Shown here: positions 1 through 64,000 of the stretch, piece after piece
Numbering within the stretch: position 1 is the stretch's first letter
Layout of the letters: every line of letters starts with the position of its first letter
Assembly: GCA_049840735.1 (NCBI GenBank)
Contig: JASGJN010000022.1
Coordinates: 480,001-544,000 of the forward strand
DNA length: 64,000 bases
From: Anaeromyxobacter sp.
GTDB lineage: Bacteria > Myxococcota > Myxococcia > Myxococcales > Anaeromyxobacteraceae
Direction of reading: 5' to 3'
The notes under the pieces: generated by a model
The model's input: only the letters and a program-made list of their open reading frames with translations
Databases searched by the model: none
Told to the model about the DNA's origin: nothing
Translations under genes and position numbers: made by a program

Positions 1-1520
1 TCATCGGCTTCTGGTTCACCGACCCGCAGAAGGCCTTCGCCGGCCGCAAGGCCTTCGTGGTCAACCGCATCGGCGACTTCGGCTTCCTGATCGGCGTCTT
101 CTCGCTCCTGGCCATCTTCGGCACCGCCGACTACGTCGCGCTGGAGCAGGGCGCGCGCGCCATCACCGCCACCGCGCAGATCAGCGGCGGCGTGTTCGAC
201 GGCTGGACCTACCAGCAGGCCATCACGCTGGCGCTGCTGGGGCTCTTCGTGGGCGCCGCCGGCAAGAGCGCCCAGCTGCCGCTCTACATCTGGCTGCCCG
301 ACGCCATGGCCGGCCCGACGCCGGTCTCGGCCCTGATCCACGCCGCCACCATGGTCACCGCCGGCGTCTACCTGGTGGCCCGCAACGCCTACCTCTTCAC
401 GCTGGCGCCGGCGGCCATGGCCACCGTCACCATCGTGGGCGCCGCCACCGCGCTCATCGCGGCGCTGATCGCCTTCGCCCAGAACGACATCAAGAAGGTG
501 CTGGCCTACTCCACCGTCAGCCAGCTGGGCTTCATGTTCATCGGCGTGGGGGCCGGCGTCTGGTGGGCCGGCGTCCTGCACCTGGTCACGCACGCCTTCT
601 TCAAGGCCTGCCTGTTCCTGGGCGCCGGCTCGGTGATGCACGGCATGGGGGACGAGACCGACATCCGCAAGATGGGCGGCCTGCTCCGGAAGATGCCGCA
701 CACCGCGGCCACCTTCGGCGTCGCCACGCTGGCCATCACCGGGTTCGTCCCGCTCTCCGGCTTCTGGTCCAAGGACGCCATCCTGGGCGGCGCGCTGTTC
801 AGCCATAACCCGGCCTGGCACCAGGTCGGGCTGGTCGCCTACGTGCTGGGCACCGTCGCCGCGCTGGGCACCGCCTTCTACATGACGCGCCTCTACGCGC
901 TCGCGTTCTTCGGCAGGCCGCGCACGCACGCCGCCGAGCACGCGCACGAGTCGTCGCCGGTCATGACCGCGCCGCTCTGGATCCTGGCCATCCTCTCGGT
1001 GGTGGCGCTGGTGCTGGCGCTGCCCGGGCACGGGCCGCTCTCCGAGCTGTTCGCGAGGTACACCGAGCCGGTCTTCGGCGTGGCCACCGGGCGGCTGCGC
1101 TCGGTCGGTCACCTGCACGCGGGCGACCACCCGGCCTGGCCCTACCTCGCCGCCTGGGCCGTGGCGGCGGTGGGCACGGTCGCCGGCTACCTGATGTACG
1201 CCGGCGCCTGGACCCGCATCCCGGCCTGGTTCACCGCCACCTTCCGGCGCACCTACCGCTTCACCGCCGACAAGTTCCGGGTGGACGAGCTCTACGCCGT
1301 CCTGGTGGTGGAGCCCTTCCGCTTCATCGCCGGCGCGCTCTGGCGGGTGGTGGACGTGATCATCATCGACGGCATCGTGAACGGGATCGGGCGCGGCGCG
1401 CGCGCCATCGGCTCGATCTTCCGGGTGGTCCAGAACGGCGACCTGCAGCGCTACGCGGCCATCATGGCGCTGGCGGCGGCGGCCATCCTCTGGGCGGTCC
1501 TGGGCGCGGGGGGGCGCTGA
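1..1520 (+). CDS. nuoL: NADH-quinone oxidoreductase subunit L (5' truncated by window edge)
   Basis: Motifs NRIGDFG, GKSAQLPLYIWLPDAMAGPTPVSALIHAATMVTAG, KKVLAYSTVSQLG, HAFFKACLFL; frame is open to the window start; followed by nuoM and nuoN. Confidence 0.97.
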   Translation, partial: IGFWFTDPQKAFAGRKAFVVNRIGDFGFLIGVFSLLAIFGTADYVALEQGARAITATAQISGGVFDGWTYQQAITLALLGLFVGAAGKSAQLPLYIWLPDAMAGPTPVSALIHAATMVTAGVYLVARNAYLFTLAPAAMATVTIVGAATALIAALIAFAQNDIKKVLAYSTVSQLGFMFIGVGAGVWWAGVLHLVTHAFFKACLFLGAGSVMHGMGDETDIRKMGGLLRKMPHTAATFGVATLAITGFVPLSGFWSKDAILGGALFSHNPAWHQVGLVAYVLGTVAALGTAFYMTRLYALAFFGRPRTHAAEHAHESSPVMTAPLWILAILSVVALVLALPGHGPLSELFARYTEPVFGVATGRLRSVGHLHAGDHPAWPYLAAWAVAAVGTVAGYLMYAGAWTRIPAWFTATFRRTYRFTADKFRVDELYAVLVVEPFRFIAGALWRVVDVIIIDGIVNGIGRGARAIGSIFRVVQNGDLQRYAAIMALAAAAILWAVLGAGGR

Positions 1521-1522
1521 AC

Positions 1523-3099
1523 GTGAACCTGCTCACCATCGTCACCTTCGTCCCCCTGGCCGGCGCCCTGGCGCTGCTGATGCTCCCCCGCGACGAGGCG
1601 GGGCAGCACCGGGCCCTGGCCTTCGCGACCACGCTGGTCACCCTGGCGCTCTCGCTCGGGCTCTGGGCGGGCTTCACGCCCTCCGGCCCCGAGTTCCAGT
1701 TCGAGCAGCAGTCCGCCTGGATCCCCTCGCTGGGCATCAGCTACCACGTGGGCATCGACGGCGTGGCGCTGCTGCTCATCATGCTCACCACCGTGCTGGG
1801 GCCGGTGGTGGTGCTCTCGGCGTGGACCGCCATCCAGGACCGCGTGAAGGAGTTCCTGATCGCGCTGCTGGTCCTCGAGACGGCGATGATCGGCACCTTC
1901 GCCGCGCTCGACCTGGTGCTCTTCTACGTGTTCTGGGAGGCCATGCTGATCCCGATGTACCTGCTGATCGGGGTCTGGGGCTCGCAGAACCGGCTCTACG
2001 CGACGGTGAAGTTCTTCATCTACACCTTCGCGGCCAGCCTGCTGATGCTGGCGGCCATCCTCTACGTCTACTTCCACTCCGGCTCGCCGCAGACCTTCGA
2101 CTACCTGGCGGTGCGCGACCACCTGGACGTCACGCCGGCCGCGGCCGGCTGGCTCTTCCTGGCCTTCGGCGTGGCCTTCGCGGTCAAGGTGCCGATGTTC
2201 CCGCTGCACACCTGGCTGCCGGACGCGCACACCGAGGCGCCCACCGCCGGCTCGGTGATCCTGGCCGGCGTGCTCCTCAAGATGGGCACGTTCGGCTTCT
2301 TCCGCTACGCGATGCCGCTCTTCCCGGGCGCCGCGCTCGAGTACCGGCACGTCATCGCGGTGCTGGCGGTGATCGGCATCCTCTACGGCGCGCTCATGTC
2401 CTTCGTGCAGACCGACATGAAGCGGCTGGTGGCCTACTCCTCGGTCTCGCACCTCGGCTTCGTCATGCTGGGGCTGGCGGCGCTCTCCAGCGAGGCGTTG
2501 ACCGGGTCGGTCTACCAGATGCTCAACCACGGCGTCTCCACCGGCGCCCTGTTCCTCATCGTGGGGCTGCTCTACGAGCGGCGGCACACCCGCGAATCGC
2601 CCAGTACGGCGGCCTGGCCAAGCGCGTGCCGCTCATCGCGGCGGCCTTCATCCTGGTCACGCTCTCCTCCATCGGCCTGCCCGGCACCAACGGCTTCATC
2701 GGCGAGTTCCTGATCCTCTCCGGCACCTTCCTCTCGCGGCTGGGCAGCCCTGCCGCGCCGGTGCTGGCCACCCTGGCCGCGGTGGGCGTGATCCTGGGCG
2801 CGGTCTACATGCTCAAGCTGGTGGAGCGGGTCTTCCTCGGCCCCCTCCGCAACCCGGAGAACGCCGGGCTGCGCAATCTCTCGGTGCGCGAGGGGTTCGT
2901 CCTGGCGCCCATGATCGCGCTCATCCTGGTGATGGGGCTGGTGCCCCAGCCGTTCCTGGAGCGGGCCCGGCCGTCTGTGGACCAGCTGATGGCCCGCTTC
3001 CAGAAGGCGGGCAGGGCGGACCAGGTCGGCACGGTGCCCACCGCGCGCCCGGCGCCCTCCGCGCCCAGCGCCGCCCTCCCGCAGGTGGAGATCCGCTGA
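1523..3099 (+). CDS. nuoM: NADH-quinone oxidoreductase subunit M (one frameshift at ~2595)
   Basis: [36 protein letters not shown] and [13 protein letters not shown]; after YERRHTR the protein continues in another frame as IAQYGGL...[17 protein letters not shown] to the stop at 3099. Confidence 0.95.
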
Positions 3100-3100
3100 C

Positions 3101-4648
3101 ATGGACAAGTTCCCCGTCACCTCGTTCCTGGCGCTGCTGCCGGTCGCCATCCTCACGGCCGGCGCCCTGGTGCTGCTCATCAGCGAGGTGTTCCTGGTCT
3201 CCGGCAAGCGCGGGTACCAGGCGGTCCTGACCGTGGCCTTCTCGGCCGCCGCCGCCGTGGCCGCCATCGTGCTCCCGGCCAGCGGCCCCATCTTCGACGG
3301 CCAGGCCCGGGCCGACGCCTTCTCCGCCTTCGTGACCGTGATCGTCTGCGCCGGGCTGGGGCTGTCGGCGCTGGTCGGCGCCGGGTGGCTGGAGGCGCGC
3401 AACGCCGAGCGCGGCGAGTTCTACGCGCTCTCCGCCTTCGGCGCCGCCGGCATGGTGCTGCTGGGCATGGCCACCGACCTGCTGGTGGCCTTCATCTCCA
3501 TCGAGGTGATGAGCCTCTCCACCTACGCGCTGGCCGCCTACCTGCGCCGCGGCCGCCGCCCGTCGGAGGCCGCCTTCAAGTACCTGGTGCTGGGCGCGCT
3601 CTCCTCGGCCCTGCTCCTCTACGGCTCGGCGCTGCTCTACGGCGCCTGCGGCTCCACCCTCTTCTCCGACCTGCCCAAGGGGCACGGCAGCTCCATCTAC
3701 CTGGCCGGCCTGGCCCTGGTGGCGGCCGGGGTGGGGTTCAAGATCGCCGCCGTCCCGTTCCACGCCTGGACGCCCGACGTGTACGAGGGCGCCCCCACGC
3801 CGGTCACCGCCTTCATGGCCGCGGGCGTGAAGACGGCCGCCTTCGCGCTGATCCTGCGGGTGTTCCTGGCGGCGGAGACCGGCCCGATGGCCAGGCTGGC
3901 CGTCTTCGGCCCCATGGTCCTCTCGCCGCTGGCCGCGCTGACCATGATCTTCGGCAACCTGCTGGCGGTCCCGCAGCGGAGCGTGAAGCGGATGCTGGCC
4001 TACTCCTCCATCGCCCACGCCGGCTACCTGCTGGTGGGGGTGGTGGCCGCCGAGCAGCCTGGCGCCCGGGACCTGGCGGTGGGCGGCATCCTCTTCTACC
4101 TGGCGGTCTACGCCGCCTCGGCCATCGGCGCGTTCGCCGTGGTGGGGGCGCTGGAGCGGCGGGCCCGGCTCGACGCCGAGCCGCCCGAGGCGTGGGACCT
4201 GTCCCGCTTCGCCGGCCTCGCCCGCCGGCGGCCGGTCCTGGCCTTCGCCATGGCGGTCTTCCTGCTCTCCCTGGCCGGCATCCCGCCCACCGCGGGCTTC
4301 TTCGCCAAGCTGTACGTGTTCAAGGCGGCCATCGGCGCCGGGATGTACCCCCTGGCCATCCTCGGCCTCCTGACCAGCGCGCTGGGCGCGTACTACTACC
4401 TGCGCGTCGTGATCTACATGTACATGTTCCAGCCCGAGGGCAGCGCGGAGGAGTCGCTCGACGCGCCCTCGCTGACGGTGGCGCTGGCGGGCGCCGTGGC
4501 CGTGGTGGTGGTGCTGGGCTTCGTCGCCGAGCCGCTGGTCACGTGGGCGCAGGCCAGCGCGGCCAGCGCCTTCAACACGCCTGGCCCGGCGCTCTCGCAG
4601 GTGCCGGCCCCGCCGCCGCTCCTGCCGTCCGCCCAGGTGGTGCGGTAG
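3101..4648 (+). CDS. nuoN: NADH-quinone oxidoreductase subunit N
   Basis: [63 protein letters not shown]. Confidence 0.97.
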
Positions 4649-4692
4649 CCCCCGCGGCGCCCGCGGCGTCCAGGGGCCCGCGTGAGGCCCCT

Positions 4693-4802
4693 GTCCGTCG
4701 ACTTCGCGCCCGCCGTGCGGGCGCTACGCTCAGGACGAACGGATCGACAGCCCCGTTCGCCCTGAGCCCTTCGACAGCTCAGGGCAGGCGGAGTCGAAGG
4801 GC
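4693..4802. repeat. Inverted doublet of REP-like palindromic element (TTCGAC...GCTCA family)
   Basis: 4693-4742 (+) gtccgtcgacttcg-hairpin-ctacgctcaggacgaacgg and 4753-4802 (-) copy; lies between convergent genes. Confidence 0.8.
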
Positions 4803-4819
4803 CGGCCGGCTGGGCGTCG

Positions 4820-5152
4820 TCAGTGCGTGCGCCCGGCCAGCTCGGTCGCGCCGAACGGCTTGGGCAAGAGCTCGGCCAGCGGGTGGCGCCGGCCCACGCC
4901 GGCCAGCAGCTCGGGGTACGGGCCGGTCAGGACCGTGCGCAGCCCGCTGCGCAGCGCGGCCTCCACCAGCAGCTCCGCGCCGGCCAGGTGCGCGTCGATC
5001 ACGCAGCAGCCCACGTTGCCCAGCGCCAGCTGGGCGATGGCCTCCTCCGCCGAGGAGGCGCAGGTGGTGGGGTGCCCGTCGAGGCGGAGGCCGATGGCCG
5101 TGGCCTCGCGAAAGGCCCGATCGCCATCCGCGATCAGGTAGGACGTCGGCAT
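4820..5152 (-). CDS. Stand-alone, atypical response-regulator receiver domain protein
   Basis: MPTSYLIADGDRAFREA...VIDAHL...LPKPF receiver-like pattern; ATG at 5152 chosen because the longer ORF start overlaps the upstream RNA and promoter. Confidence 0.7.
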   Translation of the reverse strand: MPTSYLIADGDRAFREATAIGLRLDGHPTTCASSAEEAIAQLALGNVGCCVIDAHLAGAELLVEAALRSGLRTVLTGPYPELLAGVGRRHPLAELLPKPFGATELAGRTH

Positions 5153-5166
5153 TGCGCCGCCCGGGC

Positions 5167-5241
5167 AAAAAAAAAGAACTGCAAAGCGCAGCTGAAGTGG
5201 CGGGGGGGGACCTACCTCAACGGGCTGCTTTGCAGTTCTGT
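5167..5241 (-). ncRNA. Candidate sigma54-dependent small RNA, single long hairpin with C8 apical loop and U9 tail (Pxr-like)
   Basis: 13-bp outer stem agaactgcaaagc/gctttgcagttct, inner stems with G-U pairs on the minus strand, 8-C loop, 9-T tail; starts about 12 nt after a sigma54 -12 element. Confidence 0.75.
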
Positions 5242-5251
5242 CCGGATACAG

Positions 5252-5267
5252 AGCAAGCAGGGTGCCA
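5252..5267 (-). promoter_or_regulatory. sigma54 (-24/-12) promoter
   Basis: Minus strand TGGCAC-CCTGC-TTGCT matches TGGCAC-N5-TTGCW with exact spacing. Confidence 0.85.
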
Positions 5268-5389
5268 GCCGGGTTCAATCGCCCTGATGCGGGCGCAGCC
5301 TCGAGTGATCACGCGGGGTTGACCGTGGGATCGGGCGGTGCCGGGCACCGCGCGGCCCGCCGCCGGGGCCGGCCCAGTTCACTCCTGCG

Positions 5390-5423
5390 TTTCAGATCTG
5401 AAAGGCGCATTTCACAACTGCAA
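5390..5423. promoter_or_regulatory. Tandem palindromic enhancer sites for a sigma54 activator
   Basis: TTTCA-gatc-TGAAA (5390-5403) and TTTCA-caac-TGCAA (5410-5423), 20 bp apart, ~150-180 bp upstream of the predicted start site. Confidence 0.65.
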
Positions 5424-5444
5424 TGCGCCGTGTGGCAGGCGCGC

Positions 5445-6905
<1,461 letters not shown>

Positions 6906-6940
6906 GGAGGGGGAATCTTGTGCCCGTTCGGGTCCGGTTT

Positions 6941-9900
6941 TCAACTGCGCTCCGCGTCCTCGGTCGGCTCCAGCGGGAAGCGCAGGGTCATGACGGTGCC
7001 CGCGCCGGGCCGGGTCCGGACCGAGATCTCGCCGCCGTGGCCCTCCATGATGCGCTTCACCACCGCCAGGCCCAGGCCGGTGCCGCTGGCCTTGGTGGTG
7101 AAGAAGGGCTCGAAGATCCTTCTCCGGACCTCCTCCGGGATGCCGGCGCCGGTGTCCTCCAGCTCCACCGCGGCCCAGGGGCCCTCGCGCCGCAGGCGCA
7201 CGGTGAGGACGCCACCGCGCGGCATGGACTGGGCGGCGTTGACCGCCACGTTGACCACCGCCTGGCGCACCAGCCGCTCGTCCAGCGGCACCGGCGGCAG
7301 CTCCTCCTCCACCTCGCGCCGCACCTCCACGCCGCCGGCGTGCTGGACCAGCGCCGCCGCCACGGCGTCGTCCACCACCCGCTCCAGCTTCTCCGGGTGG
7401 AGGACCGGGGTGGACGGCCGGGCGAAGTCGAGCAGGTCGCCCACGATCCGGTTGAGCCGGTCGGCCTCCTCGCCCACGATGTCGAGCAGGAGCCGGGCGT
7501 CGCCCTCCGGCCGGAGCAGGCGGCGCAGCGAGCCGAGCGAGTTGAAGATCACGCCCAGCGGGTTGCGCACCTCGTGGGCCACCACCGCCGAGAGCTCGCC
7601 CAGGGCCGCCAGCCGCTCCTGCTGGATGAGCTGGCGCTGCGCCTGGGCCAGCTCGGCGTAGCTCTGGCGCAGGTCGTCGTAGAGGCGGGCGTTCTCCACC
7701 GCCACCGCCAGCTGGTTGGCCACCGCGGCGGCCCGCTCCACCTCGGCGCGCTGGAAGGCGCGCGGCCCGCGGCTCTCCACGATCATGGTGGAGCCGATGA
7801 GCCGGTCGCGGACCATCAGCGGCAGCACCAGGTAGGCGCGCCCGCCCACCTTCTCGCGCTGCTCCGGGAGGATGCGCGGGTCGCTGAGCACGTCCTCCAC
7901 CAGGATGGGCTCGCGCCGCTCCATGGCCAGCGCGCCCAGCGTGCCGGGCCGGTCCACCGGCGGCCGCGTGCCGATCAGCTCGCGCGGCCCGCCCCACACC
8001 GCGCGCACTTGCAGTCCCTTCCCGCCGTCCACCGCCAGCGCCAGCAGGGCGGTGGGGGCCTCGACGATGCGGGCCAGGTTGCGCACGCCCGCCTCCAGCA
8101 CCTGCTCGATGTCGAGCGTGGCCACCAGGGCGCGCCCCACCTCGTGCAGCAGCGACAGCTCCTCGGCGCGGCGGCGCGTCTCCTGGTAGAGGCGCGCGTT
8201 GTCCACCGCCACCGCCAGCTGGCTGGCGATGGCCACCGCCCGCGAGAGCTCGCCCGGTGAGTAGCCGCGCCCCGGGGCGGCCGAGACCAGCGCCACGCCC
8301 ACCGGGTGATCGCGCACGTGGAGGGGCACCGCCAGCGCCGGGCCGCCCGAGTCCGGGACCTGGCCGGTGACCGGGGCGCGCGCGTCCAGCGCCTCGCGCA
8401 GCACCGAGCGATCCGAGAGCGGCAGCGACGGCGGGCCCAGCGGCGGGCCGCGGTGGGCGGCGCGGCGCAGCTCCTGGCGGCGCGGGTCGTCGAGCAGGAT
8501 GGTGCAGCCGCCCGCGCCCAGGGTCTGCTTGAGGTGCTCGGCGCCGGCCAGCAGCACCTCGTCGAGGTCCAGCGAGGAGGAGACCACGCGGGCCACGTCG
8601 ATGACCGTGGCCAGCTCGGCCAGGCGCCCGCGGGCCTCGCTGTAGAGCCGGGCGTTCTCGATGCCCACCGCCAGCTCGCCGGCCAGCGCCGTGGCCAGGG
8701 CCCGCTCCTCCGGGGCGAAGGCGCGCCCGGGGGCGCCGGCCACCAGCAGCACGCCCACGGTGGCGGCGCGGGCCACCAGCGGCACGGCCAGCGCCGACAT
8801 GGGCGGCACGCCGGAGCGGCCGTAGAGGGCGCTGCGGGGATCGCGGGTCAGGTCGTCGGAGCCCACCGGCTCGCCGGTGCGGATGGCCTCCTCCACCAGG
8901 CCGTCGCGGGCCAGCGGGCGCCGGGCGCGGTCCGGCTCGAGGCGCGCGCCCACCGCCGCGGCGGTGTGCAGGGTCTGGCCGTCCTCGTCCACCAGCAGGA
9001 GCGCCGCCGAGGCGCAGCCCAGGGCGCTGGCGGCGGCGCGGCAGCCGTCGTCGAGCAGCGCGCGCACGTCGCCCGGGGCGTTGGCGAAGATGCGCTGGGT
9101 GATGCGGTGGACCGCCTCCAGGTCGGAGAGGCGGCGGCGCACGTCGGCGAAGAGCCGCGCGTTCTCCACCGCCACGCCCAGCTGGACGCCCAGCGCGGCC
9201 AGCAGCCGGACCTCGCCCTCGCCGACGGCGCGGCGATCGCGGCGGGCCACCACCAGCGCGCCCACCGCCGCCCGGCCCTTGGCCAGCAGCGGCACCGCCA
9301 CGCTGGCGCGCAGCCCCTCGCGCGCCACCACCTCGGTGGTGGTGGCGTCCAGCGCCGGGTCCCCCTCCACGGCCAGCACCGGCGCCAGCCGCTGCACCGC
9401 CTGCCCGGCCAGCCCGTCGCCCGGGGCCACCCGCTCCAGCCGGCGCAGCGTGTTCACGTCCAGGCCGGCCGCGGCCACCAGCTTGAGCGCGTCGCCCTCG
9501 CGCACGAAGGCGGCGCCGGCCTGCGCCTCCAGCGTGGCGCAGACCCGGCGCAGCGCGCTGTCGAGCAGCAGCACCGGGTCGAGCTGCGCGCTGGCCATGG
9601 AGACGTCGTTGAGCAGCGTCAGCTCGGCCACGCGCCGGCGCAGGTCGGTCAGCAGCGTGTTGGACTCGATGGCGCTGGCGAAGTGGCCGGCCGCGGCGCC
9701 CAGCAGGTCGAGCCGGGCCCGCGCCTCCTCCGCCGGCGCGGCGAAGGCCGCCGCCATCACGCCCACGGTGCGGGAGCGGGCCACCAGCGGCACCCAGGCC
9801 GTGGCCGGCCAGTCCCCCAGCGGCGCCTCCCCGGCGGCCGGCTCCCCGGCGCTGACGACGCGCGCCAGCCGCTCCTCCGCCACCAGCGCCAGCTCCGAGC

Positions 9901-10981
9901 CGGCCGGCACCTCGGGCGGCGGGACCGCGGGGTCGGCCGGGTGCGCCGGGTGGCGCCGGAGCAGCCGGCCGCTGGCCTCGTCCAGCGCGTAGACCGCCAG
10001 CGCGGCGGCGCCGGAGGCGCGGCGCAGCTCCTCCTCGGCCCGCTGGAAGAAGGCCTCCAGGTCGCTCACCTCGCCCAGCAGCTCGGCGATGCGGTTGAGG
10101 GCGGCCAGGTCGGCGTTGTGGCGGGAGAGCTCGGCGATGGTCCGGGCCGCGTCCAGCGCCGCCGCCACCTGCGCGCCGAAGAGCCGGCCGGCCGGGACGT
10201 CCTCGGCGCGCAGCCAGTCGCCGATCAGCACCAGGTAGTGGCGCACGCCGGTCCGCTCGTCGAGCCGGATGGCCACCGCGCGGGAGAGGCCGTGCGAGGC
10301 GGCCAGCGAGCGGGTGACCTCGGCGTGGATGAGCGGCACGAAGGCGGCCGCCTCGGACGCCCAGTCGTCGGAGAAGGCCACGCCCTCGTCCCAGGCGGTG
10401 CGGGCGAAGCCGGTCCAGTGGCCGGTGAACCCCTCCACGTCCTGGCCCAGCTGGCCGCGGAAGGCCTCCTCCAGCACGGTGGGCAGGCCGGTCCAGACCA
10501 CCCGCACGCCCTCCGGCATGGCCCGCAGCAGCATGGGGGTGATGCCGAGCGGCGGCAGCGCCTCGCGCAGGTGCGCGAAGAGGTCGGCCTCGCTCCGCTC
10601 GCCCTGGATGGCCGCGCCCAGCGCCGCCAGCGCCTCCAGCCGCGGACGCCGCGCCGCCTGGGCGGTGACGTCGCGCAGCCCCACCACCACGTCGCCGCCC
10701 TCCCGCTCCACGCGGAGCTCGACGGTGACGCGGGCGCCGTCCGGCCGGAGCAGCACCGCCTCGTACTCGCTCGGCACCGGCTCGCCGCGCAGCCGCCGCT
10801 CGTGGCGCTCGGCCACGCGCCCGCGGTCCTCCGGCGCGAACAGGTCGGCGAAGGGGAGCCCCAGCAGCGCCGGCAGCGGCCGGCCGGCCAGCGCGGCCGC
10901 GCCCTCGCTGGCCATGGCGATGCGCCGCTCGCGCAGCATGACCGTGCCGGTCTGGTGGCGCTCGCGGGCCGGGGCGGTCAC
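6941..10981 (-). CDS. Cytoplasmic sensor histidine kinase with PAS and multiple GAF domains
   Basis: N-terminal PAS-like segment, repeated GAF ends ([16 protein letters not shown]), H-box [33 protein letters not shown]. Confidence 0.95.
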
Positions 10982-12912
10982 GGGCGGCCCTCCCCGCGCA
11001 GCACCCGGCGCTCGCCCACCCGCAGCGTGACCTTCTCGCGATCGAAGTACTCGGCCAGCGGGATGACGTGCTTGCGGGTGGCGCCCACCAGCTCCTTGAA
11101 CTGCTGGGTGGTGATCTCGCGGTGCTCGCGCAGCCAGGCCACCAGGCGCGCCTGCAGCCCGGCCACGGCGGCGGCGTCGAACCAGAGCTCGCTCGAGGCC
11201 CGCACCACGCGCCCCTCGGCCAGCAGCAGCTTCAGCACCGCGGTCACGTCGCCGGCCGGGGCCCCGGCGGCGGCGGGCAGCTCGGCGAGCCAGGGGGGCG
11301 TGAGGCCGCCCTCCGCCAGCAGCGCCGCCACCCGCTCGCGGAGCGCGCCGCCGCTGCCGCCGGCGGCGGCCCTGTGCGCGGCGGCGCGGACCTGCTCGCC
11401 CTCCAGCACCAGCGCCCCGCGCTCCGCCGCGGCCTGCAGCAGCCGCTGGAAGAGGCGCGGCTCGACCACCGGCGGCAGCCGGCCCCGCAGCGCCTCGCGC
11501 CCGGCGCCCGCGGCCAGCGGCTGCGCCGCGTGGAAGGCGGCCACCGCCTCCTCCAGCCGCCGCGAGAGCTCGCGGGCCACCGCCCCGGCCACCCAGGCGC
11601 GCCGCTCCCGGTCGAAGAGCAGCGCCTCGCCGCGGGCGCCCAGCCGCTCCAGCGCGCCCTGCGCCGCGCGCGCGGAGAGGGCGGTCCGGCCAAGCAGCGC
11701 CGGCAGGTCCAGCCCCGCCGGCCCCGCCGCCTCCAGCACCGCCCTCACCCGCGCCTCCGGGTCACCTGCCCCCAGCGCGGAGAGCCCCGCCAGCGCCTCC
11801 GGCCGGCCGCGCCGCCGCCGCCGGGCCGCCACGCCCAGCACCCGGCCGCCGGCCAGCGTGGCGCCGCGCCCCTCCAGCGCCGCGAAGCCGCGCAGCACGA
11901 AGCGCTGCCCGGGGAGCGCCGCGGTCGGGGCGGCCAGCCGGAGCTGCGCCGGGGCGGTGGCGCCCGGCGCCAGCTCGCCGCGGTCGAGCAGCCCCACCGT
12001 GGCCTGCACCTGCGCGGTCCCCACGTGCAGCAGCAGCCGGGCGCGGTGGCGCAGCGGGCGGGGCGCGGCCGCCAGCAGCGCCAGCTCCACGTCCAGCACG
12101 CTCGAGGCGGGCACCACGCCGGCCCCGGCCAGCGCCTGCCCGCGGCGCACCTGGGCCGGCTCGACGCCGGGCAGGTTCACCGCCGTCCGCTGGCCGGCGC
12201 GGGCGCGCTCCACCGGCTGCCCGTGCACCTGGACCGAGCGCACCCGGAGCGGCTCGCGTCCGGGCGGGAGCAGGGCCAGCGCGTCCTCGGGCGCGATGGC
12301 CCCGGAGAGCAGCGTACCGGTGACCACCGTTCCGAAGCCCTTGAGCGAGAAGGCGCGGTCGATGGGGAGGAAGACCGGGCCGTCGGCCGGGCGCGGGGGG
12401 ACCGTAGCCGCCAGCGCGCCCAGGGCCTCGCGGAGCGCGTCCAGGCCGGCGCCGGTGCGGGCCGAGACCGGCACCACCGGGGCGTCCTCGAGGAAGGTGC
12501 CCGCCACCGCGGCGCGCAGCTCCTGCTCCAGCAGCGGCAGCCAGCCGGCGCCGAGGCCGGGCAGGAGGTCCGCCTTGGTCACCACCAGGAGCCCGCGCGG
12601 TACGCCCAGCAGCCGGCACACGTCGAGGTGCTCGCGGGTCTGGGGCATCACCCCCTCGTCCGCCGCCACCACCAGCATCACCAGGTCGATGCCGCCGGCG
12701 CCGGCCACCATGGCGCGCACGAAGCGCTCGTGGCCGGGGACGTCCACCACGCCCAGGGGCTCCAGCCCGGGCAGGGCCAGGTGCGCGAAGCCCAGCTCGA
12801 TGGTGATGCCGCGCCGCTTCTCCTCCTCGAGCCGGTCGGTGTCGATCCCGGTGAGCGCCCGGACGAGCGCCGTCTTGCCGTGATCGACGTGGCCGGCGGT
12901 GCCGAGGATCAT
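10978..12912 (-). CDS. selB: Selenocysteine-specific translation elongation factor
   Basis: [55 protein letters not shown]-terminal winged helix [21 protein letters not shown]. Confidence 0.97.
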
Positions 12913-12967
12913 GTGTGACGGGCCTCACCCCACGCCTGCTGCGGCTGCGTCCCCGGCCTGACCACGG

Positions 12968-13015
12968 CCGTTCACCCTGAGCGTAGCGGCGCGAAGCGCC
13001 GCGAAGTCGAAGGGC
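12968..13015 (-). repeat. REP-like palindromic element (TTCGAC...GCTCA family)
   Basis: Minus strand gcccttcgacttcg-cggcgc ttc gcgccg-ctacgctcagggtgaacgg. Confidence 0.85.
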
Positions 13016-13040
13016 CACCCCGCCGGCCGCGTCCGGACCA

Positions 13041-13706
13041 CTACACGCCCACCTCGCCCGGATCCTCCCGCGCGGCGCGGTCGGCCAGCTGGTAGTCCCA
13101 GCCGAACAGGACCAGATCGGAGGTCTCCAGGGCCGAGAAGTCCGGCCGGGCGCCGCCAGGGCGGATCACCAGCACGGCGGTCATCACGCGGCGCGAGCCG
13201 GCCTTGCGGGCCACGGCGCGACCGCGCGCCAGGGTGGCGCCGCTGGAGGCCACGTCGTCCACCACCAGCACCCGCTTGCCGGTCAGGTCCGGCAGCTGTG
13301 GCAGCGGCGCGGACGGCTGCGGGTCGCGGCGCCGCTTGGCGATCCGCACCGGGTAGAAGTCGGCCTGCAGCGCGACCGCCAGCGCGGCGCCCACGAACAC
13401 GCCGCCCTTGGCGATGCCCACCACCACGTCCGGGCGGAAGCGGGCCGCGATCTGGCCGGCGAAGGTCTTCACCACCTCGCCGAAGGCGGCCCAGCCCAGC
13501 TCCTGGACGCCCTGCCGCGGGGCGCGCTTCATCCGCGCGGGCACCGCCAGCCGCTCCAGGGCGAAGCCGTCCGCCACGCCCATCCCCAGCGGCTGCTCGG
13601 CGCGGGGACGGGAGGGGGCGGCGCGCCTGCGGGGGGCGCCCCTGGCGGCGCGCCTGCGGGGCGCGGGGGCGCGGCGGGGAGCCTTCTTGCGCTTCGCGGT
13701 GCCGAT
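13041..13706 (-). CDS. Type I phosphoribosyltransferase (xanthine/hypoxanthine PRT-like); probable ATC start at 13706, alternative ATG at 13583
   Basis: VVVGIAKGG and the PRPP-binding loop VLVVDDVASSGATL; GGAGG sits 7 nt before an in-frame ATC. Confidence 0.85.
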   Translation of the reverse strand: MGTAKRKKAPRRAPAPRRRAARGAPRRRAAPSRPRAEQPLGMGVADGFALERLAVPARMKRAPRQGVQELGWAAFGEVVKTFAGQIAARFRPDVVVGIAKGGVFVGAALAVALQADFYPVRIAKRRRDPQPSAPLPQLPDLTGKRVLVVDDVASSGATLARGRAVARKAGSRRVMTAVLVIRPGGARPDFSALETSDLVLFGWDYQLADRAAREDPGEVGV

Positions 13707-13778
13707 GGCTGGTCCTCCGGTACGGCCGGGCGTGCGCCAGGCTCCCCGAATCTACCACGCCGCGAGGCCGCGCGCGGT

Positions 13779-14693
13779 CTAGCCCCCGGCGGCCTGCTCC
13801 CTCAGCCGGCGGGCGATCTCCCGGAGCTCGGCCTCGTCCACCACGTAGTGCTGCTGGCAGAACTCGCAGGTGACGGCCGCCTGCTTCTCGTTGGCCAGGA
13901 CCTCGTCGATCCCCTCCGGCCCCAGCGCCGACACCGCCACCCGCACCCGCTCCGGGCTGCAGCGGCACCGGTAGGCGACCTCCATGTCGGCCAGCAGCTC
14001 GAACCCCTCGCCGGCCACCTCGCGGATGATCTCCTGGGCCGAGCGCCCCTCGGCCAGCGCGCGGGGCAGGGCGCCCGCGGCGATCCGGGCGCGGGCCTCC
14101 TGCACGGCCTGGTCGTCGCCGTCCGGGAGGCGCTGGATGAGCAGCCCGGCCACCTCGGCCAGCGGCTCGCCGTCGCGCGCCACCACCGCCAGGTCGGCGG
14201 CGGTGGCCACCTGCTCGCTGGCGGTGATCCAGCGGCGCAGGTCCTCGCGCAGGTCGAAGGCCTCGAGCTTGACCGAGCTCTGGTAGAACTGCCCCTCGCC
14301 CTGGTCGCGCAGCACCGAGAGGATGCCGTCGCCGCCCAGCGCGGCGCGGGCGCCCTGGACCGGCTCGCCGGGGAAGTGGACCCGGGGGCTGCGGACGTAG
14401 CCGCGCACGTTCCCCTCGGCGTCGGCGTCGACGAACAGGCCGCGCAGCGGGCCGTCGCACTCCACCTGCAGGTTGATGCGGCCGCGCTCCTGCTTCTGGA
14501 GCGCGCCCAGCAGGGCGCCGGCCGCCAGCGCCTCGGCGAAGAGGTGGGCGCTGGTGGGGTAGAGCCCGTGGAGCACGCGGGCCATGCGGGCGAGGTCGCC
14601 GATGCGGACGAAGACGGCGCGCAGGCCGCGGTCGGCGAAGACGCCGCGGCAGAGCCGGTCGCCGCGCTCGGTGGGGTGGGCAGCAGAGGTCAT
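13779..14693 (-). CDS. hslO: Hsp33 redox-regulated chaperone
   Basis: INLQVECDGPLRGLFVDADAEGNVRGYV; zinc centre CRCS...CEFC. Confidence 0.95.
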   Translation of the reverse strand: MTSAAHPTERGDRLCRGVFADRGLRAVFVRIGDLARMARVLHGLYPTSAHLFAEALAAGALLGALQKQERGRINLQVECDGPLRGLFVDADAEGNVRGYVRSPRVHFPGEPVQGARAALGGDGILSVLRDQGEGQFYQSSVKLEAFDLREDLRRWITASEQVATAADLAVVARDGEPLAEVAGLLIQRLPDGDDQAVQEARARIAAGALPRALAEGRSAQEIIREVAGEGFELLADMEVAYRCRCSPERVRVAVSALGPEGIDEVLANEKQAAVTCEFCQQHYVVDEAELREIARRLREQAAGG

Positions 14694-14755
14694 GCGGGCG
14701 TGGATCTAGCCCGACTCGGCCGGCGCGCGCCACGGGGATCGCGCCGAGGGTACCC

Positions 14756-15325
14756 TCAGCCCGGCAGGACCGCCAGCAGCGCGAAGGCGAGCTGCATCAG
14801 CGGCGGCTCGGCCGCGCCGGCGTCGCCGAAGAGCTGGAGCGAGGCGCGGGCGGTCTGGGGGGTGGCCATGTTGACGCGCTGGCAGCCCACGTTGCCGTGG
14901 TACGGCTCCATGTTCTTGCGGTCGAGGTCGAGCGAGCAGGCGCCGAAGCGGCCGTGGAAGCGCTTGGGCTCGAGCTCGAGGTTCACCCGGGCGCCGAAGA
15001 AGAGCCCCTCCACGTGGATGAGGGTCTTCTTCTTGGTGACCTGCAGGCTGACGTTCGACCCGCGGATCCGGTCGCCCACCACCTCGAGGTCGACGTTCAT
15101 GCCGGCCAGGTCGCCGGCCCAGCTGCCGTTGTCGCGCCGCGACAGGTTGACGTTGGGCCCCACCACGCGGCGAACGTCGAAGGTCGCCCCGGCGCCGGTC
15201 GACCAGCCGAAGAAGCGCACCTCGCCGGTCGGCTCGTAGGGCTCCTCCTCCTGGGCGGCGGCGCCGCCGGCGTGGAGGAGGAAGGCCAGCGCGGCGAGGG
15301 CGGCGGCGAGCGGGGCAGGGCGCAT
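14756..15325 (-). CDS. Hypothetical secreted beta-rich protein
   Basis: Signal peptide MRPAPLAAALAALAFLLHAGGAAA|QEE; normal GC3-biased codons; fills the gap between co-oriented genes. Confidence 0.7.
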   Translation of the reverse strand: MRPAPLAAALAALAFLLHAGGAAAQEEEPYEPTGEVRFFGWSTGAGATFDVRRVVGPNVNLSRRDNGSWAGDLAGMNVDLEVVGDRIRGSNVSLQVTKKKTLIHVEGLFFGARVNLELEPKRFHGRFGACSLDLDRKNMEPYHGNVGCQRVNMATPQTARASLQLFGDAGAAEPPLMQLAFALLAVLPG

Positions 15326-15351
15326 GCCGGGATGATAGCGGCGCGCCCGGC

Positions 15352-16299
15352 TCACAACACGCTCCGGATCGTCTCGCGCAGGCCGTGGCGGGGGGACCAG
15401 CCGGCCTCCCGCGCGTAGCGGGAGCCGTCGACCACGCAGAGGTACTGGATGTGGTCCACCTCGTCCGGCGGGAACCCGATCAGGCGGGCGTCGAAGGCGC
15501 GGCGCATGAAGGCGCGCAGGAGCGGGTGGGGCACGGGCACGGGGGTGCGCCCCAGCTCGCGCAGCACCGCCGAGAGCGGCACCTCCCCGGGGCCGGTCAC
15601 GTTGAAGACGCCGCGCACGCCGGGCTGCAGCGCCAGCACCAGCGCGCGCCCCACGTCCTCCTCGTGGATGAGCTGCAGCATGGGGTCGAAGCCGAGCACG
15701 GTGATCGGCACCTCCAGCCGCAGGTAGTTGGCGGGCGCGTTGCGCACCGTGGGGCCCACGATGTTGACGGGACGGAGGATCACCGTCTCGACCTCGGGGT
15801 GCCGCCACATGAACGACTGGGCGTACATGTCCAGCTCGACCAGGTCGCGGACCTCGCCCCAGCGCCCCGCGCCCATGAGCGGCGTCTCCTCGGGCAGGAA
15901 GTTGGAGTTGTCCGGGCGCGGGCCGTAGACGTTGGCGGAGGAGAGCACCACCAGCTTCTTCACGCCGTGGCGCACGCACAGGTCGAGGATCTTGTGCGTG
16001 CCCAGCACGTTGAAGGAGTGGGCCTCGCTGAAGGGCATGCGCGGGTCGTGCATGATGCCCATGTGGATCAGGGCGTCCACGCGGCGCCGCCGGAAGGCCT
16101 CCTCCACGCGCGCCTTGCGGATGTCCACCTGGTGGTGGTCGATGTCCTTGGGCTTGCCGCGGAACGGCCGGCGGTCGAGCCCGACCACGCGCGCCTCGGT
16201 GTGGAGCTGCTTCGCCACCACGCGCCCCAGGTTGCCGGAGATCCCGGTGACCAGGACGGTGCGCGGCATGCCGGGGAAGGAGACGGGCGCGAGGGGCAT
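15352..16299 (-). CDS. NAD-dependent epimerase/dehydratase family protein
   Basis: VLVTGISGNLG Rossmann motif, NVLGT, LSSANVYG, ILRPVNIVGP; start may be 16269. Confidence 0.9.
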   Translation of the reverse strand: MPLAPVSFPGMPRTVLVTGISGNLGRVVAKQLHTEARVVGLDRRPFRGKPKDIDHHQVDIRKARVEEAFRRRRVDALIHMGIMHDPRMPFSEAHSFNVLGTHKILDLCVRHGVKKLVVLSSANVYGPRPDNSNFLPEETPLMGAGRWGEVRDLVELDMYAQSFMWRHPEVETVILRPVNIVGPTVRNAPANYLRLEVPITVLGFDPMLQLIHEEDVGRALVLALQPGVRGVFNVTGPGEVPLSAVLRELGRTPVPVPHPLLRAFMRRAFDARLIGFPPDEVDHIQYLCVVDGSRYAREAGWSPRHGLRETIRSVL

Positions 16300-16308
16300 C
16301 TCGGCGGC

Positions 16309-17163
16309 TCACCAGTAGACGTGCTTGCGCTCCGCCAGGCCGCGCGCCAGCAGGGCGCGGACGGCGTCCTCGACCTGGGCCACCTTGCGCTCGAGCTCGG
16401 CGTCGTCCTCGTCCGGCGAGCCCTGGAACTGCAGCGGCTCGCCGAAGAGGATGTGGTAGCGGGCGGGGAGGGGCAGCGGGAGCAGGGTGGGGGTGATGGG
16501 GAAGGCGGGGAAGGAGAGCAGGCGGGCCAGCGGCTTGAGGTCCAGCAGGGCCGGCGCCTGCTCCTCGGCCCCCACCACGCCGATGGGGACGATGGGCGCG
16601 CCCGACTCGAGCGCCAGCCGCATGAAGCCGTGGCCGAACCGCTGCAGCTGGTAGCGCTCGCTGTAGGGCTTGTTGAGGCCGCGGACGCCCTCCGGGAAGA
16701 CCAGCAGCGCCTCGTCGGCGGCCAGCAGGCGGCGGCAGTTCTCCGGCGTGCCCACCACCTGCCCACACCGGGCCATGAAGGTGGACACGAAGGGCAGCGT
16801 GGGGACCCACTTCTCCATCAGCGCGCGGACCGCGCGCGGCGGGTCGCGGTCGATCAGGCAGGCGACCTCGATCATGGCCGCGTCGAAGGGGAGCTGGCCG
16901 GAGTGGTTCGCCACCAGGAGCACCCGCCCCTCGGGCGCCAGGTGCTCGATGCCGGACAGCTGCACGCGGAAATACTTGCGGTAGAGCCAGATCAGCGGCG
17001 CCGCGGCCGCCAGGGCGAACTCGACGTCGAAGCCGTAGGGATCGACGCCGTACTCGTTGCGCGGCGGCGTGAGCTTCTCCAGCCGGGCGCGCGTGCCGGG
17101 GCCGCCCAGCGCGTAGGTCCACGCGCGCAGCCGTTCCTTCAAGGCCTCCGACAGCTCCGCCAT
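16309..17163 (-). CDS. Lysophospholipid/glycerol acyltransferase (PlsC-like)
   Basis: LLVANHSGQLPFD (HxxxxD-like), LVFPEGVRG, GFMRLALESGAPIVP. Confidence 0.92.
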   Translation of the reverse strand: MAELSEALKERLRAWTYALGGPGTRARLEKLTPPRNEYGVDPYGFDVEFALAAAAPLIWLYRKYFRVQLSGIEHLAPEGRVLLVANHSGQLPFDAAMIEVACLIDRDPPRAVRALMEKWVPTLPFVSTFMARCGQVVGTPENCRRLLAADEALLVFPEGVRGLNKPYSERYQLQRFGHGFMRLALESGAPIVPIGVVGAEEQAPALLDLKPLARLLSFPAFPITPTLLPLPLPARYHILFGEPLQFQGSPDEDDAELERKVAQVEDAVRALLARGLAERKHVYW

Positions 17164-17318
17164 CCACACACCTGTAGCACGCGACCCGCCCGGTCCGCGT
17201 TCCCTGGCGGGCCGCGGCGGGGGCCGCTTGCTCCTCGGCTTGTCCCTGTCGGGAGCGCAGTGATACCCTGCCGCAACATCAGGAGAATTTCCCTCCTCAG
17301 CCAGGAGCGCGGATTCTC

Positions 17319-20300
17319 ATGAAGGTCGTCTGCCCGCACTGCAGCGCCGCCTACAACCTCGACGACGCGAAGGTGCCCGCGACCGGGGCGAAGGTGCGGT
17401 GCAAGAAGTGCCAGACCTCGTTCCCGGTCCGGCACGAGGCCGCCGCGCCGGCCGAGGCCGAGCCCGGCGCCGTGCCGCTCCCGGGCCACGCCGGCGCCAT
17501 CGCGCCGCCGCCCCCGGGTGCGTTCGCGCCCGGCCCGGGCATCCCGCTGCCGGCCGCGCCCGGCCCGGGCGTCCCCCTGCCGCCCTCGGCCGGGCCAGGC
17601 ATCCCGCTGCCGCCGCCGCCCGGCCGGGCCGGCCCCGCCGCCGCCGGCGTGCCGCTCCCTGCCCCAGGCTTCCCCGGCTCGCCCTTCGAGGCCGCCTCGC
17701 CGTTCGCGGCCGCCTCGCCGTTCGCGGCGGCGCCGGCCCCGGTGCCGGATCCGTTCGGCGCCGCGCCCGCCCCCTTCGAGCAGGCGGGCAGCCCCTTCGG
17801 CGCCCCGGCCGCGCCCGAGTCGCCCTTCGCCGCCGCGCCGGGGCCGTTCGACGGCGCCCCCGCAGCGTTCACGGGTGGTGCGTCTCCATTCGACGCGGCC
17901 CAGGCGCCCTTCGGCGGTGACGTCCCGTTCGCCGAGCCGGACGCCGGCCCGGGCGTGGTGCAGGACCCCTTCGCCGCCGGGCCGATCTCCGGCGGCGACG
18001 ATTTGCTGCCGCCGCCCGAGTCGTCGGCGCCACCCGCCCAGCCGCTCGGGTTCGGCGAGGTGGACCTGGGCGGCGACGCGCCCTTCCCGGCGCCCGCCGC
18101 CGGCCCGGTCCCCGATCCCTTCGGATCCCCGGCGGCGCCGGTCATGCACCCGCCCCAGCCCGGGGACGAGAACCTCGAGATGCTCTTCGGCGAGCCGGGG
18201 TCGGAGCCCGCCAGGAAGCCCGCGGCGTCGCGCGGCGCCGGGTACAAGGTCCGCCGCCGCTCGGGCAAGGTGTTCGGCCCGTTCACCGAGGCGCAGATCG
18301 TCGAGATGCTCACCAAGGGTGAGCTGCTCGGCAACGAGGACGTCTCCGCGGCCGACGACAGCTACCAGCCCATCGGCGCCTTCCCCGCCTTCTCCGAGGC
18401 CCTGCGCCAGGCCGTGGCCGAGGAGCCGGCCGCGGCCCGGCCCTCCGCGCCGGTGATCTTCGGCGACCGCATGGCGGCCGCGAAGGTGGTCGAGGGCGAC
18501 GAGCCGCGGCAGCGGCCCGCCTGGCTCAAGCCGGTGCTGATCGGCGTGGCCGCGCTGGCGCTCCTGGCCGTGGTGGGGGGCGGTGGCTGGCTGGCGTTCA
18601 CGAGGCTCTTTCGGCACGGCGACGCCGCCGCGGCCCAGCGGGCCATGACCGAGGCCCGCGCCGCGGCCGCCAAGGGCGAGTTCGCCTCCGACCGCGCCGC
18701 GCTTGACGCGGCCGCACGCGCCGTGAAGGCCGATCCCGGCTCGGCCGAGGCGGCCGCGCTCCACGCCATGCTGGTCGCCGCGCTGGAGCTCGGGCACGGC
18801 GCCCCGCCCGACGCGCTGGACCAGGCCCGCAAGGCCGCCGCCCGCCTCGAGGAGGACGCGAAGGGCGAGGTCCCGGCCCTGGCCGCGCGGCTGGCGGTCA
18901 CGCTCTGCGACGACCCCACCGCCACGGCGGCGCAGGAGGGGGCGCTGGAGGCGGCCACCGTCAAGGTCAAGCCCGACGCCGAGGTGCTGGCGCTGCTGGC
19001 CCGCGCCGGCCTGGCCCGGCGCGACGCGTCCAAGGCGGCGGCCCGCTTCGCCAAGCTGACCTCGCAGGAGAAGGGGCCGCGCGGCCCGCTGGGCGCGGCG
19101 CGCGCGGCGCTGCTCAAGGGCGACGCCGCGGGCGCCCGCACGGCGCTGGACGCCGCGCTGGCGCGCGCGCCGGAGCTGCCGGCCGCCGACCTCGAGCTGG
19201 CGGCCATGGCCCTGGCCGGCGGCGACGTGGCCGACGCGCAGGCGCGGCTGGAGCGGGTGACCGCGCCGGCCGCCAAGGCGCGGGTGTCCCCCGCCGACCG
19301 CGCGCGGGCGCTGGGGCTGCAGGGGCTGCTGGCGGCCCGCGACCCGGCCCGCACCGCCGACGCGGCCCGCCTGCTGGAGGAGGCGGTGGCCGCCGACGGC
19401 CGGCTGGCCCAGCCGCGCGTGCTGCTGGCGCTCTTCAAGCTGCGGCGCGGCGACGCCGTCGGCGCCGTCAAGGCCACCGAGGGCGTGACCGGCCCGGCCG
19501 CAGACGACCCGGCGCTGGTGGCGGTCCGGATCCGCGCGCTGGCCGCCGCGGGCAAGGCGCTCGAGTCCTCCAAGCTGGCCGAGAAGGCGCTGGCCAGGAC
19601 GCCGGGCGACACCGGGATCCGCCTGGCGCAGGCCGCGGCGCTGGCCGGCATCGGCAAGGCCGAGGAGGCCAAGGGGATCTACGGCGAGCTGAGCAAGAAG
19701 GACGGCGGCGGGGTCGAGGCCCGGGTGCAGCTGGCCCTGCTGGCCATGCAGTCGGGCAACCTGGGCGCCGCCGGCGAGCTGCTCCAGGCGGCGGTGGAGA
19801 AGGACCCGCGCGACGCGGGGGCCCAGGCCGCGCTGGGCGATCTGCGCCGCAAGCAGGACGACGCGGCCGGCGCCGAGGGCGCCTACCGGCGCGCGCTGGA
19901 GCTCGACCCGACCTACGCGCCGGCCGAGGCCGGCCTGGCCGCCCTGGCCATCGCGAGGGGCGACGCCGGCGCCGCCAAGGCCAGCCTGGCCCGCGCGCTC
20001 GCCATCGACCCGCGCAACGTCGAGGTGCTGGTGCAGCAGGGCACGCTGCAGTGGCGCGACGGCGAGCGGGACGGCGCGCGGAGCTCGTTCGAGGCCGCGG
20101 TGGAGCAGCAGCCGCGCCACGCCCTGGCGCTGTCGCGGCTGGGCGCGGTGCTGCTCGAGCAGGACCGGACCGAGGACGCGGTGAAGCGGCTCAGCGCCGC
20201 CGTGAACGAGGACGCCCGGCTGGCCGAGGCGCGGCTGTGGCTGGGGCGGGCGCTGCTGGCGCACGGCGAGACGCAGCCGGCCATCGCGGCGCTGGAGAAG

Positions 20301-20918
20301 GCGGTGGAGCTCGCGCCGCAGCTGCCGGAGTACCACGTGGCGCTGGGGCTGGCGCGCGAGAAGGCCAACGCCCTGCAGGACGCCCTGGAGGCCTACAAGG
20401 CCGGCGCGACCGCCGCCGCCGCGCTGCCGGCCGGGCCGGACCGCGAGGCGTCGATCACCGAGGCGCAGGAGCGGCTGGGGCTGCTCTACGCCGCCAACAG
20501 CCGCTGCGACCTGGCCGTCCCGGCCTACGAGAAGGCGCTGCAGGCCTCCCCGTCGGCGGCGCGGCTGCGGCTGGCGCTGGGCGAGTGCAAGGCCAAGCTG
20601 GGCAAGCACGACGAGGCCATCGCGCTCTACCGCGGCGCCATGAAGGCCGACCCCAGCCTGGTGAAGGTCTACTACCTCGTGGCGCGCTCCACGCATGAGT
20701 CCAGGGGCGCCCGCGCCGCGCAGGAGTGGTACGAGCGGGCGGCCAAGGAGGAGAAGGAGAACCCCATGCCGCACTACTACCTGGGGTTCTCCTGCAAGGA
20801 GCGCGGCCAGCGGGCGCTGGCGGTGCAGCACTTCAAGGCCTTCCTCCAGCTCAAGCCCGACGCGCCCGAGCGCAAGGACATCGAGGCGGAGATCGAGGAT
20901 CTGGGCGGGACGCCGTAG
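17319..20918 (+). CDS. Zinc-ribbon, Pro-rich linker, GYF-like, transmembrane, TPR-repeat protein
   Basis: CPHC...VRCKKCQTSF ribbon; GKVFGPFTEAQIVEMLTKGEL GYF_2-like segment; one hydrophobic helix; many TPRs (YRRALELDP, LEKAVELAP). Confidence 0.9.
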   Translation: MKVVCPHCSAAYNLDDAKVPATGAKVRCKKCQTSFPVRHEAAAPAEAEPGAVPLPGHAGAIAPPPPGAFAPGPGIPLPAAPGPGVPLPPSAGPGIPLPPPPGRAGPAAAGVPLPAPGFPGSPFEAASPFAAASPFAAAPAPVPDPFGAAPAPFEQAGSPFGAPAAPESPFAAAPGPFDGAPAAFTGGASPFDAAQAPFGGDVPFAEPDAGPGVVQDPFAAGPISGGDDLLPPPESSAPPAQPLGFGEVDLGGDAPFPAPAAGPVPDPFGSPAAPVMHPPQPGDENLEMLFGEPGSEPARKPAASRGAGYKVRRRSGKVFGPFTEAQIVEMLTKGELLGNEDVSAADDSYQPIGAFPAFSEALRQAVAEEPAAARPSAPVIFGDRMAAAKVVEGDEPRQRPAWLKPVLIGVAALALLAVVGGGGWLAFTRLFRHGDAAAAQRAMTEARAAAAKGEFASDRAALDAAARAVKADPGSAEAAALHAMLVAALELGHGAPPDALDQARKAAARLEEDAKGEVPALAARLAVTLCDDPTATAAQEGALEAATVKVKPDAEVLALLARAGLARRDASKAAARFAKLTSQEKGPRGPLGAARAALLKGDAAGARTALDAALARAPELPAADLELAAMALAGGDVADAQARLERVTAPAAKARVSPADRARALGLQGLLAARDPARTADAARLLEEAVAADGRLAQPRVLLALFKLRRGDAVGAVKATEGVTGPAADDPALVAVRIRALAAAGKALESSKLAEKALARTPGDTGIRLAQAAALAGIGKAEEAKGIYGELSKKDGGGVEARVQLALLAMQSGNLGAAGELLQAAVEKDPRDAGAQAALGDLRRKQDDAAGAEGAYRRALELDPTYAPAEAGLAALAIARGDAGAAKASLARALAIDPRNVEVLVQQGTLQWRDGERDGARSSFEAAVEQQPRHALALSRLGAVLLEQDRTEDAVKRLSAAVNEDARLAEARLWLGRALLAHGETQPAIAALEKAVELAPQLPEYHVALGLAREKANALQDALEAYKAGATAAAALPAGPDREASITEAQERLGLLYAANSRCDLAVPAYEKALQASPSAARLRLALGECKAKLGKHDEAIALYRGAMKADPSLVKVYYLVARSTHESRGARAAQEWYERAAKEEKENPMPHYYLGFSCKERGQRALAVQHFKAFLQLKPDAPERKDIEAEIEDLGGTP

Positions 20919-21095
20919 ATCCGGCTGGTTGCAGCGTAAATCAGCGTGCCCGGCACCGCGCCCCGCGAGGGTCAGCGGGCCGGGCCATCCCGCCGCAGCC
21001 CCTCGCGAGCGCTGTCACGTGAAGCCCGGACGCTACTCCCTCCGGTGAGGGGCCGCGGCCGCATTTCACGTTGACACCGCGAGGTCCTCGCCGTA

Positions 21096-21124
21096 GTGGA
21101 TAGTCCGCGATGCGGAATATCCAC
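21096..21124. promoter_or_regulatory. Palindromic operator overlapping the MarR start codon
   Basis: gtggata-g-tccgc-gat-gcgga-a-tatccac; TTGACA at 21071-21076 just upstream. Confidence 0.7.
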
Positions 21125-21607
21125 AAAGGTGAGAGCCCGGTCGAGGCCCAGGCGCGCCGCGTCCATGCGCTCATGGTCCAGCTCTCCCGGCACCGCTCGC
21201 TGCGGAATCCCATCGCCGCCAGCTGCGAGGATCTCGGCCTGACCCCCGCCCAAATCCACCTCCTGCTCTGGCTCGGCACCGACGGCCCGCAGGCCATGGG
21301 CGAGCTGGCCCGCCGGGTGGCGGTGACGGAGAAGACCATCACCGGGATCGTCGACCGCCTGGAGCGCGACGGCCTGGTGCAGCGGGTGCGGGATCCGGAC
21401 GACCGGCGCGTGGTGCGGGTCGAGCTGGCCGCGCGGGGGAAGGAGCTCTTCCGCCGAGTGGACGCCGAGATCGGCGCCAAGCTGGTCGCGTTCCTGCAAC
21501 TCATCGACGCGCCCGACCGCCGGGACCTGATCCGAATTCTTGAGAAGCTGGATGCGCGCCTCACCGCGCGTGCCCTGGAGCGCCGCGAGGCGACGGAGAA
21601 CACATGA
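21110..21607 (+). CDS. MarR-family transcriptional regulator
   Basis: GLTPAQIHLL, MGELARRVAVTEKTITGIVDRLERDGLVQRVRDPDDRR. Confidence 0.93.
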   Translation: MRNIHKGESPVEAQARRVHALMVQLSRHRSLRNPIAASCEDLGLTPAQIHLLLWLGTDGPQAMGELARRVAVTEKTITGIVDRLERDGLVQRVRDPDDRRVVRVELAARGKELFRRVDAEIGAKLVAFLQLIDAPDRRDLIRILEKLDARLTARALERREATENT

Positions 21608-22972
21608 GCCCGATCACCCTGGTGCTTGCGCTGTCCCTGGCGCAGGCGCAGCAGAATGCCCCCCAGCCCGCCGCCCCGGCGGCCGCCCCCGCGACCCAGG
21701 CCGCGCCCGTCGCCCAGGGCGCGCCCACGCCGCTCAAGGCGGCCGGCCCGGTCATCACCATCCAGGAGGCCATCGCGCAGGCGCGCCAGCAGAACCTCGA
21801 CCTCAAGTCGAATCGCCGCGCAGGTGAAGCAGGCCGACGAGATCTCCTGGAAGGCCTGGTCCCTCTACCTGCCGCAGATCACCGCGGGCGGCTCGTACAC
21901 GCACCAGGAGGAGGTCTCGCTGGTGTTCGTGCCCGGCACCTCCGCCATCGAGCTGCAGAAGGGCGACCTGCTGGGTGCGCAGGTCAACGTGACGCAGATG
22001 CTGCTCTCTCCCCAGCTCTTCTTCGCAGGCCGCAGCGCCAGCGCCACCGAGGACGCCACGCAGCTCCTGCTGGAGGACGGCCGGCGGGCGGTGCTGTTCG
22101 GCGTCGCCCGCGCCTACTACGGCGCGGCCGCGCTCCGCGAGGCCATGGGCGTCTCGGAGCGGCTGCTGGAGATCGCGCAGCGGCAGGAGAAGGACGCGCG
22201 GGTCCGGTACAACGCCGGCGCCATCGCCAAGGTGGCGCTGCTGCGGGCCGAGATCGACCGGGCCCGGGCGGAGCAGGACCTGAAGCGCGCCCAGAACTCC
22301 TACCTGTCCGCCAAGGTGGCGCTCGCCACGCTGCTGAACCGTGACGCCGCCTTCGAGGTCGCGCCGCCGCCGGAGCCGCCGCTCGCCACCACCGACCGGG
22401 AGCCGCTGGTGAAGCAGGCGCTGGAGTCCCGCCCGGACCTCAAGGCCAGCCGCGTGCAGATCACGGCCGAGGAGCAGAACCGGAACGCCGCCTGGGGCCG
22501 CTACCTGCCGGACATCGCGGCCTTCGGGAAGTACCAGTGGGCCAACACCGAGGGGCTCACCGGCAAGGAGGACCAGTGGCTGGGCGGCATCCAGGCCCAG
22601 TGGACCATCCTCGACGGCTTCCGCCGCGAGTCCGACATCCGCGAGCGCAACGCGCGCATCGTGGACGCGCGCGCCAAGTCCGAGGCGGCCGACCTGCGCG
22701 TCCGGCAGGACGTGGAGCAGGCGCTCCTCGACCTGGACAGCGCCCGCGCCAACGCCGCCAAGGCCAAGGAGCAGCGCGACCTGGCGGCCGAGAACCAGCG
22801 GCTGGTGGACGTGGCCTACCGCGCCGGGACCGCCACCGCGGTGGAGCAGGCCGACGCGACCGCCCAGCTCCGCAACGCCGAGATCGCCGTGGTCACCGAG
22901 ACGCTCAACGCCCAGCTGGCGGCCGTCCAGGTGCTGAACGTGGTCGGCGTCTTCGAGCCCGGCGCGAAGTAG
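21604..22972 (+). CDS. TolC-family outer membrane efflux protein (frameshift at ~21810)
   Basis: Signal peptide, ITIQEAIAQARQQNLDL, then second frame YLPQITAGGSY...RYNAGAIAKVALLRAE...AYRAGTATAVE; ATGA overlap with marR. Confidence 0.88.
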
Positions 22973-23062
22973 CCGGCGGTTCGCCGCCCTGCGCGGGGCG
23001 CTGCCCGCATCCCGCGATGGCCGGGAGTGGCTCGAGCCGCTCCCGGCCATTAGCGTTCGCGC

Positions 23063-23948
23063 GTGATCAGGTACGGACCGGCTGGCTGGGACTACCCTGA
23101 CTGGGCGGGCACGGTCTACCCGGCCGCCCCGCCGCGCGGCTTCGACCGGCTGGCCTACCTGGCGCGCTGGTTCGCGACCGTCGAGATCAACGCCACCTTC
23201 TACCGCCCGTACCCGGCGGACGTGGCGGCCCGCTGGGCCGAGCGGGTGGCGGCGCAGCCCGGGTTCCGGTTCGGCGTGAAGCTCTGGCGCCGGTTCACCC
23301 ACCAGCGCGAGCCGTTCGACGCCGACGAGGTGGCCCAGGCGCGCGCCGTGCCCGACGCGCTGCAGGCGCAGGGGCGGCTCGGGGCGGTGCTGCTCCAGTT
23401 CCCCTGGTCGTTCAAGCGCGACGAGGCCTCGCTGGAGTGGCTGCGCGGCCTCTTCCCGGCGCTGGAGGGGCTGCCGCTGGTGCTGGAGGTCCGCCACGCG
23501 TCATGGGACGAGCCCGAGCTGCTGGCCGAGCTCGAGGAGGCCGGGGTCGGGATCGTCAACCTGGACCAGCCGATGTTCCGGCGCAGCCTCGGGCCGGCGG
23601 CGCGCGTGACGGCGCCGGTCGCCTACGTGCGCGTGCACGGCCGCAACTGGAAGGACTGGTTCAGGAAGGGGGCCGGGCGAGACGCTCGCTACGACTACCT
23701 CTACTCGGCCCGGGAGCTGGCGCCCTGGGCGGAGCGGGATCCGCGCCATGGACCGCTCGCCCCGGGCGCCCGACGTGTATGTCGTGACCAACAACCACTT
23801 CCGCGGCCAGGCCGTCGCCAACGCCAAGATGCTCGAGGCGCAGGTGGAGGGCCACCCCGTGGACGCCCCGACCGAGCTGGCCGCGCGCTACGCGGCCGCG
23901 CTGGGTCCCTGGATCGTGCCGGGCACGATCGGGGACGCGGCCAGGTAG
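23063..23948 (+). CDS. DUF72 (YecE-like) protein (frameshift at ~23736)
   Basis: IRYGPAGWDYPDW, TVEINATFYR, LLQFPWSF, YVRVHGRN, YDYLYS; second frame VYVVTNNHFRGQAVANA. Confidence 0.92.
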
Positions 23949-24053
23949 GTCCGCGCCGCGGACCACCGGCCGTTCCGCGGACCATCACCTCGCGTGAGAG
24001 CGCACGCGGGCGTGCATTCCGGTGCTGGCTCGGCCATTGCTCATCCCCCGTGC

Positions 24054-24729
24054 ATGGGCCGCACCGCGCGCTTCATGCTCGTCGAGGAGGGGAGCTCCAA
24101 CCACTGCACGTGGAAGGCGCGCGACGACGAGAGAAATCCTGGACATGGTCGCCGGCGCCCGCGACGAGCTCCTGCGTCTGCTCGGACACTACAAGGAGCG
24201 GTACGGCATCCTCATCCGCTCCTACTGCCTGATGGGCAACCACCAGCACGTCGGGCTCACGACCACGCGCGGCCTGCAGGCGTTCAGCCGCTTCTGGCAG
24301 TGCGTGAACAAGCAGTTCGCGGACTCGATCAACCAGCAGACCGGACGCAAGGGCCAGGTCATCATGGAGCGCATGCGCTCGCCGCGCATGGACAACGACG
24401 AAGGCCACGTCGTACGGGTGATGCGCTACATCGACCAGAACCCGGTGGAGGCCGAGCTCGTCCGCTCGGCCAAGGACTGGAGGTACTCGAGCCACCGGCA
24501 CTACGCGCTGGGCGAGCCCGACCCGCTGCTCGACGACCCGCCGGAATACCTGGCGCTGGGGCGCACGCCCATCGAGCGCCGCAAGGCGTACCGCGCGCTG
24601 TTCGCGCAGCCGCTCGAGGAGGAGGCGCACCCGCCGGCTGGCGACGCCGCCGAGCCTGCCTCGGGCGACGTCGCTCCCAGGACCCCGAAGAAGGGCGAGG
24701 GGGGCGACCCGCCGCCGGACAGCTCGTGA
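24054..24729 (+). mobile_element. Y1 HUH transposase of REP-associated (RAYT / TnpA-Y1) type (frameshift at ~24133)
   Basis: N-terminus MGRTAR...NHCTWKAR, HUH motif YCLMGNHQH, catalytic helix MRYIDQNPVEAELV...WRYSSH; no tnpB or terminal inverted repeats seen. Confidence 0.88.
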
Positions 24730-24752
24730 CCGCCGCGGCGGGCCCGGCCCCG

Positions 24753-25772
24753 TTACCTCCGCGCCGCCAGCAGCGCGTTCACCTTCTCCATCACCGCGAA
24801 GGCGTCCGCCACGTAGACGACGTCCGCCTTGCCGCGCGCCCAGCCGCAGCTCGCGTCCAGGTTCACGGCGCGCCGCTCGCGGATGAAGCGCCAGCCCACC
24901 ACGTGCGGCTCCTCGCCGTGGCAGCAGGTGGCGAGCCCCTTGGGGTGGCGCGGCGTGGAGCCGGTCTGGCCGACCTGGTTCAGGTGGGTCATGAAGTCGA
25001 GCACCGCGGCCCCCTCGCCGGCCTGGTCGGTGAGGGACTTGGAGGTGCCCAGCGACGCGCCGGCGGCGTGCAGGAAGCCCAGGATGAGCTGCCCGGCGCG
25101 ATCCGGGTGCGGCAGGCCGTCGGCCTGCTTCTTGGTCCAGCCCGCGCCCGCGACGAAGAGGAGCTTCGGCGTCGGGGCGGATGGTCTGCTCGCCGGAGGC
25201 CGGGGCGTGGAAGCCCTGGACGGTGGTCCGGGAGGCCGGGAGGTCCACCGCGACCGGCTGGGCCGCGGCGCTGCCGCCGCTGGCGCGCGGCTGCCGGGAA
25301 CGCGCCGGGATCGACCAGCAGCAGCCATGGGCGCTCGGTGCGAGCACAGCTTCGCCTCGATGCGCTGCTGGTAGTACCAGCGCGTCGCCGCCAGCGCGCC
25401 ACCTTCGGCGGCCAGCGCGGTGACGTGCGTGTCCACCCGGCCGCCCAGGCGCTGGGCCAGGCCGGCGGCGATCCGGCTCATGCGCGACAGCGCCGGGGCG
25501 ACGATCACGCTCGCCTGCGCGGCCCTGGCCAGCGCCGCGGCCGCGGCGGCGTCGGTGGCGTAGCGCGCGTCGGCCAGCGCGGGCGACTCAACGGTGAGGA
25601 CGTGCCCGGCACCTGCCGCTCCCAGCGCGGCGACGGCCGGGCCGGTGGCGGCGCCGAAGACGGCGGCCGTGACAGGCTGGCCCAGGGCGCGGGCGGCGGT
25701 GAGGGCCTCGAGCGAGGCGCGGGGGAGCGAGCCATCGGGCTCGATGGGGGTGAGGAGGAGGACGTTGTCCAT
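24753..25772 (-). CDS. etfA: Electron transfer flavoprotein alpha subunit, divergent (three net-compensating frameshifts ~25165-25345)
   Basis: RIAAGLAQRLGG, LLFVAGAGW, GASLGTSK, NQVGQTG; middle segment is recovered from two other frames (ERPWLLLVDPG; VQGFHAPASGEQTIRPDA). Confidence 0.85.
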   Translation of the reverse strand: MDNVLLLTPIEPDGSLPRASLEALTAARALGQPVTAAVFGAATGPAVAALGAAGAGHVLTVESPALADARYATDAAAAAALARAAQASVIVAPALSRMSRIAAGLAQRLGGRVDTHVTALAAEGGALAATRWYYQQRIEAKLCSHRAPMAAAGRSRRVPGSRAPAAAAPRPSRSRWTSRPPGPPSRASTPRPPASRPSAPTPKLLFVAGAGWTKKQADGLPHPDRAGQLILGFLHAAGASLGTSKSLTDQAGEGAAVLDFMTHLNQVGQTGSTPRHPKGLATCCHGEEPHVVGWRFIRERRAVNLDASCGWARGKADVVYVADAFAVMEKVNALLAARR

Positions 25773-25787
25773 GGCGATCTCTCCGGG

Positions 25788-26591
25788 TCAGTCCTGCCCG
25801 ATCCACTCGACGAGCTCGCGGGCCATGTCGTCGGGGCTCATGTCTTTCACCACCCGCGTCTCGCGGGTCACCCTGGGCACCGTCACCGACTGGAAGGTGG
25901 CCCCCGGGCCGACCGGCGAGGCCGGCGCCTTCTGCAGCGCGGGCATCACCCCGCGCATGTTGGCCATGCCGATCTGCGGGTTGTTCTTGGGCTCGGGCAG
26001 GTTCCCGGTGGCCCAGCCGAGCACCGCCGGAGGGCCCTCGACCACCGAGACCTGGTGCCTGCCGCCCTCGACGCGCTCGAGGACGCGCAGCCCGCCCTCC
26101 ACCACCGTAAGCTCGTCCACGCCCTGGAACTGGTCGCCGATCTCCAGGAGCTCGCCGACCATCCCCAGCGTCACGCCCGCGCCGCGCGACCCCGACTCCC
26201 AGCCGCCGAAGAGCAGCAGCCGCGAGCGGTCCAGGCCCGGCAGCCCCCGGACGGCCGCCGCCAGCCGGCTGGCCACCTCGTGCGCGTCGGTGAAGCCGCT
26301 GGCCGGCCCGTCCAGCGCCACCAGCTCGAAGGGGACCTTCTGCCCCACCGCCATCATCACCTGCTGCAGCTTGGCCTTGGGCCCGAGCGCGAGCAGCGTG
26401 ACCTTGGTGCCGGGCACCTTGCCCGCCAGGGCCGCCGCCTCGTACAGCGCCTGGGCCGCCCAGGGGTCCAGGACGTGCGGCAGCATGGCCTCGTTCTTGA
26501 GGCCGGGGCCCTGCGGCGTGGCCACCGGCTCGAGGGTCTGCAGCGGATCGGGGACGATGCTCCCCAGGACGACGATTTGATAGCCGGACAT
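25788..26591 (-). CDS. etfB: Electron transfer flavoprotein beta subunit
   Basis: IVPDP, LDPWAAQALYEA, VTLLALGP, LLLFGGWES, LERVEGG; lies between ETF-QO and etfA. Confidence 0.88.
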   Translation of the reverse strand: MSGYQIVVLGSIVPDPLQTLEPVATPQGPGLKNEAMLPHVLDPWAAQALYEAAALAGKVPGTKVTLLALGPKAKLQQVMMAVGQKVPFELVALDGPASGFTDAHEVASRLAAAVRGLPGLDRSRLLLFGGWESGSRGAGVTLGMVGELLEIGDQFQGVDELTVVEGGLRVLERVEGGRHQVSVVEGPPAVLGWATGNLPEPKNNPQIGMANMRGVMPALQKAPASPVGPGATFQSVTVPRVTRETRVVKDMSPDDMARELVEWIGQD

Positions 26592-26603
26592 CCGGTTTCC
26601 CTT

Positions 26604-28482
26604 TCAGTTCTCCGCCGAGTGCAGGCCGCCCGTGCCGGCGCGGAAGGACAGGTTCACGCGGTCGGTGCCGGGCACGCGCGCCGTACAGCTCCACAGGCAG
26701 GCCCCGCAGTGCACGCACTTCTCGCGCTCGAACGAGGGCACCCCGCCCTCGCCCGGCCGGATGGCCTCGGCCCGAGCAGATCTCCACGCAGACCCGCTTG
26801 CCGCATGCCCGGCACAGCTCCGGATCCACGAACACCACGTGGTCGGCGTAGCCGGGCGCGGCCTGGACCTTGCCGCCCAGGAGCAGCGCGTCCTGCTGCG
26901 ACACCAGCAGCTTGCCGTCCAGCGGGACGGCCGGCCACCCGGCCCGGTCCATGAGCGCGTCGTGCAGCGGCACGCCCCGCGCCTCGCAGTCCGCCCGCAG
27001 CCGGGCAATCTCCTCGGCCGGGATCCGCCCCGCGTAGAACCCCTCCAGCGTGCCGACCTTCTCGGCCGGGTGCGGCGGCTCGTGGCCCAGCGACACCTTC
27101 CCGCCGGTCAGGCCGGAGAGCGCCATCCCCACGAGCCCGGTCACCACGCCGCGCTGGAAGCCGTCGCGCGCCTTCTCCGCCACGCGCCCCTCCGCCTCGA
27201 CCCAGCTGTCGCGCCGGCGGGTCACGTAGGCCGCCTCGAGCTGCTCGCGGGAGAAGGGCTGCCCGGCCTCGAGCAGCGCGATGACCGCCTCGCCCAGCTG
27301 GGCGCCGGTGGCGAAGGCCTCGTCCACGCCGGAGGAGGTGAGCACGTTGGTCGAGCCGGAGCCCTCGCCGATGCGGGCGAAGCCGTCGCCGGCCAGGAGC
27401 GGCTCGCCGCGCCGGCCGGACTCGAGGATCGACTTGGCGCCCCAGGAGCGCAGCGTGGAGTCCTTGAGCCAGCGCCAGAGGTAGGGGTGCTGCACGTAGT
27501 GCTGCAGGTAGCGGTAGCTGGTCCGCACCGGGGACTCGAACCAGCTCGGCACGAAGATGCCCACCGAGGCCACCCGGTCGGGGTGGACGTAGAGGAAGCC
27601 GAAGATCTCCGGCTCGGGGAAGCCGAAGGTGTGGAGCACGGTGCCGGGCACGAGCGGCGTGTCCTGGGGCAGGTCCACCACGAACTTCATGCCCACCGCC
27701 CAGTCGCGCCGGCCGTGGCTGCCGGGCATCCCCAGCGCCTCGTCCAGCTGCCGCCCCACCGCGCCCACCGGGCCGTCCGCCACCACGGTCAGCCCGGCGC
27801 GCACGTCCATGCCGGGCAGGTAGGCGGCGCCGTCAGGCCGCCCGGCCCGGTCCACGCCCTGGTCCAGCAGCCGCACGCCCTTCACGGCCTGCCCCTCCAC
27901 CAGCGCCCCGGCCACCGGCGTGCCCGGCCAGACCTGCACCGTGCCCGAGGCCATCACCTGGCCGGCCATCCACTGCATGAGCTGGCCCATGGAGAAGACG
28001 AAGCCGTCGCGCTTGTGCAGGAAGCCCGGCGTCCAGGGCAGCCGCAGCGCCTCGGCCTCCACCGGCAGCGCCTTGCGCAGCGCGCGGATGGTCCGGTCGG
28101 CGCCGCGCAGCGCGGCGGAGCGCCGGCTGGCGCCGATGGGATCGAGCAGGTAGAGCACCTCCTCGCGCGCCACCCTGGCCGCCATGGGGATCTGCGCCGG
28201 ATCCAGGTCCGGGAAGGCCTCCCGCAGCGAGCGGCCGCGGGTCACCACGCCGGAGACGCCGAAGCCGGTGTCGTCGGCCCGCTCGTAGCAGAGCACCTGG
28301 AGCGGCAGGCCCGGCGAGGCGCGGCTCTCCAGCGCCGGCTTCGACGGGTCGGCGAGCCGCCGCGACAGCGTGGTGAGGAAGCCGGCCGCGGCCGGTCCGA
28401 AGCCGACGCAGGCGATGTCCACCGCCATGCTGGCGCGCGCCGGCGCCTCGCCCTGCGTCCCCGTTCCCTCGACCGGATCCAT
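26604..28482 (-). CDS. ETF-quinone oxidoreductase / FixC-like flavoprotein with fused ferredoxin domain (frameshift at ~26770)
   Basis: VDIACVGFGPAAAG FAD motif, TVVADG, ARIGEGSG; C-terminal CRACGKRVCVEIC and CVHCGACLWSC. Confidence 0.9.
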
Positions 28483-28551
28483 GCCTGCCTCCCACCGCGA
28501 GCAGCGGCCCCGGCGGCTCGTGCCGGAGCCGCCGGATGGCCTGCCGTGCTG

Positions 28552-30786
28552 CTACGCCGGGTAGTCGAGCGCCTCGGGGATCATCACGTGCGCCAGCGCG
28601 TCGGCGGCGCGGTCCTTGGCCAGCATGGCCCCGGTCAGGCAGCCGTCCACCTTGGCGCGCAGGTGGCGGAAGTCGGTCATGCCCTTGCAGGAGGCGCAGG
28701 GCCCCTCCTTGTCCGGGTGATGGCCCTCGCCGTCCACCTCGTCCATGGCGCAGCCCGCCAGGCCGGGGAAGATGCCCTCCAGCGCCTCGGCGTAGGTCGC
28801 GTCCCAGCAGGCCTTGCGCCCGTCGGCGTCCCAGCTCGGGTGGCGGTTGTAGCCGTGGACCAGCTCGGCGCAGATGCGCCCCACCTCGCCGGCGGCGCGC
28901 GCCGTCTGCACGTGGCAGAGGTCGGCGAAGAACTGCGCCGTGCCCGGCAGCGCCTCGCCCAGCACCGCGCCGCCCTGGTCCGCCAGCGCCACCGCGTCCA
29001 TGACCTGCATGCGCGCCGCCACCAGCCAGCCCAGCGCGTCGGCCAGCTTGAAGGTCACGCCCTGCCGCGGCGACTGGTAGAGCCGCTGCCCGTCGGCGTC
29101 GGTGGCGCCCTCCAGGTGGCGGAAGGTCCAGAGCCACAGCTCGATGGCCGAGGCCAGCGCGCAGGCGCCGGTGCCGTGGTGCGTGGCGGCCACGTGCCGC
29201 AGCTCGCGCGCCCAGCCCTTGAGCTGCGCCAGCCAGAGCGGGTGGGCCATGGTCACCGAGAGCTGGCGGCGCTGCACCGCCTCCGGCCCCTCGTAGGTGG
29301 CCTCGAGCTGCGCGTCCATCCACTTCTGGCCCAGGAAGCCGGGGCAGTCCTCGGTGATGCCGTAGCCGCCCATGAGCGACACCGCCTCGCGCATCACGGT
29401 GGCGCCCACGCCGGTGTTCCAGAGCTTGGCGGCCGGGCAGAGCACGTTGGCCTGGGCGTCGAGCAGCGCGAAGCGGATCATCTCGTCCGCCTCCAGGGCC
29501 GCCAGCCGCGCCTCGTCCTGCTGGCCGCGCGGCCGGGCCCGCAGCTCGAGCAGCTCCAGCGCGGCCTGCTCCAGCCCCTTCATCCACTTCATGGTGGCCT
29601 TCATGCCGGAGATGCCCTGCTCCGCCAGCACCGCGTCCTTGCGCCGCTCCAGCGGGTCGAGCTCGTCGAAGAGCCGGGCGCCGCCGAAGCCCAGCGAGGC
29701 GGCGGCCTCGCCGGTGGCCCAGACCTCCACCAGGCGGTGGAGCGCGTCCTGGCGCTGCTGGATGCCCAGCTCGTAGCGGATGGAGCCGGGCGCGGCCTGC
29801 TCGGCGCCGCGGAAGCGGCCGCGCTGGTAGCGGATCACCGGCTCCACCGCGCTCAGGAGCTTCGCGGCGGTCATCACCGCCACGGTCACGCGCGTGCGCC
29901 GGAACACCGCCTCGATCACCGTCGAGTGATCGAAGTTCGGGATGATCACGCCGTCCTTCACGGTGTAGCCGCCCACGATGCGCGAGGCGGGGATGGTGAG
30001 GTTGAAGATGGGATCGTTGGTGGAGGAGAGCTGGTGGACCAGCTTCTTGGTGGGCGTGCCGCGGTCGAAGGTGCCCGGGTCGCCCTCCTCCAGGATCACC
30101 ATGCAGCTCCCCTTGATGCGGGGATCGGCCGAGTCCACCGCCGCGGTGACGAAGTTGGCGAAGCCCATGTTGGTGATGAAGCGGCCGCGCTTGTCCACGT
30201 GCAGCAGCGGCTCCTGCCCGTCCTTCCACTCCTTCACCGAGACCTTGCCGGAGAGCATGCCGGTGTCGACGCCGACGTAGGGGATGGGCTCGGTGAGCGC
30301 GAAGGCGGCGCGCCACGGCTTGCGGTCCTCGCCGGGCCTCGCCGGCGCGGCCAGGCTCATGTAGTGGCGGGTCTGCTCGGGCGTGCCGCGCTCGTGGATG
30401 GGCGAGAGCCCCAGGAAGCCGGCCAGCGCGCCGGTGGCCGCGCCGGCGTCCACCCAGGCCAGCTCGTAGGCGGCCAGCGCCAGGGCCAGGTTCTTGGGGC
30501 CGGCGATGAAGCCGCCCTCCTCCGGCTCCATGAAGGCGGCGGTGATGCCGGAGGCGTCGTAGGCCGCGAGCAGCTCCGCCTTGCGCTCGGTCCAGTCGTG
30601 GTCGTTCCGCCCGCCCTCGGCCACCAGCCGCGCCACCGGCCCGCGGGCCACGCCGCGCGCCGACTGCACCAGCATCTGGAGATCGAAGCGCTCGGCGAAG
30701 CGCCACATGACCTGGCGGACGTCGTCGCCGGGGAGCGTCCGGAGGGACTCGTGCTGCGCCTGCTGTGAGAGGGCTGCCGTGGGCAT
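28552..30786 (-). CDS. Long acyl-CoA dehydrogenase family protein
   Basis: AFALTEP, KRGRFITN, AVSLMGGYGITED, ATYEGPEAVQR; extra C-terminal helical domain. Confidence 0.93.
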   Translation of the reverse strand: MPTAALSQQAQHESLRTLPGDDVRQVMWRFAERFDLQMLVQSARGVARGPVARLVAEGGRNDHDWTERKAELLAAYDASGITAAFMEPEEGGFIAGPKNLALALAAYELAWVDAGAATGALAGFLGLSPIHERGTPEQTRHYMSLAAPARPGEDRKPWRAAFALTEPIPYVGVDTGMLSGKVSVKEWKDGQEPLLHVDKRGRFITNMGFANFVTAAVDSADPRIKGSCMVILEEGDPGTFDRGTPTKKLVHQLSSTNDPIFNLTIPASRIVGGYTVKDGVIIPNFDHSTVIEAVFRRTRVTVAVMTAAKLLSAVEPVIRYQRGRFRGAEQAAPGSIRYELGIQQRQDALHRLVEVWATGEAAASLGFGGARLFDELDPLERRKDAVLAEQGISGMKATMKWMKGLEQAALELLELRARPRGQQDEARLAALEADEMIRFALLDAQANVLCPAAKLWNTGVGATVMREAVSLMGGYGITEDCPGFLGQKWMDAQLEATYEGPEAVQRRQLSVTMAHPLWLAQLKGWARELRHVAATHHGTGACALASAIELWLWTFRHLEGATDADGQRLYQSPRQGVTFKLADALGWLVAARMQVMDAVALADQGGAVLGEALPGTAQFFADLCHVQTARAAGEVGRICAELVHGYNRHPSWDADGRKACWDATYAEALEGIFPGLAGCAMDEVDGEGHHPDKEGPCASCKGMTDFRHLRAKVDGCLTGAMLAKDRAADALAHVMIPEALDYPA

Positions 30787-30982
30787 CGGGCGTTCTCCTG
30801 CGTGGAGCGCCGCTCGCATCGCGCGCTCCGGTGGTGCGGCGAACTTCGGGTGTGGACCCTGTGACGAAGCCTCGGGAGTGCACGGAGGCTAGCACCGGGT
30901 GACGGAGCGTGGAACGGCCGAGCAGCCGACGCGCCGCGTTGGCGCGGTCAGCAGGGGCGTAAACCACGCGAACTGATCGCCG

Positions 30983-31738
30983 TCATGGCGCGGCGGCGAA
31001 CTCCGCCACCACCGGCGCGTGATCGCTGGTGCCGAAGTCGGCGAGCACCGCGCAGCGGGTGACCCGCCGGGCGAGCGGCTCGCTGGCCAGCACGTAGTCG
31101 ATGCGCCAGCCGATGTTGCGCTGGCGCAGGTTCCGCCACGGCGCCCACCAGGTGAAGAGCCCTTCGTTCTGCGGATTGACGGCGCGCCCCACGTCCACCA
31201 GCCCGCAGGCCAGCAGCTGCTCCAGGAGCGCGCGCTCCTCCGGGAGCTGGCCGATGGCGCCGGCCTTGCGCTCCTTGGGGTGCACATCCTGCTCGGTGCG
31301 CGCCACGTTGAGGTCGCCGCAGAGGATCAGCTGGCGGCCGGCCGCCCTGGCCTCGGCGGCCCAGGCCACCAGCGCCTCGAGGAAGCGCAGCTTCGCGGCC
31401 AGGTCCTTGCCGCCGTTGGGCACGTAGATGGACGCGACCGTCACGCCGCCCGCCTCGGCGGTGGCGATGCGGGTCTCGTGATCGAAGGGCGGGTGGGCGA
31501 AGCGCGGGCCCTCCAGGGCCAGCTCGCGCCGGACGTGGAGCCCGACGCCCGAGTAGGCGGTCTCGCCGTGCCAGAGGCAGTGATACCCGGGCAGCTCGCA
31601 GAGGGCGGCGGGGACCTTGGACGGGGGCGCCTTGATCTCCTGGAGGCAGAGGACGTCGGGCGCCTCGCGCTCCAGGAAGGCCTGGACCTGCGCCTCGCGC
31701 GCCCGGATCCCGTTCACGTTCCAGGTGCTGATCTTCAC
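30983..31738 (-). CDS. xth: Exodeoxyribonuclease III
   Basis: KISTWNVNGIRAR, LCLQEIK, IYVPNG, CGDLNVA, GWRIDY, SDHAPV. Confidence 0.96.
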   Translation of the reverse strand: MKISTWNVNGIRAREAQVQAFLEREAPDVLCLQEIKAPPSKVPAALCELPGYHCLWHGETAYSGVGLHVRRELALEGPRFAHPPFDHETRIATAEAGGVTVASIYVPNGGKDLAAKLRFLEALVAWAAEARAAGRQLILCGDLNVARTEQDVHPKERKAGAIGQLPEERALLEQLLACGLVDVGRAVNPQNEGLFTWWAPWRNLRQRNIGWRIDYVLASEPLARRVTRCAVLADFGTSDHAPVVAEFAAAP

Positions 31739-31801
31739 GCCGCGACCTCCGGCCGGAGGTCTTAGCGCAGCCGTAATGGTTTTTCCGCCCTGAAAAGGCC
31801 T

Positions 31802-32020
31802 GCGCGCCGGTCCCTGCGGGGACAGGGGCGGCGCGCGGCGGGGTCGTTCAGGGAAGGAGCCCGGAGGCGGCCGTCGGGGAACGGCCGCCTCCAGGTGCTG
31901 CGTGGCTGCTCGGGGAAGCAGCTTGCTGCGTCCGCTGCGGGGACAGCGGGGTCCTGCGGTGCTGCATCGGGGAGTGCGTCTGCTGCGGCTGCGGTGCTGC
32001 GTGCTGCGGAGGAAAGTCCT
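31802..32020. ncRNA. Candidate modular structured RNA: five hairpins with identical CGGGGA (minus strand UCCCCG) hexaloops
   Basis: Loops at 31817, 31875, 31911, 31938 and 31968, each closed by a different complementary stem; GCTGC/GCAGC-rich linkers. Confidence 0.6.
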
Positions 32021-32032
32021 GGCTGTACGGGC

Positions 32033-32386
32033 TCAGGCGGCGCGGTCGTAATCGGGCGACCGGACCGGCTTGCGCGCGGTGCGGATGGTGTGCTCCTGGC
32101 CGTCCGGGGTCCGGAAGGTGTAGCCGACCACCTGCTCACCGCGGGTGTTGCCCATCAGCTCGAAGTAGAGCTCGAACTCGCGGGCCAGCGAGTCGGGCAC
32201 GCCCATCGAGTCCAGCGTCTTGGCCTCGTTGGACGGGCTGAGCTGGGTGACCGGCGCCGGCTGTGAGGTCTCCGCCGGCGACAGCTCCTGGTCCCGGCTG
32301 GGCAGCAGGGCCCGGGCCCAGGCACCGATCGCCTGGGTGAGGCGGCGGGCCGGAAGGACTTCGTTGTTCAGCTCGTGCGGCTTCAT
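32033..32386 (-). CDS. Small hypothetical protein divergent from LysR regulator
   Basis: 117-aa ORF MKPHELNNEV...PDYDRAA with normal codon bias; no family recognised. Confidence 0.65.
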   Translation of the reverse strand: MKPHELNNEVLPARRLTQAIGAWARALLPSRDQELSPAETSQPAPVTQLSPSNEAKTLDSMGVPDSLAREFELYFELMGNTRGEQVVGYTFRTPDGQEHTIRTARKPVRSPDYDRAA

Positions 32387-32495
32387 GACCACTCGGTTTC
32401 CGTTCCGTCGGCGGCCCGCTGGATGCGGGAGCCATCCGACGGGGAGAACATGCGACGCGGCGGGTCATCGGTCCAATCGATTGATCGGACGTATG

Positions 32496-32514
32496 CGATA
32501 ACCTAGTGTTATCG
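32496..32514. promoter_or_regulatory. LysR-type binding site (T-N11-A dyad)
   Basis: cgataac-ctagt-gttatcg perfect dyad immediately before the LysR ATG in an AT-richer spacer. Confidence 0.75.
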
Positions 32515-32515
32515 G

Positions 32516-33418
32516 ATGGAGCTCCGCCTCGTCCGCTCGTTTCGAGTTCTTGCAGAGCAGGGAAATTACGGCCGCGCCGCGCGGGCCTTGCACCTGTCGC
32601 AGCCGGCCCTCACCAAGCAGATCCGGCAGCTGGAGGAGCAGCTTGGCGCACCCCTCTTCGCGCGAGGGCGTCACGGAGCGCAGCTCACACCCCTGGGAAG
32701 GCTGTTCGCGGTCGAGGCCGAGGAGCTGCTGCGGCACGCTGACGCGGTGCAGGAGCGCATCCGTCGCGCGGCGCGCGGGGAGCTGGGCGAGCTTCGGCTC
32801 GGCTTCGGCGTCGCCACCCGCCTGCTGGTGCCGCGGCTCGTGTCGCGGTTCCGGCGCGCCCACGCCAGCGTGCACGTCACGCTGCAGGACATGTCCTCGC
32901 CCAACCAGCTCGAGGCGCTGCGGCGCGGCACGCTGGACGTGGGGTTCGTACGGCTCCCGCTGGAGGGCGAGCAGCTCGCGGTGTTGCCGGTGGTGGAGGA
33001 CCGGCTGGTGCTGGTAGTCCCGGCCTGGCGCCGCGCCGAGCTGGAGCGGCGGCCGCGCAACGCGCTCGCCGAGGAGGCCTTCGTGGAGCTGGGCCAGACC
33101 CGCTCCCCCAGCTTCCACGCCCACGTGCTCCGGGTCTGCGCCGCCTACGGCTTCCGGCCGCGCGTGGCCCAGACCGCCACCGAGTTCTTCACCGTGCTGG
33201 CGCTGGTGGCGGCCGGGATGGGCATCGCGGTGGTGCCCCGCGCCATCACCACCACCCGCGTGGAGGGGGTGGCCTACCTGCCGCTGGACACCCCCGAGGC
33301 GCGATGGCGCGTCGGCGCAGCCTGGTCCCCCGCAGCGGTCAGCCCGGCGCGGGACGCGTTCCTCTCGCTGCTGCGGGAGGCCCTGGCCGGGGCGGGAGCT
33401 GGGGCCAAGGGAGCCTAG
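32516..33418 (+). CDS. LysR-family transcriptional regulator
   Basis: MELRLVRSF...AARALHLSQPALTKQIRQLEEQLGAPLFAR; LALVAAGMGIAVVP. Confidence 0.96.
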   Translation: MELRLVRSFRVLAEQGNYGRAARALHLSQPALTKQIRQLEEQLGAPLFARGRHGAQLTPLGRLFAVEAEELLRHADAVQERIRRAARGELGELRLGFGVATRLLVPRLVSRFRRAHASVHVTLQDMSSPNQLEALRRGTLDVGFVRLPLEGEQLAVLPVVEDRLVLVVPAWRRAELERRPRNALAEEAFVELGQTRSPSFHAHVLRVCAAYGFRPRVAQTATEFFTVLALVAAGMGIAVVPRAITTTRVEGVAYLPLDTPEARWRVGAAWSPAAVSPARDAFLSLLREALAGAGAGAKGA

Positions 33419-33514
33419 TCCCGGGCACGTTATATTTGCCAGCAAGATCCGTCGAGTAGCTCACGTCGCGCCTGCCTTCCGGCGCGCCCGCTCCCGCCCT
33501 GCTAGAGCCCACAC

Positions 33515-35368
33515 ATGGACCTGACCCGCGCCCTCGAGGTGGCCGTCTCCGCCGCGCACGCCGCCGGCGAGCTCCTGCGCCGCGAGTTCTTTCGCGCGGG
33601 CGGTCCGCGCGGCGAGCCGGGCCACTGCCCGGCCGATGGCGAGGCCGAGGTGCTCATCCGGGAGCGGCTCATGGCGGCCTTCCCCGACCACGGCTTCGTG
33701 GCCGAGGAGGCGCCGGAGCACGACCGCCCCCCGCGCGTTCTCGCCGGCCCCACCTGGTTCGTGGACCCGAACGACGGCACCTCGGACTTCCAGCGCGGCC
33801 TGCGCGGCGCCACCGTCTCCATCGGCCTGGTCCAGGACGGCGTGCCGGTGCTGGGCGTGGTGCTGGCCCATACGGCCCCCTTTGGCGGGCAGCGGCTCTT
33901 CACCTGGGCGGAGGGGCTGGGCCCGGCTCGCGTGGACGGCCGCCCGCTGCCGTCGCTCGACCCGGCGCCGCTTCGTTCGCTGGATTTGGTCGTGGTAAGC
34001 GGCGGCGCGGCCGATCGCGTCCGCGGCATGGCGGGTTCGGTTGGCCCGGCCCGCTTCCGCCCGCAGTCGAGCGCCGCCTACCGGCTGGCCCTCGCCGCTG
34101 CCGGCGAGGCCCGCGCCGCGGTGACGCTGGGGCGGCCGCGCGCGCTGGACGTCGTCGCCGGCCACGCGCTCCTGCGCGGCGTTGGCGGCGTGATGCTGGA
34201 CGAGGGCGGCCGCGAGCCGCGCTACCCTACCGCCGGCGGCTCCCGGCTGGTCCACTGCTTCGGCGGCCCGCCGGCGGTGGCGGCGGCGCTGGCTGCGCGC
34301 GACTGGCGACCGGCCACCGGCCAGCGCGAGCCGGTGAAGCTCACCGCCCCGGCGCTGGGGCGGCTCCTCGAGGACGCCGGGCAGCTGCGACGCGCGCAGG
34401 GCGCGCTGCTGGGGCAGCTCTGCGGCGACGCGCTGGGCGCCCAGGTGGAGTTCCTCGCGCCGGAGGAGATTGCCCGCCGCCACCCCGGCGGCGTGCGCGA
34501 GCTGGCCGACGGCGGCGAGTGGAACACGCTGGCCGGCCAGCCCACCGACGACTCCGAGCTGGCGCTGGCGCTGGCCCGGGCGCTGGTGGAGGCGGGCGGC
34601 TTCGACGAGGGGCGGGTGGCCGAGGCCTACGCGGCCTGGATGGCCTCGGATCCCTTCGACGTGGGCGGCACCATCCGCGCCGCGCTCACGCCCGCCGCCC
34701 AGGCCCTCGCCGCCGGTCAGCGCGGCGCCGCGGTGGCCGCTGTCGCCCGCGCCGCGGCGCGGCCGGAGAGCAAGGCCAACGGCGCGCTGATGCGCGTCTC
34801 GCCGCTGGGCGTGGCCGGGCACGCCGCCCGGCCGGCCGCGCTCTGGGGTTGGGCCCGCGCCGACGCCGCGCTCACCCACCCGGCCGCCGTCTGCCAGGAC
34901 GCGAGCGGGGTGATGGCGCTGGCCATCGCGCAGGCGGTCCACACCGGCGCCTGCGGCGCCGCGCTGGCCGATCGCGCCGAGGCGCAGGCCGCGCAGCTGG
35001 GCGCGGGCGAGGAGGTGCGCGCGGCGCTGGCGGCGGCGCGCCACGGTCCGCCGGCCAGCTTCGTCGAGCACGCCGGCCTGGTCTCAATCGCGCTGCAGAA
35101 CGCCTTCCACCTGCTCCGGCGCGAGGTGCCGCTGGAGGAGGCGCTGGTGGAGACGGTGGGGCGCGGCGGCGATCCCGACACCAACGCCGCCATCGCCGGC
35201 GCGCTGCTGGGCGCGGCGCAGGGCGTGGAGGCGGTGCCGGCGCGCTGGCGCGAGGCGGTGCTCAGCTGCTGGCCGGTCTCCGGGCTCCCCGGCGTGAAGC
35301 GCGCCCGCCCGCCGGCCTGCTGGCCGGTGGACGCGCTGGTGCTGGCGGAGCGGCTGGCGGGGCTGTAG
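33515..35368 (+). CDS. Inositol-monophosphatase-family / ADP-ribosylglycohydrolase fusion protein
   Basis: N-half VAEE, WFVDPNDGT, LDVVAG; C-half GQLCGDALG, PTDDSEL, ANGALMR, GGDPDTNAAIAGALLGA; single open frame. Confidence 0.92.
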   Translation: MDLTRALEVAVSAAHAAGELLRREFFRAGGPRGEPGHCPADGEAEVLIRERLMAAFPDHGFVAEEAPEHDRPPRVLAGPTWFVDPNDGTSDFQRGLRGATVSIGLVQDGVPVLGVVLAHTAPFGGQRLFTWAEGLGPARVDGRPLPSLDPAPLRSLDLVVVSGGAADRVRGMAGSVGPARFRPQSSAAYRLALAAAGEARAAVTLGRPRALDVVAGHALLRGVGGVMLDEGGREPRYPTAGGSRLVHCFGGPPAVAAALAARDWRPATGQREPVKLTAPALGRLLEDAGQLRRAQGALLGQLCGDALGAQVEFLAPEEIARRHPGGVRELADGGEWNTLAGQPTDDSELALALARALVEAGGFDEGRVAEAYAAWMASDPFDVGGTIRAALTPAAQALAAGQRGAAVAAVARAAARPESKANGALMRVSPLGVAGHAARPAALWGWARADAALTHPAAVCQDASGVMALAIAQAVHTGACGAALADRAEAQAAQLGAGEEVRAALAAARHGPPASFVEHAGLVSIALQNAFHLLRREVPLEEALVETVGRGGDPDTNAAIAGALLGAAQGVEAVPARWREAVLSCWPVSGLPGVKRARPPACWPVDALVLAERLAGL

Positions 35369-35403
35369 GGGTGGGGGCCCCGGCATGTGGCCGGGGGAGG
35401 GGC

Positions 35404-35451
35404 GCCCTTCGACTCCGCGGCGCTCCGCGCCGCCACGCTCAGGTCGAACGG
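35404..35451 (+). repeat. REP-like palindromic element (TTCGAC...GCTCA family)
   Basis: gcccttcgactccg-cggcgc tcc gcgccg-ccacgctcaggtcgaacgg between convergent genes. Confidence 0.82.
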
Positions 35452-35484
35452 CCGTTCTCGGCCTGGCAGGGCGCAGCCCCCCGT

Positions 35485-36177
35485 TCAGACCGTCAACATC
35501 CCCCGCACCCCGTCCGCCTCCATGTCGGCGCCGTCCCCGCGCGCCAGGATCTCCCCCCGCTCCATCACCGCGTAGCGGTGGGCCAGCGAGCGGGCAAAGT
35601 CGTAGTACTGCTCCACCAGCAGCACCGCCAGCTGCCCCTCCGCCGCCACGGCGCGCAGCACCCGCTCGATCTCGCGGATGATCGACGGCTGGATGCCCTC
35701 GGTCGGCTCGTCCAGGATCAGCAGCGAAGGGCCGGCCACCAGCGCGCGGGCGATGGCGAGCTGCTGCTGCTGGCCGCCGGACAGGTCGCCGCCGCGCCGG
35801 TGCAGCATGCTGCGCAGGGCCGGGAACGGCGCCAGGGCGCGCTCGATCGACCCCCGCCCGCGCGGCGCCACCGAGGCCGCCACCTCCAGGTTCTCCTGCA
35901 CCGAGAGGCGCGGGAAGATCTCGCGGCCCTGGGGCACGTAGCCGATCCCGGCCGCGGCGCGGCGGTGCGGCGGAGCGCGGGTCAGGTCCTCGCCCTGGAA
36001 GGTGATCCGGCCCGCCGCCGCCGGCAGCAATCCCATGATCACCTTGAGGAGCGTGGTCTTCCCCACGCCGTTGCGCCCCAGCAGCGTCGTCACCTTCCCG
36101 GGCGGCACCTCCAGCGACACCTGCCGCAGGATCTGGCTGCCTCCGTACCGCTGCTCGAGGTTCTCGACGGTCAGCAT
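35485..36177 (-). CDS. urtE: Urea ABC transporter ATP-binding subunit
   Basis: LLGRNGVGKTT, YVPQGREIFPRLSV, DLSGGQQQQLAIARAL, LDEPTEGIQPSII. Confidence 0.93.
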   Translation of the reverse strand: MLTVENLEQRYGGSQILRQVSLEVPPGKVTTLLGRNGVGKTTLLKVIMGLLPAAAGRITFQGEDLTRAPPHRRAAAGIGYVPQGREIFPRLSVQENLEVAASVAPRGRGSIERALAPFPALRSMLHRRGGDLSGGQQQQLAIARALVAGPSLLILDEPTEGIQPSIIREIERVLRAVAAEGQLAVLLVEQYYDFARSLAHRYAVMERGEILARGDGADMEADGVRGMLTV

Positions 36178-36178
36178 G

Positions 36179-36951
<773 letters not shown>

Positions 36952-36955
<4 letters not shown>

Positions 36956-38124
36956 GTGGTGGCCTCCTGGCCGCGCTCGGCCGGTGCGCCGGGGACGGCG
37001 GCCGGAGCCGGCTGGCGCGGGCGGCGCGCCGCCCAGAGGCGGCCCAGCGCGCCCAGCACGCCGTCGGGGAGCCAGCGGGTCACGGCGATGAAGAGCAGTC
37101 CCAGCACGTAGGGCCAGGCCTCCGGGGCCGCCACGGTGAACCAGCTGCGGGCGCCGTTCACGATCAGCGCGCCCAGCGCGGCGCCCACCAGCGTGCCGCG
37201 GCCGCCCACCGCCACGGCGATGGCGATCTCGATGGAGGCGGCCGGGGACATCTCGGAGGGGTTGATGATTCCCACCTGCGGGACGTAGAGCGCGCCGGCC
37301 AGGCCGCACAGCGCCGCCGAGACGGTCCAGGCCAGGAGCTTGTAGCGGGTGGGCTCGTAGCCGAGCGCCATCACGCGCGCCTCGCCGTCGCGGATGGCGG
37401 TCAGCACGCGGCCGAAGCGCGAGGTCACCAGCCAGCGGCAGAGCACCAGCGCCAGGGCCAGCGCCGCGGTGGAGCACATGAAGAGCGCCACCCGCGTCCC
37501 CGGCGCGGCGATGGGGAAGCCCAGGATGCGCTTGAAGTCGGTGAAGCCGTTGTTGCCGCCGAAGCCGGTCTCGTTCCGGTAGAAGAGCAGCATGGCGGCG
37601 TAGGTGAGCGCCTGGGTGATGATGGAGAGATAGACGCCGCGGATGCGCGAGCGGAACGCGAAGAGCCCGAACACCGCCGCCAGCAGCGCCGGCACGGCCA
37701 GCGCAAGGAGGAGCGCCCAGAGCGGGTGCTCGGTGCCGCGCCAGAACCAGGGCAGCGCCTTCCAGTCCAGGAAGACCATGAAGTCGGGGAGGTCGGCCTG
37801 GTAGACGCCGTCGCGGCCGATGGCGCGCATCAGGTACATGCCGAAGGCGTAGCCGCCCAGCGCGAAGAACAGGCCGTGGCCGAGCGAGAGGATGCCGGCG
37901 TAGCCCCAGATCAGATCCAGCGCCACCGCCACCAGCGCGTAGCAGGCGATCTTGCCGCCCAGCGCCACCCAGTGGTCGCCGAGGTGCAGCGCGCTGCCGG
38001 CCGGCGCCGCCAGGTGGAGGAGCGGCACCAGCACCTGGCTCAGCGCCAGGAACAGGGCCAGGGAGAGCCAGCCGCGGCGCGGGGTGGCGTCCCGGACGCG
38101 GGCGAGCAGGCCGGGGGCGTCCAT
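36952..38124 (-). CDS. urtC: Urea ABC transporter permease
   Basis: LDLIWGYAGILSLGHGLFFALGGY, LPDFMVFLDW, RSRIRGVYLSIITQA, GGNNGFTDF. Confidence 0.94.
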
Positions 38125-39701
38125 CAGGCCTCCTGCACGAAGCGCCCGCGGGGCGCGAACAGCCCCTGCGGCCGCTTCTGGATGAACACCACCACGAAGA
38201 CCAGCACCAGGATCTTGGCGATGACCGCGCCGGACCAGCCCTCCAGCAGCTTGGAGGCGGCGCCCAGCCCCAGCGCGGCCACCACCGCGCCGGCCAGCTG
38301 GCCGACGCCGCCCAGCACCACCACCACGAAGGAGTCCACGATGTAGCCCTGGCCCATGTCCGGGCCGACGTTCCCGAGCTGGGAGAGGGCCAGCCCGCCC
38401 AGCCCGGCGATGCCGGCGCCCAGCCCGAAGGCCAGCGTGTCCACGCGCCCGGTGGGCACGCCCAGGCAGCCGGCCATGGCGCGGTTCTGCGTGACGGCGC
38501 GCACCTGCAGCCCCAGCCTGGTGCGCGAGAGGAGGAGCCAGGTGACCAGCAGCACGCCCAGCGCGAAGGCGATCACCGCCAGCCGGTTCCAGGGGAGCAC
38601 CACGTTGCCCCAGGGCTCGGCGGCGCCGGACATCCAGCCCGGGTTGGCCACCTGCACGTTCTGGGCGCCGAAGAGGCCGCGGGCGCCCTGGATCATCACC
38701 AGCGAGAGGCCGAAGGTGGCCAGCAGCGACTCCAGCGGGCGGCGGTAGAGGTGGCGGATCACCAGCCGCTCCATGACCACGCCGGCCAGGAACGCGGCCC
38801 CGAAGGCCACCGGCATGGCGGCCAGCACGTACAGCCCCTCCAGCCCGGGCAGCCAGGCGCGGAAGGCGGCCTGCACGGCGTAGGCGCTGTACGCCCCCAC
38901 CATCAGCAGCTCGCCGTGGGCCATGTTGATGACGCCCATGACGCCGTAGGTGATGGCCAGCCCCAGCGCCGCCAGCAGGAGCACGCTCCCCAGCGAGAGG
39001 CCGCTGAAGAGCTGGTTCACCGCCTCGCCGATGGCGAGCCGCCGGTCCACCCGGACCAGCGCGCCGGCGGCCGCGGCCCGCACGGTGGGGTCGGCCTCGG
39101 TCGCGGGGTCGCTGGCCTGCGCCAGCAGCGTGCGCGCGTCGGCGGCGCTGGCCTCGCCCAGGGCCTCGGCCGCGGCCCGCCGCTCGGCGGGGTCGGCGCT
39201 GCGCAGGCTGGCGCGCCCCAGGGCCACCTTGAGCTGCGCGGCCACCCGGCCGTCCTGCTCCTGCGCGATGGCCCGGCGCAGCAGCGGCGCCTGCTCCGGT
39301 CCAGCCGCGCGGGCCAGGTCGCGCGCCGCGGCCAGCCGCACCGCCGGATCGGGATCGAAGGCCCGCAGCGTGGAGAGCGCCGCCGCGGCGGCGCGGCGGA
39401 CGCGGTTGGGCGCCACCACCTGCGCGGCGCCGGCGGGAGGCGTGGCCACGGCGGCGCCGCTGGAGGCGTCGCGCAGCGCGCCGTCCTGCTCGACCAGCAC
39501 CTGGCCGCCGCCCGCCTGCAGGCGGCCGTCCACCAGCGCCTGCAGCACCGGGCCGGCGCGCGGATCGCCGGCCTGGGCCAGGGCCCGGATGGCCTCCAGC
39601 TTCTCCTCGGTGGCCTCCGCGGCCAGCCCGGCCACGGCGGCAGGGTCGAGCGGGGCGGGGGCGCCGAGCGCCGCTGCGCAGAGCAAGGGAAGGAGGGGCA
39701 T
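38124..39701 (-). CDS. urtB: Urea ABC transporter permease with N-terminal HEAT-like domain
   Basis: GLSLGSVLLLAALGLAITYGVMGVINMAHGE, RPLESLLATFG, YIVDSFVVVVLGGVG. Confidence 0.93.
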   Translation of the reverse strand: MPLLPLLCAAALGAPAPLDPAAVAGLAAEATEEKLEAIRALAQAGDPRAGPVLQALVDGRLQAGGGQVLVEQDGALRDASSGAAVATPPAGAAQVVAPNRVRRAAAAALSTLRAFDPDPAVRLAAARDLARAAGPEQAPLLRRAIAQEQDGRVAAQLKVALGRASLRSADPAERRAAAEALGEASAADARTLLAQASDPATEADPTVRAAAAGALVRVDRRLAIGEAVNQLFSGLSLGSVLLLAALGLAITYGVMGVINMAHGELLMVGAYSAYAVQAAFRAWLPGLEGLYVLAAMPVAFGAAFLAGVVMERLVIRHLYRRPLESLLATFGLSLVMIQGARGLFGAQNVQVANPGWMSGAAEPWGNVVLPWNRLAVIAFALGVLLVTWLLLSRTRLGLQVRAVTQNRAMAGCLGVPTGRVDTLAFGLGAGIAGLGGLALSQLGNVGPDMGQGYIVDSFVVVVLGGVGQLAGAVVAALGLGAASKLLEGWSGAVIAKILVLVFVVVFIQKRPQGLFAPRGRFVQEA

Positions 39702-39730
39702 GGAGGGTCCAGGGGGTGGGAGAGGTGGGG

Positions 39731-39807
39731 AGCCCCAGGCCCCGGGCTCCAGATTCTCAGGAGGAGCGAGGTCCGAGCCGAGGCCTGAGGCCTGACGCCT
39801 GAGGCCC
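39731..39807. repeat. Short heptamer tandem repeats (GAGGCCT x4 plus degenerate inverted set)
   Basis: gaggcct gaggcct gacgcct gaggccc at 39780-39807; related 7-mers at 39731-39760. Confidence 0.55.
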
Positions 39808-39811
39808 GACC

Positions 39812-41044
39812 TCACATCTTCTGCTTCGCCTCGTTGCCGGCGATGAACGGGCTCCAGGGCTGCGCGCGCACCGGGGCGGGCGTCTTCCAGACCACGTTGA
39901 ACTGCCCGTCGGGGCGGATCTCGCCGATCAGCACCGGCTTGTGCAGGTGGTGGTTGGTCGGGTCCATGGTGAGCGTGAAGCCGGAGGGGGCCGCGAAGGT
40001 CTGCCCGCCCATGGCGGCGATCACCTTGTCGGTCTGCGTGCTGTGGGCCTTCTCCACCGCCTGCTTCCACATGTGGATGCCGACGTAGGTGGCCTCCATG
40101 GGGTCGTTGGTCACCACCTTGTCGGCGCTGGGCAGCCCCTTGGCCTTGGCGTAGGCGCGGTACTTCTTCACGAACGCGTCGTTCTGCGGGTTCTTGAGCG
40201 ACATGAAGTAGTTCCAGGCGGCCAGGTGGCCCACCAGCGGCCTGGTGTCCACGCCGCGCAGCTCCTCTTCACCCACCGAGAACGCCACCACCGGCACCTC
40301 GGTGGCCTTGAGGCCGGCGTTGCCCAGCTCGCGGTAGAACGGCACGTTGGAGTCGCCGTTGATGGTGGAGACGACGGCGGTCTTGCCGCCGGCGGCGAAC
40401 GCCTTGATCTGCGCGACGATGGTCTGGTAGTCGGCGTGGCCGAAGGGCGTGTACACCTCGGCGATGTCCTTCTCCGCCACCCCCTTCGACTTCAGGAACG
40501 CGCGCAGGATCTTGTTGGTGGTGCGCGGGTAGACGTAGTCGGTGCCGAGCAGGAAGAACCGCTTGGCGCCGCCGCCGTCCTCGGACATGAGGTACTCGAC
40601 CGCCGGGATGGCCTGCTGGTTGGGCGCGGCGCCGGTGTAGAAGACGTTCTTCTCAAGCTCCTCGCCCTCGTACTGCACCGGGTAGAAGAGCAGCCCGTTG
40701 AGCTCGGAGAAGACCGGCAGCACCGACTTGCGCGACACCGACGTCCAGCAGCCGAAGACCACGGCCACCTGGTCGCGCGAGATGAGCTGGCGGGCCTTCT
40801 CGGCGAAGAGCGGCCAGTTGGAGGCGGGGTCGACCACCACCGGCTCCAGCTTCTTCCCCATCACGCCGCCCTGGGCGTTGATCTCGTCGATGGTCATCAG
40901 CGCCACCTCCTTCAGCGCCGTCTCGGAGATGGCCATGGTGCCGGACAGCGAGTGGAGGATGCCGACCTTGATGGTCTTCTCCTCGGCGCGGGCCGAGGTG
41001 AGGCAGAGGAGCGACAGCGCGAGGGCAGCGAGCGAGCGGCGCAT
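39812..41044 (-). CDS. urtA: Urea ABC transporter substrate-binding protein
   Basis: IKVGILHSLSGTMAISE, VDPASNWPLFAEKA, FGCWTSVSRKSVLP, FYPVQYEGEE. Confidence 0.96.
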   Translation of the reverse strand: MRRSLAALALSLLCLTSARAEEKTIKVGILHSLSGTMAISETALKEVALMTIDEINAQGGVMGKKLEPVVVDPASNWPLFAEKARQLISRDQVAVVFGCWTSVSRKSVLPVFSELNGLLFYPVQYEGEELEKNVFYTGAAPNQQAIPAVEYLMSEDGGGAKRFFLLGTDYVYPRTTNKILRAFLKSKGVAEKDIAEVYTPFGHADYQTIVAQIKAFAAGGKTAVVSTINGDSNVPFYRELGNAGLKATEVPVVAFSVGEEELRGVDTRPLVGHLAAWNYFMSLKNPQNDAFVKKYRAYAKAKGLPSADKVVTNDPMEATYVGIHMWKQAVEKAHSTQTDKVIAAMGGQTFAAPSGFTLTMDPTNHHLHKPVLIGEIRPDGQFNVVWKTPAPVRAQPWSPFIAGNEAKQKM

Positions 41045-41083
41045 CGGGGTCCTTTCGACGAGGGTGGGTTCACCTCCCCCGTG

Positions 41084-41099
41084 AGCCAGATCCGTGCCA
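41084..41099 (-). promoter_or_regulatory. Probable sigma54 promoter of urt operon
   Basis: Minus strand TGGCACG-GATC-TGGCT, one mismatch to TGGCACG-N4-TTGCW, 40 nt above the urtA ATG. Confidence 0.6.
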
Positions 41100-41310
41100 C
41101 GCACCCCGCGGGCGCCCTCCGCCGCCCGCAGGCGCTGCGCCTCAGGGGTTTCGCTGTCAGCAAGCTGACCTCGGCGGCGCCGGCGCGGCGGCCGGGCCCC
41201 GCGCGGCGCGCGCAGCTGCCCGCGCAGCGGTCAGGTGCGTGCGCGCTGGGCGGGCGACTGCGCGTGAAGCGAACGCTTGGGACGCCGCTCCGGCCGGGTG
41301 CGGCTTGCCG

Positions 41311-43873
41311 TCAGCCGGCCAGGCGCCGGGTGCGGGGCCGGGCCTGGCCGTCCAGCTGGAACGAGCCCACCAGCTGCGAGAGCACCTCGGCCTGGGCCGC
41401 CAGCTCCGCCGCGGTGGACGACGACTCCTCGGCGCTGGCCGCGTTCTGCTGGGTGACCTTGTCCATCTCCGAGATGGCCGTGCCCACCTGCGAGGTGGCG
41501 GTGGCGCCCTCCCGGGCGGCCTGGGCGATCTCGCTCACGATGCCGGCCACCTTCTCGATGAAGGCCACCAGCTCGCCCAGCGTGCGCGCCACGTCCTGCG
41601 AGGTGGCCTCGCCGGCCGCGGCGTGCTTGACCGACTCGCCCACCAGGTCGGCGGTGCGCCGCGCGGCCTCCTTGGAGCGGAGCGCCAGCGAGCGGACCTC
41701 CTCGGCCACCACCGCGAAGCCGCGGCCGGCGTCGCCGGCCCGGGCCGCCTCGACCGCGGCGTTGAGCGCCAGCAGGTTGGTCTGGAAGGCGATGTCGGTG
41801 ATGTCCTTCAGGATCGCGCCGGTCCCCTCGGCGCTCGCCTTCACGTGGTGCATGGCCCGCAGCAGCCGCTCCACGCTCTCCGAGCCCTCGCCGGCGGCGC
41901 CGCGGGCCTGCACCGCCAGCGCGGCGGCGGCCTGGGCGTTGTCGGCGGTCTGGCCCGTCAGCGCCTGCACCGACTCCAGGCTGGCGGTGGTCTCCTCCAG
42001 CGCGGCGGCCTGCTGCGAGGCGCCGGTGGCCACCGCCTGCGACGAGGCGGCGATCTGCGAGGCCGCGGAGCTGACCTGGGCCACCACCTCGGCCACGCGG
42101 GCGATGGAGGTCTCCAGCGCGCCGGCGGTGGCGTTGAGCGCCGCCTCCAGCCGGGCGTGGTCGCCGCGGTAGTCGCCCGTCATGCGCGCGCGCAGGTCGC
42201 GGGCGGCCAGCAGCTTCAGCACCTCCGAGGCCTCGCGCACCGGCGCCAGCACCGCGTCCAGCGTCCGGTTCACGCCGCCCACCAGCGCCCGGAACTGCCC
42301 CTCGTGCGGGCCGGCGTCGGCGCGCACCTCCAGCCGGCCGCCCACCGCCGAGGCCGCCAGCGCCTCCACGTCGTCGAGCAGCCGCTTCACGGCGCCGGCG
42401 CACCGCTCCAGGCTCGACTCGATGTCGCCGAACTCGCCGCGCGCGCCGGTGGCCACCCGCGCCGGCACCTGGCCGCGCGAGATCTGGTCCAGCACCGCCG
42501 CGGCCTGGCGCAGCGGCACGACCACCGCCTCCACCGTGCCGTTCACCGCCTCGATGGCGTCGGCCCACTCGCCCGAGCGGCGGCCGCGCTCGGCGCGCGC
42601 GGAGAGGTTGCCCTCGGCCACCGCCGCCGCCACCCTGCGCACCTCCTCGACCACGCCGTGGAGGTTGTCGCGCAGCCCGTCCAGCGCCGCGTTGGCGGCG
42701 GAGAGCTTGCCCGGGAGCGGGCGCAGCCGCCGCGACAGGTCGCCGGCCGCGTAGGCGCCCAGCACCTCCTGCACGTCGCGGAGCGCCTGGACGTGGACCC
42801 TTACGTTCTCGTTGGCGCCGGCGGCCAGGGCGCGGAACGAGCCGGCGAAGCGCGCCTCGTCCATCAGCACGTCCACCTCGCCGGCCCGCTGCGCCGCCGA
42901 CAGCTCCGCCATGCCCGAGACCAGCGCGGACAGCGACGCGGTGCAGCGGTTGGCGGCGTCCTTCATCCTCTCGAAGTCGCCCTGGCGCTGGACGGTGACG
43001 GGCGGCGGGATGTCGCCGCGCGAGATCCGGTCGAAGTGCTCGGCGGTGGCGTGGATGGGGCCGCGCGAAGGCGTCCATGATGCGGTTCACGCCGTGGAGC
43101 GCGTCGCGGAAGTCGGTCACCACCCGCTCCGGCTCGGCGCGCGCGTCGATCTCGCCGCGGTCCACCGCCGCGGCCAGCCCGTCGATCTGCGAGCACAGCG
43201 CGGCGATGCTGCGCCGCATGTTGCGCGCCAGCAGCGCCGCGCCCACCGCTGCGGCCCCGAACACGCCCAGGAAGATGATCAGGGCGCGGAGGCGGAGGTC
43301 GTCCAGCGCCTGCTCCACCTGCCCGGTGGTCACGTCCACGCCCACCAGGAAGCGGTGAGCGCCCTCGCCCGAGGGCAGGAAGACCGAGCGGAACGAGCCG
43401 TACTCGTCGGTGTAGGTGTCGAAGGCGGGCTCGCCCGAGTCGAGCGCCGCGCCCATGGCGGGCGACGGCTGCTCGTAGGGCTTGAAGGGTCGGTCGTAGC
43501 TGTCCTGCTCCAGCTCGCCCTCGTCGGCGCCGGTCGAGGTGAAGGCGAAGCCGCCGTCCGGCAGCCGCACCACCGTGTAGAGGTACTTCACGCCCAGGCG
43601 ATCGCTCAGCTCGGTCAGCTCGACCACCAGCGCCCGGTAGGCTGCGTCGCTCTCCGGCTCGGCCCGCAGGTCGCGCGCGTGCATGGCCCGGGTCCGGTGC
43701 TCCACCATGCGGGCGATGGTGATCAGCCGGTCATCCAGCGCCGCCAGCACCAGGCGCGAGCGGGCCACGTAGTTCTGGACCGCGAAGCCGGCCGAGAGCA
43801 GGAAGGCCACCAGCAGCAGGCGGGCCAGGAGCTTGCGTGAGAGGCGGTCGCTTCGGAGGGGGACGAGGTTCAC
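41311..43873 (-). CDS. Methyl-accepting chemotaxis protein with periplasmic sensor and poly-HAMP region (frameshift at ~43058)
   Basis: Two TM helices, repeated HAMP units, [37 protein letters not shown]. Confidence 0.93.
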
Positions 43874-44286
43874 GGGCCCCTGGGATCCACGGAGCGGGCC
43901 AGCTGCGGGGCTGACCGACGGGCCCTGTCCTGGACGCGTCCAGCGTCCGCGGAGGCGGCCATGTCCCCGTCCTGGCAGGTCAAAGACTGTTCACCCGGCC
44001 ATGCCCCCTCGCACGAGGGACAGCGTTTCCGGAGCCGGGTCTGGCCCGCCCCGGGGTGAGGAAAAGGGCAACGCGTCCCGGCGCTGATGCCCGGCCGTGA
44101 CCGTGCCCGGCACCACCATCCAGGCAGGAAAACGGCCACTTGCCCACCGCGGCCGCACCCGGACCCCTGATCGCGGCGCGCTGCGTCGGAGGAGGTCCCA
44201 ATCGACCGGCGATCGGTCTATGTTGGCGCCGCCTACCCAGATGGGAAGGCATCACCACCCGCGCCCAGCGGCGCAGCATGAAGGCC

Positions 44287-45474
44287 ATGAACGTCCTCGT
44301 CCTGAACTGTGGCTCCTCCTCGGCGAAGTTCGCCGTCCTCGACACCACCGGCGGGCGCGAGCTGGTCTCCGGCAACGCCCAGCGCCTGGGCACGCCCCAG
44401 GCCTCCCTCGACTTCAAGAAGGACGGGCAGAAGACCTCGCGGGCGCTGCCGGGGGCCGGGCACGCCGAGGCGCTGCGCGCGGTGGTGGCGCTGCTCCACG
44501 AGCTGGACCTGGCGAGGCACCTGGGCGGCATCGGCCACCGCGTGGTGCACGGCGGCTCCTTCCGCGCCTCGGTGGCCATCACGCCGGAGGTGGTGGCGCT
44601 GATGGAGGCCTGCATCCCGCTGGCGCCGCTCCACAACCCGCCCAACCTGCTGGGCATCCAGATCGCGCAGGAGCTGTTCCCGGGGCTGCCGCAGGTGGGC
44701 GTGTTCGACACCGCCTTCCACCAGACCATGCCGCCGCGCGCCTACGTGTACCCGGTGCCGTACGAGTGGCTCACCTCGCACGGCGTCCGCCGCTACGGCT
44801 TCCACGGCACCAGCCACCGCTTCGTGGCCCGCAAGGCGCTGGAGGTGGCCGGGCTGCCGGAGGACGACCACGCGCTCGTCACCGCGCACCTGGGCAACGG
44901 CTGCTCCGCCGCCGCGATCCGCAACGGCAAGAGCCTCGACACGACCATGGGGCTCACGCCGCTGGAGGGGCTGGTGATGGGCACCCGCAGCGGCTCGGTG
45001 GATCCGGCCATCATCGGCCACATGGCCACGGCCCTGCACGTGCCGGAGGCGCGCATCCTGGACGCGCTCTCCAAGGAGTCCGGCCTGCTGGGCGTCTCCG
45101 GGCTCTCCAACGACGCGCGCACGGTCGAGGAGGCGGCCGCCGGCGGCCACGCCCGCGCCGAGCTGGCGCTGGACATCTTCTGCTACGTGCTGGCCAAGCA
45201 CATCGCCGCGCTGGTGGTGCCGCTGGGGCGGCTCGACGCGCTGGTCTTCACCGGCGGCATCGGCGAGAACTCGGACGTGCTCCGCGGGCGCGTGGTCTCG
45301 CAGCTGGGCTTCCTGGGGCTCCAGCTCGACCCCGCCGCCAACGCCGCCACCATCCGCGGCAAGGCCGGGCGCATCACCACCGGCACGCGCCCGTCGGCGG
45401 TGGTGGTGCCGACCAACGAGGAGCTGATGATCGCCCTGGACACGGCCGAGCTGGCCGGCCGCGCCCGGGCCTGA
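44287..45474 (+). CDS. ackA: Acetate kinase
   Basis: [62 protein letters not shown]. Confidence 0.97.
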
Positions 45475-45486
45475 GAGGAGGGGACC

Positions 45487-47642
45487 ATGCCCACCACCTT
45501 GCTCGTCGCCCCCGCCGGTCGCCGCGTCGGCCTGACCACCGCCTGCCTGGGCATCGTGCGCGCCCTGGACCGCCAGGGGCTGCGGGTGGCCTTCGCCAAG
45601 CCCATCACCGGGCGCGGCGACGACCGCTCCATCGCGCTGATGCAGCTGGGCGCCCACCTCTCGCCCCCGGCGCCGGTGACGCGCCAGGTGGCCGAGGAGC
45701 TGCTGGCGCACGGCGACGACCAGACGCTGATGGAGCACGTGGTGGCGCTGGCGGCCAGGGCCGCCGACGGCGCCGACGTGCTGGTGGTGGAGGGGATGGT
45801 GCCGGAGACCGGCATGGTCTACTCCACCCGCGTCAACGCGCTGATGCTCAAGGCGCTCGACGCCGAGCTGGTGCTGGTGGCCTCGCCGCGGGACGAGAGC
45901 CCGGCCGAGGTGGCCGGGGCGGTGGCCATCGCGGCGCGCGGCTTCGGCGCGCTGGCCGAGGGCCGGACGGCCGGCTGCATCCTCAACCGCGTCTGCCTGG
46001 GCGGCGGCGGCAAGCGCTCGGTGGCGGGCAGCGAGACGGCCGGCCCCATCTGCGGCGACTGCGGCGGGTGCGCGGTGGGCGCGCGCGAGGACGCCATCGC
46101 GCGCCACGAGGCCGCGCTGCAGGAGGAGGGGCTCAGGCCGCTGGGCGTGGTGCCCTGCAACATGGACCTGGCGGCGCCGCGCGTGCGCGACATGGCCGAG
46201 GCCATCGGCGCGCGGGTGCTGGCCGGCGGCGAGATGGCCACCCGGCGCGTCCGCGACGTGGCGGTCTGCGCCATGATGGTCCAGAACGCCATCAAGGCGC
46301 TCAAGCCGGGCACGCTGGTCATCACCCCCGGCGACCGGAACGACATCCTGCTGGCCGCCGCGGTGACGGCCCAGAACGGCACGCCGCTGGCGGGCGTGCT
46401 CCTCACCGGCGGCCTGGAGCCGGATCCGGGCGTGGTGGGGCTGTGCAAGAAGGCGCTCGACGCGGGGCTGCCGCTGCTCTCGGTGGAGGACGGCAGCTAC
46501 CTGGCCGCCACGCGCGTCAACGGCATGAACCCGGAGATCCCCACCGACGACGCCGAGCGCGTCGAGCGGACCATGAACTTCGTGGCCGACCGGCTCAGCG
46601 TCGAGTGGGCGGCCGGCTTCGCCGGCCAGCGCCGGGCCACGCGCCTGTCGCCGCCCGCCTTCCGCCACCGGCTCATCGAGACGGCCCGCAGCGACCTGCA
46701 GCGGATCGTCCTGCCGGAGGGGAACGAGCCGCGCACGGTGGCCGCGGCGGCCATCGTGGAGGCGCGCGGCATCGCCCGCTGCGTGCTGCTGGGCCACCCC
46801 GACGAGATCCGCGAGGTGGCGGCGCGCCAGGGCGTGACCCTGCCCGCCTCGGTGGAGATCATCGACGCGCCCGCGGTGGCCGGGCGCTACGTGGAGCCGC
46901 TGGTGGAGCGGCGCAAGGCCAAGGGGATGACGGCGCAGCTGGCCGCCACCGAGCTGCAGGACACCATCATGGTGGGCACCATGATGATGGCGCTGGGCGA
47001 GGCCGACGGCCTGGTCTCCGGCGCGGTCCACACCACCGCCCACACCATCCGGCCGGCGCTGCAGATCATCAAGACCGTGCCCGGCTCCTCGCTCGTGTCG
47101 TCGGTCTTCTTCATGTGCCTGCCGGACCAGGTGCTGGTCTTCGGCGACTGCGCCGTGAACCCCAACCCGAGCGCCGAGCAGCTGGCGGAGATCGCGGTCC
47201 AGAGCGCCGACTCGGCGCTGGCCTTCGGCATCGAGCCGCGGGTGGCCATGCTCTCCTACTCCACCGGCACCAGCGGCGCCGGCGAGGACGTGGAGAAGGT
47301 GAAGCGCGCCACCGACCTGGCGCAGCAGCTCCGCCCCGGGCTGGCCATCGACGGCCCGCTGCAGTACGACGCCGCAGTCCAGGCCGACGTGGCGCGGCAG
47401 AAGGCGCCGCGCTCGCCGGTCGCGGGCAAGGCCACCGTGCTGATCTTCCCGGACCTCAACACCGGCAACGTGACCTACAAGGCCGTGCAGCGCTCCGCCA
47501 ACGTGGTCTCCATGGGCCCATGCTGCAGGGCCTGGCCAAGCCGGTGAACGACCTCTCCCGCGGCGCGCTGGTCGAGGACATCGTCTTCACCATCGCGCTC
47601 ACCGCCATCCAGGCGCAGCAAGCGGCCCGGCGCGGCCAGTAG
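45487..47642 (+). CDS. pta: Phosphate acetyltransferase, long class II form (frameshift at ~47518)
   Basis: N-terminal AAA-like and DRTGG (ITPGDRNDI) domains, [34 protein letters not shown]; end [17 protein letters not shown] lies in a second frame. Confidence 0.96.
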
Positions 47643-47651
47643 CCGGCGGCC

Positions 47652-49412
47652 ATGCCCTGGATCGCGGGCAGCCCGCCGCTCCACCCGGCGCTGGCGGCGC
47701 TGGCCGCGGCCGCGCCGCTGGGCTTCCTGTTCTGGGCGCTGGCCGTGCGCCGCCTGCGCGCGCACCTGGCCGCGCCAGCGGCGGTGGGGCTGGCGCTCGT
47801 GGCGGCGGTGGCCGGCTTCGGCATGCCGCCGGGGCTGGCGCTGGGCGCGGCGCTCCACGGGGCCGCGCAGGGGCTCTGGCCGGTGGCCTGGGTGGTGGTG
47901 ACGGCGGTCTACCTGCACGCGCTCTCGGTCCGCACCGGCGCCTTCGAGGTGGTGCGCGGCGCGCTGGCCTCGCTCACCTCCGACCGGCGGCTGCAGGCGC
48001 TGCTCATCGCCTTCGCCTTCGCCGCCTTCCTCGAGGGCGCGGCCGGCTTCGGCGCGCCGGTGGCCATCGCCGCGGCCATGCTGGTGGGGCTGGGGTTCGA
48101 GCCCCTGCCGGCGGCGCTGGTCTGCCTGGTGGCCAACACCGCGCCGGTGGCGTTCGGCGCGCTGGGCGTGCCGGTGCTGGTGGCGGGGCAGGCGGCCGGC
48201 GTGGACCCGCTGGCGGTCTCGCAGCTGGTGGGGAGGACCTTGCCGGCGCTGGCGCTGCTCACGCCGTTCTACGTGGTGGTGCTGCTGGCCGGGGCGCGGC
48301 GCGGGCTGGAGGTCTGGCCGGCGGCGCTGGTGGTGGGCGGCGCCTTCGCGCTGGCGCAGGCGCTCACCGCCAACCTGCTGGGGCCGTACCTGCCGGACGT
48401 GGTGGCCTCGCTGGTCTCGATGGGCTGCCTCACGCTCTTCCTGCGCGCCTGGCGCCCGGCGCGCCCCTGGCGCTTCCCGGCCGAGCCGGCGGCGCCCGCG
48501 CCCGCCGGCCCGCGCGCCGCCCGCGGCGACGTGCTCCGCGCCCTCTCGCCCTTCCTGCTGCTCTCGCTCTTCGTGGCGGCCTGGGGGCTGCGGCCGGTGC
48601 ACGCGGCGCTGGACGCGCTCGGCACCGTGACGCTCCGCTGGCCGGGCCTGGACGGCGCCATCGTCCAGGACGGCCACGCGGTGCCGGCGGTGCTCAAGCT
48701 CGACCTGCTCGCCTCGGCCGGCACCGCCATCCTGCTCACCGCGCTGGTCTCGCTGCCGGTGCTGGGCGCGCGCCCCTCGGTGGCGCTGCGCACCTTCGGC
48801 GAGACGCTGCGCACGCTCCGCTTCCCGGTCCTGACCATCGCCGCCATGCTGGCGCTGGCCGGGATCATGAACCGCTCCGGCATGGCGGCGGCGCTGGGGC
48901 AGGTGTTCGCCCAGACCGGCCGCGCCTTCCCGCTGCTGGCGCCCGTGCTGGGCTGGCTGGGCGTGCTCATGACCGGCTCGGACACCGCCTCCAACGCGCT
49001 CTTCGGCAAGCTGCAGGCCAGCACCGCGCAGCAGCTGGGCCTGGACCCGGTGCTGGCCGTGGCCGCCAACACCTCCGGCGGCGGCTGCGGGAAGATGGTC
49101 TCGCCGCAGTCGCTGGCGGTGGCCACCGCCGCGGTGGGGCAGGTGGGGCGCGAGGGCGAGCTGCTCCGCGCCACGCTGAAGCACTCGCTCCTGCTCACCG
49201 CGCTGGTGTCGCTGCTGGTCTGGCTGCAGGCCGGGCCGCTGGCCTTCCTGGTCCCGTCGTCGTCCCCGCCACCCGCCACGCCACCCCCGCCGCCGGCGGC
49301 GCTGGTGGCGGAGGGACGGGCCTGGCTGGCGGTCGCGCTGGCGGTGATCGCCGGGGTGGCGCTGGTCGCGGCGCGGGTGGGGCGGAGGCCGGCGGCGGCC
49401 GGAGAGGCGTGA
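47652..49412 (+). CDS. lctP: L-lactate permease family transporter
   Basis: DRRLQALLIAFAFAAFLEGAAGFGAPVAI, ANTAPVAFGALG, MTGSDTASNALFG, GKMVSPQS. Confidence 0.94.
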   Translation: MPWIAGSPPLHPALAALAAAAPLGFLFWALAVRRLRAHLAAPAAVGLALVAAVAGFGMPPGLALGAALHGAAQGLWPVAWVVVTAVYLHALSVRTGAFEVVRGALASLTSDRRLQALLIAFAFAAFLEGAAGFGAPVAIAAAMLVGLGFEPLPAALVCLVANTAPVAFGALGVPVLVAGQAAGVDPLAVSQLVGRTLPALALLTPFYVVVLLAGARRGLEVWPAALVVGGAFALAQALTANLLGPYLPDVVASLVSMGCLTLFLRAWRPARPWRFPAEPAAPAPAGPRAARGDVLRALSPFLLLSLFVAAWGLRPVHAALDALGTVTLRWPGLDGAIVQDGHAVPAVLKLDLLASAGTAILLTALVSLPVLGARPSVALRTFGETLRTLRFPVLTIAAMLALAGIMNRSGMAAALGQVFAQTGRAFPLLAPVLGWLGVLMTGSDTASNALFGKLQASTAQQLGLDPVLAVAANTSGGGCGKMVSPQSLAVATAAVGQVGREGELLRATLKHSLLLTALVSLLVWLQAGPLAFLVPSSSPPPATPPPPPAALVAEGRAWLAVALAVIAGVALVAARVGRRPAAAGEA

Positions 49413-49426
49413 AGCGTCACCGTGGG

Positions 49427-50668
49427 TCACCCGCGCCGCAGGTCGCACCCCAAGGGCGCATTCGCTGGAGGAAGTGAAAGGGAGGGGACGAAGGCGGCCA
49501 TCTTCTCGCGCCCGAAGGACTGCACCGCAGCCCAGAGGTTATGCCCGCGGCAGCGGAGCCGGAGGTTGGGGAGGGTCGGCGGCCCGCCCATGGCCTCCGG
49601 GTCGATGTGGTCCAGCTCCAGCTGCCAGCGGCTGCCGCAGCGGTGGCCGTCCGGGGAGACGTAGGAGCAGCAGCTGCCATCGCGAGCCCAGACCGCGCGG
49701 CGCACGTCGGCCGTGACGGTACGAGGGTCGAAGCGGTAGGCGGTGGCGAAGAGCGGGAGCGGGTCGCCGGAGGGAGCCGCAGCCGGAGCCGGAGCCTGGA
49801 CCGGAGCCGGCGCGGAGACCGCCGTCGGCGCCGAGGCCACGGGCGCGGGCGCTGCCGAAGGAGCGGGAGCAGCCATCCTGGTCAGCTCGACCGCACCCTT
49901 TCGCTTGGCGTGCTTCTCGATCGCGCAGCGGAGCGCCTCCTTGAGGACGTCGCCGAGGTTGCCGTCGGGAATCTTGTGGGAGAGGAGCTCGCGGAGGGTC
50001 TCGAGGTCGGCGTGCGCGGCCCCGTCGAGCGTCACGCGCAGCGACCACTGCTCCGCGTTGACCGGGTGAAGCTCCGGGCGGGAAGGGGCGGAGGCGGGTG
50101 CGGGCGCAGAGAGCACGAAGGGCTCGGTCGCCGGTTCCCGGGTGGCAGCGGAGGAGGCCAGCGCCGGCTCCGGTGCGGGCGCCGGCGCAGCAGGAGCAGG
50201 AGCAGGAGCAGCGACCACGGCCTTCGGCCCCGGGCCGGCCACCCGCCGGACACCGTCCTTCGGCGCCTCGCGCGGCTGGATGGTCACGACCAGCCGCTCC
50301 ACCTCCGCCTTGGACTTGAAGGCCGCCTGCCCGACCAGCTCCTCCAGGTTCTGCTCCGTCATCACCTCGCGGAGCATGGCCAGCGTGGTGAGGGAAAGCC
50401 GCCCCTCGCGCAGCGGCCCCTCGAGGGAAGGGAACCGGGACAGCAGGCGCATGGCGGCGATGCGGCGCCAGGCGCCGCCTTCGGGAAGGCGCAGCACCTC
50501 CCGGCAGAACGCCCAGAGCGAGGGATAGCCCAGGTCCAGGTAGAACTTCCGCCGCTCCACCTCCGCCAGCGCGAGCAGGCACTCGACCTTGATGCCCCGC
50601 TCGTCCCCAGCGAGCGACTGCAGGTGGGCGACGAGAGAGCTGTTGTCCAGCGCATCGAGTCGAACCAT
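49427..50668 (-). CDS. HNH endonuclease with DUF222-like helical N-terminal domain
   Basis: LAEVERRKFYLDLGYPSLWAFC N-domain; C-terminal VRRAVWARDGSCC...HRC...ELDHIDPEAMGG...NLRLRCRGHN; GGAGG upstream of ATG 50668. Confidence 0.9.
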   Translation of the reverse strand: MVRLDALDNSSLVAHLQSLAGDERGIKVECLLALAEVERRKFYLDLGYPSLWAFCREVLRLPEGGAWRRIAAMRLLSRFPSLEGPLREGRLSLTTLAMLREVMTEQNLEELVGQAAFKSKAEVERLVVTIQPREAPKDGVRRVAGPGPKAVVAAPAPAPAAPAPAPEPALASSAATREPATEPFVLSAPAPASAPSRPELHPVNAEQWSLRVTLDGAAHADLETLRELLSHKIPDGNLGDVLKEALRCAIEKHAKRKGAVELTRMAAPAPSAAPAPVASAPTAVSAPAPVQAPAPAAAPSGDPLPLFATAYRFDPRTVTADVRRAVWARDGSCCSYVSPDGHRCGSRWQLELDHIDPEAMGGPPTLPNLRLRCRGHNLWAAVQSFGREKMAAFVPSLSLPPANAPLGCDLRRG

Positions 50669-50969
50669 GGCGTGCACCTCCAGCAGATGCAGCCATCGTA
50701 ACCCCGGGTTTCGAGGCGCTCGCCGAGGCCCCTGGCGCTGCGCAGGCGGCGAGATCGCGAGCGCCCCTCTGCGCCTCCTCGGCCAGGCCGGGGCGCGCCG
50801 CAGGAGGCGGGAGGGCGCTGTAGGAGAGCCATTTCCTGACGCCTCGGCCCGCGGAATCCGCCTCGCGCCGAATTCACGTCAAGCGGAGAATCGCGACGCC
50901 CCAACTTGCGCCTGCTCCAGCGCGGGTGACTGTCAGGGAACCTCGCTCCGCGTCCTCCGCGCGGTCCCT

Positions 50970-51020
50970 GCCCTTCGACTCCGCCGCGGCTTTCGCCGCG
51001 GCTACGCTCAGGGCGAACGG
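50970..51020 (+). repeat. REP-like palindromic element (TTCGAC...GCTCA family)
   Basis: gcccttcgactccg-ccgcggc tttc gccgcgg-ctacgctcagggcgaacgg. Confidence 0.85.
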
Positions 51021-51087
51021 TGGGCCCTTCCGGCCCTCGCGTCTCGAGCGCACCAACTGCAATGACCTGACCCCACCTCCGGATCCC

Positions 51088-51281
51088 CTCCTTGGGCGCA
51101 CGCGCTGGAGTAGGTGACTCCCAGTTGACCCCTTGGGCGCACGCGCCGGAGTAGGTGACTCCCAGTGGACCCCTTGGGCGCACGCGCCGGAGTAGGTGAC
51201 TCCCAGTGGACCCCTTGGGCGCACGCGCTGGAATAAGTGACTCTCAGGTGACCCCTTGGGCGCACGCGCTGGAGTAGGTGA
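51088..51281. repeat. 41-bp tandem repeat, 4.7 copies
   Basis: Unit ccccttgggcgcacgcgcYggagtaggtgactcccagtKga starting at 51088, 51129, 51170, 51211, 51252. Confidence 0.95.
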
Positions 51282-51411
51282 GCGTGAACATGGCCGGACC
51301 TCAACCAAGGCGCGACGCCGGCCGCCACCACCCCGTCCCGAGCCCCCAACCCGTTCCCCCAGCACGGCCCCGCCCACGGCGCTGGGGCAGGGGCCTCCCC
51401 AGCGCCCTGTT

Positions 51412-51548
51412 CCGCCGGCAGCGCCACCCGCGTCCCGCCGGCAGCGCCACCCGCGTCCCGCCGGCAGCGCCACCCGCGTCCCGCCAGCAGCGCCACCGCG
51501 TCCCCACCGCAGCTTCACGCGGATCCCGCCACCAGCGCCCCAACCGCC
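51412..51548. repeat. 23-bp tandem repeat, 4 good plus 2 degenerate copies
   Basis: Unit ccgccggcagcgccacccgcgtc at 51412, 51435, 51458, 51481, decaying towards 51548. Confidence 0.9.
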
Positions 51549-51552
51549 GCCC

Positions 51553-52182
51553 TCACGCCGGCAACGCCCCCGACCTCTGCGCGTCCGTCAGCATCGTCGC
51601 CCAGGCGCCCTTCGCCCCCTCCATGAATCGCAGCCCCACCGTGGAGGTGCTCCCGGTCCGCGCCGTCCAGCACACCACGCTCCGGAACGTCACCGCCTGG
51701 TTTCCCGCCCCCAGCCGCACGTCGAGCTGCGCCCCCACCTTCGCCGGCGGGGCCCCGGACCACGTCAGCCCGCAGCCATTCTCCGAGACCGAGAACGTGG
51801 TCATGTACGTCGGTCCGGTCGGGCTGCCCACCACCGCCGGGAAGCTGGCCAGCAACCTCGGCGCTCGCGGCTGGTGCGCGATGGGCTCGCCGCGCGCGAC
51901 GGCCAGCAGGTGCTCCAGCGCCAGCAGGCGGGTCTCGTCCGGCACCAGCTCGACCCGGTGCATCCGGTCCTGGCGCACGGCGCTGGCCACGCGCCCGGTG
52001 ATGGTGACGGCGGCGCCGCGCCCCAGGGCCGTGATGCGCGCCGCCACGCGCTGCTGCGGACGCAGCGCCCCGGGCAGCTCCAGCACCAGCCGGCGCGTGT
52101 CGCTGCGCCAGGCGGCCACGAGCTTCTCGGGGCGGAGCTGGACGTCCAGGGAGATCACCCCTGCGCTGGGGAAGAGCGCCAT
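51553..52182 (-). CDS. PilZ-domain protein (degenerate c-di-GMP motifs)
   Basis: QPRAPRLLASFPAVV and TTFSVSENGCGL, VVCW...TVGLRF beta-barrel pattern. Confidence 0.7.
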   Translation of the reverse strand: MALFPSAGVISLDVQLRPEKLVAAWRSDTRRLVLELPGALRPQQRVAARITALGRGAAVTITGRVASAVRQDRMHRVELVPDETRLLALEHLLAVARGEPIAHQPRAPRLLASFPAVVGSPTGPTYMTTFSVSENGCGLTWSGAPPAKVGAQLDVRLGAGNQAVTFRSVVCWTARTGSTSTVGLRFMEGAKGAWATMLTDAQRSGALPA

Positions 52183-52344
52183 CCGGTTCACCTCGCTGCG
52201 AGCATCGGCGTGAGCGGGCATCAGAGCAGGCTTCGCTCCCGGTGAAAAGGGGTGCCGGTGGGGCGTGGCTTACCTCCCCGCACGATGGCGCCGGCCGGGG
52301 GCGAGGTGCGGGAGAAGGGGCCCGCTGCTATCCTCCTCGCAGGC

Positions 52345-52950
52345 ATGGCCGCCCTGGACCCCGTCCAGCTCTCGCCCCGCTTCGGCGAGGCCCTCCTCAC
52401 CGCCTTCCGCCTCCACGGGAGGCAGGAGCGGAAGGGCTCGCGGGTGCCATACATGGGCCACCTGCTGGGCGCCGCCGCGCTGGTGATCCACTTCGGCGGC
52501 GACGAGGACCAGGCCATCGCGGCGCTGCTCCACGACGCGGCCGAGGACCAGGGGGGCTGGCCCACGCTGGAGGCTATCGAGGCCCGCTTCGGCCAGCGCG
52601 TGGCGCACCTCGTCGAGGCCTGCACCGACACCTTCGAGGAGCCGAAGCCGGCCTGGCGGCCGCGCAAGGAGGCCTACCTGGCGCGGCTGGCCACGGAGTC
52701 CAAGGAGGTGCTGCTGGTCTCGGCGGCGGACAAGCTCGACAACGCGCGGGCCATCGTGATGGACCTGCGGGCGGTGCTCGCCGCGGGCGAGGATCCGACC
52801 GCCTTCTGGCGCCGCTTCAACGGCGGGAGGGAGGGCTCGCTCTGGTACTACGGCGAGCTGGCGCGCACCTTCCAGGCGCTCGACACCGGCCCCATCGCCG
52901 CCGAGCTGGCGGCGGCGGTGGAGGCGATGCAGGCGCTGGCCGCGCGCTGA
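52345..52950 (+). CDS. Stand-alone HD-domain hydrolase (Mesh1/SpoT-hydrolase-like)
   Basis: HGRQERKGSRVPYMGH, AALLHDAAED, VSAADKLDNAR. Confidence 0.9.
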   Translation: MAALDPVQLSPRFGEALLTAFRLHGRQERKGSRVPYMGHLLGAAALVIHFGGDEDQAIAALLHDAAEDQGGWPTLEAIEARFGQRVAHLVEACTDTFEEPKPAWRPRKEAYLARLATESKEVLLVSAADKLDNARAIVMDLRAVLAAGEDPTAFWRRFNGGREGSLWYYGELARTFQALDTGPIAAELAAAVEAMQALAAR

Positions 52951-53209
52951 GCGCGACGGCCCCGGCATCCCCCTCCTGCGCCCGCCGGCGCTCGATCGAC
53001 TCCACGCCTCGCAGGCCTGCCATCTGTACCGCTCGCGGTGGCCCTGTCTGGCGGGCACCGGGCGCGCCGGCCTGATGGCGCGATCGGCTGGTCGTTTGGC
53101 GGGATCCGTCGGTGTCGCGGCGCGCGGGGGCGTCTACGATTCCACCCTGACGCGATGACGCGCGTCCGCCGCCGCGGTCGACGGCCACGCTTCACAGGAG
53201 ATCGGAAAC

Positions 53210-54007
53210 ATGGCAAGCAGCGGAAACAGGAAGACGGTCGCCCTGATCACCGGGGCCTCCTCCGGCATCGGCAAGGAGCTCGCACGCCTCCACGCGGCAC
53301 GCGGCGGCGATCTCGTCCTCGTCGCGCGCAGCGAGCAGAAGCTCGCCGAGCTGGCGGACGAGCTCAGGCGTGCCCACTCCTCTCGCGTGACCGTGATCGC
53401 CAAGGACCTCGCCCAGCCTTCCGCGGCGAGGGAGGTCTACCAGGCGGTGAAGGACGCCGGGATCGCGGTGGACTACCTGGTCAACAACGCCGGGTTCGGG
53501 GGGCGCGGCGCGTTCCACGAGCGCCGCTGGGAGGACGACCTCTCGATGATCAACCTCAACATCGTCACCCTCACGGCGCTGACCCGCCTCTTCCTCCCCG
53601 GGTTCGTGGCGCGGAACAGCGGGAGAATCCTCAACGTCTCCTCGACGGCGGGCCTGATGCCCGGGCCCCTGCAGGCCGTGTACTACGCCACGAAGGCGTA
53701 CGTGACGTCGTTCAGCAACGCCATCGCCGAGGAGCTTCGCGGCACCGCCGTCACGGTCACTGCGCTTCTGCCCGGTGCCACCGAGACGGAGTTCGCCCGC
53801 GTCGCCGACATGGACAAGACCCCGCTCTTCGCGGGGAAGATGGCGAGCGCCAGGCACGTGGCCCAGGCGGGATACGACGGGATGCTCGAGGGAAGGATGG
53901 ACGTCATCGCAGGGGTCACCTTCGGCCAGCGGCTCATGCTGTCGTTCGTGCCGTTCACGCCGAAGAGGCTGCTCATCCGACAAATCCACGAGATGCTGAA
54001 GGTGTGA
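53210..54007 (+). CDS. Short-chain dehydrogenase/reductase
   Basis: ITGASSGIG, LVNNAGFG, NVSS, YYATK (YxxxK). Confidence 0.96.
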   Translation: MASSGNRKTVALITGASSGIGKELARLHAARGGDLVLVARSEQKLAELADELRRAHSSRVTVIAKDLAQPSAAREVYQAVKDAGIAVDYLVNNAGFGGRGAFHERRWEDDLSMINLNIVTLTALTRLFLPGFVARNSGRILNVSSTAGLMPGPLQAVYYATKAYVTSFSNAIAEELRGTAVTVTALLPGATETEFARVADMDKTPLFAGKMASARHVAQAGYDGMLEGRMDVIAGVTFGQRLMLSFVPFTPKRLLIRQIHEMLKV

Positions 54008-54051
54008 CGCATCGTGGCCCTCGAACAAGCGGCCCATCACCGGGGAGCCCG

Positions 54052-55053
54052 ATGACCACCGTCGCCACGTACACCTTCGATCAGTCGTGGCGGGTGGTCC
54101 TGGCGGACCTGGGCGTGCTTCCCGCGAACGTGCTTCGGCGGGCGTCGCTTCCGGGCGACCTCCTCGCGCGCGAGCGCGTCACGCTCACTCAACCCGAGTA
54201 CTTCCGGCTGTGGCGCGGGGTCGAAGAGGAGATCGCGGATCCCGGCTTGCCCCTCCGGATCGGCGCGACCATCAAGGCCGAGTCGTTCGATCCACCCATC
54301 TTCGCGGCGCTCTGCAGCCCGGACCTGAACACCGCGCTCGGGCGGATCGCGCAGTACAAGGCGCTCACCTGCCCCATGCGGCTCGACGTGCAGGTCCGCC
54401 GCGCGACGACCACGGTCGTCCTTTCGTGGTTGGACGCGACCGAGACGCCGCCCGCGCTGCTCGTCGCCACGGAGCTGGTCTTCTTCGTCGCGCTCGCCCG
54501 CCTCGGCACGAGGGCGCGCGTGCGGCCGCTGGCGGTCGCGTCGCCCGTGCCGCTCACGCCGGCGGCCTCCTACGCCAGCTGGTTCGGCGTGGCACCCGCG
54601 CGCGGCCGGCGCGCCGCGCTGACCTTCGCCGCAACGGACGCGCAGCGTCCATTCCTCACCTCCAACGAGGCGATGTGGCGCTCCTTCGAGCCCGAGCTGC
54701 AGCGCCGTCTCGCCGAGCTCGACGCCCGCGCGTCCACCGCCGAGCGCGTCCGGGCCTCGCTCCTGGAGCTCCTCCCGGGCGGCGCCGCCTCGATCCAGGC
54801 GGCTGCGGCGAGGCTCGGCGCAAGCAGCCGCACGCTGCAGCGTCGCCTCCAGGACGAGGGGACGTCCTTCGCGACGGTGCTCGCCGACACGCGCGCCGAG
54901 CTGGCGCACCACTACCTCGGGAAGACCTCGCTCACGGCGGCGGAGATCTCCTTCCTGCTCGGGTTCGAGGACCCGAACTCATTCTACCGGGCCTTCCATG
55001 CGTGGACCGGCTCGACTCCGGAGCAGGCGCGCACCCGGCTCACGTCGCACTGA
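54052..55053 (+). CDS. AraC-family transcriptional regulator
   Basis: AAARLGASSRTLQRRLQDEGTSF, EISFLLGFEDPNSFYRAFHAWTG. Confidence 0.94.
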   Translation: MTTVATYTFDQSWRVVLADLGVLPANVLRRASLPGDLLARERVTLTQPEYFRLWRGVEEEIADPGLPLRIGATIKAESFDPPIFAALCSPDLNTALGRIAQYKALTCPMRLDVQVRRATTTVVLSWLDATETPPALLVATELVFFVALARLGTRARVRPLAVASPVPLTPAASYASWFGVAPARGRRAALTFAATDAQRPFLTSNEAMWRSFEPELQRRLAELDARASTAERVRASLLELLPGGAASIQAAAARLGASSRTLQRRLQDEGTSFATVLADTRAELAHHYLGKTSLTAAEISFLLGFEDPNSFYRAFHAWTGSTPEQARTRLTSH

Positions 55054-55173
55054 GGGGCGGGCGTGCGCGGCGCGCGCGGGCGCTCCGGGATCGGGAGCGA
55101 GGGCGAGGGGGCCGACCGCGGCCCGCGCCCGCTCGTGGTTCGCCAGGCACCAGGAGCGGAGGTGGCGCGCCGC

Positions 55174-57263
55174 TCACCGCCCCTCCTGCGCCTCCGCCCC
55201 GGCCACCGGCCGGAGCTCCAGCGTCAAGGTGTGCCGGTCCTCCGGGCCGAAGCGGTACTTGTAGGCCTCCTGCCCGCGCAGGAAGTCGAGCTCCTGGAGC
55301 CCCTCCTCGCGCGCGTCCTCGATCAGCCGCAGGAAGAGCATCGAGCCCGGGCTGGCCTGGGCCCATGCCGGATCCAGGCCGGAGAGGTAGGCGTAGGCGC
55401 GCCCCTGGGCCGCCAGCGCGTGGAGCACGGCCACCGCCCTCCCGCCCACGTGCACTGAGAGCAGGCGCAGCAGGCCGGCGCGGAGCAGGGCGGGCGCGGC
55501 CTCCGCGTGGAACCGCTCCAGCGCCTGCGCCGCCAGCACGCCCTGCTGGCCGCGGGCGCCCCAGCGGGCGCGGTGCAGCCGGAACAGGTCGGCCAGCCGG
55601 GCCGGCAGGTCGTGCGCGCCGGCGCGGCGGAGCTGCACGCGGCTGGAGCGCTCGAGGCGCCGCCGGCGCCAGGCCACGTCGGCCAGCAGCTTGTGCGAGA
55701 TGCGGCCGCCCAGGTCCGGGCCCGGACCGTTGAGCGGCAGCACCGGGCAGACGTCCTGCGCCCGCAGCTCGCCGCGCAGCGCGCCGGGCACCGTCGCGGC
55801 CAGCAGCGGCGAGCCGGCCGGGAGCGCCTCCAGCGCGGCGCGGTCGAACCCGCCCACCTCGGCCAGCGCCTCCAGCAGCTCGCCGGCCGCGGCCGGGCTC
55901 TCCGCCAGCACGTCCTGGTAATCCGGAGACCGCCCCGCCCATCAGCCCCAGCACCTGCGCGTCACCCTGGGTGTACCGGAAGGTGGGCGCCAGCGCCGCC
56001 AGCTCGCGCCCGCGCCAGAGCGCCACCGCCGCCGGCGGCGCGGTGGCGAGCTGGTGCGCCCAGGGGAGCAGCCAGGCGGGGTGGCCGAAGGGCGTGGCGG
56101 CGATGGCGCGCGCCCAGAGCGCCCGCCACGGGCCGGCCAGCCGCTCCAGCGCGTCCACCGTGCGCAGCCGCTCCGGCCGCAGCGCCGCCCGCGGCCCGGG
56201 CAGCTCGGCCGCGCGCGGCGTGCGCGGCAGGCGCGCCAGCCGGCCGTAGAGCTCGAGGTAGCGGCCGGTGGCGGCCTGCAGCGAGAAGCGCGCCTCGGCG
56301 GCGGCGCGGCAGTCCTCCGGGCGCAGCGCGCCGGCGGCGCGGATGGCCTCGGCCAGCTCCGGCACCGTATCCACCACGAAGCCGGTCACGCCCTCCTGGA
56401 TCACGTCCGGCAGCGCCCCGCGCCGCAGCGCCACCACCGGCGTGCCGCAGGCCAGCGCCTCCAGCGCGGCCAGCGAGCAGGTCTCCTCCGCGCGGCTCGC
56501 CACCACCAGGCAGCGCGCCGCGGCCAGCAGGCGCCGCTTGCGGGCGCCGCCCACCGGGCCGGCCCAGGCCACGCCGTGCCCCAGCGCCGGCCGCAGCTCC
56601 GCCTCGAACCAGCGCAGGTGCTCGGGGAAGGGCTGCAGCTCGCCCGCCAGCACCAGCGCGATCCCGGCCCGGCGGGCCGCCGCCACGGCCAGGTCCTGCC
56701 CCTTGGCGGCGCAGAGCCGCCCCAGCGCCAGCGCGAAGCCGCGCCGCCGGCCGCCCGGGCGGTAGCGCTCCAGGCTCACGCCGTTCTCCAGCGGATCGAG
56801 CAGCGGCGTGCCGGCGGGGAAGGCGTTGCGCTGGGCGGTCGAGAACCGGCTGCAGGAACGTGAGCGGCCGCTGGGGGCGGAGCGCCAGCTCGCGGTACTG
56901 GGCGGGGGGCAGGTGCAGGGTCACCAGCGCGGGCGGCCCGGGCGGCGGCAGGTAGTGGACGTAGTCGAGGCCGTGCAGGTGGATCACGTCCGGCGCGTGG
57001 GCCTCCAGGGCGTGCGCCAGCGCCGGGCGCAGCGCCTCGTGCGCGCGCACCCAGGCGGCCGAGTCGTTCAGGCGCGGCGGCGGCGGCAGCGGCAGGAGCC
57101 GGCCGCGCACCCGCGATCCGGCCGCCGCCAGCACCAGCGAGCGGTGGCCCTCCCGCACCAGCTGCTCGTCCAGCGCCGCGAGCACCTGCTCGGCCCCGCC
57201 CACCGCGTCCGGCCCGACCGTGGCCAGCGGGAACGCCACCTGCAGCACCGTGAGCCGTCCCAC
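55174..57263 (-). CDS. GT4 glycosyltransferase fused to CelD/BcsL-type GNAT domain (frameshifts at ~56845 and ~55923)
   Basis: VGGAEQVL, KGQDLAV, EETCSLAALEALACGTPVV, EGVTGFVV; in-frame continuation WRALWARA...PFGHPAWL; end SPGSMLF...LDFLRGQEAYKYRFG. Confidence 0.82.
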
Positions 57264-57325
57264 GGCTGGAACGTGAGCACCTGCCGGCGACCGGGCCCGC
57301 CTGCCCGTCCGGGGTTCACTGCCTC

Positions 57326-57434
57326 GCCCTTCGACTCCGCCGCGGCTTCGCCGCGGCTACGCTCAGGGCGAACGGGTTCTCAGCCCGTTCGGGCTGAGCG
57401 TAGCGAGCCCGCAGGGCTCGCGGAGTCGAAGCCC
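57326..57434. repeat. Inverted doublet of REP-like palindromic element
   Basis: 57326-57375 (+) and 57385-57434 (-) copies, each TTCGAC-TCCG-hairpin-CTACGCTCA. Confidence 0.88.
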
Positions 57435-57463
57435 AGGGACGGTCATCCTGATCCTCGGCGCCC

Positions 57464-58402
57464 TCAGCCGCCGTCGTGCGGTCCCGCCCCCGCCCCCTCG
57501 CCCTCGCGCAGGTCCGGGCGCCGGGCGGTGGGCGGAGCGACCGGCACCACCCGCGGGAAGCCGCGGAAGGCGAGGGCGTGCCGCTCGCCGCGGGCCAGGA
57601 ACTTCACCCGCTGTGCCAGGCCGGCCTCGGCCACGGCGCGGGCGAAGTCCTCCAGCGGCGACTTGAAGACCGGGTAGTCGTCGTGGTGGATGGGGATGGC
57701 CACCTCCGGCTGGAGGAGGCGCACCGCCTCCACGCCCTGCGCGGCGTCCATGGTCACCAGCACGCCCATCACCCGCGTGCCGCCCAGGTGCAGCACCGCC
57801 AGGTCGAAGCCGGCGAACCGCTCCGGGATCCGCCGCAGGTCGTCGTACATGAGCGTGTCGCCCGTCACGTAGAGCCTGAAGTGCGGCGCGCCGCCGGCGT
57901 GCCCCACCTCCCAGACGCTCCCCATCACCGGCGGCAGCAGCCTGTGCACCAGCGGCGGTCCGTGCCGGCCGGGCGTGGCGGTGATGCGCAGCCAGTCGCT
58001 GCCGCGGCGGAGCGTGGCCTCGTCCCAGGTGGCGAGCCCCTGCGCCTGTCCGAACCCCAGCCGGCGCAGCGCCCGCGCCGCGTGCGGCGTGGTGAGCACC
58101 GGCAGCTCGCGCGAGAGGTGGGCGGTGGCCACGCGATCCCAGTGGTCGCCGTGGTAGTGCGACAGCACCACCGCGTCGAGCGGTGGGAGCTGGTCGATCT
58201 CGATGGCCGGATCGGTGAGCCGCCGCGACGTCATCCCGTAGCCCAGGTCGGCGTGCTCGCCGGCGTGGAGGAAGTTGGGATCGGTGAGCAGCGTGAACGG
58301 CCCCAGCTGCACCACCAGCGTGGCCGTGCCGACGAAGAGGATCGAGCCGTGCGCCGCGTCGGCGCCGGCCCGTGCACCCAGGGTCAAGGTGGTCCGGCGC
58401 AT
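57464..58402 (-). CDS. MBL-fold metallo-hydrolase (UlaG/NAPE-PLD-like)
   Basis: FVGTAT, LLTDPNF, VLSHYHGDHWD, PGRHG, YVTGDT, IPIHHDDY. Confidence 0.92.
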   Translation of the reverse strand: MRRTTLTLGARAGADAAHGSILFVGTATLVVQLGPFTLLTDPNFLHAGEHADLGYGMTSRRLTDPAIEIDQLPPLDAVVLSHYHGDHWDRVATAHLSRELPVLTTPHAARALRRLGFGQAQGLATWDEATLRRGSDWLRITATPGRHGPPLVHRLLPPVMGSVWEVGHAGGAPHFRLYVTGDTLMYDDLRRIPERFAGFDLAVLHLGGTRVMGVLVTMDAAQGVEAVRLLQPEVAIPIHHDDYPVFKSPLEDFARAVAEAGLAQRVKFLARGERHALAFRGFPRVVPVAPPTARRPDLREGEGAGAGPHDGG

Positions 58403-58404
58403 GG

Positions 58405-58630
58405 CTACATCTCGACCCCGTCGTCGGAGGGGATCGCGCCGCAGCTCGTCCGGGACCTCGCCGCCCGGCCTGGCCGGCGTGTAGCGATCGTCGGCGCGGC
58501 GCGGCGCCTGCTTCTCCGGCTGCTCCCCGGGCGCCTGCCCCTTCTCCTCCGGCGGGCCCCCCTCGTCCTCGGCCTCGTACCCGCGCTCCCCGGCCGTCCC
58601 CTTCCGCTCCGGTTCCTGGTTCTTGGGCAT
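58405..58630 (-). CDS. Small hydrophilic hypothetical protein (probable extra C at ~58430)
   Basis: GGAGG before ATG 58630; MPKNQEPERK...ELRRDP would end SDDGVEM* at 58405 if one C of a C-run is removed. Confidence 0.45.
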
Positions 58631-58716
58631 CGCGCACCTCCGCCGAGTACGCTCGGCACGGGGGCGCGGCGGCGCACGGCGGCCTCGGGCGTCGGCTCCC
58701 GGGCCTCAGTAACGCC

Positions 58717-58771
58717 CCGGTCATGGTGAGCGTAGCGGGCAGGCCTCGCCTGCCCGCGGAGTCGAACCATG
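58717..58771 (-). repeat. REP-like palindromic element, variant outer stem
   Basis: Minus strand catggttcgactccg-cgggcagg cgagg cctgcccg-ctacgctcaccatgaccgg. Confidence 0.8.
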
Positions 58772-58825
58772 CCGGGTGTCGCGCCGCCTCATTCGTGCAG
58801 ATGCTGGTGGTCGCGGAGGCGCGCT

Positions 58826-59032
58826 ATGCCCGAGGACCGGGACAGGGAGCAGGCCGTACCAGAGCAGGCCAGCGAGCAGCCTGGGGGTGAGCGTGTCGAA
58901 CCCCGAGCGGCGCCAAGGGAGCCCGAGCCCACCGCGCTGGTCGCCGATACCCTCGAGACGCTCCACGGCCGCCTGGAGGACGAGGAGGAGCAGCGCCGGC
59001 GCGGCACCATCGGCCCGCCCCCTCGCCGCTAG
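58826..59032 (+). CDS. Small acidic hypothetical protein
   Basis: GGAGG 6 nt before ATG; 68-aa ORF MPEDRDREQ...GPPPRR. Confidence 0.5.
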   Translation: MPEDRDREQAVPEQASEQPGGERVEPRAAPREPEPTALVADTLETLHGRLEDEEEQRRRGTIGPPPRR

Positions 59033-60120
59033 GCGACCATCTTGCGCAGCGGCGAGCGGGCCAGCAGCATCACCGTGCCCAGGCTGAGCGCCGCCGCCAG
59101 CGCCGCGTTGGGCAGCACCAGCCCCAAGGCCAGCGCCGGATCCGCCGCAAACGCCGCCTCGGCGCGGCGGAGCAGCTGCACGAAGATCGGGTGCACGAAG
59201 TAGACGCCCAGCGTGAGCCCGGCCAGCCGCGCCAGGCGGGCGCGACCGGCCCAGGGCCTGCTCGGCAGGCAGAGCAGCAGGATGGGGACCGACAGGCCGA
59301 ACCCCAGGCCGGCCAGCCAGGAGATCGGCGAGCGCACCGGCAGGCCGCCCGCGGCGTTCACCGCGGCGTGGACCAGCAGCGCCGCCGAGAGCAGCGCCAC
59401 CGCGCCGGCCACCGCGGCCACGCGGCGGGCGCGGGCGGGGGGCGGCGCCACGCCGCCCCAGCTGCGGTGGAGCCAGAGGCCGGCCAGCGCGAACGGCACA
59501 TACCCGATGATCCCGCTGGCGGCGGCGCGCCAGGCGTCGTCCCGGCCCAGCCAGAGGTGCAGCCCCAGGCTGGCCAGCGCGGCTGCGGCCGCGCCCAGGG
59601 CCAGCGTGGCCGGGCCGGGGAGCCGGCGCGAGAGGGCCGGCGCGAAGGCGGTGAGCGCCAGCAGCAGGGGCGTGAAGTAGAGGTGCGAGGCGGCCGTGCC
59701 CAGCACGACGCCCTCCACCACCGCGCGCGGCCCCGGCAGCGCGTGCTCCGCCAGGGCCCGCAGCGCCAGGAAGGCCGTCACCCAGGCCAGGTGCGCCGGC
59801 ACCAGTCGGCGGGCGGCGGTGCGCAGCAGCTGGCGCGTGGGCACGCCCGCGGCCACGCGCGGCCCCAGCGAGAGGAAGGCCAGCAGCACGAAGGCGTTGA
59901 CCGGCACCGAGACCAGCAGCTGGAAGCCCGCCGAGGCCAGCAACCGCGAACCCGGCGGGAGCGCCGCCAGCACCGCGTGGCCGGGCGGGTAGGCGGAGTG
60001 GACCAGCACCACTCCCGCCGCGGCCAGGAGCCGCGTGCGCGCGTCCCGCCAGATTCGCTCGCCGGCGCCGAGCGCCGCCTCCGGCCGGGCCACCCGCCCG
60101 GCGACGACAACCTGCTCCAT
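59029..60120 (-). CDS. Acyltransferase 3 family membrane protein
   Basis: RLLAAAGVVLVH, VPVNAFVLLA, RRLVPAHLAW, SHLYF, TLGVYFVHP; about 10 TM helices. Confidence 0.8.
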   Translation of the reverse strand: MEQVVVAGRVARPEAALGAGERIWRDARTRLLAAAGVVLVHSAYPPGHAVLAALPPGSRLLASAGFQLLVSVPVNAFVLLAFLSLGPRVAAGVPTRQLLRTAARRLVPAHLAWVTAFLALRALAEHALPGPRAVVEGVVLGTAASHLYFTPLLLALTAFAPALSRRLPGPATLALGAAAAALASLGLHLWLGRDDAWRAAASGIIGYVPFALAGLWLHRSWGGVAPPPARARRVAAVAGAVALLSAALLVHAAVNAAGGLPVRSPISWLAGLGFGLSVPILLLCLPSRPWAGRARLARLAGLTLGVYFVHPIFVQLLRRAEAAFAADPALALGLVLPNAALAAALSLGTVMLLARSPLRKMVA

Positions 60121-60247
60121 GGCCCTGCACCCCCGCGTCGGCCCGCCGGCGCGGCGGGCCGTCACCGCAAGCTGTGCGGTGAGGTGCGGCGCGGCCCGCG
60201 GCCAGTCAGGGCGCGCCGGGGGTGGGAACCGGGGTGAGCACATGAGA

Positions 60248-60277
60248 AAGGCGCCGGCGGGGATCCGCCGGCGCCTT
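60248..60277 (-). terminator. Intrinsic terminator-like hairpin after pullulanase
   Basis: 13-bp perfect stem aaggcgccggcgg/ccgccggcgcctt with 4-nt loop; only a short T tract. Confidence 0.6.
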
Positions 60278-60304
60278 GGATGAGCCTGTGCTGGCCCTGC
60301 GGGG

Positions 60305-62452
60305 CTACAGGTCGCGCTTGATGACCACCGCGGTGCGCGGCGAGAGCGTGATGCTCGTGGCCGTCAGGGTGAAGCCGGACGGGGTGGAGACCGCGTCGGT
60401 GCCGGCCTCGTCGCTGTCCACCAGCACGGTGCCCGGGCGGAGATCGCTGCCGGTGTTGAGCGTGAGGTTGGCCGAGGCCGCCACGTTGACGAACACGAAG
60501 TACTCGGCCGCGCCCGCGGAGTCGCGCGCCTTGTAGGCGACGCCGCGGGCCTGACTGGCGTCCACCAGGGTGGTGTTGGCGTCCACCTGGGCCTTGGTGG
60601 CGAGCCGGAAGGCGTCGGTCGAGGCGCGCAGCGCGAACAGGCCGCTCACATAGTCGTAGGTGGCCTTCTGCGGCGAGCCGCTGGCCATCAGCGTGGCCCA
60701 GTCGATGCCGTTGATGGTGTCGGTGCTGTCGTAGGAGTTGTAGACGACGTAACCGCCGGTGTTGTTGCCCGTGCCCTCGCCCGACGGGCCGGCCATGACC
60801 TTGGCGCGCCCCATCTCGCAGCCGGCGTGCACGAACTGGGACCCCTGCGAGGTGGCAGCCAGCACCCAACCCAGGCGCGCGATCTTCATGATCTCGGCCT
60901 CGCTGGTGCTCGGGTTGAGCGCGAGGATCTTGGCGATCTTGTCGTGCAGCGTCAGGCCGTCGTGGGCCGTCATGTACTGGATGGAGTCGCCTGGGTCGTC
61001 GGCGGTGAAGTTGGTCGGCTCGGCGCGGAGGTTCGCGAAGAGCTGCTGCTTGTCGATGGTGACCGGGTTGTAGGTGCTCTCGGAGGTGAGGAACCCGACG
61101 TTGTCGTTGTTGGCCTCGGACATGCCGCCGCCCTTGAGGATGTCGCGGAAGCTGTCGGAGAACACCGCGATGTCGTTGGTCGAGGTCATCCAGGCCTGCT
61201 TGGCCGCGACGATGGGCTCACCCTGGTCGTTGGTGGACGGGATGCTGCCGCCGTCCATGTTCCAGCCCTCGCCCAGGAAGAGCACGTTCGGGTTGACCGC
61301 GGCCGAGGCCTGGTAGGCCTCGGTCATGGTGCCGGAGTCGATCAGGCCCATCAGGTCGAAGCGGAAGCCGTCCACCTTGTACTCGCGGGTCCAGTAGGCC
61401 ACCGAGTCGATGATGAGCTTGCGCATCATCTTCTTCTCGGAGGCGGTGTCGTTGCCGACGCCGGAGTGGTTGGTGCCGCGGAAGTAGTAGCCGGGGGCGA
61501 ACGCCGCGAGGATGGCGGTGTCGGCCATGTGGTTGTAGACCACGTCCAGCGTGACCCCGAGCCCCTTCTTGTGCGCCTCGTTGACGAGCGTCTTCAGCTC
61601 GGCCACGCGCGCGATGGGATCCTTCGGATCGATCGCGTACATGCCCTCGGGCGCGAAGTAGTTGTGCGGGTCGTAACCCCAGTTGTAGTTGTTGCCCGAG
61701 GTGCTGGTGCCGCTCTCGAACGTCCCGCGCTTGCTCTCGTCACCGTAGTAGTAGGCCTGCACCGGGAGCAGCTGCAGGTGGGTGACGCCCAGGTTCTTGA
61801 TGTGGTCGAGCCGCTCGGTGAACGCCAGGTAGGTGCCGGGCGGGTTCTGGAGCTGGGCCTGCGGGATCTTGATGGTCCAGTCGCGGACGTGGACCTCGTA
61901 GATGACCGCGTCCTCGCGCTTGGCGTAGTGCTGCGGGACGGTGAACGCGGCCCAGTCCTCCGGGTTGCCGTCGGTGTCGAGCGGCTGGATGGTGTCCGGG
62001 TCGATCACCGCGGCCATGCCCGCGCCGCCGCGGGAGCTGTCGAACTGGCCCATCGAGAAGGCGTACGGGTCGAGCGCGCCGCGGCCGTCCACCGCGTACT
62101 GGTAGAGCTGGCCGTTCGCGACCGCCGGCACGTCCACGGTCCAGACGCCGTTCCAGCCGTCCTCGTCCACGTCTCCGCCGCTGGTCAGGTCCTTGGCCAG
62201 GTCGTAGCTGGCGGTGGCCGAGCCGCTGTTCCAGGCCGCGTAGAACCGCACCTTCACGTTGGAGGCCTTGGGGGCCCAGACGCGGAAGGATGCGTCGCCG
62301 GTGCCGGCGTCGTAGACGACGCCGAGCCGGTAATCGAGGTCGGGGGTGGCGATCTTGCCGCTGCCGCCACCGCCGCCACCCCCACCACCGCAGGACAGGG
62401 TGGTCAGCGCTGCGACGAGGACGGACGCGAGGCCGAGCCGCTTCAAGGTCAT
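60305..62452 (-). CDS. pulA: Pullulanase-type GH13 lipoprotein
   Basis: Lipobox LTTLSC; FRVWAP (CBM48), IYEVHVRD, YNWGYDP, DVVYNH, DGFRFDLMG, GEGW, AHD. Confidence 0.92.
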   Translation of the reverse strand: MTLKRLGLASVLVAALTTLSCGGGGGGGGGSGKIATPDLDYRLGVVYDAGTGDASFRVWAPKASNVKVRFYAAWNSGSATASYDLAKDLTSGGDVDEDGWNGVWTVDVPAVANGQLYQYAVDGRGALDPYAFSMGQFDSSRGGAGMAAVIDPDTIQPLDTDGNPEDWAAFTVPQHYAKREDAVIYEVHVRDWTIKIPQAQLQNPPGTYLAFTERLDHIKNLGVTHLQLLPVQAYYYGDESKRGTFESGTSTSGNNYNWGYDPHNYFAPEGMYAIDPKDPIARVAELKTLVNEAHKKGLGVTLDVVYNHMADTAILAAFAPGYYFRGTNHSGVGNDTASEKKMMRKLIIDSVAYWTREYKVDGFRFDLMGLIDSGTMTEAYQASAAVNPNVLFLGEGWNMDGGSIPSTNDQGEPIVAAKQAWMTSTNDIAVFSDSFRDILKGGGMSEANNDNVGFLTSESTYNPVTIDKQQLFANLRAEPTNFTADDPGDSIQYMTAHDGLTLHDKIAKILALNPSTSEAEIMKIARLGWVLAATSQGSQFVHAGCEMGRAKVMAGPSGEGTGNNTGGYVVYNSYDSTDTINGIDWATLMASGSPQKATYDYVSGLFALRASTDAFRLATKAQVDANTTLVDASQARGVAYKARDSAGAAEYFVFVNVAASANLTLNTGSDLRPGTVLVDSDEAGTDAVSTPSGFTLTATSITLSPRTAVVIKRDL

Positions 62453-62691
62453 GGGATCTCCCGGAGAAGGGCGGCAGTCTCGCAAGGCCAAGCGATCGAG
62501 CGCAAGCGCGCCAGGAGCGCAGGTGTGGGTAGGGCTGCGCCGGTGGGCGCGGTCCCTGGTCGACTGGCTGGGTCCGCCGGACTGGGCGGCGGGCCGGGTC
62601 CGTGGCAAGCTGGTCCGTCCAGCCGGCCGCTCGCTGGCCTGCTGGCCCACCGCGGCATCCGCCGCAGGCCGTCATTCCAGGGGGAGCCCGC

Positions 62692-64000
62692 GTGATTCGT
62701 CGCAAGGTCGAGTGGGTGCTCGCTGTTGCGCTGCTGCTGGCCGGCGTGGGTGGATGTGGGGGCGGCGGCGGAGGGAACGCCGCGCCGCAGGCTTCCATCA
62801 CCCAGCCACAGGCGCTGGTCGCGACCGTGGTGGTGGGCCAGGCGTTCTCGTTCGCGGCCACCTGTGTCGATCCGGATCGCGACGCCGTGACCCCTGCGTG
62901 GACCTTCCAGGGCGGGACGCCGGCCTCCTCGGCCGCGCTCTCCGGAACCGTCACCTGGGCCGCGGTGGGTGAGTACGCGATCTCCTTCAGCTGCAGGGAC
63001 GCGGGCGGGCACGCCTCGGCGGTGGTGACCCGCACCGTGCAGGTGCACGAGAACCACCCGCCGGTGGCGGCCATCGCCACGCCAGCCGTGGACGCGCCGG
63101 TGACGGTCGGCCTCCCCTTCACCTATCTCGCGACCTGCGAGGACCCGGACGGCGAGACCACCACCGCCGCCTGGTCCTTCCCGGGCGGCGTGCCGGACAG
63201 CGCCGCCGAGCTCGGCGGCTCGGTGACCTTCGCCGCCGCAGGCGACCACCAGCTCAGCTTCCAGTGCCACGACCCGAGCCATGCTGCGTCCAGCGTGGTG
63301 ACCCGGACCATCCACGCCGTCGCTCCCATGGCGGCGGGGAGCCTCGTGGCCTACTCGGTCGCGTGGCAGACCGGCCATCCGGGCGAGGGGATCAGCGATC
63401 CTCCGGCCGTGAAGGCGCTGGACTCGAACCAGGACCCGATCGTCGGCGTGGTGGTGACCTTCACGGTGACCGCTGGCGGCGGCTCCCTCTCCACCACCAC
63501 GGCCACCACCGACGTGAACGGGGTCGCGCGCGTGGCCTCCTGGACGCTGGGGACCTCTGGCGCCCAGCTGGTCACGGCCACGGCGACCGGCATGCTGCCC
63601 TTGACCCTGGCGGCCACGCTCGATGGCACCGCCTCCCGCTTCCACATCCAGCTCCTCTTCCTGGCCGAGCCCTCGGCCGACGTGCGCGCGGCCTTCACCA
63701 GCGCCGCGGAGCGGATCGGGCGGGTGGTGACCAGCGAGCTGTCGGGCGGGCAGATCACCTTCACGGCCGACGATCTGGCCGGCTGCGGTGACACCGCGGT
63801 GGACGTGCTGGCTGACGACCTGGTGATCCTGGCCGACGTCACCGCCATCGACGGCGCCGGCAGCATCCTGGGCCAGGCCGGCCCCTGCCTGACCCGCACC
63901 ACCGGCAGCCGGCTCCCCGTCCTCGGGCTGATGCAGTTCGACGAGGTGGACCTGGCGAACATGGACGTCCACGACCTCGACTCGGTGATCCTCCACGAGA
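62692..64000 (+). CDS. Lipoprotein with two PKD-like domains, an Ig-like domain and a leishmanolysin-like zinc metalloprotease domain (3' truncated)
   Basis: Not in the ORF track; my translation from GTG 62692 gives lipobox VGGC, two TCxDPD...W.F.GG.P repeats, VTFTVTAGGGSL, IDGAGSILGQAGPC, MQFD and VILHE at the window edge. Confidence 0.85.
   Translation, partial: MIRRKVEWVLAVALLLAGVGGCGGGGGGNAAPQASITQPQALVATVVVGQAFSFAATCVDPDRDAVTPAWTFQGGTPASSAALSGTVTWAAVGEYAISFSCRDAGGHASAVVTRTVQVHENHPPVAAIATPAVDAPVTVGLPFTYLATCEDPDGETTTAAWSFPGGVPDSAAELGGSVTFAAAGDHQLSFQCHDPSHAASSVVTRTIHAVAPMAAGSLVAYSVAWQTGHPGEGISDPPAVKALDSNQDPIVGVVVTFTVTAGGGSLSTTTATTDVNGVARVASWTLGTSGAQLVTATATGMLPLTLAATLDGTASRFHIQLLFLAEPSADVRAAFTSAAERIGRVVTSELSGGQITFTADDLAGCGDTAVDVLADDLVILADVTAIDGAGSILGQAGPCLTRTTGSRLPVLGLMQFDEVDLANMDVHDLDSVILHE

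Follow-up and report, generated by a model that had tools for sequence, protein, structure and literature searches.

A predicted single-hairpin homologue of the small RNA Pxr between a PxrR-type activator and nuoN in Anaeromyxobacter

What occupies the gap between an NtrC-type activator gene and nuoN in the window, the 64,000-nucleotide stretch of Anaeromyxobacter DNA analyzed here, and how is it related to Pxr? In Myxococcus, the small RNA (sRNA) Pxr acts as a gate on the development of fruiting bodies; which of its forms is active and which targets it contacts directly are questions still under study (PMC11928866 and PMC10217877, both in part; here and below, "in part" marks sources of which a part was available). 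It is the one well-studied sRNA gate of myxobacterial multicellular development. Anaeromyxobacter, unlike Myxococcus, forms no fruiting bodies (PMC8538405, in part), and the same is presumed for the window's own, apparently uncultured, organism. A natural minimal version of Pxr in a culturable, non-fruiting genus separates the core of this RNA from its accessories. A first-pass annotation had proposed that the gap holds a candidate divergent Pxr homologue, possibly a minimal or ancestral one. Our comparisons predict a conserved regulatory RNA gene of about 75 nt in the activator–nuoN gap.

On the minus strand, two tandem palindromes, an exact sigma54 promoter, a transcription start near 5241, a hairpin with a C-rich loop, and nine Ts had been described, and each element was found in its place (Table 1). 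The activator stop codon spans 5447–5445, the start-to-start distance of the palindromes is 20 bp, and the C of the –12 element at 5253 sets the predicted +1 at 5241. The minus-strand hairpin folded with –35.6 kcal/mol (z –5.45), and none of 200 shuffled sequences (0/200) folded equally well. The plus strand yielded –32.4 kcal/mol, and A-U pairs that have become G-U in relatives are consistent with the minus strand, in agreement with the earlier remark on the G-U pairs. No other exact promoter match exists in the window, where 0.06 would be expected, and the 6.67-Mb genome contains 7 in all; the tandem enhancer occurs in this genome a single time. The RNA is single-copy in its own genome, and rpoN is present. 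The terminator scan returned one site at the T-run, with a shorter alternative stem, and a sigma70 scan at the locus found no promoter. A second loop-like motif at G000:C7:49000 was rejected, having neither a promoter nor a matching fold. Contigs of four soil RNA runs (9 runs are listed for L009:1000-2600) were compared with the locus; the RNA bins were covered in X3, X4, and X7, with no cover over much of the spacer, a pattern confounded by conservation and by other organisms.

Table 1. Predicted elements of the cassette and neighboring genes (window positions)
Feature	Positions	Strand	Basis or remark
Predicted small RNA, ~75 nt	5167..5241	-	one 26-bp interrupted hairpin (5239-5175) plus U9; ends predicted
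Hairpin tip homologous to Pxr stem-loop 1 (SL1)	5191..5221	-	aligns to Rfam Pxr positions 8-38
C8 loop, probable pairing seed	5202..5209	-	conservation of C columns
T9 tract; together with the hairpin base a probable intrinsic terminator	5167..5175	-	sequence and terminator scan
Sigma54 (-24/-12) promoter, TGGCAC-N5-TTGC	5253..5267	-	invariant columns; rpoN in genome
Enhancer palindrome 1, TTGCA-N4-TGAAA, probable PxrR site	5410..5423	-	motif shared across loci
Enhancer palindrome 2, TTTCA-N4-TGAAA, probable PxrR site	5390..5403	-	identical 14-mer upstream of pxr in L037
NtrC-type activator, PxrR/Nla19 orthologue (receiver, sigma54 AAA+, HTH)	5445..6905	-	Pfam, reciprocal best hits, tree
Histidine kinase, PxrK counterpart (PAS, five GAF, HisKA, HATPase)	6941..10981	-	Pfam; start codon uncertain
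ORF of 110 aa with one degenerate receiver domain, immediately after the T-run	4820..5152	-	weak PF00072 match
nuoN, convergent, conserved neighbor of pxr loci	3101..4648	+	Pfam PF00361; synteny

The expectation that promoter and hairpin are kept in relatives was borne out. A DNA search of 60 relatives located both in 29 of 36 same-genus genomes at E ≤ 6e-15. Of the seven missing genomes, G009 and G020 have a divergent copy next to the activator (54–55 bits), G030 contains only a weak match without a promoter, and the remaining four (G018, G027, G032, and G035) are 66–90% complete. Mean column identity was 88% in 30 aligned genus copies, the window included. The TGGCA and TTGCT columns were 100% conserved in the 30 loci, with 33–60% in the spacer and flanks; the TGGC and TGC letters of the promoter belonged to the selecting pattern. 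In the loop, seven of eight C columns were at least 90% conserved, and the run length varied between 7 and 10. The enhancer motif was found upstream in 30/30 loci as one or two sites, the end of the activator in 29/30 (within the sequence available), and a U-rich tail directly follows the first hairpin in the 30 copies. Stem covariation across the genus, which the first-pass annotation had proposed to examine, turned out to be thin, at 3 of 22 pairs; the window itself displays a G-C to C-G swap. The same cassette occurs in the Anaeromyxobacter loci L074, L095, L118, and L139, and the cassette records name members of the cultured genus (Anaeromyxobacter sp. PSR-1, A. oryzisoli, A. soli, and A. 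oryzae). In L008 (G012), the activator and the RNA are set apart by more than 1.4 kb of inserted DNA, and the enhancer and promoter remain with the RNA.

The proposed link to the activator Nla19 (PxrR) and to the gene order around it was supported. The regulator lying immediately before Rfam-positive pxr genes, and not MXAN_1078 by name, served as PxrR, and true pxr loci were those from genomes above the Rfam cut-off (G048, G041, and G053). With the window activator as query, G048 and G041 each returned the pxr-adjacent regulator first, at 554 and 544 bits as against 413 and 416 for the runners-up. The reverse searches returned the window activator (477 and 475 bits; next 349 and 351). In a tree of 49 proteins, obtained by a quick method with midpoint rooting and no bootstrap and having an unresolved base, the window activator fell into a clade of 21 pxr-type regulators (SH-aLRT 100), and all 19 of its own paralogues fell outside. 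On this sequence evidence, the window activator is a PxrR orthologue. Its nearest named relative, in Anaeromyxobacter sp. PSR-1, is 80% identical. For the kinases, compared in one direction only, the pxr-adjacent proteins matched the window kinase best in this genome, at 318 and 305 bits as against 145 and 148. The order hsp33–PRTase–selB–kinase–activator precedes the gap in the window, and including the RNA and nuoN it is common to the window and the true pxr loci of G048 and G041. All pxr homologues have been placed between nla19 and an NADH dehydrogenase gene (PMC5568312, in part).

The M. xanthus system, Pxr with PxrK/PxrR (MXAN_1077/1078, Nla19, SpdS/SpdR), resembles the window locus in having a sigma54 promoter behind the orthologous activator, the same enhancer, and a position before nuoN. 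The loci differ in the kinase, which is longer and multi-GAF in the window as compared with the Myxococcaceae protein, and downstream, where M. xanthus has pxrA and the window a small receiver ORF. This ORF matched PF00072 with E 0.008, below the cut-off. Identities of 47–60% were observed among relatives, with the phospho-acceptor Asp and the Lys kept as judged by eye; the protein is possibly a phosphate sink of the kinase.

Compared with the Rfam family itself (RF01812), the claim of a Pxr homologue held through the tip, the activator, the enhancer, and the gene order, and failed on the Rfam model alone. The window RNA scored 15.3 bits over model positions 8–38 (SL1), the gathering cut-off being 80. 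The cut-off was exceeded in 0/36 same-genus genomes and in 3/4 of family f6. A search of the window's whole genome with the Rfam model gave six sub-threshold matches elsewhere and missed the window locus, and the matches in f5, f3, and f1 genomes (E 0.001–0.05) were discarded as unrelated terminators. Aligned without gaps to SL1 of a pxr scoring 134.8 bits, the tip of the window hairpin is identical at 24 of 31 bases and keeps all stem pairs. The enhancer motif also lies upstream of Rfam-positive pxr genes, and the tip lies 40–43 nt from the –12 element in the genus and 36–42 nt in canonical pxr copies. The two RNAs have in common the SL1 tip with its C-run loop and the promoter-to-loop distance and, according to the present analysis, a long 5′ hairpin as well. 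In contrast to Pxr, the window RNA is only about 75 nt long, and its single hairpin runs straight into U9. Neither the annotated SL2 (a short 4-bp hairpin) nor SL3 (a conserved 8-bp stem) is present. The term "minimal" was apt. The loop is closed by U-G (GGU-C8-GCC) in the window and by U-A in Pxr. By these comparisons, the predicted window RNA is a real, conserved single-hairpin Pxr homologue. It falls outside RF01812 in its present definition and probably acts in the manner of Pxr SL1.

A model built only from 30 Anaeromyxobacter copies (R1; 150 candidates scored per genome) was run in the opposite direction. Genome-wide, the true pxr locus was the only match in G048 (E 0.0075, a weak value), covered at full length and starting 12 nt before the Rfam start. 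R1 also recovered the two copies of G038 and the one of G050, and missed pxr in G041 and G058, two of the three Myxococcaceae genomes tried. On selected loci, the expected site was recovered in 32 of 34 myxobacterial loci, 29 of them at E ≤ 0.01, and in none of 21 chance pattern matches (0/21); both sets were chosen by eye, and therefore this was not a blind test. The two exceptions were L161, which was missed, and L058 (G056:C160), which yielded no candidate.

Several sRNAs are driven by sigma54 enhancer-binding proteins, namely Qrr (LuxO), GlmY (GlrR), and NrsZ (NtrC). They resemble the window RNA in being the small RNA output of such a protein, and differ from it in their activators and in giving no sign of common descent. 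An Rfam search of the window RNA at E ≤ 10 gave no match to Qrr, GlmY, or NrsZ. The literature searched, mostly judged from listings and outside Chen 2014, Yu 2010, and Yu 2016 (which may treat Anaeromyxobacter), contained no Pxr-like RNA in Anaeromyxobacter and no description of a long 5′ helix, and the word Anaeromyxobacter does not occur in the available part of PMC5568312. The single-hairpin Pxr homologue is apparently undescribed.

How far does this RNA extend? Of 211 other genomes in the order, 130 matched the promoter-plus-loop pattern: f1 19/44, f6 94/141 (tallies for f6 include the unpublished genome G173), f3 3/5, f4 4/7, f8 6/9, f5 2/2, f9 1/1, f2 1/1, and f7 0/1. Outside the order, the pattern matched in 0/4 genomes of another order in the class and in 2/85 from other classes, and a reversed control pattern matched in 1/301 genomes. 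A looser pattern reached 161/301, its control matching in 10. The misses are partly variants: the pattern matched in 0/9 genomes of genus g22, and the two examined further both contain relocated copies that have a promoter and an enhancer. Related RNAs were found in 8 of the 9 sampled families of the order. The folded matches from f2, f4, f8, and f9 all had a long C-loop hairpin after the promoter, and most had the enhancer. One hairpin with a U-run was seen in f1, f5, f4, and one f2 copy; the hairpin with SL3 in f6; the hairpin with an SL3-like terminator carrying a second C-loop in f3 and in L166, from a Vulgatibacter incomptus MAG; and the hairpin with another terminator in f8 and f9. V. 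incomptus is not known to form fruiting bodies. Matches of a further model, R2, in G063 and G030 were rejected, as promoter and U-run were absent, and R2 found nothing in G122. A scan of the collection gave at least 119 loci, which serve as examples and not as counts. Published work puts the origin of Pxr at the base of Cystobacterineae (the order Myxococcales), with homologues in "almost all" species examined (PMC5684412; PMC8538405, in part), which fits the order-wide range. That origin is not overturned by our results, which fill in lineages and forms missed by the current model. With a scattered distribution of one- and two-hairpin forms and no resolution at the base of the activator tree, the one-hairpin form may or may not be ancestral.

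Copy number and position vary as well. In genus g22 and in f4, f8, and f2, the RNA is found apart from the activator and keeps its enhancer (L180 in G061, L216, L217, L181, L188, and L191–L196); in G061, the activator abuts nuoN directly, without an RNA in between. Tandem self-promoted copies number up to 7 in one f6 genome (G182:C1:1698164-1700182), and are also present in f5 (3) and f3 (2); the loci are L065, L070, L126, L135, L053, and L056. Three such copies have been described in Cystobacter. In G179, a further Pxr paralogue, unlinked to the first, has an enhancer and a promoter of its own (L189:4401-4500).

We consider it probable that the PxrK/PxrR-type pair drives one C-loop RNA of about 75 nt, a Pxr homologue that pairs with mRNAs. 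The phosphorylated activator would bind the tandem palindromes and open the sigma54 promoter, and polymerase would then make an RNA that folds into one long hairpin and ends at the U-run. The stem would protect the RNA and display the C8 loop, and this loop would lower the translation of several mRNAs by trans pairing with their G-rich ribosome-binding regions. The hairpin base and the U-run may replace SL3 in termination and protection. C-rich loops that pair with Shine–Dalgarno (SD) regions are established for other sRNAs (RNAIII and RsaE). Tandem self-promoted copies and copies far from the activator are as in trans-acting RNAs. In M. xanthus, the SL1 loop is essential for Pxr function and not for accumulation, SL3 is needed for accumulation (PMC5684412), and PxrR is required for Pxr synthesis (PMC10217877, in part). 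The sequence shows the elements and their conservation, the fold, the orthology of the activator, and the common enhancer and gene order. We infer transcription, the RNA ends, and activator dependence from sigma54/NtrC biology and from Pxr; loop pairing, repression, and the targets are presumed. A target scan with a crude ORF caller and no background test yielded 51 G-rich start regions in 4869 ORFs, none of them outstanding, and a published Pxr target prediction uses SL3, not the loop (PMC11928866, in part). The genus being non-fruiting, the targets cannot be fruiting as such; our guess is a nutrient-linked switch of growth state. Further points that count against this explanation are the score of 15.3 of 80 bits, the absent SL3, the thin covariation within the genus, the weak genome-wide result of R1 with its two misses, and the small ORF behind the T-run.

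This ORF, overlooked by the first-pass annotation, offers the best-surviving alternative, in which the hairpin is mainly a cis-acting leader or attenuator. The sigma54 transcript would stop at the U-run, and read-through would lead to the small receiver protein, possibly draining kinase phosphate as feedback. The ORF starts 15 nt after the T-run and lies behind the RNA in 28 of 30 genus loci, and this position leaves room for a leader role. Read-through may be normal, because a longer form, Pxr-XL, exists in M. xanthus, where it is trimmed by RNase D (PMC10217877, in part). On the other hand, two of the 30 genus loci, as well as the other families examined, have the RNA and lack the ORF, tandem self-promoted copies exist, and the single stable fold has no obvious antiterminator. 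We hold a mainly cis-acting role to be unlikely; dual use, as an sRNA with some read-through into the ORF, is possible.

The proposed pairing with mRNAs could also be replaced by protein binding, with the C-loop of a genuine Pxr homologue acting as a decoy or scaffold. The loop is kept across families with different gene sets, the tolerance of 7–10 Cs and a copy number of up to 7 fit titration, our scan of 4869 ORFs gave no clear mRNA target, and direct targets were still to be found in PMC11928866 (in part). This option is weakened by the SD pairing of C-rich loops in RNAIII and RsaE. It is also weakened by TRIC-seq, which placed Pxr contacts near the SD sequences of several mRNAs (bioRxiv 2025.09.11.675593, in part), and we rate it a little below the leader. 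An independently evolved sigma54 RNA that merely resembles Pxr would explain the low Rfam score, and sigma54 C-loop RNAs do recur under an unrelated activator in another class (f12, below). However, the orthologous activator, the same position, enhancer, and spacing, and the 24/31 identity with pair-preserving changes argue for common descent, as do the intermediates with a long hairpin and an SL3-like terminator in L166 and f3; independent origin is largely refuted and very improbable. That the hairpin and its U-run, about 200 nt behind the activator stop, merely terminate the kinase–activator operon can practically be dismissed, given the promoter at a fixed distance, the conserved loop sequence and enhancer, the copies far from the operon, and the activator of G061 that abuts nuoN without a hairpin.

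The comparison of the single-hairpin homologue with Pxr also bears on the start and fold of Pxr itself. The promoter-to-tip distances are alike in the genus and in canonical copies, which places the sigma54-predicted start of Pxr about 12 nt ahead of the Rfam start. When folding began at this predicted position, most canonical copies formed one long hairpin plus SL3. In a structure-blind alignment of 40 distinct canonical-type copies (41 before L163, a loose pattern match, was left out), the helix between the leader and the "SL2" bases was paired at 90.2%, and 10 of its 11 pairs showed two-sided changes; the annotated SL2 (4 pairs) was paired at 68.8%. RNAalifold chose the long helix unaided. 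The covariation of this helix was 0.288 vs. at most 0.123 in slid controls; shuffle values overstate the effect, because the copies are related and include tandem paralogues. A cross-family alignment of 54 copies (56 before two near-duplicate L065 copies were left out), with the structure taken from the Anaeromyxobacter fold, was 81.5% paired, with two-sided changes at 20 of 25 pairs and a covariation of 0.378 vs. at most 0.148 in slid controls. Six C columns were invariant in these 54 copies; the selecting pattern required these Cs.

Primers in PMC5684412 show the same leader and 3′ arm in M. xanthus, and two Cystobacter paralogues have already been predicted without SL2 (PMC5568312, in part). 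Four Cappable-seq supplements of PMC8844925 (available in part) hold no rows for pxr or MXAN_1078-1080, and the full M. xanthus table of transcription start sites is deposited as ArrayExpress E-MTAB-11042 (PMC8844925, in part). The SL2 bases pair better with the leader, and SL2 may therefore not be a true feature. These alignments suggest that the published start and fold of Pxr need revision; should the annotated 5′ end be an experimentally mapped one, the long helix is part of a precursor. Relative to a Pxr that begins at the sigma54-predicted start, the window RNA would correspond to the 5′ domain.

A bolder reading is quite possible, though we expect it slightly more readily to fail than to hold. 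The long C-loop hairpin would be the functional core of Pxr order-wide, with a canonical start about 12 nt upstream and no real SL2. Pxr-S, the short and active form, would be the hairpin freed from SL3, made directly and without processing in Anaeromyxobacter, and the 75-nt RNA would block development in M. xanthus. The equation with Pxr-S draws on the action of RNase D on 3′ ends (PMC10217877, in part) and on the detection of Pxr-S by an SL1 probe (PMC5684412). The genome has one gene with a 3′-5′ exonuclease domain (PF01612, the RNase D domain family). If true, the different start and fold would affect RF01812 and the reading of cross-species constructs, all of which carry the M. xanthus upstream region (PMC5568312, in part), and the Myxococcus gatekeeper would be an order-wide, general regulator later wired into fruiting.

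Three further observations were made along the way. In G058, a 2.7-Mb Myxococcaceae genome, a divergent two-hairpin Pxr (L051:5649-5757, 49.7 bits) lies near nuoN, and no PxrR orthologue or enhancer was found in this genome. In 6/17 genomes of f12, a family of another class of the phylum, a sigma54 promoter leads into C-loop hairpins with U-runs, at least one per cassette (L185:7950-8250 in G381, L199, L200, L202, L203, and L184:7667-7767). The cassette is divergent from an NtrC-type gene in five genomes, and the activators fell outside the PxrR clade in the three tested. Their activators belong to a different clade, no PxrR-type enhancer is present, and R2 scores them at about 19 bits; on these grounds we did not accept the f12 arrays as proven orthologues of Pxr, and they are either a deep relative or convergent. 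In the window itself, nuoM is split over two plus-strand frames (1523-2713 and 1822-3099, span 1523-3099), which suggests a frameshift near 2640, probably an assembly error.

Follow-up and report, generated by a model that had tools for sequence, protein, structure and literature searches.

A candidate 3′-UTR RNA with identical C-rich loops behind a LysR-linked small-protein gene in one Anaeromyxobacter genome

The hairpin array

What is a row of five hairpins, all carrying the same loop, doing behind a small gene? The locus lies in a window of 64,000 nt, the whole stretch of DNA analysed here, on contig C22 of Anaeromyxobacter sp., a soil bacterium whose genome (6.67 Mb, 74% GC) is 94% complete, and the array sits between an ORF of 117 aa and xth. 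Five loops, reading CGGGGA on the plus strand and UCCCCG on the minus strand, span 31817-31973; GGGGA starts at plus-strand positions 31818, 31876, 31912, 31939, and 31969, with a C before each. The sequence-only reading that drew attention to the locus described five identical hexaloops on different stems and nine GCTGC motifs within 31897-32007, and both descriptions were borne out by reading the sequence and counting positions. Four of the five loops are closed by 5-12 Watson-Crick pairs in stems that differ from each other, namely 5, 12, 6, and 6 pairs at 31812-31827, 31863-31892, 31905-31922, and 31932-31949, as claimed. The fifth claimed stem, at 31963-31978, is present and weak: it has 3 Watson-Crick pairs, to which the plus strand, but not the minus, adds two G-U pairs, and it folds at -3.2 (plus) and -1.6 (minus) kcal/mol.

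The array stood up to the shuffling that had been proposed as a check. In 5000 dinucleotide shuffles of 31780-32035, sets of two or more hairpins with one loop never came up, where 4 are observed. Across the whole host genome we found 18 clusters of at least three identical hexaloops on stems of at least 5 bp; 17 of them, CRISPR or tandem repeats, consist of a single stem in several copies, and four different stems are seen in the array alone. TCCCCG sites closed by at least 5 bp number 34 out of 6577 in the genome. With the loops aligned in register, all 20 loop-flanking positions of hairpins H2-H5 are Watson-Crick paired and each of the 5 positions shows 2-3 pair types, so the loop is constant while the stems differ. 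All 17 other clusters have identical stems. The earlier argument that simple duplication hardly explains a constant loop on variable stems holds, and the array pattern is real. We rejected a dispersed-repeat loop (UCCCCG ranks 24 of 631) and a REP, CRISPR, or tandem repeat (the array has four different stems and is single copy in the genome). A BLAST search of the array against its own genome gave 43 matches at E ≤10, with the self match alone strong.

A hidden coding sequence, either a Cys-rich plus frame or a Ser-Pro-rich minus frame, could also create repeats. Consistent with this, 4 of the 5 loops and 6 of the 9 GCTGC motifs fall in one frame, and one plus frame reads CCVRCGDSGVLRCCIGECVCCGCG. 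However, such frame sharing is not rare (about 0.13 each by our own arithmetic), the Cys-rich frame lacks a start codon between its upstream stop and the repeats and lies antisense over part of the real ORF, and the perfect stems would be left unexplained, which makes cryptic coding barely credible.

Strand and layout of the array

Folding of both strands, also proposed as a check, gave z -5.34 for the minus strand (0 of 200 shuffles as stable) and z -2.30 for the plus strand (3 of 200). Among 85 co-directional intergenic regions, drawn from 357 on crude gene calls and folded with 12 shuffles each, 3 reached z -5.3. By our reasoning a C-rich strand tends toward lower z, with a weak observed correlation (-0.13). 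On the minus strand a U-G pair closes each loop to a CCCC tetraloop (unpaired 0.97-1.0 in H2-H5), whereas in the plus-strand ensemble 3 of the 5 loops form reliably and stay open. H2-H4 are more stable on the minus strand and H1 and H5 slightly better on the plus. On this mixed evidence the folding models favour the minus strand, the strand of the ORF, and therefore four predicted CCCC tetraloops behind the 117-aa ORF.

Read along the minus strand, GACUUUCCUCC at 32008-32018 lies a short way behind the ORF stop and is a candidate RNase E cut site, after which comes a CCUCC motif. A GCAGCA-repeat segment (31980-32007) lies ahead of the hairpins, and its motif appears again in the linkers. H1 (31963-31978) is weak, with the UCCCCG loop on 3 pairs. 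H2 (31932-31949) has 6 bp plus the U-G closing pair and a CCCC tetraloop unpaired at 0.99-1.0, and H3 (31905-31922) is predicted to fold likewise into 6 bp, U-G, and a CCCC tetraloop. The predicted H4 (31860-31895) has 16 pairs on this strand around its CCCC tetraloop (-34.1 kcal/mol on minus vs -29.1 on plus), and H5 (31802-31836) is a predicted compound stem with a CCCC loop. UUUU at 31796-31793 lies 5 nt beyond H5, and together they make a possible weak terminator; the terminator scan did not call H5 or find a clear terminator behind the array. The downstream neighbour, outside the element, is xth (exodeoxyribonuclease III; 30983-31738, minus strand; TIGR00633 above cut-off), which probably has its own promoter near 31759-31765.

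Another explanation is a structure at the DNA level, with a G-quadruplex or with cruciforms that would influence the xth promoter. A canonical quadruplex pattern at 31818-31853 (G4Hunter 1.92) lies ~50 nt from the putative xth promoter, but 1268 of 28871 windows across the genome reach this score, the array was found upstream of 0 of 29 xth orthologues, and the stems would go unexplained. We consider this explanation highly improbable.

The other strand offers a different RNA, one with CGGGGA loops that would act as a CsrA/RsmA sponge or as antisense to the 3′ end of the ORF. CsrB/RsmZ sponges carry a repeated loop motif on several hairpins, and the array resembles them in this and in having GGA on its plus strand, where 3 of 5 loops are predicted to be open; H1 and H5 gain G-U pairs there, and the plus z is -2.3. 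Against this, the loop lies outside the ANGGA consensus and out of its register, the plus strand folds less specifically, only those 3 loops form in its ensemble, and no plus-strand promoter was called in the scan. Additionally, csrA (PF02599) was found in none of the 37 genus genomes, several of them 99-100% complete, while E. coli, B. subtilis, and T. maritima controls were positive. The sponge is therefore rejected, and a functional plus-strand RNA of either kind is very unlikely. The sequence-only reading had posed an either/or: its minus-strand branch, a 3′ UTR with C-rich loops, survives on folding, layout, and the G-rich ribosome-binding sites described below, and its plus-strand CsrA-sponge branch does not.

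Occurrence of the array in relatives

The array and the ORF had been proposed to form a conserved protein-plus-sRNA system. We compared 23 other ORF loci, 22 of which have downstream sequence (L045 has none and L099 <100 nt). The array is present at 0 of these 22 loci, whose ORFs reach no more than 64% identity in the core; the closest homologue, P0002, is not among them. ORF homologues lacking the array is the outcome that the sequence-only reading had itself named as refuting the idea, and a conserved system is not upheld. Many homologues instead have a single GC-rich hairpin directly behind the stop that is unrelated to the array.

These single hairpins speak in part for a cis-acting role, in which the structure would not pair with other RNAs. 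It would instead protect the ORF mRNA or terminate it, shield xth, or be bound repeatedly by a protein, either KhpA or the product of the 117-aa ORF. Repeated identical loops on varied stems also fit protein binding, and the host genome has a KhpA gene. However, five identical loops are needless for stability or termination when homologues manage with unrelated single hairpins, and a model of the 117-aa protein gave no clear RNA-binding fold match (best Z 2.2). The absence of a GGGG partner in the ORF transcript, as read from the predicted fold, also counts against it. We judge a purely cis-acting structure unlikely, if still a serious alternative.

Wider searches returned the array from the host genome only. 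BLAST against 91 family genomes found no array, the best match (E 7.5e-7) covering 39 nt at a contig end, and nine of the top matches, read by eye, contain none. A covariance model (R1) built on the single sequence, which can miss diverged arrays, found 0 in the 91 family genomes under strict filters with 47 candidates scored per genome, and over 40 loci was strong on the array itself alone. All 37 genus genomes contain matches to a three-loop pattern; among the matches listed, most are chance, CRISPR, or simple repeats. Pattern scans gave at least 120 genome-contig and 62 viral matches; in a screen of 285 loci from these scans, only the host genome's copies had three or more stem-closed loops among the matches listed. 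We found no array in phages, 3 weak Streptomyces matches in plasmids, and 8 matches to the pattern in metagenomes, none with the array or the ORF. The GCAGCACGCAGCACCG motif is no commoner in the family than its control. With the array found in one genome only, there is no cross-species covariation. From its distribution, the array seems to have been added in one lineage to an older unit of LysR and small protein, of which it is not a fixed part.

A singleton array could also be a functionless lineage-specific relic, in which a degenerate CCCCGCAGCA-type repeat expanded and some of its units turned into hairpins by local inversion or template switching. The region is readable as decayed CC(CC)GCAGCA units, the 3′ arms of H2, H3, and H5 are GCAG-like, plain tandem repeats of a CCCCGCAGCA-type unit occur in 5 of the 8 metagenome matches (two identical in sequence), and GCAGCA expansions stand before another element in 2 relatives. 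Yet the plain metagenome repeats form no stem-closed loops. The stems of H3 and H4 differ from those of H2 and H5 at most positions and are still fully paired, H4 closing the common loop with 16 pairs of unrelated sequence, and the identical stems in 17 of 17 other same-loop clusters are not what the array shows. A relic is thus an unlikely explanation.

The 117-aa protein family

The 117-aa ORF at 32386-32033 (minus strand) and the divergent LysR gene at 32516-33418 are as claimed. In the structure model the core of the protein (residues 57-104; pLDDT >90) is a helix and a beta-hairpin. A profile search found 159 related proteins (79 representatives at 50% identity), one of them labelled Anaeromyxobacteraceae, and when 300 other genomes of the order were searched, 14 carried a member, 11 of these 14 within the family Anaeromyxobacteraceae. 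Searches of Pfam, NCBIfam, PDB sequences, the Atlas, and known folds (best Z 2.2) gave no match. Judged by these sequence comparisons, the ORF belongs to a real, unnamed protein family. The closest homologue, P0002, is 71% identical overall and has the same N-terminus; in metagenomes its pattern gave 501 matches and 0 confirmed. A similarity to P0177 was rejected (probability 2.7).

A shorter paralogue of the ORF (L043) lies at C22:306288-306650 under the same LysR box and promoter. It has neither an adjacent LysR gene nor the array, and one plain hairpin follows it.

In two soil studies, contigs from RNA libraries span the ORF or its relatives, and one of them shows just one difference in 140 nt; these are assembled contigs, whose cover proves neither transcription nor its level. 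Copies nearly identical to the ORF turned up in runs X1, X2, X4, and X7. Contigs from runs X4 and X7 give no cover over 31757-32011, which indicates neither absence nor strand. The X7 pieces stop at 32055-32067, and run X2 has some depth at 31808-31909. One RNA contig from a relative shows 0 differences across 68 nt at 32287-32354 and is diverged elsewhere; this segment holds a hairpin and encodes the peptide that the ORF shares with P0002.

LysR, its box, and the promoter

The LysR-type regulator (32516-33418, plus strand; Pfam HTH_1 and LysR_substrate) is the presumed regulator of the ORF. It is nearest to the AlsR/HcaR group and below all listed family cut-offs, with AlsR the best in NCBIfam at 203.7 bits vs a cut-off of 430. 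A putative LysR box, GATAAC-N5-GTTATC, lies at 32497-32513. Its inner part, ATAAC-N5-GTTAT, occurs at two sites only in the genome, before the ORF and before the paralogue at C22:306.6 kb. The box or a close variant stands upstream of 13 of 14 family ORFs, the 14th being cut by a contig end, and was seen by eye at 8 of 10 further ORF loci. The putative ORF promoter (32447-32476, minus strand) consists of TTGGAC, 18 nt, and CATGTT, with a start near 32440. A scan with an E. coli-type consensus did not call it, and hexamers and spacing like TTGGAC-N18-CATVTT recur, by eye, upstream of homologues.

A LysR orthologue is present in 14 of 300 genomes of the order, and 12 of these 14 also carry the ORF. 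The two genes are divergent in G021, G191, G102, G202, G230, and G117, and G218 comes close to this arrangement. The conserved box and this co-occurrence support the earlier proposal that LysR controls the ORF, and a LysR-small protein regulon with predicted binding at the box is therefore well supported by comparative sequence evidence. This regulon of unnamed small proteins is solid whatever the RNA does.

In seven relatives (L418, L420, L421, and L423-L426) the LysR orthologue faces a sugar-binding gene that we take to be malE-like, and LysR boxes precede the small ORFs at other sites. A link of LysR to sugar metabolism is possible. At L422 (G020:C1, before 418426), LysR, with the box and promoter complete, faces an ORF of 28 codons that is no relative of the family.

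Comparison with known RNAs

An Rfam scan of 28000-36000 (E ≤5), another of the proposed checks, brought no family to its gathering score; only Atu_C4 (24.7/80 bits) and asX1 (23.8/70) appeared. We also compared the array with described RNAs by design. The Hfq-independent sX13 represses mRNAs by means of CCCC loops that act on GGGG motifs close to start codons, and it is a 115-nt stand-alone gene with three loops, behind polA and conserved across Xanthomonadaceae (PMC3771888). Both RNAs have several stable stems with apical CCCC loops, predicted in the case of the array, and the G-rich motifs near starts that sX13 targets are also enriched in the host genome. Unlike sX13, the array has four to five loops, lies behind a small ORF with that ORF and xth as neighbours, and matches no Rfam family; searches gave no homologue of it. 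By analogy of design, sX13 is the closest working analogue of the array.

6C RNA of Actinobacteria, for which Rfam contains a model, is widely conserved and has longer C runs in two hairpins. Its C-rich loops pair with mRNAs without chaperones in a high-GC bacterium (PMC6486639). The array is from a single genome, and 6C is absent among the Rfam matches at E ≤5. Membership in the sX13 or 6C families was rejected, as neither model matched in the Rfam scan.

Cuckoo RNAs carry CCUCCUCCC in each loop of adjacent hairpins with variable stems (PMC4615179), and CcsR, described together with CcaF1, consists of 3′-UTR modules of a small gene cut by RNase E at ACUUC and GUUUCC (PMC8034643). They share with the array a constant C-rich loop, variable stems, several modules, and a place 3′ of a small-protein gene; their pattern of 2-4 adjacent hairpins with variable stems and a constant loop is found here as four strong hairpins and one weak. 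The U-rich candidate RNase E site behind the ORF also resembles the CcsR sites. In contrast, the array loop is UCCCCG and not CCUCCUCCC, a LysR box stands in place of the RpoH control described for cuckoo/CcsR, the phylum is different, and the array is not conserved with its gene. The ORF has no Pfam match, and DUF1127 (PF06568) was not found in the host genome. Membership in cuckoo/CcsR was rejected, since the loop differs and the small gene is not DUF1127.

Within the same broad bacterial group, Pxr is also a stem-loop RNA; it lies behind nla19 under a sigma-54 promoter (PMC5568312). Membership in Pxr was rejected: RF01812 does not match at the array locus, and its best genome match (25.9/80 bits) is at another locus. 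In literature searches, mostly of open-access papers, Pxr came up as the studied myxobacterial sRNA, and we found no description of the array RNA, the ORF gene family, or Anaeromyxobacter sRNAs.

A model for the array

By analogy with sX13, 6C, or cuckoo RNAs, we tentatively read the array as a 3′-UTR RNA whose C-rich loops act in trans, an explanation that we put at slightly below an even chance. In this model, the LysR protein would bind the box at 32497-32513 and control a minus-strand transcript starting near 32440, made up of the 117-aa coding region and then a structured 3′ UTR of ~240 nt. The UTR is predicted to fold into four stable hairpins, each with a CCCC loop closed by U-G, and one weak hairpin. 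It would probably be released or protected as a small RNA, perhaps through an RNase E cut at the U-rich site just behind the stop. The CCCC loops could then, with no need of Hfq, pair with GGGGA and other G-rich stretches in the ribosome-binding sites of other mRNAs and, if they work as in sX13 and 6C RNAs, lower the translation of these mRNAs.

Suitable sites are present in the genome. Among 2807 gene calls (ATG starts from a crude script), GGGGA occurs in the -18 to -4 window of 124, compared with 48 and 45 in control windows, a 2.6-fold enrichment, and CGGGGA occurs in that window of 49 genes vs 21 and 26 in controls. The main ribosome-binding motif is GGAGG (450 of 2807), to which UCCCC is a poor match, and the 49 CGGGGA genes have no common theme by eye. 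The host genome has genes for RNase E/G and KhpA; Hfq, ProQ, RRM, and CsrA were not found in it at 94% completeness.

Altogether, the array is probably a selected RNA structure of known design, new in its loop, lineage, and control, and occurring once. If it is an active RNA, chaperone-free regulation by C-rich loops would reach another phylum, and such modules could be seen to arise in one lineage; the single occurrence limits the weight of the finding. A more specific proposal is a dual-function, LysR-controlled myxobacterial transcript that encodes an undescribed small protein and carries a recent multi-loop RNA derived from GCAGCA repeats. This RNA would have converged on the sX13/cuckoo design and, independently of Hfq, would silence one class of ribosome-binding sites, those rich in G; the small protein from its own transcript may bind it. 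We regard this full proposal as doubtful, distinctly on the unlikely side; if true, it would be a modular sRNA caught at birth.

Other elements

We also noticed an intergenic stand-alone element of ~150 nt at L345-L373 except L372 (e.g. G020:C1:1672418-1672738, minus strand). It comprises GGAGG, a GAGAU...GUCUC stem, a CCGG hairpin, a GCGCUC hairpin, and a terminator. It matched in 29 of 91 family genomes, 28 of them in the conserved part, and was not found in the host genome. Rfam gave no match to it, and across 13 sequences compensatory changes occur at 6 of the 27 predicted pairs. The copies in G020 and G009 have a 5′ extension of GCAGCA repeats resembling the array linkers. By sequence comparison, this element may represent an sRNA family that is so far undescribed, and conservation backs it more strongly than it does the array.

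A CRISPR array at C13:471880-474260, whose repeat we take to be type I-E-like, has CGGGGA in the repeat stem, and a second, short CRISPR-like array lies at C12:53259-53397. Elsewhere in the window, ETF-like and adjacent reading frames at 24753-28482 run, by eye, into out-of-frame text, which suggests assembly indel errors. Downstream of LysR, 33515-35368 encodes a fusion of inositol monophosphatase and ADP-ribosylglycohydrolase domains.
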